Source: a virus
Taxonomy: Duplodnaviria; Heunggongvirae; Uroviricota; Caudoviricetes
Reading direction: 5' to 3' (one strand)
Virus record (IMG/VR): IMGVR_UViG_2778261154_000011
Length of the DNA stretch: 4,017 nucleotides
Shown here: piece after piece, positions 1 to 4,017 of the stretch
How positions within the stretch are numbered: position 1 is the first letter of the stretch
Layout of the letters: each line of letters begins with the position of its first letter
Position numbers and translations under genes: made by a program
Notes under the pieces: model-generated
What the model saw: the letters and a program-made list of their open reading frames with translations, nothing else
Told to the model about the DNA's origin: nothing
The model's database searches: none

Positions 1-1
1 G

Positions 2-196
2 GTGCTCGTCAAAGGAAAATGCCCTGTGCCATCCTCAGCCGAAACCTCCAGCGCCTCCGGCATGGGCAATGATGCCAGCGTCGAACTCTCTCCAGTTGCT
101 GGACGAAACGTTCTCGGTATCAGAGACGGAATCATCAGAGACCAGACAGCACTGAGAACGCTTCAGGAATACATCAGAACGCAGTGTCTGAATTAA
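2..196 (+). CDS. Rz: Rz-like i-spanin (lysis protein), C-terminal portion; 5' end lies upstream of the window
   Basis: Frame is open from the window edge to TAA at 194-196. The C-terminal residues ...KCPVPSSAETSSASGMGNDAS...ALRTLQEYIRTQCLN parallel the C-terminus of phage lambda Rz as I recall it (...CQSVREATTASGVDNAAS...LEGTQKYINEQCR). A proline-rich Rz1-like frame is nested inside it, as in lambda. Confidence 0.75.
   Translation: MLVKGKCPVPSSAETSSASGMGNDASVELSPVAGRNVLGIRDGIIRDQTALRTLQEYIRTQCLN
3..155 (+). CDS. Rz1: Rz1-like o-spanin (outer-membrane lipoprotein) embedded in a different frame of Rz; 5' end (signal peptide) upstream of the window
   Basis: Frame 3 translation is CSSKENALCHPQPKPPAPPAWAMMPASNSLQLLDETFSVSETESSETRQH with stop TGA at 153-155. 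The Cys-x-SK...Cys and proline-rich PPAPPAW core match the mature lambda Rz1 pattern as recalled (C-TSKQSVSQ-C-VKPPPPPAWIMQPP). The first Cys is probably the lipobox cysteine. Confidence 0.6.
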   Translation, partial: CSSKENALCHPQPKPPAPPAWAMMPASNSLQLLDETFSVSETESSETRQH

Positions 197-336
197 CGGA
201 GCTGGAATGAATGCTGTTTACCTGTTGCGGAAATAAAGATTGCATATTGCGACAATTTGTTGCATGTTTAAGGTGCGCTTTTCCAGAGCGTATGCGTACG
301 CACCGCATGAAGTACAACCACAGAGAGGCAACCATA

Positions 337-567
337 ATGGCAACAAGCATCCGTTTAGACGATGATTTCGTCAGTGACGTAAAGGTTCACGCTGATGCCG
401 CAAGTCGCAGCATACCAAAACAAATTGAGCACTGGGCTAAGATTGGTCGTATAGCTGAAGATAATCCAGATCTGCCATTCAGTTTTATTAGCGAAGTTCT
501 GCTGTCACAAAGCGAAATCAGACACAACAAGGTAACGCGTTATGTCAGAAGAACAGACAGGTCGTGA
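337..567 (+). CDS. Putative type II antitoxin, ribbon-helix-helix (CopG/ParD/RelB-like) fold, 76 aa
   Basis: ATG at 337 is preceded by GAGAGG (323-328) at good spacing. The N-terminus MATSIRLDDDFVSDVKVHADAASRSIPKQIEHWAKIGRIAEDN has the beta-strand plus two-helix layout typical of RHH DNA-binding antitoxins, followed by a C-terminal tail (PDLPFSFISEVLLSQSEIR...) of the kind that usually binds the toxin. It overlaps the downstream gene by 26 nt. The ORF-track start at 211 looks like an upstream extension without a ribosome-binding site. Confidence 0.6.
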   Translation: MATSIRLDDDFVSDVKVHADAASRSIPKQIEHWAKIGRIAEDNPDLPFSFISEVLLSQSEIRHNKVTRYVRRTDRS

Positions 568-871
568 AATTGATGTTTATCAGAGTCGGCGTTTCGAAAA
601 GTCTCTGAGTAAACTCCCGGAAGCGCAACTGAAAGTTGTGGAAGATGAGATCGACAGAATAATTGACAATCCTCTGTTGGGAACGCAAAAGAAAGGAGAC
701 CTCAGTTTTCTTCGTGTGCATAAATTTCAGCTGAATAATCAACAGGTGCTTCTGGGTTACAGCTGGCTTGACGATAAACTTGAGCTCTACCTCCTTAGCA
801 TCGGTCCACATGAAAATTTTTATACCGATCAGAAAAAACACCGAAAAGCTGATTTAAAACTCATCGGTTAG
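542..871 (+). CDS. Putative type II toxin of the RelE/ParE superfamily, 109 aa
   Basis: ATG at 542 has AAGG (529-532) upstream. Size, position directly downstream of and overlapping an RHH gene, and a C-terminal segment LELYLLSIGPHENFY resembling the RelE-family C-terminal beta-strand/active-site region (compare E. coli RelE ...VVFVISVGKRERSEVY, recalled) support the call. A terminator follows 21 nt downstream. Confidence 0.6.
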   Translation: MSEEQTGREIDVYQSRRFEKSLSKLPEAQLKVVEDEIDRIIDNPLLGTQKKGDLSFLRVHKFQLNNQQVLLGYSWLDDKLELYLLSIGPHENFYTDQKKHRKADLKLIG

Positions 872-891
872 TCCTGACGTCATGCATACCA

Positions 892-916
892 GCCCACGTA
901 AACGCGTGGGCTTTTT
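892..916 (+). terminator. Rho-independent terminator after the toxin gene
   Basis: GC-rich stem GCCCACG (892-898) pairs with CGTGGGC (905-911) around a 6-nt loop, immediately followed by TTTTT (912-916). Confidence 0.65.
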
Positions 917-1069
917 CATATCTGAATTTCACCGCGCACCGCAGCGCATGATAACCACCGAACCTGCCCCTTTGGAATGAGCCTTTGAGGATACCAGTTA
1001 GTGCTGGCGAGCCTCGGTGGGCTGGTTTCCTGTGCGGCAAAGGTTCATTTCAAAGAACAGGTATACGAC

Positions 1070-1567
1070 ATGAAATCATTAACCCTCTTCAATCAGCCAA
1101 TCCGTATCGGTGAAGATGGCATGATCTGCCTCACTGATATGTGGAAAGCCAGTGGTAAAAGTGAATCTGAATCTCCGTACCACTACCTGCGAAACAAGCA
1201 GACCAAAGAGTTCTTAGCCGAGCTGGAGAAAAACCACGAATCTGTGGTTTTTACTGAGCGCGGTGTACACGGTGGAACATATGGCGGGAAGTTTGTTGCT
1301 TATGATTATGCAGCATGGCTAAACCCCGGATTTAAATATGCAGCCTATAAAGTCCTGGATGACTACTTCACCGGAGAACTTCAGCATCGCAACAGCTTAA
1401 GTGCGCAGCTCAATATGAAGTGTCATGAGTTTGATCAGAAAAAAGATATGGCGAGCTTCTGTGGACAAGGGCTGGCGGCATGGCGCTATACGAAGCCAGT
1501 GTTGGTCGCTGAGATTAACTCCCTGGCTAACCAGCTGCAGATAACGATCCCCGGGCTTCCGGGATGA
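1070..1567 (+). CDS. KilA-N domain protein (phage DNA-binding/antirepressor-like N-terminal domain) with an uncharacterised C-terminal region, 165 aa
   Basis: The N-terminal half MKSLTLFNQPIRIGEDGMICLTDMWKASGKSESESPYHYLRNKQTKEFLAELEK...GGTYGGKFVAYDYAAWLNPGFKYAAYKVL fits the KilA-N (APSES-like) pattern as I recall it (conserved basic/Gly/aromatic positions, then G-T-W/Y...A...WL-P-F). ATG at 1070 places the domain at the N-terminus. The ORF-track GTG at 1001 would add 23 residues with no support. The stop TGA (1565-1567) overlaps the next ATG. Confidence 0.65.
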   Translation: MKSLTLFNQPIRIGEDGMICLTDMWKASGKSESESPYHYLRNKQTKEFLAELEKNHESVVFTERGVHGGTYGGKFVAYDYAAWLNPGFKYAAYKVLDDYFTGELQHRNSLSAQLNMKCHEFDQKKDMASFCGQGLAAWRYTKPVLVAEINSLANQLQITIPGLPG

Positions 1568-1821
1568 GTGATCGTGTCATTGAATGCGCCTCCAGAGCGG
1601 GGCGCGACTTCTCAGAGTTCATGAAAGGCGAGAAGGGCATGATGGAAGCATTGGCCTCGGTGGATGAGTTTGGCGAGCAGCTGCGCCTCAACGGCTGTGT
1701 CAATCATCACTTTGTTAGCTACATGATGCGGAACTCGATCATGCAGGCATTCATGGACATGGCAAAAGCCGAGAGGAAAGAAGAGCGCCGGCGTAAGCGA
1801 GCGGAAGCAAAAGCGAAGTAG
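1564..1821 (+). CDS. Small hypothetical protein (85 aa) with Lys/Arg/Glu-rich C-terminal tail; translationally coupled to the KilA-N gene
   Basis: ATGA overlap at 1564-1567 (start within the upstream stop). The C-terminus KAERKEERRRKRAEAKAK is strongly charged. No recognisable catalytic motif; Cys/His content is too sparse for an HNH fold. An alternative internal start at ATG 1642 is preceded by GAAGGG. Function unknown. Confidence 0.45.
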   Translation: MSDRVIECASRAGRDFSEFMKGEKGMMEALASVDEFGEQLRLNGCVNHHFVSYMMRNSIMQAFMDMAKAERKEERRRKRAEAKAK

Positions 1822-1860
1822 CCATTACAAAGCCCATCTACTGGTGGGCTTGATAATGGC
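1821..1860. repeat. Nested inverted repeat / stem-loop immediately after the small ORF stop
   Basis: Outer arms GCCATTA (1821-1827) and TAATGGC (1854-1860); inner arms AAGCCCA (1830-1836) and TGGGCTT (1845-1851); 8-nt loop. This gives a 14-bp interrupted stem. No strong T-tract follows, so it may be an RNA 3' stabiliser, a weak terminator or a protein-binding site. Confidence 0.4.
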
Positions 1861-1873
1861 TTATACCCTACAC

Positions 1874-1899
1874 GGGATAACTTAACTGATATCCCTTTT
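1874..1899 (+). terminator. Possible second hairpin followed by a T-run
   Basis: GGGATA (1874-1879) pairs with TATCCC (1890-1895) around a 10-nt loop, followed by TTTT (1896-1899). The stem is short and the loop large, so this is weak. Confidence 0.25.
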
Positions 1900-2209
1900 A
1901 ACGGATAAAGGTATTCAAGCCTGACACATCATGCGCTGTATCGTCGCTGTATTCCCGCATTAACCATGACCGTAGCCCGACGGGGAACTCCTTCTGCGCG
2001 AGTGTGCGGGAATAATCAAAAACGATGCACACCGGGTTTTTACCGCGTTTATGGTTCGCGGGTTTGTCCCTCATGCTCGCCAGTCCTGTGCGGGGGTGGA
2101 AGAAACAGGACACTTACACTGATTCTTGTGGGTACGATGCTATTCCTTTCTGGATTATCCCGATGTCATTCATGCAGGGCGCTGTATCAGACGTTCGTCA
2201 TGGCTGTCA

Positions 2210-2290
2210 GGCTGACGGGTCCTCCCGGTGGGGTGGCCTGCCACGGGGCGGGAGCGGCGCAGAATTTCACTATTTATGAAAATTTTTCGG
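2210..2290. other. cos site, cosN-proximal block (phage DNA packaging/cleavage site); predicted cosN about 2246-2257
   Basis: Window sequence GACGGGTCCTCCCGGTG...CCACG GGGCGGGAGCGG CGCAGAATTTCACTATTTATGAAAATTTTTCGG aligns with the lambda genome ends as I recall them (right end ...GACGGGTCCTTTCCGGTGATCCGACAGGTTACG joined to left end GGGCGGCGACCT CGCGGGTTTTCGCTATTTATGAAAATTTTCCGG). The block lies about 200 bp upstream of the Nu1-like start, as in lambda. The 12-mer at the cosN position shares only the first 6 nt with lambda. Confidence 0.6.
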
Positions 2291-2295
2291 AAACC

Positions 2296-2392
2296 ATGTC
2301 CGGTTTCTCTGAAGGTTAACCATTTGAAAAATATAGAAATGTGCTTTCTGCGAACCGGACATGCGCAAAAATTGAACACTCAAACCGGACAT
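2296..2392. repeat. cosB-like array: three copies of the 10-mer AACCGGACAT (one inverted, two direct), candidate small-terminase binding sites
   Basis: ATGTCCGGTT at 2296-2305 is the reverse complement of AACCGGACAT, which occurs exactly at 2353-2362 and 2383-2392. The direct copies are 30 bp apart. Position (between cosN and the Nu1-like gene) and arrangement (one inverted element, spacer with IHF-like site, two further elements) mimic lambda R3-I1-R2-R1. Confidence 0.5.
2317..2329 (-). promoter_or_regulatory. IHF-like binding site between the inverted and direct cosB elements
   Basis: The minus strand reads TTTCAAATGGTTA, matching the IHF consensus WATCAANNNNTTR with one mismatch, next to an A-rich tract (GAAAAATATAGAAAT). 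Confidence 0.3.
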
Positions 2393-2470
2393 ATATGCCG
2401 CGTTTCATAAAGTTGTTCGCAAGATGCATGTTTAAAACGCATGAGGGGAGATTTTTTGGCGAGGTGAACA

Positions 2471-2980
2471 GTGGCTACTCAGACTGAAGTTGCCAGGCAT
2501 TTGAGTCTGACCGATCGCCAGCTTCGCAGATTACAGAAACTGCCGGGTGCCCCGGTTTCGAACAAGCGAGGACAACTGGATCTGGATGCCTGGCGTGATT
2601 TTTACATATCGTATCTGAGAAGAAGTAAAAACGATGTGCCTGATGGTGATCCGGAAGAGGATTATGAAGAGAAACTACTCATTGCGAGATGGGAACTGAC
2701 CGCAGAACAGGCTGTCGCACAGCAGTTAAAAAATCAGGTGTCAAAAGGAAATCTTATTGATAGCGGATTTTGTATTTTTGCCCTTAGTAAGCTGGCGATG
2801 GCTTTATCCAGTACGCTTGACTCCATTCCTTTGTCCATGCAACGACAGTTCCCGGATTTAACGCCGCGTCATATTGATCATCTGAAAATCCTTATTGCTA
2901 AGGGAGCGAATCAGTGCGCGCGTGCGGGGGATAAATTACCGGATTTACTCGATGAATATATCAGAACAACAACTGAGTAA
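2471..2980 (+). CDS. nu1: Terminase small subunit, lambda Nu1-like, 169 aa
   Basis: GTG start at 2471 with GAGGTG (2461-2466) upstream and an in-frame TGA just before it. The C-terminal two-thirds are clearly similar to lambda Nu1 as recalled (window ...SGFCIFALSKLAMALSSTLDSIPLSMQRQFPDLTPRHIDHL...LPDLLDEYI versus lambda ...TAFCTFVLSRIAGEIASILDGLPLSVQRRFPELENRHVDFL...IPGLLSEYI). The N-terminal HTH region is diverged. It overlaps the large-subunit start by 29 nt, as in lambda. Confidence 0.9.
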   Translation: MATQTEVARHLSLTDRQLRRLQKLPGAPVSNKRGQLDLDAWRDFYISYLRRSKNDVPDGDPEEDYEEKLLIARWELTAEQAVAQQLKNQVSKGNLIDSGFCIFALSKLAMALSSTLDSIPLSMQRQFPDLTPRHIDHLKILIAKGANQCARAGDKLPDLLDEYIRTTTE

Positions 2981-3914
2981 TATGATGGTGGCAGTCACTA
3001 TCGCACTGCAGCCACTGGTCAGGGTATTGCCGGTGACGGCTGTAGAATGGGCCGATCAAAATTATTACCTGCCTAAAGAATCGTCATACGGTGAGGGGGA
3101 ATGGAAAACGCTGCCGTTTCAGGTCGCCATCATGAACTGCATGGGCAATGACGAGATTCGTACAGTTAACCTGATTAAATCTGCCCGTGTTGGTTATACA
3201 AAAATGGTGCTTGGTGTGATCGGGTATTTTATTGAGCACAAATCCCGCAACACTCTTCTTTTTCAGCCGACGGACTCAGCTGCTGAAGATTTTATGAAGT
3301 CTCACGTGGAAGCAACAATTCGTGATGTTCCTTGCCTGAAAAAACTTTCTCCCTGGCTGGGCCGGAAACACCGGGATAATACGCTCACACTGAAGCGTTT
3401 TTCCTCTGGTGTGGGGTTCTGGTGTTTGGGTGGTGCTGCTGCCAAAAACTACCGTGAAAAATCTGTCGATGTGGTCTGCTATGACGAACTCTCCTCGTTT
3501 GAACCGGATGTGGAAAAAGAAGGTTCGCCAACACTGCTTGGCGATAAACGTATTGAAGGTTCGGTATGGCCAAAATCCATACGCGGTTCAACGCCAAAAA
3601 TCAAAGGCTCCTGCCAGATTGAAAAAGCCGCGAATGAATCTGCACATTTCATGCGGTTTTATGTTCCTTGCCCTCATTGCGGGGAGGAGCAGTATCTGAA
3701 ATTTGGCGATGATGCGACGCCGTTTGGCCTGAAATGGGAGAAAGGCAAACCGGAAACGGTGTATTACCTGTGTGAACATAATGGTTGCGTGATCCGTCAG
3801 TCTGAACTTGATCAGACCGGGGGGCGCTGGATTTGTGACAATACCGGGATGTGGACGCGTGACGGCCTGACATTTTACAGCGTCGGTGATGAGGAGATAC
3901 CCCATAAGCGCTAA
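2952..3914 (+). pseudogene. A: Terminase large subunit (lambda gpA-like), N-terminal ATPase fragment of 320 aa; nuclease and portal-binding regions absent
   Basis: From ATG 2952 (MNISEQQLSNMM...) the product is near-collinear with lambda gpA as recalled (TAVEWADQNYYLPKES, KSARVGYTKM Walker-A-like, VVCYDEL Walker-B-like, GDKRIEGSVWPKSIRGSTPK, FMRFYVPCPHCGEEQYLKFGD, YYLCEHNGCVIRQSELD). Similarity ends at ...SVGDEEIPHKR followed by TAA at 3912-3914, whereas lambda gpA is about 640 aa. No downstream frame in the remaining 100 nt continues gpA. The ORF-track start at 2895 is an upstream extension. Confidence 0.8.
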
Positions 3915-4017
3915 CTTAAGGGTTGAACCATCTGAAGAATGCGACGCCTCGGTGCCTCGTTAAGACGATGCCTCGCGTTCTTCAATTGCGTTTTGTAGGC
4001 TGTCAGGGATACTGTCC

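Follow-up and report, generated by a model that had tools for sequence, protein, structure and literature searches.

The DNA between the lysis gene Rz and the cohesive-end site of lambdoid phages has long been known as a dispensable region that carries extra genes expressed in the lysogen, such as bor, the classic lambda moron. In lambda this DNA was reported to be nonessential (Hernandez et al., 1985, as that work is cited in PMC5437064, reference 25), and the lambda record places bor and lambdap78 on the minus strand and lambdap79 on the plus strand, in agreement with the preliminary description of our sequence, which had given bor on the opposite strand and two small ORFs. The same slot, running from Rz to the Nu1 homologue, is found in two cryptic prophages of E. 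coli K-12, as rzpD-borD-ybcV-ybcW-ylcI-nohD in DLP12 and as rzpQ-cspI-ynfQ-ynfR-ynfN-gnsB-ydfO-ynfO-nohA in Qin. Unlike these two prophages, the window (the whole 4,017-nucleotide stretch of viral DNA that we analysed, from a lambda-like prophage of E. coli) carries toxin–antitoxin (TA) and KilA-N genes at this place. We consider it highly probable (roughly 85%) that its interval is a dispensable accessory-gene ('moron') slot at the place where the lysis cassette of lambdoid phages meets their packaging module, bounded by the following features.

2–196, plus strand: C-terminal part of Rz (i-spanin), the left anchor of the slot (PF03245, E 1e-08)
About 3–164 (end approximate), plus strand: Rz1-like (o-spanin) frame embedded in Rz (PPAPPAW motif; stop read from the sequence)
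2215–2257 (approximate), plus strand: cosQ-like motif and cosN, with the nick region at 2246–2257 (alignment to the lambda cos junction)
2296–2392: cosB-like array of three ACCGGACAT sites, at 2296–2304 (inverted), 2354–2362 and 2384–2392 (repeat count)
2471–2980, plus strand: small terminase subunit (Nu1-like), the right anchor (PF07471 on the C-terminal half; phrog_57/1790)
2952–3902, plus strand: N-terminal part of a truncated large terminase subunit (gpA-like; PF05876, E 5e-56)
3901–4017, minus strand: terminal part of an IS186 copy inserted in the terminase gene (117 nt, 100% identity with the IS186B end of K-12)

The Rz stop lies at position 196, where it had been placed before, as confirmed by the PF03245 match and by the correspondence of ORF 2–196 to the C-terminal end of an annotated 468-nt 'lysis protein' CDS in L001, an identical, intact and uninterrupted counterpart of the window's prophage region with intact-looking head genes. 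The translation of the embedded frame, which begins CSSKENALCHPQPKPPAPPAWAMMP, is similar to lambda Rz1. On the right side, window positions 2243–2290 align with lambda 48500–45, and because this alignment crosses the cohesive-end site, lambda base 1 corresponds to window position 2246, which bears out the earlier prediction of cosN at about that position. A cosQ-like ACGGGTCCT (read by eye) lies 33 nt upstream of cosN, and ACCGGACAT matches three times between cosN and Nu1 (once inverted and twice direct, compared with 0.04 matches expected by chance), the repeats resembling the R sites of lambda cosB. Homology to cosN, a cosQ-like motif upstream of it and repeated putative small-terminase sites before Nu1 make this a predicted lambda-type cos. 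The large-terminase CDS is intact in L001 (1929 nt).

Between the anchors, Pfam and PHROG matches confirmed the TA pair and the KilA-N pair noted previously, all on the plus (late) strand.

197–933, plus strand: TA cassette, an insertion relative to phage JLK-2012 (homology gap)
337–567, plus strand: ParD-like antitoxin gene, 76 aa (PF11903, ParD_like, E 2.7e-19, 69.3 bits; cut-off 23)
542–871, plus strand: ParE-like toxin gene, 109 aa (PF15781, ParE-like_toxin, E 3.3e-33, 113.9 bits; cut-off 28)
891–920, plus strand: hairpin and T run resembling an intrinsic terminator, closing the TA cassette (9-bp stem with 6 GC pairs, TTTTTC tail)
934–1069, plus strand: conserved leader 5′ of the KilA-N gene that precedes Rha-type genes as well
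1070–1567, plus strand: KilA-N and ORF11CD3 domain protein, 165 aa (PF04383, E 1.3e-15; PF10549, E 2.4e-13)
1564–1821, plus strand: 85-aa partner gene (phrog_875, E 3e-54), its start overlapping the KilA-N stop (ATGA)
1820–1861, plus strand: hairpin 3′ of the 85-aa gene with 17-nt arms (inverted repeat I2, 88% complementary)

The antitoxin gene precedes the toxin gene and overlaps it by 26 nt, and in L001 it carries the RefSeq name 'ParD-like family protein'. The PF15781 match to the 109-aa protein covers the entire profile (1–87 of 87), and the toxin gene also matches phrog_1213, a RelE-like toxin. Judged by gene order and family profiles, the two genes form a putative type II TA system that resembles the ParD/ParE systems of other prophages in having small, overlapping, antitoxin-first genes with strong Pfam matches, although a sequence search of the PDB gave this putative pair no relative of solved structure (nor was there a match for the KilA-N proteins). 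Searching NCBIfam returned no match for any window ORF. Homology to JLK-2012 spans window positions 1–196 and 934–2111, with 63 bp of that phage replaced here by 737 bp, and the hairpin and T run after parE give the inserted cassette a terminator of its own, as in a moron. Because no target-site duplications were found flanking the cassette, transposition is not supported as its origin. The cassette is present in 10 of 5426 complete E. coli genomes and occurs in other settings too: in L098 it adjoins Rha and the terminase is a different one, and in L099 it lies within a lysis cassette.

The KilA-N pair is more widespread, being present in 525 of the 5426 genomes. Its 85-aa member, which had no Pfam match, accompanies KilA-N in L005, in JLK-2012 and in Stx phages, and DNA matching window positions 903–1082 lies upstream of the Rha genes of three other loci (L018, L004 and L056). 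In Stx phages the module (956–2110) is ~95% identical and likewise follows Rz, at a place where the packaging genes are unrelated, and HK620 and Salmonella phages such as S107 have shorter parts of it.

The preliminary description had proposed a variable cargo slot at a conserved position, as opposed to four genes shared by most lambdoid phages, and had suggested cataloguing the genes between Rz and Nu1. We therefore surveyed 78 loci anchored on Rz and on a Nu1-like protein at least 93% identical to that of the window, and took genome counts from the 5426 complete E. coli genomes; a Nu1 search of genome contigs gave four loci only. Many of the surveyed loci belong to possibly decaying prophages. 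Across the 78 loci the Rz-to-Nu1 interval ranged from 447 to 3640 bp and fell into 23 architectures, one of them essentially empty, which is consistent with dispensability of the slot. Genes were thus present or absent at the same position among close relatives, as expected of a moron slot. The window's content recurred in only four of the 78 loci, and its whole arrangement in six of the 5426 genomes (1765 of which have the cos–Nu1 anchor), so the four genes are not common to most lambdoid phages and the proposed variable slot is supported. Of the proposed conserved anchors, the left one kept its position but not its sequence (Rz identity among the surveyed loci was 45–100%), and the apparent conservation of the right one is inflated because the loci were retrieved through conserved Nu1.

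The alternative cargo annotated at this place in E. coli genomes comprised DUF4406, a TonB-family lipoprotein, Rha with ydfO and ynfO, and Gp49, to which Pfam or PADLOC added PerC, Bor and a PD-Lambda-2_C-like protein in other loci. Regulators (PerC, Rha and KilA-N), lipoproteins (Bor and TonB_C) and DUF proteins made up most of the cargo, PerC-type regulators being the commonest occupants and the common types also including Rha, Bor, TonB_C and DUF3950/DUF1398 proteins. That the window has no bor homologue, as stated earlier, was upheld: its interval had no Lambda_Bor (PF06291) match in Pfam, and lambda Bor, p78 and p79, used as tblastn queries, gave nothing meaningful.

Differences of this sort might reflect the decay of defective prophages through deletions, IS insertions and pseudogenes, with no exchange of functional cargo. 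Consistent with such decay, IS186 cuts the window's own terminase gene, and duplicated pieces are present in L048 and L013. Moreover, because an IS3-family element lies within the KilA-N gene of L011 and Gp49 is a pseudogene in L005, part of the variation is indeed decay. As an account of the locus as a whole, however, decay is very unlikely: from locus to locus the same position is taken up by intact genes that are unrelated to one another, a pattern that deletion cannot yield; the sequenced phages lambda, HK629, JLK-2012, ES18 and VT2-Sakai vary here likewise; and L001 contains the identical prophage region uninterrupted.

The suggestion that the interval might be an accessory or defence hotspot fared unevenly, with the accessory part supported. 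Conserved flanks around variable content would also be expected of an anti-phage defence hotspot like those of P2 and P4, in which case the TA and KilA-N pairs would be defence systems. TA systems can act as abortive-infection modules, and one architecture (four loci) encodes a 355-aa Beta_protein that matches PD-Lambda-2_C (E 4e-32). This match was, however, a single component of a multi-gene system and the only PADLOC match in any of the 23 architectures, and among the cargo ORFs scanned, which were a part of all, known defence systems were not enriched. In the window, the TA proteins had no PADLOC match, and that of the KilA-N protein (PDC-S22) was weak and partial. In phi80-like phages, Tai defence genes do precede the packaging module (PMC11364771), but with the commonest cargo being the regulators, lipoproteins and DUF proteins listed above, we regard a defence hotspot as improbable and favor a general accessory-gene slot.

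The slot also contains a feature that lies outside its genes. About 400 bp after the KilA-N pair had been described as lacking a convincing ORF, and no ORF conserved in relatives was found within 1822–2245 (424 bp), but this stretch is not empty.

1933–2112, plus strand: conserved non-coding element of ~180 nt with an RNA-like fold (bounded by abrupt homology edges in 20 of 23 architectures)

The element is present in lambda (46868 to about 47040), in DLP12 (between borD and ybcV), in Stx phages such as VT2-Sakai and in ES18, and Qin has only a weak match (E 0.006). In lambda, DLP12, Stx1 and Stx2 phages, ES18 and hundreds of prophages it lies at the 3′ boundary of the lysis cassette, whichever packaging system comes next, and its conservation equals or exceeds that of the adjoining Rz coding sequence. 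The element is a third conserved anchor inside the slot, dividing it into two sub-slots, with cargo inserted on either side. RefSeq annotates a 58-aa minus-strand ORF at 1898–2113 (WP_001205133), and PHROGs has families for plus-strand ORFs there (phrog_6954, 'Rz-like spanin', and phrog_17397). Because many of the 34 variants that we translated have stops in all six frames, a coding reading was rejected and these annotated ORFs are probably spurious.

Comparative folding favored the plus strand. The consensus fold of the element reached −38.3 kcal/mol on the plus strand and −20.4 kcal/mol on the minus strand (−30.2 and −12.1 with 96 variants); 99.1% of cells were paired and six pairs had double (compensatory) changes, values that none of 500 shuffles reached, although this test overstates significance because the element sequences are related. 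One-sided changes in the stems were almost all to G-U pairs, which on the other strand would be A-C mismatches. The first domain folded better than its shuffles (z −2.98) and the whole element did not (z −0.37).

A covariance search of the entire window with Rfam 15 gave no match, even with E values of up to 1 allowed. The AsxR and AgvB sRNAs, located between pR′ and the lysis genes (PMC4104026), and the Pas sRNAs, which adjoin the holin/lysozyme operon (bioRxiv 10.64898/2026.05.13.724894), were rejected as candidates on account of their different positions. The Sp5 genes that flank the element are absent from the supplement of PMC4104026, and our literature search returned nothing on borD or ybcV sRNAs, on the region downstream of Rz or on the element's invariant 15-mer. 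We tentatively suggest, at somewhat less than even odds, that 1933–2112 is an undescribed, widely conserved structured RNA element that delimits the lysis cassette on its 3′ side and serves as a fixed post for cargo insertion. Alternatively, the sequence might matter as DNA, either as a recombination 'boundary sequence', given that its edges are homology breakpoints in almost every architecture, or by containing a promoter for leftward transcription of genes such as bor, upstream of which the HK629 record annotates a minus-strand promoter within the element. The unexceptional fold of the whole element would also suit a role as DNA. Nevertheless, the far stronger plus-strand consensus fold and the bias toward G-U argue against it, bor is missing from 77 of the 78 loci yet the element is present in most of them, and the promoter-like hexamers of lambda are not kept in other variants (alignment read by eye), making the DNA reading rather unlikely.

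Returning to the accessory-gene slot, its content turns over between relatives, probably when lambdoid prophages that share a host recombine, homologously or illegitimately, with breakpoints at a few recurrent edges: the Rz stop, both ends of the 180-nt element and cosQ/cosN. In the window, the first sub-slot (Rz to the element) contains two modules in succession, a rare, self-contained ParD-like/ParE-like cassette and the widespread KilA-N-ORF11CD3/85-aa module, and the second (element to cos) has hardly any content. Given its late-strand orientation, the cargo should be included in Q-antiterminated transcripts that continue into cos and Nu1. We presume that the TA pair is in addition expressed from a promoter of its own in the lysogen, where it would stabilize the prophage or abort competing infections. 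For the element itself, the likeliest role is that of a structured, cis-acting segment of the late transcript, located where the lysis cassette ends; we guess, with low confidence, that it affects the stability or processing of RNA. Separately, its conserved sequence could provide homology for module exchange.

The slot itself adds little to what was known, and the yield of the survey is a map of three recurrent anchor edges, two sub-slots and a catalogue of occupants (PerC-type and Rha/KilA-N regulators, Bor and TonB_C lipoproteins, DUF3950/DUF1398 proteins, a ParDE-like TA pair and a PD-Lambda-2_C-like protein) that can guide searches for accessory genes in lambdoid prophages. The new detail is the conserved element, which is apparently unannotated and is the part that could matter, as a testable feature of the late transcript of lambda and Stx phages. 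Should it prove functional, the late transcript of lambda would contain a previously undescribed cis-acting element or processed RNA that had escaped annotation through sixty years of work.

Among known systems, the hotspots of P2 and P4 (Rousset et al., 2022; PMC9122126) and the Tai loci (PMC11364771) have the same conserved flanks and variable inserts near cos or packaging genes, and differ in that the cargo scanned from the surveyed loci was not enriched for known defence systems. The lambda interval occupies the same place between Rz/Rz1 and cosQ/cosN and carries the same conserved element, yet shares no gene content with the window: in lambda, bor and a DUF1398 gene are encoded on the opposite strand and cargo lies on both sides of the element, whereas the TA and KilA-N genes of the window are on the late strand and all upstream of it. 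In contrast to the lambdoid morons (Juhala et al., 2000), the window's cassettes had no detectable promoter, as a consensus scan found no sigma-70-like sequence upstream of either the TA or the KilA-N genes. The 'ant moron' of P22-like phages (PMC2629481) sits before the tailspike gene, whereas the window's slot is between the lysis and packaging genes. In both of these cases, as in the slot described here, extra genes are found at a fixed place in the late operon, with many types of content among few genomes.

The window covers a junction in the late region of a lambdoid prophage from E. coli. Strain RMDEC364 and a few further E. coli strains carry an identical, uninterrupted copy of its region, in which RefSeq calls a holin, lysozyme, 'lysis protein', ParD-like protein, RelE/ParE toxin, KilA-N protein, hypothetical protein, small and large terminase subunits, portal and others. 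The four cargo gene calls in the window (337-1821) are sound:

2-196, C-terminal part of Rz (PF03245 match), with an Rz1-like reading frame nested inside
337-567, ParD_like
542-871, ParE-like_toxin
1070-1567, KilA-N + ORF11CD3
1564-1821, translationally coupled 85-aa gene
1933-2112 (+), conserved non-coding element
2471-2980, small terminase (Nu1-like), of which the C-terminal half alone matches Pfam Phage_Nu1 (profile positions 84-163)
3901-4017, IS186 end (117 nt, 100% identical to K-12 IS186B)

Window positions 2243-2290 align across the lambda cohesive-end junction with lambda base 1 at 2246, which confirms the cosN that the preliminary description had placed at about that position. A cosQ-like ACGGGTCCT lies 33 nt upstream of the junction, and between cosN and the Nu1-like gene ACCGGACAT occurs three times, once inverted and twice direct (versus 0.04 expected by chance), an arrangement that resembles the R sites of lambda cosB. 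The N-terminal DNA-binding part of the small terminase differs from that of lambda Nu1, which fits cosB repeats that differ from lambda's. Because the IS186 end breaks the gpA-like terminase large-subunit gene, the source prophage was probably packaging-defective; a match spanning the IS186–terminase junction was found in none of 5426 complete E. coli genomes, the best matches stopping at 3903.

The interval between Rz and cos had been proposed to be a variable cargo slot flanked by conserved anchors. We compared Rz-to-Nu1 intervals from 80 IMG/VR loci whose Nu1-like protein shares at least 93% identity with that of the window, from five loci in E. coli and from the window. In the 78 loci in which the distance from Rz stop to Nu1 start could be measured, it ranged from 447 to 3640 bp, and the contents fell into 23 architectures (grouped at 90% reciprocal coverage), with that of the window found in only 4 of the 78. 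Six loci had a near-empty interval of about 448 bp, consisting of the conserved element and cos. Among the 5426 complete genomes, 1765 had the cos–Nu1 anchor, 525 the KilA-N pair (the KilA-N–ORF11CD3 and 85-aa genes), 10 the toxin–antitoxin (TA) pair and 6 at least 80% of the window. Together with the other occupants of the slot, these counts exclude conservation of the four genes in most lambdoid phages. The anchors fared less uniformly: Nu1 is conserved, partly as a product of how the loci were retrieved, whereas Rz is only 45–100% identical across loci, so the left anchor is a position rather than a conserved sequence.

The following occupy the same slot in other loci:

PerC (PF06069, E 4e-44), the commonest, in 14 loci (L022 and 13 others; architecture 8)
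Bor, in one locus
DUF4406
74-aa ORF
Rha-ORF11CD3
TonB_C lipoproteins
DUF1398, the family of lambdap78, YdfO and YbcV
Gp49 pseudogene
IS3-family insertion
DUF3950 (YlcI/YnfO), adjoining cos on the opposite strand in about half of the architectures (e.g., locus L025, 776-1009; K-12 ylcI and ynfO)
355-aa Beta_protein (PF14350), with a match to PADLOC PD-Lambda-2_C (E 4e-32), in 4 loci (e.g., locus L056, interval position 979-2046 (-))

Lambda has bor(-), lambdap78(-) and lambdap79(+), just as the preliminary description has it, and, also as described there, no Bor was found in the window's interval. The K-12 prophages DLP12 and Qin have two further contents, unlike that of the window. PF06069 is a family of transcriptional activators, the one to which the Pch regulators of the LEE island, encoded by prophages, belong. 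The DUF3950 product looks like a ribbon-helix-helix protein, and its gene is a semi-conserved cos neighbour that the window lacks. The suggestion of a defence hotspot was not supported: there was a PADLOC match in one architecture only, and none for the window's TA proteins. The matching Beta_protein, which lies between two small ORFs, may represent an incomplete or variant defence system.

Comparison with phage JLK-2012, homologous to window positions 1-196 and 934-2111, showed that a 737-bp TA block, closed by a good intrinsic-terminator-like hairpin, replaces a 63-bp spacer of that phage. In strain JNEC-KY171 the same block adjoins a Rha gene and a terminase of the 933W type, and in strain A34 (locus L099, 2865-4572) this ParD/ParE-like cassette lies within a lysis cassette, beside a gene with a Panacea domain, a type of domain associated with antitoxins. 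TA-type modules may thus cluster in lambdoid late regions. The KilA-N module (956-2110) recurs at about 95% identity in many Stx phages whose packaging genes are unrelated, and shorter parts of it lie downstream of Rz in HK620 and Salmonella phages such as S107. No target-site duplications were found flanking the TA block, which points to recombination at shared edges as the likeliest mechanism by which cargo cassettes would be swapped. A conserved ~150-nt leader (903-1082) with a small GC hairpin (1010-1023) lies upstream of KilA-N–ORF11CD3, and its counterpart precedes Rha–ORF11CD3 genes in other loci; the two regulators have the upstream region and the C-terminal ORF11CD3 domain in common, with different N-terminal DNA-binding domains.

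The 400 bp before cos had been described as having no convincing ORF. Indeed, no frame survives across variants, but the stretch is not featureless, for it holds the element at 1933-2112, which was present in 20 of the 23 architectures with both edges sharp and was absent from the 14 PerC loci. Copies lie between bor and lambdap78 in lambda (46868 to about 47040), in HK629, between borD and ybcV in DLP12 (NC_000913.3 579009-579116 by blastn for the first ~110 nt, with a covariance-model match reaching about 579181), after rha in ES18, and in VT2-Sakai, where the element begins 10 nt past the Rz stop and is followed by a non-lambda terminase; in total, 438 phage records contain it. A weak covariance-model match (13.1 bits, E 0.006; K-12 locus L096, 5461-5573 (-)) in the ydfO–gnsB gap of Qin, where a copy would be expected and on the late strand, may be a degenerate one.

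Among 181 element loci retrieved with an invariant 30-mer, 168 had Rz upstream in the same orientation; the distance from Rz to the element was 20 nt or less in 53 loci and ranged up to more than 2 kb in others, and four small-terminase types followed at 115–3063 nt. These varying distances indicate that cargo inserts on both sides of the element, which divides the slot into two. The main rival to a role in RNA is that the element acts at the DNA level, as a recombination boundary. The element is probably a structured part of the late transcript. RNAalifold gave -38.3 kcal/mol for the plus strand versus -20.4 for the minus strand (-30.2 versus -12.1 with 96 variants); 99.1% of paired cells were standard pairs, one-sided changes were almost all to G-U, and double changes occurred at six pairs, with none of 500 shuffles reaching the observed values. 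Domain 1 (1936-2032) alone folded better than shuffled sequence (z = -2.98), but the whole element did not (z = -0.37). The element is conserved at least as well as the 3′ part of the neighbouring Rz coding sequence (median 0.95 versus 0.91, a comparison biased by the retrieval 30-mer), and the 180 nt directly downstream scored 0.59, a level taken as typical of unrelated sequence and subject to the same bias.

A coding role was rejected, with no reading frame kept across variants, the RefSeq 58-aa ORF included. The ORF at 1898-2074 (-) (RefSeq WP_001205133), which lies on the element and is broken in most variants, and that at 2025-2279 (+), which runs across cosN and has a match in phrog_17397 (E 2.6e-49), both look like spurious gene families of the databases. 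The loop of the 3′ hairpin (2085-2103) reads GCGATGGTGGAAG in most variants and GGGGGTGG in the window; GATGGTGG, inside GCGATGGTGGAAG, differs at one position from the Chi octamer, GCTGGTGG. Rfam had no match to the element, and we found no description of it in the searchable literature.

The element is what stays of interest and merits an experimental look in lambda. The Rz-to-cos slot is supported as an accessory hotspot, a phenomenon that is ordinary and already described: it was in lambdoid phages that morons were defined (Juhala et al. 2000, cited in PMC4104026 and PMC10884400), bor belongs to the small set of lambda genes that lysogens express (PMC7067206), and the comparable 'ant moron' comes in ten types among sixteen P22-like genomes (PMC2629481).

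Follow-up and report, generated by a model that had tools for sequence, protein, structure and literature searches.

A ParD-like/ParE-like toxin-antitoxin cassette in a defective lambda-like Escherichia coli prophage, with a toxin that looks nearer to RelE-type mRNases than to gyrase poisons

Two small overlapping genes of toxin-antitoxin (TA) type, located between the lysis and packaging genes of a lambda-like prophage, raise the questions of whether they form a type II TA module, of how they came to lie there and, since the family of the second gene bears the name "ParE-like", of whether the toxin acts on DNA gyrase or on mRNA. The stretch of DNA analysed (4,017 nucleotides; hereafter, the window) is, by its gene content, the late region of such a prophage, and all 4017 bases are 100% identical to the E. 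coli assembly GCA_900450175.1 (UGFN01000003.1). We consider it probable that positions 203-908 constitute a type II TA cassette carried as moron cargo in a defective lambda-like E. coli prophage, which is autoregulated and encodes a RelE-like mRNase toxin that is neutralised by the antitoxin.

The first gene (337-567, + strand) encodes a 76-residue antitoxin, starting with ATG and preceded by a Shine-Dalgarno sequence, GAGAGG, at 323-328; the second (542-871, + strand) encodes a 109-residue toxin, likewise starting with ATG, with the Shine-Dalgarno sequence AAGG at 529-532. Their products belong to the Pfam families ParD_like (PF11903) and ParE-like_toxin (PF15781; RelE/ParE fold), respectively. 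The coordinates confirm the antitoxin-then-toxin order and the overlap, of exactly 26 nt, that were reported in a preliminary description of the locus made from the sequence. The same layout recurs in ~55 loci from many genera, including E. coli, Salmonella, Yersinia, Photorhabdus, Xenorhabdus, Serratia, Proteus, Providencia, Vibrio and Methylophaga, in which the ATG of the toxin follows that of the antitoxin at a distance of exactly 205 nt and the gene overlap is 23-41 nt, being mostly 26 or 32 nt. Because start spacing and overlap are both conserved across these loci, the pairing is not due to chance. Downstream of the toxin gene there is an intrinsic terminator (891-917, + strand), comprising a stem-loop (891-912) and a T-run; the terminator scan gives nine stem pairs, six of them GC, and a 4-nt loop, followed by TTTTCATATC. 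The folding energy of the RNA (-16.1 kcal/mol, z = -2.3) bears out the rho-independent terminator proposed in the earlier description, and a hairpin plus T-run follows the toxin stop codon in most homologous cassettes. The locus thus combines the features by which type II TA systems are recognised in genomes, i.e. adjacent co-directional small genes, a conserved pairing, and a shared promoter region and terminator. Comparison with the Salmonella copy gives a dN/dS of 0.04 in the antitoxin gene and of 0.08 in the toxin gene, showing strong purifying selection on both. On the minus strand, a 98-residue ORF (545-841) lies wholly inside the toxin gene; we considered it as a real gene and rejected it, the purifying selection being that of the plus-strand frames, and, because the substitution pattern matches the plus-strand frame, it is most likely spurious.

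The assignment of the antitoxin to PF11903 is well above threshold (69.3 bits, with a cut-off of 23; E = 2.7e-19), and the exact protein is present in RefSeq as WP_001300453.1, a 'ParD-like family protein'. PF11903 is a member of the ribbon-helix-helix (RHH) clan Met_repress (PMC7354421), and the AlphaFold (AF2) model (pLDDT 85) has an extended segment (residues 1-8) followed by helices at 9-21 and 26-42, i.e. the RHH order, so that the RHH-type N terminus suggested at the outset is upheld both by family and by model. Beyond the RHH the model shows a third helix (48-62), then a loose basic tail. With the model as a query, the top Foldseek matches were nearly all RHH proteins (CdbA, Rv0298, Arc, PutA, FitA, AmrZ, CopG), none of them significant (best E = 0.58), and the antitoxin profile returned chance matches only from the PDB, e.g. 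a lachrymatory-factor synthase at E = 0.3. The same was true of both the antitoxin and the toxin when searched against the PDB as single sequences, and neither protein had a match in NCBIfam. We found no literature on DUF3423 or on WP_001300453.1 and WP_001288264.1, the latter being the RefSeq entry for the toxin.

Analysis of the surrounding genes places the pair between the Rz lysis gene, the C-terminal part of which (PF03245) occupies positions 2-196 upstream, and the terminase genes, i.e. those for a Nu1-type small subunit (TerS, 2471-2980) and a gpA-type large subunit (TerL, 2961-3903), a setting that agrees with the phage late region of the preliminary description. Downstream of the pair lie a KilA-N/ORF11CD3 gene (1070-1567) and an 85-residue ORF (1564-1821; phrog_875), which overlap each other by 4 nt and which are found together both in Shigella phage Ss-VASD and in numerous E. 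coli prophages; a weak PADLOC match to the candidate system PDC-S22 (E = 1.2e-8) was obtained with the KilA-N protein. We considered whether the KilA-N gene might be the third member of a three-gene system and rejected the idea, the downstream neighbour varying with the host (ANT in Salmonella, unrelated genes elsewhere). Just upstream of the TerS gene, AAACCGGACAT is present three times, once inverted (2296-2306 on the minus strand, 2352-2362 and 2382-2392), whereas three matches occurred in none of 200 shuffles; these copies (2296-2392) are probably cosB-type terminase binding sites. The whole window gave no match in Rfam at E <= 1, and no tRNAs were found in it.

At the other end of the window (3904-4017) the end of an insertion sequence, which we take to be that of IS186, cuts the large terminase gene after position 3903. 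The identical contig (L066) has a 394-residue DDE_Tnp_1 (IS4-family) transposase on the minus strand, with the region coding for the terminase nuclease domain resuming ~1.4 kb later and with the repeat GAGATACCCC on both sides of the element. It is thus an IS4-family element that interrupts the large terminase gene in the E. coli assembly named above, and, because TerL is split in this manner, the prophage is packaging-defective.

How the TA pair came to lie in this region can be addressed by comparison with Ss-VASD, which is collinear with the window over 41-202 and 909-2040 and in which just 13 nt, being part of the Rz terminator stem, replace positions 203-908. The pair is therefore a discrete insertion of 706 bp (203-908, + strand) relative to the phage backbone, a finding which substantiates the proposal that it is cargo. 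In the relative RMDEC332 the same slot is occupied by a DUF4406 gene; the 'Gp49 family' annotation in related prophages, which we also considered, refers to a partial gene in a different slot. Backbone homology restarts at 909, within the 3' arm of the cassette terminator, and the sequence shared with more distant cassettes (70-78% nucleotide identity) starts at about window position 231. Directly after the Rz stop codon, positions 197-222 contain a degenerate copy (CGGAGCTGGAATGAATGCTG) of the Ss-VASD Rz terminator stem (CAGAGCCAGCATGATCGCTGG; L003 2482-2510), and the cassette terminator has only its GGCTTTTTCATATC tail in common with Ss-VASD; the junction produced by insertion or recombination would therefore appear to fall inside a terminator. 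The cassette is self-contained, comprising a promoter-like region, two genes coupled in translation and a terminator of its own, and, as an autonomous unit that lies between essential phage genes and is missing in close relatives, it has the properties of a moron. Its composition differs from that of its surroundings to a modest extent, as the preliminary description had judged by eye: the GC content of 337-871 is 0.426, whereas that of TerS is 0.463, that of TerL 0.489 and that of the window overall 0.483, and 337-871 is the lowest-GC block of 535 nt in the window, the minimum among the blocks that do not overlap it being 0.436.

The wider distribution shows the cassette to be mobile among prophages, plasmids and chromosomes. 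In the lambdoid prophages of E. coli and Salmonella it follows Rz, with KilA-N downstream in the former and ANT in the latter, whereas in Xenorhabdus- and Yersinia-type prophages it lies between a Q or methylase gene and a lysozyme gene, and in V. cholerae it occurs in a different prophage-like region. The cassette stands alone between housekeeping genes in Serratia, Proteus, Yersinia and Photorhabdus, and 73 plasmid records contain it, of which 43 are from Piscirickettsia and 10 from Pantoea. In the assembly collection, 346 indexed blocks contain the identical toxin; the full cassette is present in 10 of the 5,426 complete E. coli genomes, always on the chromosome, and a tblastn search with the toxin gave no match in any of 50,697 records of isolated phages. 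Decaying E. coli copies in other strains have IS600, IS3-family or IS1 elements right beside, on the upstream or the downstream side, a TA pair that is itself undisrupted (L001 18775-19931; L067 6587-7405; L065 4861-5364), and in Salmonella prophages with the cassette after Rz (L068, L070-L072, ~300-1475) a HicA/HicB TA pair lies on the opposite strand, adjoining the Q antiterminator gene. Taken as a whole, the distribution is what is usually seen with type II modules that are mobile and selfish.

It is possible, though we think it doubtful, that the role for which the cassette has been selected is not stabilisation of the prophage but abortive-infection defence of the lysogen against other phages. 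The location at the lysis-to-packaging junction, where related prophages have different cargo, fits such a role, as does the recurrence of the cassette beside the lysis genes of prophages from several genera; the position upstream of the packaging module is the one reported for most defence morons of the kind of Tai (PMC11364771), and other TA systems of the RelE superfamily are reported to be defence systems (PMC11980606). However, neither toxin nor antitoxin matches any of the PADLOC defence-system models, there is no evident trigger or sensor, the full cassette is rare among the complete E. coli genomes and its occurrence alone between housekeeping genes and on plasmids is that expected of an addiction module.

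With respect to the target of the toxin, the subfamily, for which the preliminary description proposed a profile search, is PF15781: the match to this family covers model positions 1-87 of 87 (113.9 bits, with a cut-off of 28; E = 3.3e-33), the family was assigned in 120 of the 120 homologues among the matches listed, and RefSeq contains the exact protein (WP_001288264.1) as a 'type II toxin-antitoxin system RelE/ParE family toxin'. PF15781 is placed in the RelE-type clan CL0136 (PMC7354421). The AlphaFold model (pLDDT 91) has the RelE/ParE (BECR) fold, in which a three-stranded sheet is preceded by two helices at the N terminus and followed by helices at the C terminus, in keeping with the RelE/ParE-like segment recognised in the preliminary description. 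Foldseek ranked mRNases (HigB2, RelE, YoeB, HP0892) in the first 24 places and the first ParE at rank 27, from which it is apparent that the fold alone discriminates weakly. A profile of 98 homologue sequences, searched against the PDB sequences, gave E. coli RelE at E = 0.002-0.006 and the YafQ-like toxins HP0892 and HP0894 of H. pylori at E = 0.02-0.03, and retrieved no ParE chain at E <= 1; no solved structure of a PF15781 or PF11903 member was found in our PDB searches.

Within the toxin family, K61 and L70 are invariant, and K50, G88 and the H90-E91-N92-F93-Y94 motif are at least 90% conserved. In RelE the catalytic set is reportedly composed of K52, R61, R81 and Y87. The profile alignment matches K61 of the toxin with RelE K52, H90 both with RelE R81 and with the His of the HP0892 GSHSELF motif, and L70 with RelE R61, whereas Y94 is two residues off RelE Y87. 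Since the R61 position is taken by an invariant Leu and the R81 position by His, the predicted active site is not that of RelE, but has more the look of a hybrid between RelE and YafQ. On the basis of the profile and the model, the PF15781 toxin looks nearer to the RelE/HigB2/YafQ mRNases than to the gyrase-type ParE toxins, despite its name, and ribosome-dependent mRNA cleavage is its likely activity.

The opposing view, that the toxin is a true ParE-type poison of DNA gyrase and not an mRNase, is in our opinion unlikely, although it can call on the Pfam names of both families, on the RHH partner and the antitoxin-then-toxin order, which are as in ParDE, and on the loss of RelE R61. It is opposed not only by the yield of the PDB profile search (RelE and YafQ-like toxins only) but also by the structural alignments, in which the toxin shares 16-24% sequence identity with mRNases and a lower 9-16% with toxins of the ParE type, and by the coincidence of the nearly invariant K61 and HENFY motif with RelE/YafQ catalytic positions. 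Moreover, a recent survey by Gerdes (2025) independently groups PF15781 within the subcluster of RelE mRNases, separate from that of the gyrase inhibitors, and describes the family as absent from the literature and experimentally uncharacterised (PMC11980606).

A more far-reaching version of the mRNase assignment, which we regard as speculative, is that PF15781 is a catalytically distinct RelE-like branch, with a Lys-His-Tyr site that lacks Arg61, and that the cassette has been selected in late operons for a phage-specific role. The repeated capture of the cassette in Q-dependent late operons, beside lysis genes and in at least four genera, could reflect phage-specific selection; were this so, the role might be abortive infection on superinfection or the shutting off of translation in step with late transcription, as opposed to that of a generic addiction module.

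Returning to the cassette as a putatively autoregulated unit, conservation of the upstream region points to a sigma-70 promoter at 240-268 (+ strand), with a -35 element TTGCAT (240-245), a 17-nt spacer and a -10 element CATGTT (263-268); the transcription start is predicted to be close to position 275. The predicted promoter of the window is weak, with 6 of 12 matches to the consensus, and was missed by a consensus scan, whereas the equivalent sites in other cassettes read TTGACA-N17-CATAAT (L052) or TTGCAT-N17-CATATT. The spacer contains a putative operator, a 19-bp imperfect palindrome (TTGCGACAATTTGTTGCAT, 247-265; family consensus ATGCGACAAATTGTCGCAT), and the location of such a 19-bp palindrome in the 17-nt spacer, between TTGACA-like and CATAAT-like hexamers, is a feature of the family. 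When up to four mismatches are allowed, the palindrome ATGCGACAAATTGTCGCAT is present in 32 of 47 distinct upstream regions, compared with 0 of 940 shuffles, and it is perfect in L054 and L056. This degree of conservation suggests that the promoter is self-repressed through the 247-265 palindrome.

Further downstream, in the predicted 5' leader, there is a second conserved inverted repeat, ATGCG-N7-CGCAT (292-308, + strand), the arms of which repeat the outer arms of the operator palindrome and which is kept across the Enterobacterales cassettes. In the Yersinia-type cassettes it is changed on both arms (ATGTGA...TCACAT), with the first palindrome unchanged. From its sequence it could be either a second operator or an RNA hairpin. 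The cassettes of Serratia marcescens (L073-L076, ~3660-3795) have a tandem heptamer array, consisting of CCCGAAAA and CCGAAAT units, between the operator/promoter and the antitoxin start; it differs in length and composition from strain to strain, and is perhaps a variable-number repeat by which operon expression is modulated.

That the pair is merely a decaying, non-functional remnant in a dead prophage is very improbable. In its favour are the defective state of the prophage, the many insertions of IS600, IS1 and IS3 type in sister copies and the weak promoter in the window. Against it, neither ORF is disrupted and many strains have both with 100% identity, despite the IS elements immediately alongside; the dN/dS values are low (0.04-0.08), and no start codon or nearly invariant residue has been lost, nor has the overlap.

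If the locus is the functional type II cassette that we propose, it may be envisaged to work as follows. The RHH antitoxin, as a dimer, would bind the palindrome at 247-265 and so repress its own promoter, and its C-terminal helix and tail (approximately residues 48-76) would wrap around the toxin and neutralise it. On loss of the labile antitoxin, free toxin would enter the ribosomal A site and cut mRNA in the manner of RelE and HigB2, using the conserved K61, H90 and Y94, and translation would be arrested. In a lysogen the consequence would be a penalty on loss of the prophage and, possibly, the abortion of infection by other phages. We infer the toxicity, neutralisation and target of the PF15781/PF11903 pair alike.

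The TA pair is already annotated automatically in RefSeq under its family names, and is a catalogued family pair in an ordinary setting; prophage-borne type II TA modules are commonplace, and the practical value of another is small. The only new point is that the "ParE-like" toxin looks like an mRNA-cutting enzyme of the RelE type and not like a gyrase poison; the family name is thus probably misleading as to the target, in agreement with the 2025 bioinformatic survey (PMC11980606). As a compact unit of 706 bp, with mapped boundaries, a predicted promoter/operator and candidate catalytic residues, the cassette is a convenient object for the characterisation of PF15781/PF11903. It is also suited to the question of whether TA cargo at the lambdoid lysis-packaging junction serves in phage defence.

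Among the known systems, RelBE of E. coli K-12, which is located in the Qin cryptic prophage, is similar in being a type II module with antitoxin-then-toxin order and an RHH antitoxin. RelE is also the best PDB match to the toxin by sequence profile (E = 0.002), with conserved equivalents of K52 and, with its offset of two residues, Y87. The two modules differ in their Pfam families (PF04221/PF05016 for RelBE, compared with PF11903/PF15781 here), in the replacement of RelE R61 and R81 by the invariant Leu and the His, and in that the PF15781 toxin has ~10 extra N-terminal residues and a longer, basic C terminus of two helices. HigB2 of Vibrio cholerae (PDB 5mje, 5ja8) is a ribosome-dependent mRNase; HigBA2, however, has a toxin-first gene order and a helix-turn-helix antitoxin, whereas in the present cassette the antitoxin comes first and is of the RHH type. 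The ParDE modules (those of RK2, Caulobacter, M. tuberculosis ParDE1 and E. coli O157 PaaA2-ParE2) contribute no ParE chain to the profile matches at E <= 1, and, in contrast with ParDE, the conserved Lys/His/Tyr set of the PF15781 toxin resembles RNase sites, leaving a gyrase target unsupported.

Two further comparisons concern phage-borne genes. PfiT/PfiA of the Pseudomonas Pf4 prophage (PDB 9w3a), which controls the production of its own phage, has a filamentous-phage host and low sequence identity to the cassette (12-15%). The lambdoid morons (HK97 gp15-type; Tai) are alike in being independent transcription units, with a terminator and a promoter (in the cassette, a predicted one) of their own, that lie between essential late genes and are missing in close relatives; they encode a single exclusion or defence protein, whereas the cargo described here is a TA pair.

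Follow-up and report, generated by a model that had tools for sequence, protein, structure and literature searches.

A KilA-N allele of the P22 rha locus with an extra small gene and a structured leader RNA in the late region of a lambdoid prophage

Bro-family genes (KilA-N, Rha and Ant-like) are among the commonest unexplained genes of temperate phages, and two adjoining genes, one of them of this kind, raise the question of what they do between the lysis and packaging genes of a lambdoid prophage and to which known system, if any, they belong. They lie at positions 1070-1821 of a 4,017-nt stretch of caudovirus DNA (IMG/VR record IMGVR_UViG_2778261154_000011), all of which we analysed and refer to as the window. 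A first-pass annotation had described the pair as a cargo module that matches no named system. We found the opposite: the cassette is an allele of the locus known from phage P22 as rha, its first gene has the architecture of ORF11 of Pseudomonas phage D3, and the pair is already annotated in HK620 as hkbK/hkbL. It is thus a variant of a known, unexplained locus, to which we add here the promiscuity of the second gene towards its partners and a conserved leader RNA.

ORF calls, Pfam searches and terminator and fold scans place the window in the late region of a lambdoid prophage. Upstream of the pair, it starts with the C-terminus of Rz (2-196), which is followed by a ParD-like/ParE-like gene pair (337-567 and 542-871) and an intrinsic terminator on the + strand (891-916; stem 891-912, then TTTTT; -16.1 kcal/mol, z -4.2). 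Downstream, a cos-type region separates the second gene from Nu1 (2471-2980), after which the ATPase part of gpA begins at about 2970. With Rz at 2-196, the cassette unit at 917-1861 and Nu1 from 2471, the proposed position between the lysis genes and cos, Nu1 and gpA is confirmed. Compared to HK620, JLK-2012 and the Stx phages, the window has the ParDE cassette (about 197-933) as an insertion. The terminator is the 3′ end of this insertion and also insulates the KilA-N cassette from transcription upstream. Hence, the upstream terminator that had been assigned to the pair is real, but it belongs to the adjoining cassette. A 1-kb stretch identical to the window is present in several E. coli chromosomes. 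In E. coli chromosome annotations, the two genes appear as "KilA-N domain-containing protein" and "hypothetical protein".

Both genes of the pair are real genes. Gene 1 (1070-1567, +) encodes a protein of 165 aa, counted from the ATG at 1070, which is predicted to be a DNA-binding protein of the Bro family. The KilA-N domain recognised at its N-terminus on first reading is borne out by Pfam (PF04383, residues 9-101; 57.6 bits, cut-off 23.8), and by prediction it has the APSES-type DNA-binding fold, resembling Mbp1 at the fold level. The C-terminal part of about 65 aa, in contrast, was wrongly held to be devoid of motifs, as residues 109-161 form the ORF11CD3 helical hairpin (Pfam; 50.5 bits, cut-off 25, 2.4e-13). 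A KilA-N domain fused to a C-terminal module of this type is the architecture of the Bro/KilA-N domain-shuffling network. Pfam found no ANT, P22_AR_N or P22_AR_C domain in the proteins of the window, and no Phage_pRha (PF09669) in the gene 1 protein. NCBIfam gave no match, toxin-antitoxin families in Pfam and NCBIfam matched neither the gene 1 nor the gene 2 protein, and searches of both against PDB chain sequences gave no meaningful match.

Gene 2 (1564-1821, +) encodes an 85-aa three-helix protein that belongs to phrog_875 (3.2e-54), a PHROG annotated without a function. AF2 predicts helices at residues 3-20, 26-42 and 48-84 with a pLDDT of 93. Of the statement that this protein has no identifiable fold, therefore, only the absence of a known fold relative stands: Foldseek searches of the model against PDB and BFVD returned nothing at E <= 0.001. 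The charged, basic tail KAERKEERRRKRAEAKAK is present as described. Within the C-terminal part, a basic helix, EERRRKR, is conserved, while the (AK)n end is variable. The family is narrow and confined to Enterobacterales: it forms 21 clusters (50% identity) in a set of 1.84 billion representative proteins, and it evolves under purifying selection (median dN/dS 0.116, 6434 pairs). Several copies are nevertheless pseudogenes, for which reason gene 2 is dispensable in some prophages, and truncated copies persist beside intact partner genes. A zinc site composed of C8, C45, H48 and H49 was considered but is speculative, C8 not being conserved in P0122.

The two genes are co-oriented on the + strand and, as had been noticed, overlap by an ATGA stop/start at 1564-1567, with the junction reading GGGATGAGTG. 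The ATG of gene 2 is preceded by no Shine-Dalgarno sequence, and a candidate coupling hairpin, CCCGGGCTTCCGGG (1550-1567, +), is located immediately 5′ of the overlap, the fold of 1540-1580 being weak (-17 kcal/mol, z -2.4). Among 248 collected loci carrying gene 2, the 4-nt overlap occurs at 151 and a 2-nt gap at 91. Judged by this arrangement, translational coupling of gene 2 to gene 1 is plausible.

The pair, which corresponds to hkbK/hkbL of HK620, is also found in Stx1 and Stx2 phages (1717; 2851, "kilA"), in Ss-VASD and ECP1, and in several Salmonella and Klebsiella phages. Positions 900-1900 of the window have partial matches in 2763 of the 5426 complete E. coli genomes, and at least 80% of this region is carried by 377 of the 5426. 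Three genomic contexts recur, namely after Rz, within tail operons, and in the last position of arc-arc-antirepressor (immI-like) operons. Upstream, the pair is flanked by Rz, tail genes or ParE; downstream, by several terminase types, HNH, Gp49-like genes or lipoproteins; and it is missing from some otherwise syntenic phages. The pair acts as a single mobile unit, its flanks changing while the two genes stay together, and patchy presence among syntenic genomes combined with variable flanks is the pattern of a moron. In this respect, the description as a two-gene mobile cargo module was correct. In one prophage, the cassette is intact and the terminase gene is broken by IS421.

To map the ends of the unit, we compared the window with 80 near-identical IMG/VR loci. 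The likeness begins at position 934 in 60 of them, and in 41 it breaks at 1858, within a hairpin at the 3′ boundary of the cassette (1820-1861, +) that overlaps the gene 2 stop codon. This strong stem-loop, also reported previously, is indeed highly stable (-27.2 kcal/mol, z -5.9), but it lacks a T-run and is only terminator-like. Both this hairpin and the upstream terminator are more stable than shuffled controls. The hairpin serves as a recombination joint. At 34 loci, an additional inserted cassette, exemplified by a Gp49/Sf6-gp66-like gene, is followed by another hairpin built in the same way, and the joint of the inserted cassette falls at GATAATG. A hairpin of at least -15 kcal/mol that begins at the gene 2 stop codon is present in 197 of 234 loci, and in the Klebsiella lineage, the equivalent 3′ element is a canonical terminator with a T-run. 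Taken as a whole, the cassette unit spans about 917 to 1861.

The census of the 248 loci revealed how closely, and with which genes, gene 2 associates. In 246 of them, a co-oriented ORF of the Bro family ends right at the gene 2 start. The upstream partner is of the KilA-N + ORF11CD3 type at 146 loci and of the KilA-N + P63C type at 86, including HK97, mEp234, mEpX1 and Klebsiella phages; rarer partners are Phage_pRha (three loci), Phage_pRha + ANT (one) and a frameshifted copy (one). At P63C-type loci, the DNA likeness to the window starts exactly at gene 2 (1564 or 1579). Moreover, an identical 60-aa gene 2 core accompanies both KilA-N classes, even though their KilA-N domains are only 23% identical. 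The reverse association fails, as KilA-N + ORF11CD3 genes without gene 2 exist in D3 (ORF11), ST104, SPN3UB, phiEt88, Cronobacter prophages and cdtI. Small ORFs found 3′ of distant gene 1 homologues (66 and 78 aa in Cronobacter, 39 aa in phiEt88) were checked and are unrelated to gene 2. Since the association is one-way, with many Bro-family genes lacking gene 2, and the partner classes vary, gene 2 is a lineage-restricted satellite of Bro-family genes generally rather than the specific partner of this KilA-N protein. The idea of a functional pair, and of co-occurrence across neighbourhoods, consequently holds in one direction: gene 2 is tied to Bro-family genes, but to four architectures of them, and gene 1 homologues also occur alone.

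A further conserved element lies upstream of gene 1. The 150 nt preceding it fold into a long hairpin (MFE -55.5 kcal/mol, z -3.1), from which we define a structured 5′ leader at 959-1066 (+), an extended hairpin with a covariation-supported core at 968-1060 (~95 nt). Its backbone is an 18-nt inverted repeat (970-987 and 1038-1055), and the Shine-Dalgarno-like ACAGG (1057-1061), shortly before the ATG at 1070, is taken up in pairing with the leader 3′ arm and base. In the window, CCTG (963-966) pairs with CAGG (1058-1061), and in the HK620 type CCTTT pairs with AAAGG. The leader region comes in four sequence types, among which the helix is kept by compensatory changes. In an alignment of seven sequences, 14 of the 31 pairs are altered on both sides, and 90% of the cells are paired, compared to 38-52% after sliding the partners. 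Aligning 13 leaders with plain MAFFT put the types out of register, and the resulting consensus fold was poor; the 7-sequence alignment and one derived from a covariance model were used instead.

The covariance model, built from the seven sequences, produced 47 matches, and wherever the match is complete, its end coincides with the start codon of a gene of the Bro family. The matches include Klebsiella tail-region cassettes, ST104 orf45, SPN3UB, phiEt88 and Cronobacter; in one Salmonella contig, the leader precedes four separate genes, one of which encodes P22_AR_N + ORF11CD3. In the covariance-model alignment, 23 of the 31 pairs show compensatory double changes, and 89% of the cells are paired, with a covariation score of 0.479 (37-52% and 0.07-0.10, respectively, in slid controls), all figures that are biased towards structure because this alignment was fitted to the model. 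G-U pairs are frequent, which puts the structure on the sense RNA strand. Rfam at E <= 1 returned zero matches across the whole window, and hence no family for the leader. While the position of the Shine-Dalgarno-like sequence suggests translational repression, the leader could serve RNA processing or stability instead.

Between the terminator and the leader lies a putative promoter-like stretch (928-955, +) composed of TTCACC (928-933), two GCGCA boxes (934-938 and 944-948) and GATAAC (950-955), with a spacing of 16 nt between TTCACC and GATAAC. The pair of GCGCA boxes and their spacing are kept upstream of nearly all related cassettes, where the typical order is an intrinsic terminator, TTTCACC or GTAAACC, two GCGCA boxes 10-11 nt apart and an ATCAAC-like hexamer. 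A terminator stands at the matching position in almost every one of 42 related cassettes that were examined. By its sequence, the stretch looks like a regulated promoter; a scan for consensus sigma-70 promoters called none at 917-967 or elsewhere before gene 1. The only sigma-70 match in the window, antisense inside gene 2 (1765-1738), was dismissed because one match was found when five were expected by chance.

The leader and the C-terminal domain of gene 1 both lead to P22. There, rha is situated between 15/Rz1 and orf80/gene 3, a slot that matches that of the window cassette. P22 rha encodes Phage_pRha + ORF11CD3, the latter scoring 96.4 bits, and the ORF11CD3 domains of P22 Rha and gene 1 are 35% identical. 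The covariance model matches the region directly 5′ of P22 rha with 100.5 bits, up to an in-frame ATG, and in a pairwise alignment window positions 927-1058 are ~95% identical to the region upstream of P22 rha. Given the common slot, leader and ORF11CD3 domain, the window cassette is the rha locus in a KilA-N allele, to which a small gene has been added. As gene 1 has KilA-N and lacks PF09669, it is an allele of the locus and not a Rha-family protein. In PMC4936722, rha (orf201) is described as an IHF-regulated gene of the late operon, the product of which harms lytic growth if IHF is lacking and the expression of which is normally silenced, with reference to Mozola and Friedman 1985 and Henthorn and Friedman 1995. 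No site fitting the IHF consensus WATCAANNNNTTR is present near the leader (880-1100), so that IHF control cannot be carried over from P22. P22 rha also lacks the small partner gene, and the window cassette may therefore not share the Rha phenotype.

What, then, might the cassette do? Our best explanation, which we hold tentatively and somewhat short of even confidence, is that this KilA-N allele of a rha-type accessory cassette is kept silent and has a Rha-like regulatory role. We infer all of its functional steps. The cassette would have its own weak, regulated promoter, and the leader would block translation of gene 1, and through coupling also that of gene 2, for as long as the hairpin is not opened or cleaved, for instance by RNase III or an RNA-binding factor. 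The gene 1 protein would then bind DNA as an oligomer, and the gene 2 protein would be made by re-initiation, in a fixed ratio to gene 1. Because it is partnered with Bro-family genes of four different architectures, it is more likely that the gene 2 protein works as a general cofactor on a shared target, be it nucleic acid or some common protein, than that it binds its neighbour specifically. If Rha of P22 and phi80 is a guide, the products may be regulators that are normally held off and harm phage growth when over-expressed. They would probably act when phages compete or cross-talk with one another rather than in virion assembly or lysis.

Other readings are less probable, with defence ahead of an antirepressor and the latter ahead of a toxin-antidote pair. 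Anti-phage defence or superinfection exclusion, the role suggested in the first-pass annotation, did not find support, and we consider it unlikely, although it outranks the remaining alternatives. Under it, gene 1 would encode a BstA-like KilA-N effector of abortive infection or exclusion, silenced by the leader and released upon infection, with gene 2 as a regulator or co-effector. BstA demonstrates that KilA-N proteins can be defence proteins (PMC8585504), and a terminator-insulated, moron-like build, seemingly tight translational silencing, a variable cargo slot adjoining a ParDE pair and the intact cassette of the prophage with the broken terminase gene would all suit such a role. However, the sole match in a PADLOC scan was the unvalidated candidate PDC-S22 (1.2e-8), a domain-level match via 31 residues of the KilA-N region; none of the PADLOC models of validated defence systems matched, and the BstA C-terminal domain was not found. 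Instead, the C-terminus consists of ORF11CD3, which Rha and D3 ORF11 also have. Furthermore, gene 2 is also found in arc/ant-type antirepressor operons and tail operons, which are expressed in infection or lytic growth and not in lysogeny, and the sigma-70 scan called no promoter.

A dedicated antirepressor module, in which gene 1 would inactivate the repressors of the carrier, of co-resident prophages or of satellites with the assistance of gene 2, is doubtful and somewhat less probable than defence. It draws on the classification of the Bro-network domains KilA-N, pRha, ANT, P22_AR and ORF11CD3 as phage antirepressor domains (PMC10111431), and on the Gifsy antirepressor operons, which are situated outside the immunity region, behind terminators, and contain small accessory genes (PMC3121763). 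Relatives of gene 2 indeed close arc-arc-antirepressor operons, but they are the only component of the cassette to be found in operons of the P22 Ant or ANT type: the gene 1 protein itself has no ANT or P22_AR domain, and the window contains neither a LexA box nor arc or mnt genes. In addition, the KilA-N fold points to the binding of DNA rather than of a repressor. Rha itself is annotated as an antirepressor but, to our knowledge, is not known to act as one.

About as doubtful as the antirepressor, and more far-reaching, is the idea that the leader, a swappable Bro-family gene and the small protein together constitute an undescribed post-transcriptional switch. The leader would silence a harmful effector, a signal from a phage or an infection would open or cleave it, and the small protein, the EERRRKR helix of which may resemble the RNA-binding arginine-rich motifs of the N proteins of lambda and P22, would bind the hairpins of the cassette or other nucleic acid, in the service of inter-phage warfare or abortive defence.

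A toxin-antidote pair, with a toxic KilA-type protein neutralised by the co-translated gene 2 product, appears improbable. Expression of P1 KilA kills the host, P1 kilA matches gene 1 at 30% identity, and the apparent coupling of the two genes, suggested by their overlap, and the presumed tight silencing by the leader would both be in keeping with such a pair. Yet type II toxin-antitoxin systems are marked by obligate co-occurrence and recognisable folds, and here solo KilA-N + ORF11CD3 genes are common (cdtI, ST104, SPN3UB, D3, phiEt88 and Cronobacter) and neither protein matches a toxin-antitoxin family. The same gene 2 core stands beside partners with unrelated domains, which argues against specific neutralisation, and truncated gene 2 copies persist next to intact partners. 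Least probable of all is an ordinary late gene that serves lysis, packaging or virion structure, as might be surmised from the late-operon position after the lysis genes and before cos/terminase: the cassette is patchy among syntenic phages, moves to tail and immI-like regions, lies behind a terminator with a hairpin or terminator at its 3′ end and has in gene 1 a predicted DNA-binding fold, and profile searches matched no head, tail or lysis PHROG.

Returning to the rha-type reading, which we prefer, the mechanism behind the Rha phenotype of P22 and phi80 has been lacking since the 1980s, and the window ties a very common cassette of E. coli and Shigella prophages to the rha locus. The leader with its buried ribosome-binding site and gene 2 provide two concrete, testable handles. 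Should the leader indeed silence the cassette, this would account for the tolerance of phages towards genes detrimental to their growth, and would offer a direct route to switching such genes on and learning their function. Were the post-transcriptional switch to prove true, the decades-old Rha phenotype would be explained.

Among known systems, the Gifsy operons (dinI-gfoA/gftA-irsA) resemble the cassette as multi-gene accessory operons outside the immunity region, with a Rho-independent terminator upstream, their own regulated promoter and small accessory proteins (PMC3121763); they differ in being controlled by LexA, for which the window has no box, in encoding unrelated proteins and in having no structured leader. 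BstA is likewise encoded by a prophage and has an N-terminal KilA-N-like DNA-binding domain (PMC8585504), but its C-terminal domain is another one, and it is a single gene beside the repressor locus. D3 ORF11, the namesake of ORF11CD3, shares the KilA-N + ORF11CD3 architecture (27% identity over 92%) and is a moron-like insertion among late genes, whereas it has no phrog_875 partner, the covariance model finds no leader at its locus, and its host lineage is different. Phages with gp60/gp61 of the HK97 type have the same small gene, leader type and hairpin, but their gene 1 encodes KilA-N + P63C (242 aa) and is separated from gene 2 by a 2-nt gap instead of the ATGA overlap. P22 Rha (orf201) and phi80 Rha occupy the same slot, after Rz/Rz1 and before the packaging genes, and P22 Rha shares the ORF11CD3 C-terminus and a near-identical upstream region with its structured leader; its N-terminus, in contrast, is Phage_pRha where the window has KilA-N, and no second coupled gene accompanies it where the window has gene 2. 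Finally, hkbK/hkbL of HK620, annotated and uncharacterised, are the same pair at 96-100% protein identity.

Successive cassettes at IMG/VR loci such as L009 (4324-4975) and L011 (4268-5207) are each closed by a hairpin of one shared design, in which an ATTAC/TAATG outer stem encloses an inner stem of 9-10 bp, and these inner stems differ from one another through compensatory changes. Recombination joints at the loci with such cassette-end hairpins fall at GATAATG, and in L009, L011 and other IMG/VR loci a gene of the Gp49/Sf6-gp66 family is inserted between two of the hairpins. The small gene that follows the KilA-N gene has a variable 3′ end: at 1800-1818 of the window, and likewise in L009, L011, L046, L060 and others, its length changes by 6-nt steps, and this (AK)n variation yields small proteins of 85, 87, 89, 91, 93 and 95 aa, with the EERRRKR motif immediately ahead of the (AK)n end conserved.

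Truncated forms of the small protein were found at two further loci. A Salmonella Kottbus contig (L101, 1-3534) carries four consecutive Bro-family genes, each preceded by the leader element, which encode, in order, KilA-N with ORF11CD3, P22_AR_N with ORF11CD3, a weakly matching KilA-N with ORF11CD3, and KilA-N; it also holds a 59-aa remnant of the small protein, in which the first 15 residues alone are retained. In phage vB_Apl-pPE4 (PP818812.1, 19509-20068), whose host is recorded as Actinobacillus, the KilA-N gene is 96% identical to its E. coli counterpart and is followed by a fragment of the small protein that comprises just its 22 N-terminal residues; such near-identity between host families is odd.

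The leader element also bears on the annotation of P22 (L264), where it spans 1520-1647 and terminates at an ATG (1645-1647) lying in frame, 23 codons 3′ of the annotated rha start. Because that annotated start (1576) falls within the leader hairpin, the true P22 Rha is probably 178 aa long, not 201 aa.

Between Rz and the KilA-N cassette, the window holds a full ParD/ParE type II toxin-antitoxin cassette (211-933), composed of a ParD-like gene (337-567), a ParE-like gene (542-871) and a terminator (891-916). Compared with the window, HK620, JLK-2012, Ss-VASD and the Stx phages lack this cassette, and the sequence corresponding to ~196 is joined straight to that at ~903-956. It looks like a classical moron, with its insertion point at the terminator.

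At the other end of the window, an IS4-like IS421 element, whose end occupies 3904-4017, interrupts the large terminase gene at ~3903; this element is multi-copy in E. coli, with further insertions in alkB, traI and yfjI. The match of two intact relatives (L018 and L055) to the window stops at 3903. As the element cuts the large terminase gene, the prophage is packaging-defective.

The cos-proximal spacer carries a RefSeq-annotated 58-aa hypothetical protein on the minus strand (WP_001205133.1, 1898-2074), which is probably not a real gene: the longer 71-aa minus-strand ORF at this site (1898-2113) has no match in PHROG, and the overlapping plus-strand ORFs match solely PHROG families that themselves seem to be over-called ORFs. 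Upstream of Nu1 lie three copies of CCGGACAT, the first inverted (2296-2303) and the others at 2355-2362 and 2385-2392, with an IHF-consensus-like site bearing one mismatch (2317-2329, minus strand) between the first and second copies, an arrangement that resembles the R3-I1-R2-R1 layout of lambda cosB.

What the first reader, a model, noticed from the sequence alone, without database searches (positions are those of the whole stretch)
2210..2470. cos site with lambda-like cosN flank but a different cosB repeat set matching a diverged Nu1 DNA-binding domain
The cosN-proximal sequence, including the TCACTATTTATGAAAATTTTTCGG block, is close to lambda, but the region where lambda has its R sites instead contains three exact copies of AACCGGACAT (one inverted at 2296-2305, two direct at 2353-2362 and 2383-2392) with an IHF-like site between the inverted and direct copies. 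The Nu1-like protein has a conserved C-terminal half but a diverged N-terminal helix-turn-helix region (MATQTEVARHLSLTDRQLRRLQKL...). Together these suggest a packaging specificity different from lambda, comparable to the known lambda versus phage 21 cosB/terminase specificity difference. The 12-mer at the cosN position also differs from lambda in its second half.
Basis: partly seen in the sequence, partly recalled or inferred. Interest (0 to 1): 0.5.

Follow-up and report, generated by a model that had tools for sequence, protein, structure and literature searches.

The report
Lambda-type cos site, new specificity class
This is the DNA-packaging start site (cos) of a lambda-like E. coli prophage, whose three 10-bp repeats and matching small-terminase DNA-binding domain form a common but apparently unstudied recognition pair built like those of phages lambda and 21; it is an ordinary kind of element with a new specificity.

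Summary
AACCGGACAT occurs exactly three times, at 2296-2305(-), 2353-2362(+) and 2383-2392(+), downstream of a lambda-like cosQ/cosN/I2 block and upstream of a Nu1-type small terminase (TerS, 2471-2980).

With the cohesive end starting at 2246 (bp 1), the repeats lie at bp 51-60, 108-117 and 138-147. The first two are the positions of lambda and phage 21 R3 and R2. A 12/13 IHF match lies between them, at I1's position.

- **Conservation:** In 47 distinct related cos sequences the repeats are near-invariant while the spacers vary.
- **Covariation:** Across Escherichia, Salmonella, Klebsiella and Enterobacter the repeat sequence changes with the predicted recognition helix. TDRQLRR goes with ATGTCCGGTT, TERQLRN-like helices with ATTTCCGGTT, and TERWLRD with ACTTCCGGTT.
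- **Natural swap:** A protein with an N15-type domain on the same C-terminal half carries N15-type repeats.

I add four refinements:

- R1 is oriented opposite to lambda's R1.
- cosQ and cosN come from an mEp460-type phage lineage.
- This copy is dead, because IS421 interrupts the large terminase.
- The class is widespread and includes the isolated PhiR12 phages.

It is a new member of a known kind, of modest interest.

The parts
2217..2223 (+). cosQ heptamer GGGTCCT, the packaging-termination signal. It lies 22 nt before the top-strand nick position, against 23 nt in lambda.
   Evidence: Identical heptamer at the same place in lambda, 21, Gifsy-1, PhiR12_1 and PhiR40_1. cosQ is described as highly conserved in PMC4669245.
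2244..2259 (.). cosN: the 12-bp cohesive-end sequence GGGCGGGAGCGG (2246-2257) with its conserved 5'-CG flanks. Inferred nicks are after 2245 on the top strand and after 2257 on the bottom strand.
   Evidence: Alignment with lambda, 21, phi80, N15 and Gifsy-1. The record of phage Tritos starts with GGGCGGGAGCGT and ends at the base equivalent to window 2245. Nicking itself was not tested.
1900..2264 (.). Left arm of cos, including cosQ and 11 of the 12 cosN bases. It is shared at about 96-98% identity with mEp460, PhiR40_1, 569R4 and Tritos-type phages.
   Evidence: Those phages have a DUF1441 TerS and a TerL only 26% identical to the window lineage's TerL.
2265..2290 (+). Conserved spacer between cosN and R3 (the I2 region of lambda and 21): TTTCACTATTTATGAAAATTTTTCGG, bp 20-45.
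   Evidence: Near-identical block in lambda, 21, phi80, N15, Gifsy-1 and all relatives. The phage 21 record annotates an I2 IHF site here.
2294..2310 (+). R3-equivalent TerS site. The core ATGTCCGGTT is 2296-2305 (bp 51-60); the invariant block is CCATGTCCGGTTTCTCT.
   Evidence: Same position as lambda and 21 R3 (bp 50-65; PMC9026076). Invariant in 47 distinct relatives. At bp 51-52 in every relative examined.
2317..2329 (-). IHF-like site, I1-equivalent: TTTCAAATGGTTA, 12/13 to WATCAANNNNTTR, followed on the + strand by an A/T-rich tract to about 2340.
   Evidence: It has the position of the annotated I1 of phage 21 (bp 72-86). By my reading of the sequences, relatives L093, L095, L099 and L101 carry perfect matches at the same place. 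Not above chance as a window-wide count.
2353..2362 (+). R2-equivalent TerS site AACCGGACAT (bp 108-117), inverted relative to R3.
   Evidence: Lambda R2 is at bp 105-120 and phage 21 R2 at bp 107-122. At bp 108-109 in all relatives.
2383..2392 (+). R1-equivalent accessory site AACCGGACAT (bp 138-147). It has the same orientation as R2 and starts 30 bp after it.
   Evidence: Present at bp 138 in PhiR12_1 and Enterobacter (L103) and at bp 151 in Klebsiella (L095). Absent in the short cosB of L093, L097, L099, L101 and L102.
2404..2440 (.). Conserved block AAAGTTGTTCGCAAGATGCATGTTTAAAAC just upstream of the TerS start. Its function is unknown.
   Evidence: Also present upstream of the unrelated DUF1441 TerS of PhiR40_1 and 569R4 and in L029 and L033, but not in PhiR12-type cos. 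No promoter-like site was found.
2471..2980 (+). Small terminase subunit (TerS, Nu1-like), 169 aa, GTG start after the Shine-Dalgarno-like GAGGTGA (2461-2467). A predicted winged helix-turn-helix covers aa 1-50, with the putative recognition helix at aa 15-22. The Nu1-type C-terminal half covers aa 71-150.
   Evidence: Pfam PF07471 over aa 71-150 only. PHROG 57, 'terminase small subunit', over the full length. AlphaFold2 model of aa 1-51 with pLDDT 90.8. Structural neighbours are other TerS DNA-binding domains, RppC, lambda gpNu1 (1J9I) and MerR-type domains.
2952..3903 (+). Large terminase subunit (gpA-type TerL), N-terminal 317 aa only. It overlaps the TerS end by 29 nt.
   Evidence: Pfam GpA_ATPase, E = 4.8e-56. 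The intact 642-aa gene in CFSAN029787 is 66% identical to lambda gpA and 92% to PhiR12_1 TerL.
3904..4017 (.). End of an IS4-family IS421 copy that truncates TerL.
   Evidence: The window diverges from the intact prophage after 3903 and continues as the sequence that flanks an IS421 transposase gene in L106.

Best explanation
Window 2217-2470 is the cos site of a lambda-like prophage, followed by its terminase genes. The inferred mechanism follows the lambda and phage 21 paradigm.

1. A dimer of the TerS winged-helix domain binds the inverted pair R3' (2296-2305) and R2' (2353-2362).
2. An IHF-induced bend at 2317-2329 brings these two sites together.
3. R1' (2383-2392) acts as an accessory site in helical phase with R2'.
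4. Bound TerS positions the gpA-type TerL to nick cosN, giving a 12-nt 5' cohesive end, GGGCGGGAGCGG.
5. cosQ (2217-2223) serves termination.

The R-site sequence (ATGTCCGGTT) and the TerS DNA-binding domain (MATQTEVARHLSLTDRQLRRLQKL...) together form a specificity class distinct from lambda, 21 and N15/Monarch.

Shown here: the anatomy, the positions, the conservation, the covariation between helix and site, and the predicted fold. Inferred: binding, bending, nicking and exclusivity of packaging.

This particular copy cannot package itself, because IS421 truncates TerL. Its cos could still be used in trans.
For: - Exact repeats, unlikely by chance.
- In-register positions: R3' at bp 51-60 and R2' at bp 108-117, against lambda 50-65 and 105-120 and phage 21 50-65 and 107-122. 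The IHF match is at bp 72-84, against phage 21 I1 at 72-86 (PMC9026076).
- cosQ, the CG nick flanks, the GGGCGG left half and the I2 spacer are all conserved.
- In 47 distinct cos sequences carrying this TerS, the R sites are invariant or nearly so while the spacers vary.
- Between genera the spacers are unalignable, yet R3 and R2 stay at bp 51 and 108.
- Covariation: helix TDRQLRR with ATGTCCGGTT (E. coli, PhiR12_1, Salmonella L102, Enterobacter L103); TERQLRN, TARRVRD, SERQFRN and TERRLRD with ATTTCCGGTT; TERWLRD with ACTTCCGGTT.
- More distant TerS with this N-terminal domain keep a TCCGGTT motif just upstream of the gene: 2-10 bp before the start codon in Pseudomonas phage LPPA33 and L104, and about 60 bp before it in L092.
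- Natural swap: P0052/L105 has an N15-type DNA-binding domain on a window-type C-terminal half and carries GGTTGTTGTT repeats.
- Isolated phages PhiR12_1 to _5 carry the same TerS (93.5% identity) and the same three sites.
- The AlphaFold2 model of aa 1-51 (pLDDT 90.8) is helix-turn-helix plus wing plus a third helix. Its nearest structures are TerS DNA-binding domains 7lw0/7lwr (TM 0.69-0.73), RppC 6hlk, gpNu1 1j9i (TM 0.67) and MerR-type domains.
- A weak in-register profile match to the lambda-class domain.
Against: - No binding, bending or cleavage data exist for this class, and I found no paper on it.
- The Foldseek E-values are not significant (0.15-1), and the hhalign probability is only 23%.
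- The IHF match count is not above chance for the window as a whole.
- cosB and the DNA-binding domain are adjacent and co-inherited. Part of the covariation could therefore reflect linkage, and it rests on only three site types.
- R1' is oriented opposite to R1 of lambda, 21 and phi80.
- This exact cos allele (mEp460-type cosN joined to this cosB) is rare, in 9 of 5426 complete E. coli genomes, so its cleavability by this TerL is unproven.
- TerL in the window is truncated by IS421.
Confidence: 0.8

Rival explanations
1. The architecture is right, but this particular hybrid cos allele (mEp460-type cosQ/cosN joined to PhiR12-type cosB) is a non-functional recombination scar in decaying prophages. 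Its TerL cannot cleave GGGCGGGAGCGG efficiently.
For: - Only 9 of 5426 complete E. coli genomes carry the full allele, while most relatives have the canonical GGGCGGCGACCT.
- The TerL of this lineage is 92% identical to PhiR12 TerL, whose cosN is canonical, and only 26% identical to the mEp460-type TerL.
- The window's TerL is truncated by IS421, and the O121 copy's TerL is annotated as incomplete.
Against: - The same allele occurs with different upstream cassettes: ParD/ParE/KilA-N in one context and DUF4406 in RMDEC332. It is linked to an intact 642-aa TerL and full head genes in CFSAN029787.
- Relatives with this cosB use at least six different cosN right halves.
- Right-half (bp 7-12) variation is known to be tolerated, because cosB-anchored TerL nicks the bottom strand with little sequence dependence (PMC4669245).
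- The CG flanks, the left half and cosQ are intact.
Confidence: 0.15
2. The repeats are the R sites, but the specificity is not new. The system shares phage 21 specificity, because the cores are nearly the same (CATGTCGG against CATGTCCGG).
For: - The phage 21 sites R3 CGTGTCGG, R2 (reverse complement) TCATGTCGGA and R1 TCATGTCGGG resemble CATGTCCGGTT and lie at the same positions.
- N15 terminase is known to package lambda DNA despite different sites (PMC4669245).
Against: - The one extra base shifts half of the site out of register.
- The conserved part in this class is TCCGGTT, which phage 21 lacks.
- The recognition helices differ (21 DPRTIERWQSQG against TDRQLRRLQKLP), and the N-terminal domains do not align in tblastn or Pfam.
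Confidence: 0.07
3. The 10-mers are operators for some other DNA-binding protein (a late-gene or moron regulator, or a satellite Rpp-like protein) rather than TerS sites.
For: Binding is untested. A conserved block of unknown role (2404-2440) lies next to them.
Against: - No promoter-like site lies in 1800-2600.
- The sites keep the exact R3 and R2 coordinates relative to cosN in all relatives, and they change with the TerS helix and with the type of TerS DNA-binding domain.
- No other DNA-binding gene is consistently linked; the upstream cassettes differ.
Confidence: 0.03

Closest known systems
Phage 21 cos / gp1 (TerS-21) packaging specificity
   Same: - cosQ, the cosN left half, the CG flanks and the I2 spacer (TCACTATTTATGAAAATTTTTC) are near-identical.
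- R3 lies at bp 50-65, I1 at about bp 72-86, and R2 is inverted at bp 107-122.
- The R core is similar: CATGTCGG against CATGTCCGG.
[quoted passage not shown]
   Different: - The core is one base longer and continues as GGTT.
- R1 is in R2's orientation at bp 138-147 rather than in R3's orientation at bp 150-165.
- The TerS N-terminal 70 aa do not align with gp1.
- cosN right half is GAGCGG rather than CGACCT.
Phage lambda cos (cosQ-cosN-I2-R3-I1-R2-R1) and gpNu1
   Same: - Same order and spacing of the sub-sites.
- R3' matches lambda R3 at 9 of 16 in-register positions (my count), including the TCCG centre.
- The TerS C-terminal half is about 44% identical.
- TerL is 66% identical.
- The predicted winged-helix domain resembles 1J9I (TM 0.67).
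   Different: - The R sites differ at bp 51, 53, 58, 60 and 62-64. Position 58 is one of the positions critical for lambda (PMC9026076).
- R1 orientation differs.
- The DNA-binding domain is not detected by the Pfam Nu1 model.
- The cohesive end differs at bp 7, 8, 9, 11 and 12.
N15 / Monarch packaging specificity
   Same: - Lambda-like cos with natural right-half cosN variation; N15 also has G at bp 12 followed by CGCAGA.
- DNA-binding domain and cosB move as one module: P0052/L105 joins an N15-type domain and Monarch-like repeats to the window-type C-terminal half.
   Different: - The N15-type R sequence is GGTTGTTGTT and its domain begins MAVLLNKSDMASS...; neither is present in the window.
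- N15 itself has a single R3 and no IHF site (PMC4669245).
Escherichia phages PhiR12_1 to PhiR12_5 (GenBank PV340549-PV340554)
   Same: TerS is 93.5% identical. The same three sites lie at bp 51, 108 and 138, with the same IHF-like site. TerL is 92% identical. These are the only records in the phage collection that carry this class.
   Different: They have the canonical lambda cosN GGGCGGCGACCT and a lambda-like left arm. They lack the 2404-2440 block. I found no published analysis of their cos.

Membership tests
lambda-like cos site (cosQ-cosN-cosB) | cosQ heptamer GGGTCCT about 20 bp upstream of cosN | tested here: met
   GGGTCCT at 2217-2223, 22 nt before the inferred nick (23 nt in lambda).
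lambda-like cos site (cosQ-cosN-cosB) | cosN sequence: 12-bp cohesive-end sequence with the GGGCGG left half and 5'-CG flanks at both nick positions | tested here: met
   CACG|GGGCGGGAGCGG|CGCA at 2242-2261. The right half differs at 5 of 6 positions, which is within the known natural variation (PMC4669245).
lambda-like cos site (cosQ-cosN-cosB) | Terminase actually nicks there and produces 12-nt 5' overhangs | not testable with these tools
   The only indirect support is that the Tritos record begins and ends at the equivalent nick position.
lambda-like cos site (cosQ-cosN-cosB) | R3 at a fixed distance (about bp 50-65) from cosN, after the conserved I2 spacer | tested here: met
   The core is at bp 51-60 and the spacer is near-identical to that of 21 and lambda. 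The site is at bp 51-52 in all relatives.
lambda-like cos site (cosQ-cosN-cosB) | R2 inverted relative to R3, about 55-57 bp away, with an IHF site (I1) between them | tested here: met
   R2' lies at bp 108-117 and is inverted. The IHF match is 12/13 at bp 72-84, and perfect in four relatives by my reading. IHF binding itself was not tested.
lambda-like cos site (cosQ-cosN-cosB) | R1 in the same orientation as R3 (R2 opposite to both) | tested here: not met
   R1' (bp 138-147) is a direct repeat of R2'. The same holds in PhiR12_1, Enterobacter L103 and Klebsiella L095. The lambda rule is stated in PMC9026076.
lambda-like cos site (cosQ-cosN-cosB) | TerS binds the R sequences specifically | not testable with these tools
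   Indirect only: conservation, covariation between helix and site, and the natural domain swap.
Nu1-type small terminase (Pfam PF07471 Phage_Nu1) | C-terminal oligomerisation and TerL-binding half matches the family model | tested here: met
   E = 4.8e-18, 65.7 bits (cut-off 30), aa 71-150 against profile positions 84-163.
Nu1-type small terminase (Pfam PF07471 Phage_Nu1) | N-terminal Nu1-type winged helix-turn-helix (profile positions 1-83; PDB 1J9I) | tested here: inconclusive
   No match by Pfam, PDB sequence search or tblastn. The AlphaFold2 model (pLDDT 90.8) has the winged-helix topology, with TM 0.67 to 1J9I at a non-significant E-value. The hhalign match is in register, with probability 23%.
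Nu1-type small terminase (Pfam PF07471 Phage_Nu1) | Gene lies directly after cos and overlaps the start of a gpA-type TerL | tested here: met
   TerS 2471-2980 and TerL from 2952; GpA_ATPase E = 4.8e-56.
phage 21 packaging specificity | R core CATGTCGG and gp1 recognition helix DPRTIERWQSQG | tested here: not met
   The core is CATGTCCGGTT and the helix is TDRQLRRLQKLP.
N15/Monarch packaging specificity | R sequence GGTTGTTGTT and an N15-type DNA-binding domain (MAVLLNKSDMASS...) | tested here: not met
   Neither is present in the window. Both are present together in L105/P0052.

The most novel reading that the evidence does not exclude
The MATQ-type TerS and its TCCGGTT-core R sites form a large, unstudied packaging-specificity family with internal sub-specificities (ATG, ATT and ACT variants tracking helix residues 15-20). 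The family offers a natural read-out code for TerS-DNA recognition. The window's cos further suggests that a lambda-type TerS/TerL pair can operate on a cosQ/cosN module taken from phages with an unrelated (DUF1441) TerS and a TerL only 26% identical. cos would then act as a cross-family recombination joint and a possible route to cross-packaging.
Probability: 0.25. Interest if true: 0.5.

Novelty: new member of a known kind. Interest (0 to 1): 0.3.

Why it matters
Packaging specificity decides which co-resident prophages, satellites and chromosomal segments a lambdoid phage can package. It therefore bears on gene transfer among pathogenic E. coli.

Only the lambda, 21 and N15 specificities have been analysed genetically (PMC4669245, PMC9026076). 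The class described here has these properties:

- A megablast query spanning R3' to the end of the DNA-binding domain finds a match in 1757 of 5426 complete E. coli genomes, mostly at 90-95% identity. Some of these matches are short pieces only.
- Its DNA-binding domain profile finds 247 clusters at 50% identity.
- It occurs in isolated phages, PhiR12.

The natural covariation between helix and site, and the domain swap with N15-type modules, give ready-made predictions for mutational tests of how TerS reads DNA. The mechanism itself is expected to be the known one, so the gain is breadth rather than a new principle.

Tried and rejected
- **Genome scan with the N-terminal profile.** It confirmed only one locus, a MAG. 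I therefore fetched distant relatives one by one with the look-up of encoding contigs.
- **Full-text search for the 10-mers and their complements.** Only unrelated papers came back. Searches for cosB, TerS and PhiR12 found no description of this class.
- **Foldseek with the full-length TerS model (pTM 0.31).** No significant hit. The isolated domain model was used instead.
- **PDB sequence search and NCBIfam.** Nothing for the N-terminal domain.
- **Rfam, tRNA and promoter scans.** Nothing in the cos region, so an RNA or promoter reading of the repeats has no support. The 'terminator-like' hit at 2287-2303 is simply R3' next to its T-rich flank.
- **Did cosN type follow the TerL nuclease domain?** It does not. 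The nuclease region is 96% identical to that of PhiR12 TerL, which uses the canonical cosN.
- **Were the three substitutions around the bottom-strand nick (G12, A16, A19) special?** No. N15 and phi80 carry similar variants.

Full report
**What the window is.** Window 1-3903 is 100% identical to a lambdoid prophage in several human E. coli isolates, for example CFSAN029787. In that genome the order is lysis genes, a ParD/ParE-like toxin-antitoxin pair, a KilA-N gene, cos, the small and large terminase genes, and then lambda-type head and tail genes. In the window the large terminase gene (from 2952) is cut after 3903 by the end of an IS421 element.

**Checking the observation.**
- AACCGGACAT occurs exactly three times, at 2296-2305 (-), 2353-2362 (+) and 2383-2392 (+), and nowhere else in the window.
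- Only 4 of 5000 dinucleotide-preserving shuffles of 2200-2470 contained any 10-mer three times.
- TerS has a conserved C-terminal half and a divergent N-terminal part. Pfam Phage_Nu1 matches aa 71-150 only. tblastn aligns lambda, 21, N15 and phi80 only from aa 64-73 onward.

**Anatomy in lambda coordinates.** I aligned the region with lambda, 21, phi80, N15 and Gifsy-1. This places the first base of the cohesive end at 2246.

| Element | Window | bp from cohesive end | Comparison |
|---|---|---|---|
| cosQ GGGTCCT | 2217-2223 | upstream | same heptamer in all phages compared |
| cosN with CG flanks | 2244-2259 | -2 to 14 | both CG flanks kept |
| I2 spacer | 2265-2290 | 20-45 | near-identical to phage 21 |
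| R3' | 2296-2305 | 51-60 | lambda and 21 R3: 50-65 |
| IHF match | 2317-2329 | 72-84 | phage 21 I1: 72-86 |
| R2' | 2353-2362 | 108-117 | lambda R2: 105-120; 21 R2: 107-122 |
| R1' | 2383-2392 | 138-147 | lambda R1: 154-169; 21 R1: 150-165 |

The lambda R3 range is as stated in PMC9026076; the other lambda coordinates are my reading. The phage 21 sites are annotated in M81255. R3' and R2' are inverted relative to each other, as the lambda model of a TerS dimer bridging an IHF bend requires (PMC9026076).

R3' is an in-register relative of lambda R3, CATGTCCGGTTTCTCT against CGTTTCCGTTCTTCTT, with 9 of 16 positions the same (my count). It also resembles the phage 21 core, CATGTCGG. One feature differs from lambda, 21 and phi80: R1' is a direct repeat of R2', 30 bp downstream, not a copy in R3's orientation.

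**Do the repeats matter?** About 80 IMG/VR loci encode this TerS at 93-99% identity. All of those with upstream sequence carry the three sites. In 47 distinct sequences the block CCATGTCCGGTTTCTCT is invariant, R2' and R1' are nearly so, and the spacers vary. The isolated phages PhiR12_1 to _5 have the same arrangement.

I then fetched more distant relatives with 59-78% identical TerS from Escherichia, Klebsiella, Salmonella and Enterobacter. Their spacers are not alignable with the window. Yet an R3 site sits at bp 51-52 and an inverted R2 at bp 108-109 in every one. R1 is present only in some, always in R2's orientation, at 30 or 42 bp from R2.

The site sequence tracks the predicted recognition helix:

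| Recognition helix | R-site core | Where seen |
|---|---|---|
| TDRQLRR | ATGTCCGGTT | four lineages in three genera |
| TERQLRN, TARRVRD, SERQFRN, TERRLRD | ATTTCCGGTT | L095, L097, L099, L101 |
| TERWLRD | ACTTCCGGTT | L093 |

Pseudomonas phage LPPA33 (43% identical TerS) and one distant metagenomic relative (L104) keep GTTTCCGGTTCCGGTT 2-10 bp before the TerS start codon; a MAG relative (L092) has GGTTCCGGTTCC about 60 bp before it.

There is also a natural control. P0052/L105 has an N15-type DNA-binding domain fused to a C-terminal half almost identical to the window's. Its cosB carries N15/Monarch-type GGTTGTTGTT repeats instead. The repeats therefore follow the DNA-binding domain, not the rest of the terminase.

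**The DNA-binding domain.**
- No sequence method links aa 1-70 to the lambda gpNu1 domain.
- A profile-profile comparison gives only a weak, in-register match.
- An AlphaFold2 model of aa 1-51 is confident (pLDDT 90.8). It shows helix 4-10, helix 15-22, a wing, and helix 38-50.
- Its nearest solved structures are other phage TerS DNA-binding domains (7lw0 and 7lwr, TM 0.69-0.73), RppC (6hlk), lambda gpNu1 (1j9i, TM 0.67) and MerR-type winged helices. The E-values are not significant for so small a domain.
- PHROGs places the whole protein in phrog_57, 'terminase small subunit'.
- A profile of the domain finds 247 clusters at 50% identity, nearly all with the domain at the N-terminus of 150-200-aa proteins.

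**The unusual cosN.**
- Window 1900-2264 includes cosQ and 11 of the 12 cohesive-end bases. It is 96-98% identical to mEp460, PhiR40_1, 569R4 and Tritos-type phages.
- Those phages have an unrelated DUF1441 small terminase and a TerL only 26% identical.
- The Tritos record starts with GGGCGGGAGCGT and ends at the base equivalent to 2245.
- From 2265 onward the window follows the PhiR12 type. Its TerL is 92% identical to PhiR12 TerL (96% in the nuclease region), and PhiR12's own cosN is canonical.

The cos is therefore a recombinant whose junction lies at the bottom-strand nick side of cosN. This exact allele is in 9 of 5426 complete E. coli genomes. It occurs with at least two different upstream cassettes and with an intact TerL in some genomes.

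Relatives with this cosB use at least six other cosN right halves. The literature states that bp 7-12 vary naturally while cosQ and the CG flanks do not (PMC4669245). I therefore regard the allele as probably functional, but this is unproven.

**Comparison with what is known.** The system works like the lambda and phage 21 cosB/TerS pair. It passes every sequence-level membership test for a lambda-like cos except R1 orientation. It is neither the 21 nor the N15/Monarch specificity. I found no publication on this class.

It is common. A megablast query spanning R3' to the end of the DNA-binding domain finds a match in 1757 of 5426 complete E. coli genomes, mostly at 90-95% identity, though some matches are short pieces only.

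**Verdict.** It is a further, apparently uncharacterised specificity class of a well-understood system: a new member of a known kind. Interest is modest (0.3). The value lies in the natural covariation between helix and site, the flipped R1, and the cross-lineage cosN junction.

Noticed in passing
window 3904-4017 (junction at 3903/3904): The end of an IS4-family IS421 copy interrupts the large terminase gene after codon 317. The intact prophage in CFSAN029787 continues with TerL sequence at this point. This prophage copy is therefore packaging-defective.
   Followed up: yes
window 1900-2264: The left arm of cos, with cosQ and 11 of the 12 cosN bases, is about 97% identical to mEp460, PhiR40_1, 569R4 and Tritos phages. 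These use a DUF1441 small terminase and a TerL only 26% identical. The cos is a recombinant joined at cosN.
   Followed up: yes
window 2404-2440: The block AAAGTTGTTCGCAAGATGCATGTTTAAAAC just upstream of the TerS start also lies upstream of the unrelated DUF1441 TerS genes of PhiR40_1 and 569R4. It is absent from PhiR12-type cos. No promoter, IHF or Rfam match explains it.
   Followed up: partly
window 337-567 and 542-871: A ParD-like antitoxin and a ParE-like toxin pair (Pfam PF11903 and PF15781) sit as a cassette between the lysis genes and cos. RMDEC332 has a DUF4406 gene there instead, with the same cos.
   Followed up: partly
window 1070-1567 and 1564-1821: A KilA-N/ORF11CD3 domain protein is followed by an 85-aa ORF with no Pfam match. 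The ORF listing start at 1001 is probably too far upstream, since RefSeq annotates the ATG at 1070.
   Followed up: no
L105 (E. coli CP028741, TerS at 1001-1507): A natural chimeric TerS (P0052) has an N15-type DNA-binding domain joined to a C-terminal half nearly identical to the window's. Its cosB is Monarch-like, with GGTTGTTGTT repeats. This shows modular exchange of cosB together with the DNA-binding domain.
   Followed up: partly
L110 1-170 (Pseudomonas phage LPPA33), L104, L092: Distant TerS with the same N-terminal domain have a simple site, GTTTCCGGTTCCGGTT (two overlapping TCCGGTT cores), 2-10 bp before the start codon in L110 and L104, and GGTTCCGGTTCC about 60 bp before it in L092. 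They have no R2 or R1. This resembles the simple cosB of N15.
   Followed up: partly
L001 5682-5992: The intact prophage in CFSAN029787 carries four tRNA genes (Ile, Arg, Thr, Gly) between the Q antiterminator gene and the holin gene.
   Followed up: no
NZ_CP011416.1 14900-15375 versus 386497-390398: CFSAN029787 holds the same cos allele and TerS 5' region at two distant chromosomal places. Two prophages with identical packaging signals therefore appear to reside in one genome.
   Followed up: no

What the first reader, a model, noticed from the sequence alone, without database searches (positions are those of the whole stretch)
2952..4017. Large terminase ends after the ATPase region; abrupt loss of homology marks a deletion or rearrangement junction
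The gpA-like ORF stops at 3914 after about 320 aa, right after the region collinear with the lambda gpA N-terminal ATPase half. None of the three forward frames in 3915-4017 continues gpA-like sequence. The prophage therefore appears defective (cryptic) for DNA packaging while keeping an apparently intact Nu1 gene, its binding sites and cos. That combination could still allow recognition or mobilisation by a helper phage terminase, as in cos-carrying satellite elements, but this is speculative.
Basis: partly seen in the sequence, partly recalled or inferred. Interest (0 to 1): 0.5.

Follow-up and report, generated by a model that had tools for sequence, protein, structure and literature searches.

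The report
IS186 insertion splitting a prophage terminase
The large-terminase gene of this E. coli lambda-like prophage is cut short because a common jumping gene (IS186) landed in it, and the window stops there only because the draft assembly broke inside that repeat; this is an ordinary, well-understood way for a prophage to be disabled.

Summary
The gpA-like ORF (2952-3914, 320 aa) holds only the ATPase domain, and homology to intact gpA genes ends at 3902/3903. The cause is not a deletion or rearrangement. Bases 3903-4017 are the terminal 115 bp of IS186 (annotated IS421; IS4 family), starting with its 23-bp inverted repeat CATAAGCGCTAACTTAAGGGTTG. The stop codon (3912-3914) lies inside that repeat. 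The window is a complete 4,017-bp draft contig (NJNE01000153.1) that ends in the multicopy IS. A second E. coli genome (UGFN01000003.1) is identical over all 4,017 bases and shows the whole structure: a 1,339-bp IS186 (99.93% identical to K-12 IS186A), a 10-bp target duplication GGAGATACCC, then the rest of gpA, W, portal, protease and head and tail genes. Removing the IS and one duplicate in silico restores a 642-aa gpA, 1 nt different from intact relatives. The target GAGG(AGATAC)CCCC is one base from the published IS186 consensus GGGG(N6/N7)CCCC. The insertion falls after codon 317, in the linker between the ATPase (48-293) and nuclease (322-601) domains. The prophage is therefore very probably packaging-defective but not a satellite. 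A second gpA allele carries IS186 at the same base in the opposite orientation, so the site is a recurrent target. Ordinary; low interest.

The parts
2471..2980 (+). Small terminase subunit (Nu1-like, 169 aa), intact; overlaps the gpA start by 29 nt as in lambda
   Evidence: Pfam Phage_Nu1 4.8e-18. DNA is 100% identical to the gene for WP_000235445.1 in an uninterrupted prophage. The C-terminal two-thirds aligns with lambda Nu1.
2952..3902 (+). 5' part of the large terminase gene gpA: codons 1-317 (Nu1-binding N-terminus by analogy, and packaging ATPase domain with Walker A KSARVGY at residue 76)
   Evidence: Pfam GpA_ATPase 48-293, 5e-56. 100% identical to the first 951 nt of the 642-aa gene in L001. 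Codon 317 aligns with lambda gpA residue 317.
3891..3902 (.). Left part of the IS186 target: GAGG (3891-3894), core AGATAC (3895-3900), CC (3901-3902). In the uninterrupted gene the site reads GAGG(AGATAC)CCCC
   Evidence: Sequence of the intact gene in L001. The published consensus is GGGG(N6/N7)CCCC (PMC5009759). Copies in menC, traI and K-12 have the same geometry.
3893..3902 (.). Left copy of the 10-bp target-site duplication GGAGATACCC (the right copy lies beyond the window, at L004 12291-12300)
   Evidence: the 10 nt before the IS equal the 10 nt after it in L004, which is identical to the window over all 4,017 nt.
3903..3925 (.). 23-bp terminal inverted repeat of IS186, CATAAGCGCTAACTTAAGGGTTG
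   Evidence: An exact reverse-complement copy sits at the other end of the element in L004 (10952-10974 and 12268-12290). The same ends are present in K-12 IS186A.
3912..3914 (+). TAA stop codon that closes the truncated gpA frame; it and the three preceding codons (H-K-R, 3903-3911) come from the IS inverted repeat
   Evidence: Read directly from the sequence.
3903..4017 (-). Terminal 115 bp of IS186 (the end distal to the transposase gene insL, which reads on the minus strand relative to gpA); the contig ends here
   Evidence: Identical to L004 10952-11066. The whole 1,339-bp element is 99.93% identical to K-12 IS186A on the minus strand. The DDE transposase is at L004 11123-12307, minus strand. 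The window equals the full contig NJNE01000153.1.

Best explanation
An IS186 element (IS4 family; named IS421 in RefSeq annotation) transposed into the gpA gene of an otherwise complete lambda-like prophage of E. coli. Its transposase recognised a near-consensus target, GAGG(AGATAC)CCCC. The element inserted after codon 317 and duplicated 10 bp (GGAGATACCC). The reading frame runs three codons into the inverted repeat and meets a TAA. This leaves a 320-aa product with the Nu1-binding/ATPase half, without the endonuclease (cos-cutting) domain and without the C-terminal end. The window ends 115 bp into the IS because it is a whole draft contig, and short-read assemblies break in multicopy IS elements. 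Shown: the identity and boundaries of the IS, the duplication, the restorable ORF, and the collinear downstream prophage in an identical sister genome. Inferred: the same right-hand structure exists in the window's own genome. Also inferred: the prophage cannot cut cos or package DNA unless a compatible terminase is supplied in trans or the IS is lost precisely.
For:: 100% identity to intact prophages over 1-3903 and none beyond; the tail is a multicopy element annotated as IS421-family transposase, also found interrupting menC and traI; the junction is mapped to the base, and the inverted repeat starts at 3903; the window is the entire contig NJNE01000153.1. The same 320-aa protein lies in a 4.62-Mb contig, followed by a DDE transposase, a GpA_nuclease ORF, gpW, portal, S49 protease, D, E, FI, FII, Z, U and V; the window matches L004 with 0 mismatches in 4,017 nt, and both inverted repeats are found; the IS is 1,339 bp with a 10-bp duplication, and excision restores a 642-aa ORF with 1 nt difference from L001; after excision L004 is collinear with L001 over 11.9 kb at 99.9%; the intact protein has ATPase 48-293 and nuclease 322-601, and the IS ORF is DDE_Tnp_1; 99.93% identity to K-12 IS186A, which has a duplication of the same geometry in GGGG(ATCACT)CCCC. 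(PMC5009759): the IS186 target is GGGG(N6/N7)CCCC, insertions occur in either orientation, and hotspots recur, including menC. (PMC7229814): in lambda TerL the endonuclease that nicks cosN is in the C-terminal domain and the packaging ATPase is in the N-terminal domain.
Against: The window itself shows only one IS end. The target differs by one base from the canonical motif. Loss of packaging function is inferred, not tested. In the sister genome the portal gene is also split by two single-base insertions, which may be assembly errors or further decay.
Confidence: 0.93

Rival explanations
1. Deletion or rearrangement junction: the 3' half of gpA and possibly the downstream morphogenesis genes were lost, leaving a cryptic remnant with Nu1 and cos.
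For: Within the window nothing gpA-like follows 3903. IS elements can mediate adjacent deletions (PMC5009759). The right junction of the window's own genome was not seen.
Against: A genome identical over all 4,017 nt has the rest of gpA directly after the IS, with a perfect 10-bp duplication and a restorable ORF. A duplication flanking the IS is the signature of simple insertion, and an IS-mediated deletion would have removed one copy. The window ends because the contig ends.
Confidence: 0.05
2. Sequencing or assembly artefact: a frameshift, or a chimeric contig that falsely joins gpA to an IS.
For: The window is a short draft contig that ends in a repeat.
Against: The same junction is present, base for base, inside a 4.62-Mb contig of an independent assembly, with both IS ends and the duplication. 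The insertion site matches the known IS186 target motif, which a random chimera would not do.
Confidence: 0.01
3. A naturally short, functional large-terminase variant, or a selected decoy or cos-satellite-like arrangement in which the retained Nu1, cos and ATPase half serve a function such as hijacking or blocking a helper phage's packaging.
For: Nu1, three cosB-like repeats and a cosN-like sequence are intact. The same gpA position was hit by IS186 independently in a second allele, which could hint at selection.
Against: The stop codon is supplied by the IS repeat, so this is not an evolved short gene. The flanking DNA is 100% identical to uninterrupted prophages, so the event is very recent and shows no sign of adaptation. 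All head and tail genes are retained, unlike satellites. None of 5,426 complete genomes carries the junction in either orientation. Recurrence is already explained by the strict target specificity of IS186.
Confidence: 0.03

Closest known systems
IS186 (IS186A/B/C of E. coli K-12; 'IS4-like element IS421 family' in RefSeq), as in the classic IS186 insertions in the lon promoter of E. coli B and in menC and fimA
   Same: 99.93% nucleotide identity over 1,339 bp to K-12 IS186A. Identical 23-bp inverted repeats, a DDE transposase, a 10-bp duplication made of GG + 6-bp core + CC, and a G-rich/C-rich flanked target.
   Different: Only the location differs: it sits inside a lambdoid terminase gene, at a target with one mismatch (GAGG instead of GGGG). 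None of 5,426 complete E. coli genomes has an IS186 at this site.
Lambda terminase large subunit gpA (TerL) and lambda A-defective mutants
   Same: The restored protein is 642 aa against 641 aa, 65% identical to lambda gpA. It has the same Walker A position and the same Nu1-A-W-B gene order with overlapping Nu1/A reading frames. Loss of the C-terminal endonuclease domain is expected to give the A-minus phenotype: no cos cutting and no packaging (domain roles from PMC7229814).
   Different: The defect here is an IS insertion in the interdomain linker rather than a point or amber mutation. The Nu1 N-terminal DNA-binding part and the cosB repeats (AACCGGACAT) differ from those of lambda, so packaging specificity is probably different.
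IS-inactivated or decaying lambdoid prophages of E. coli and Shigella (a general phenomenon)
   Same: A single mobile-element hit in an essential late gene of an otherwise complete prophage. Other relatives in the searches carry IS66/ISEc22 or IS600 in the same region (hits H7 and H8).
   Different: Nothing of substance. This is one more instance.
cos-type phage satellites
   Same: Presence of cos and a small-terminase gene without a working large terminase.
   Different: Satellites lack their own capsid and tail genes, whereas this element has the full set. The missing function results from a recent IS hit, not from an evolved architecture.

Membership tests
IS186 / IS421 (IS4 family insertion sequence) | 23-bp terminal inverted repeats CATAAGCGCTAACTTAAGGGTTG at both ends | tested here: met
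   The window has one end at 3903-3925. Both ends are present in the identical sister locus, at L004 10952-10974 and 12268-12290.
IS186 / IS421 (IS4 family insertion sequence) | Single DDE transposase gene (insL) in an element of about 1.34 kb | tested here: met
   1,339 bp. The 394-aa ORF matches PF01609 DDE_Tnp_1 at 2e-26. It lies outside the window, in L004.
IS186 / IS421 (IS4 family insertion sequence) | Near-identity to the reference element | tested here: met
   1 mismatch in 1,339 nt against K-12 IS186A. The window's 115 nt are identical to L004.
IS186 / IS421 (IS4 family insertion sequence) | Direct target-site duplication flanking the element | tested here: met
   10-bp GGAGATACCC on both sides in L004. 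The same length and geometry occur in the menC, traI and K-12 copies. Only the left copy lies in the window.
IS186 / IS421 (IS4 family insertion sequence) | Target motif 5'-GGGG(N6/N7)CCCC-3' (PMC5009759) | tested here: met
   The intact gene reads GAGG(AGATAC)CCCC, an N6 core with one mismatch in the left tetramer. [quoted passage not shown]
Lambda-type large terminase gpA (TerL) | N-terminal packaging ATPase domain (PF05876) with Walker A | tested here: met
   Residues 48-293, E = 5e-56. KSARVGY is at residue 76, as in lambda.
Lambda-type large terminase gpA (TerL) | C-terminal endonuclease (maturation) domain (PF20454) in the same polypeptide | tested here: not met
   Absent from the window ORF. 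It is present in intact relatives at 322-601, and in L004 as a separated fragment downstream of the IS. The window ORF is therefore a disrupted gpA gene, not a functional member.
Lambda-type large terminase gpA (TerL) | Gene order cos - Nu1 - A - W - portal | tested here: met
   L001 and L004 annotation and Pfam calls.
cos-type phage satellite | No capsid or tail morphogenesis genes of its own; relies on a helper for all of them | tested here: not met
   In L004, W, portal, S49 protease, HDPD (D), major capsid E, FI, FII, Z, U, V and a tail assembly chaperone follow the interrupted gene.
cos-type phage satellite | Demonstrated helper-dependent packaging or transfer | not testable with these tools
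   This needs an induction or transduction experiment.

The most novel reading that the evidence does not exclude
The linker-coding site of this gpA lineage, GAGG(AGATAC)CCCC, is a recurrent IS186 hotspot. It was hit at least twice independently, in opposite orientations, in two alleles. IS186 may thus act as a frequent, host-beneficial way of disarming this family of prophages. The retained Nu1 plus ATPase-only gpA fragment might then interfere with the packaging of related superinfecting phages.
Probability: 0.07. Interest if true: 0.4.

Novelty: already known. Interest (0 to 1): 0.1.

Why it matters
It matters mainly for annotation. The short terminase ORF should be labelled as gpA interrupted by IS186 (a pseudogene), and the prophage as probably packaging-defective but otherwise complete. 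It should not be labelled a deletion remnant or a satellite. The case also shows that an abrupt loss of homology at the end of a draft contig is most simply a repeat-induced assembly break. The one mildly new point is that this position in gpA matches the very specific IS186 target and has been hit more than once. That is a small addition to the list of IS186 hotspots.

Tried and rejected
1. An exact scan of genome contigs for the junction sequence found nothing. That collection holds one genome per species, so this says little.
The right junction in that genome therefore remains inferred.
3. SaiSree et al. 2001 (PMC95536), the original IS186 consensus-target paper, is not held. I used Lee et al. 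2016 (PMC5009759) instead.
4. Junction-centred searches of 5,426 complete E. coli genomes, in both IS orientations, found no genome with the insertion. The allele is therefore rare.
5. Exact look-ups of 'allele + HKR' products for four further gpA alleles were negative.
6. Contigs of other alleles that stop 4-5 nt before the site (L013-L016) show no IS sequence, so they are not evidence for further insertions. The four contigs ending exactly at ...ACCCC (L008-L011) suggest an assembly fork, but I could not establish its cause.
7. Rfam and tRNA scans of the window were empty.
8. A PDB sequence search with the intact gpA found no relative, so domain limits rest on Pfam and on the lambda literature.
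9. I considered and rejected a frameshift or sequencing error, a naturally short terminase, and a satellite architecture (see the rival explanations).

Full report
**What the window is.** The 4,017 bases are the late-region boundary of a lambda-like prophage of E. coli. The features, in order, are:
- the end of an Rz-like lysis gene (to 196);
- a ParD-like/ParE-like toxin-antitoxin pair (337-567 and 542-871);
- a KilA-N/ORF11CD3 protein (to 1567) and a small ORF (1564-1821);
- a 650-bp non-coding stretch with cos-like features;
- a Nu1-like small terminase (2471-2980);
- a gpA-like ORF (2952-3914).

The window is 100% identical over bases 1-3903 to four complete E. coli chromosomes. In those genomes the corresponding gene encodes a 642-aa large terminase, followed by the head-tail joining protein, portal and S49 protease.

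**Checking the observation.**
- The ORF from ATG 2952 stops at TAA 3912-3914 after 320 codons.
- Pfam finds only the gpA ATPase domain in it (residues 48-293, E = 5e-56).
- The intact relative has GpA_ATPase at 48-293 and GpA_nuclease at 322-601.
- No genome match to the terminase region extends past 3903.

**What the junction is.** A search with bases 3890-4017 alone hits 2,262 of 5,426 E. coli genomes, at up to 24 places each, on chromosomes and plasmids. Annotated copies interrupt menC and traI and are labelled 'IS4-like element IS421 family transposase'. Lining up the window, the intact gene and those two copies shows host sequence ...GAGGAGATACCC followed at 3903 by CATAAGCGCTAACTTAAGGGTTG, which is the end of the element. 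The last three codons (His-Lys-Arg) and the stop codon of the 'short terminase' therefore belong to the insertion sequence, and only codons 1-317 are terminase.

**Why the window ends there.** An exact-protein look-up shows that the window is the complete contig NJNE01000153.1 of draft assembly GCA_002467185.1. It stops 115 bp into a multicopy repeat, the usual place for a short-read assembly to break. 'Nothing gpA-like in 3915-4017' is thus a property of the assembly as much as of the genome.

**The full structure in a sister genome.** The same 320-aa protein is encoded on a 4.62-Mb contig of a second E. coli assembly (UGFN01000003.1, locus L004; protein STM81577.1). The window matches L004 7050-11066 with no mismatch.
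- In L004 the element is 1,339 bp (10952-12290) with perfect 23-bp inverted repeats.
- It carries a 394-aa DDE transposase on the strand opposite to gpA.
- It is flanked by a 10-bp direct duplication, GGAGATACCC.
- It differs from IS186A of E. coli K-12 at 1 of 1,339 positions, so it is IS186.
- Deleting the element and one copy of the duplication restores a 642-aa ORF. That ORF differs from the intact gene of strain RMDEC364 by one nucleotide (Leu416 instead of Pro).
- After this in-silico excision, L004 and the intact prophage are collinear over 11.9 kb at 99.9% identity.
- Downstream, L004 carries gpW, portal, S49 protease, the decoration protein, major capsid protein, FI, FII, Z, U, V and a tail assembly chaperone.

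This is a simple insertion, not a deletion or rearrangement.

**Why it landed there.** Lee et al. 2016 (PMC5009759) found that IS186 inserts almost only at 5'-GGGG(N6/N7)CCCC-3'. Insertions occur in either orientation, with repeated hits at some sites, menC among them. The uninterrupted gpA reads GAGG(AGATAC)CCCC, a 6-bp core with one mismatch in the left tetramer. The duplication consists of GG + core + CC. This is the same geometry as in the menC copy (GGGG(AGATCT)CCCC), the traI copy (GGGG(GGATAT)CCCG) and K-12 IS186A (GGGG(ATCACT)CCCC). The shared target motif also explains why BLAST alignments of the IS end ran a few bases into unrelated flanks.

**Consequence for the phage.** The insertion falls after codon 317, which aligns with lambda gpA residue 317/318. 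The restored protein is 65% identical to lambda gpA, and Walker A KSARVGY is at residue 76 in both. The site lies in the 28-residue gap between the two Pfam domains.
- In lambda, the N-terminal domain of TerL is the packaging ATPase. The endonuclease that nicks cosN lies in the C-terminal domain, and the complex must then dock on the portal (PMC7229814).
- From my own knowledge of lambda genetics, not tested here, the extreme C-terminus of gpA carries the prohead-binding determinant.
- The only called ORF for the 3' part starts at a GTG equivalent to residue 369, so it lacks the first ~50 positions of the nuclease profile.

I therefore infer an A-minus phenotype: no cos cleavage and no packaging. 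This would hold unless a compatible terminase is supplied by another prophage or the IS is lost precisely. That step is inference.

Nu1 and the cos region are as intact as in uninterrupted prophages, being 100% identical.
- Between the cosN-like sequence and Nu1 there are three exact copies of AACCGGACAT, at 2296-2305 (inverted), 2353-2362 and 2383-2392. None of 200 shuffles reaches three copies. The layout resembles the R sites of cosB.
- The block CTATTTATGAAAATTTT is identical to lambda 25-41. In that register GGGCGGGAGCGG (2246-2257) stands where lambda has GGGCGGCGACCT (read by eye).
- The satellite analogy fails on content, because the element has its own complete morphogenesis module.

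**How common it is.**
- The exact 320-aa product is on record from only two contigs.
- None of 5,426 complete E. coli genomes carries the junction in either IS orientation.
- The flanks are identical to intact prophages, so the insertion is recent.
- A second gpA allele (P0009) differs from the window only by a mosaic patch of 56 substitutions between 3203 and 3785. Its predicted 'allele + HKR' product exists in the protein collection (P0016).
- The contig carrying it (L012) reads ...GATACCC-CATAAGCGCTAACTTAAGGGTTG-TGG. This is the transposase-proximal end of IS186, whereas the window shows the distal end (...GGGTTG-AACC). The orientation call rests on only the three bases that follow the repeat at the end of L012.
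- The same nucleotide position has therefore been hit at least twice independently, in opposite orientations, as expected for a transposase with a palindromic and highly specific target.
- Four further contigs of that allele stop exactly at ...GATACCCC, the last base common to the interrupted and uninterrupted versions. This suggests an assembly fork, but I could not resolve its cause.

**Verdict.** The gene is truncated after the ATPase half and the prophage is probably packaging-defective. The cause is a textbook IS186 insertion seen through the end of a draft contig, not a deletion, and the element is not satellite-like. This is an already known kind of event, and interest is low. The only slightly new point is that this gpA site is a recurrent IS186 target.

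Noticed in passing
L012 1380-1419 (Logan SRR19690830_790); equivalent to window 3903: A second gpA allele carries IS186 at exactly the same nucleotide but in the opposite orientation. After the 23-bp repeat it reads TGG, where the window reads AACC. This is an independent insertion at the same target. The orientation call rests on only the 3 bases after the repeat.
   Followed up: yes
L008-L011 (contig ends), equivalent to window 3903: Four contigs of that second allele, from four different assemblies or read sets, all stop at ...GAGGAGATACCCC. This is the last base shared by the intact and the IS-interrupted versions. It suggests an assembly-graph fork (two gene copies or a mixed population), but the cause was not established.
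   Followed up: partly
L013-L016 (contig ends), equivalent to window 3898-3899: Contigs of two other gpA alleles, some 73-389 kb long, also end 4-5 nt before this site with no IS sequence visible. One possibility is a mosaic or repeat boundary at the interdomain linker shared between co-resident prophages. Unexplained.
   Followed up: partly
window 2296-2305 (-), 2353-2362 (+), 2383-2392 (+): Three exact copies of AACCGGACAT, one of them inverted, lie between the cosN-like sequence and the Nu1 start. None of 200 shuffles gives three copies. They are candidate Nu1-binding (cosB R-like) sites, with a sequence different from lambda's.
   Followed up: partly
window 2246-2286: A cosN-like region. 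CTATTTATGAAAATTTT (2270-2286) is identical to lambda 25-41. In that register GGGCGGGAGCGG (2246-2257) stands where lambda has its 12-nt cohesive end GGGCGGCGACCT (7 of 12 identical). The actual cut sites are not known.
   Followed up: no
window 337-871: A ParD-like antitoxin (337-567) and ParE-like toxin (542-871) pair sits as a cargo ('moron'-like) module between the lysis genes and the terminase region. A hairpin plus T-run follows at about 886-912.
   Followed up: no
window 1001-1821: A KilA-N + ORF11CD3 domain protein (RefSeq start equivalent to window 1070; ends 1567) and an overlapping 85-aa ORF with no Pfam match (1564-1821) lie upstream of cos. A 58-aa ORF on the minus strand (1898-2074) is annotated 'hypothetical' in RefSeq.
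   Followed up: no
window 2471-2680 (Nu1 residues 1-70): Pfam Phage_Nu1 matches only residues 71-150, and the N-terminal DNA-binding part aligns poorly with lambda Nu1. Together with the different cosB repeats, this suggests a packaging specificity distinct from lambda's.
   Followed up: no
L004 14690 and 14752 (portal gene): Relative to the intact prophage L001, the sister genome has two single-base insertions in short homopolymers of the portal gene. They split it into 429-aa and 69-aa ORFs. They could be long-read assembly errors or a second inactivating lesion.
   Followed up: partly
L004 11505-11524 (+), inside IS186: A terminator-like hairpin with a T-run lies on the gpA-sense strand inside the IS. 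It could make the insertion polar on the downstream head genes unless late transcription is Q-antiterminated.
   Followed up: no
one search hits H7 (NZ_CP050998.1) and H8 (NZ_CP065615.1): Related prophages in other E. coli strains carry other insertion sequences (IS66-like ISEc22, IS600) in or next to the same Nu1-gpA region. IS hits in this module are therefore not unusual.
   Followed up: no
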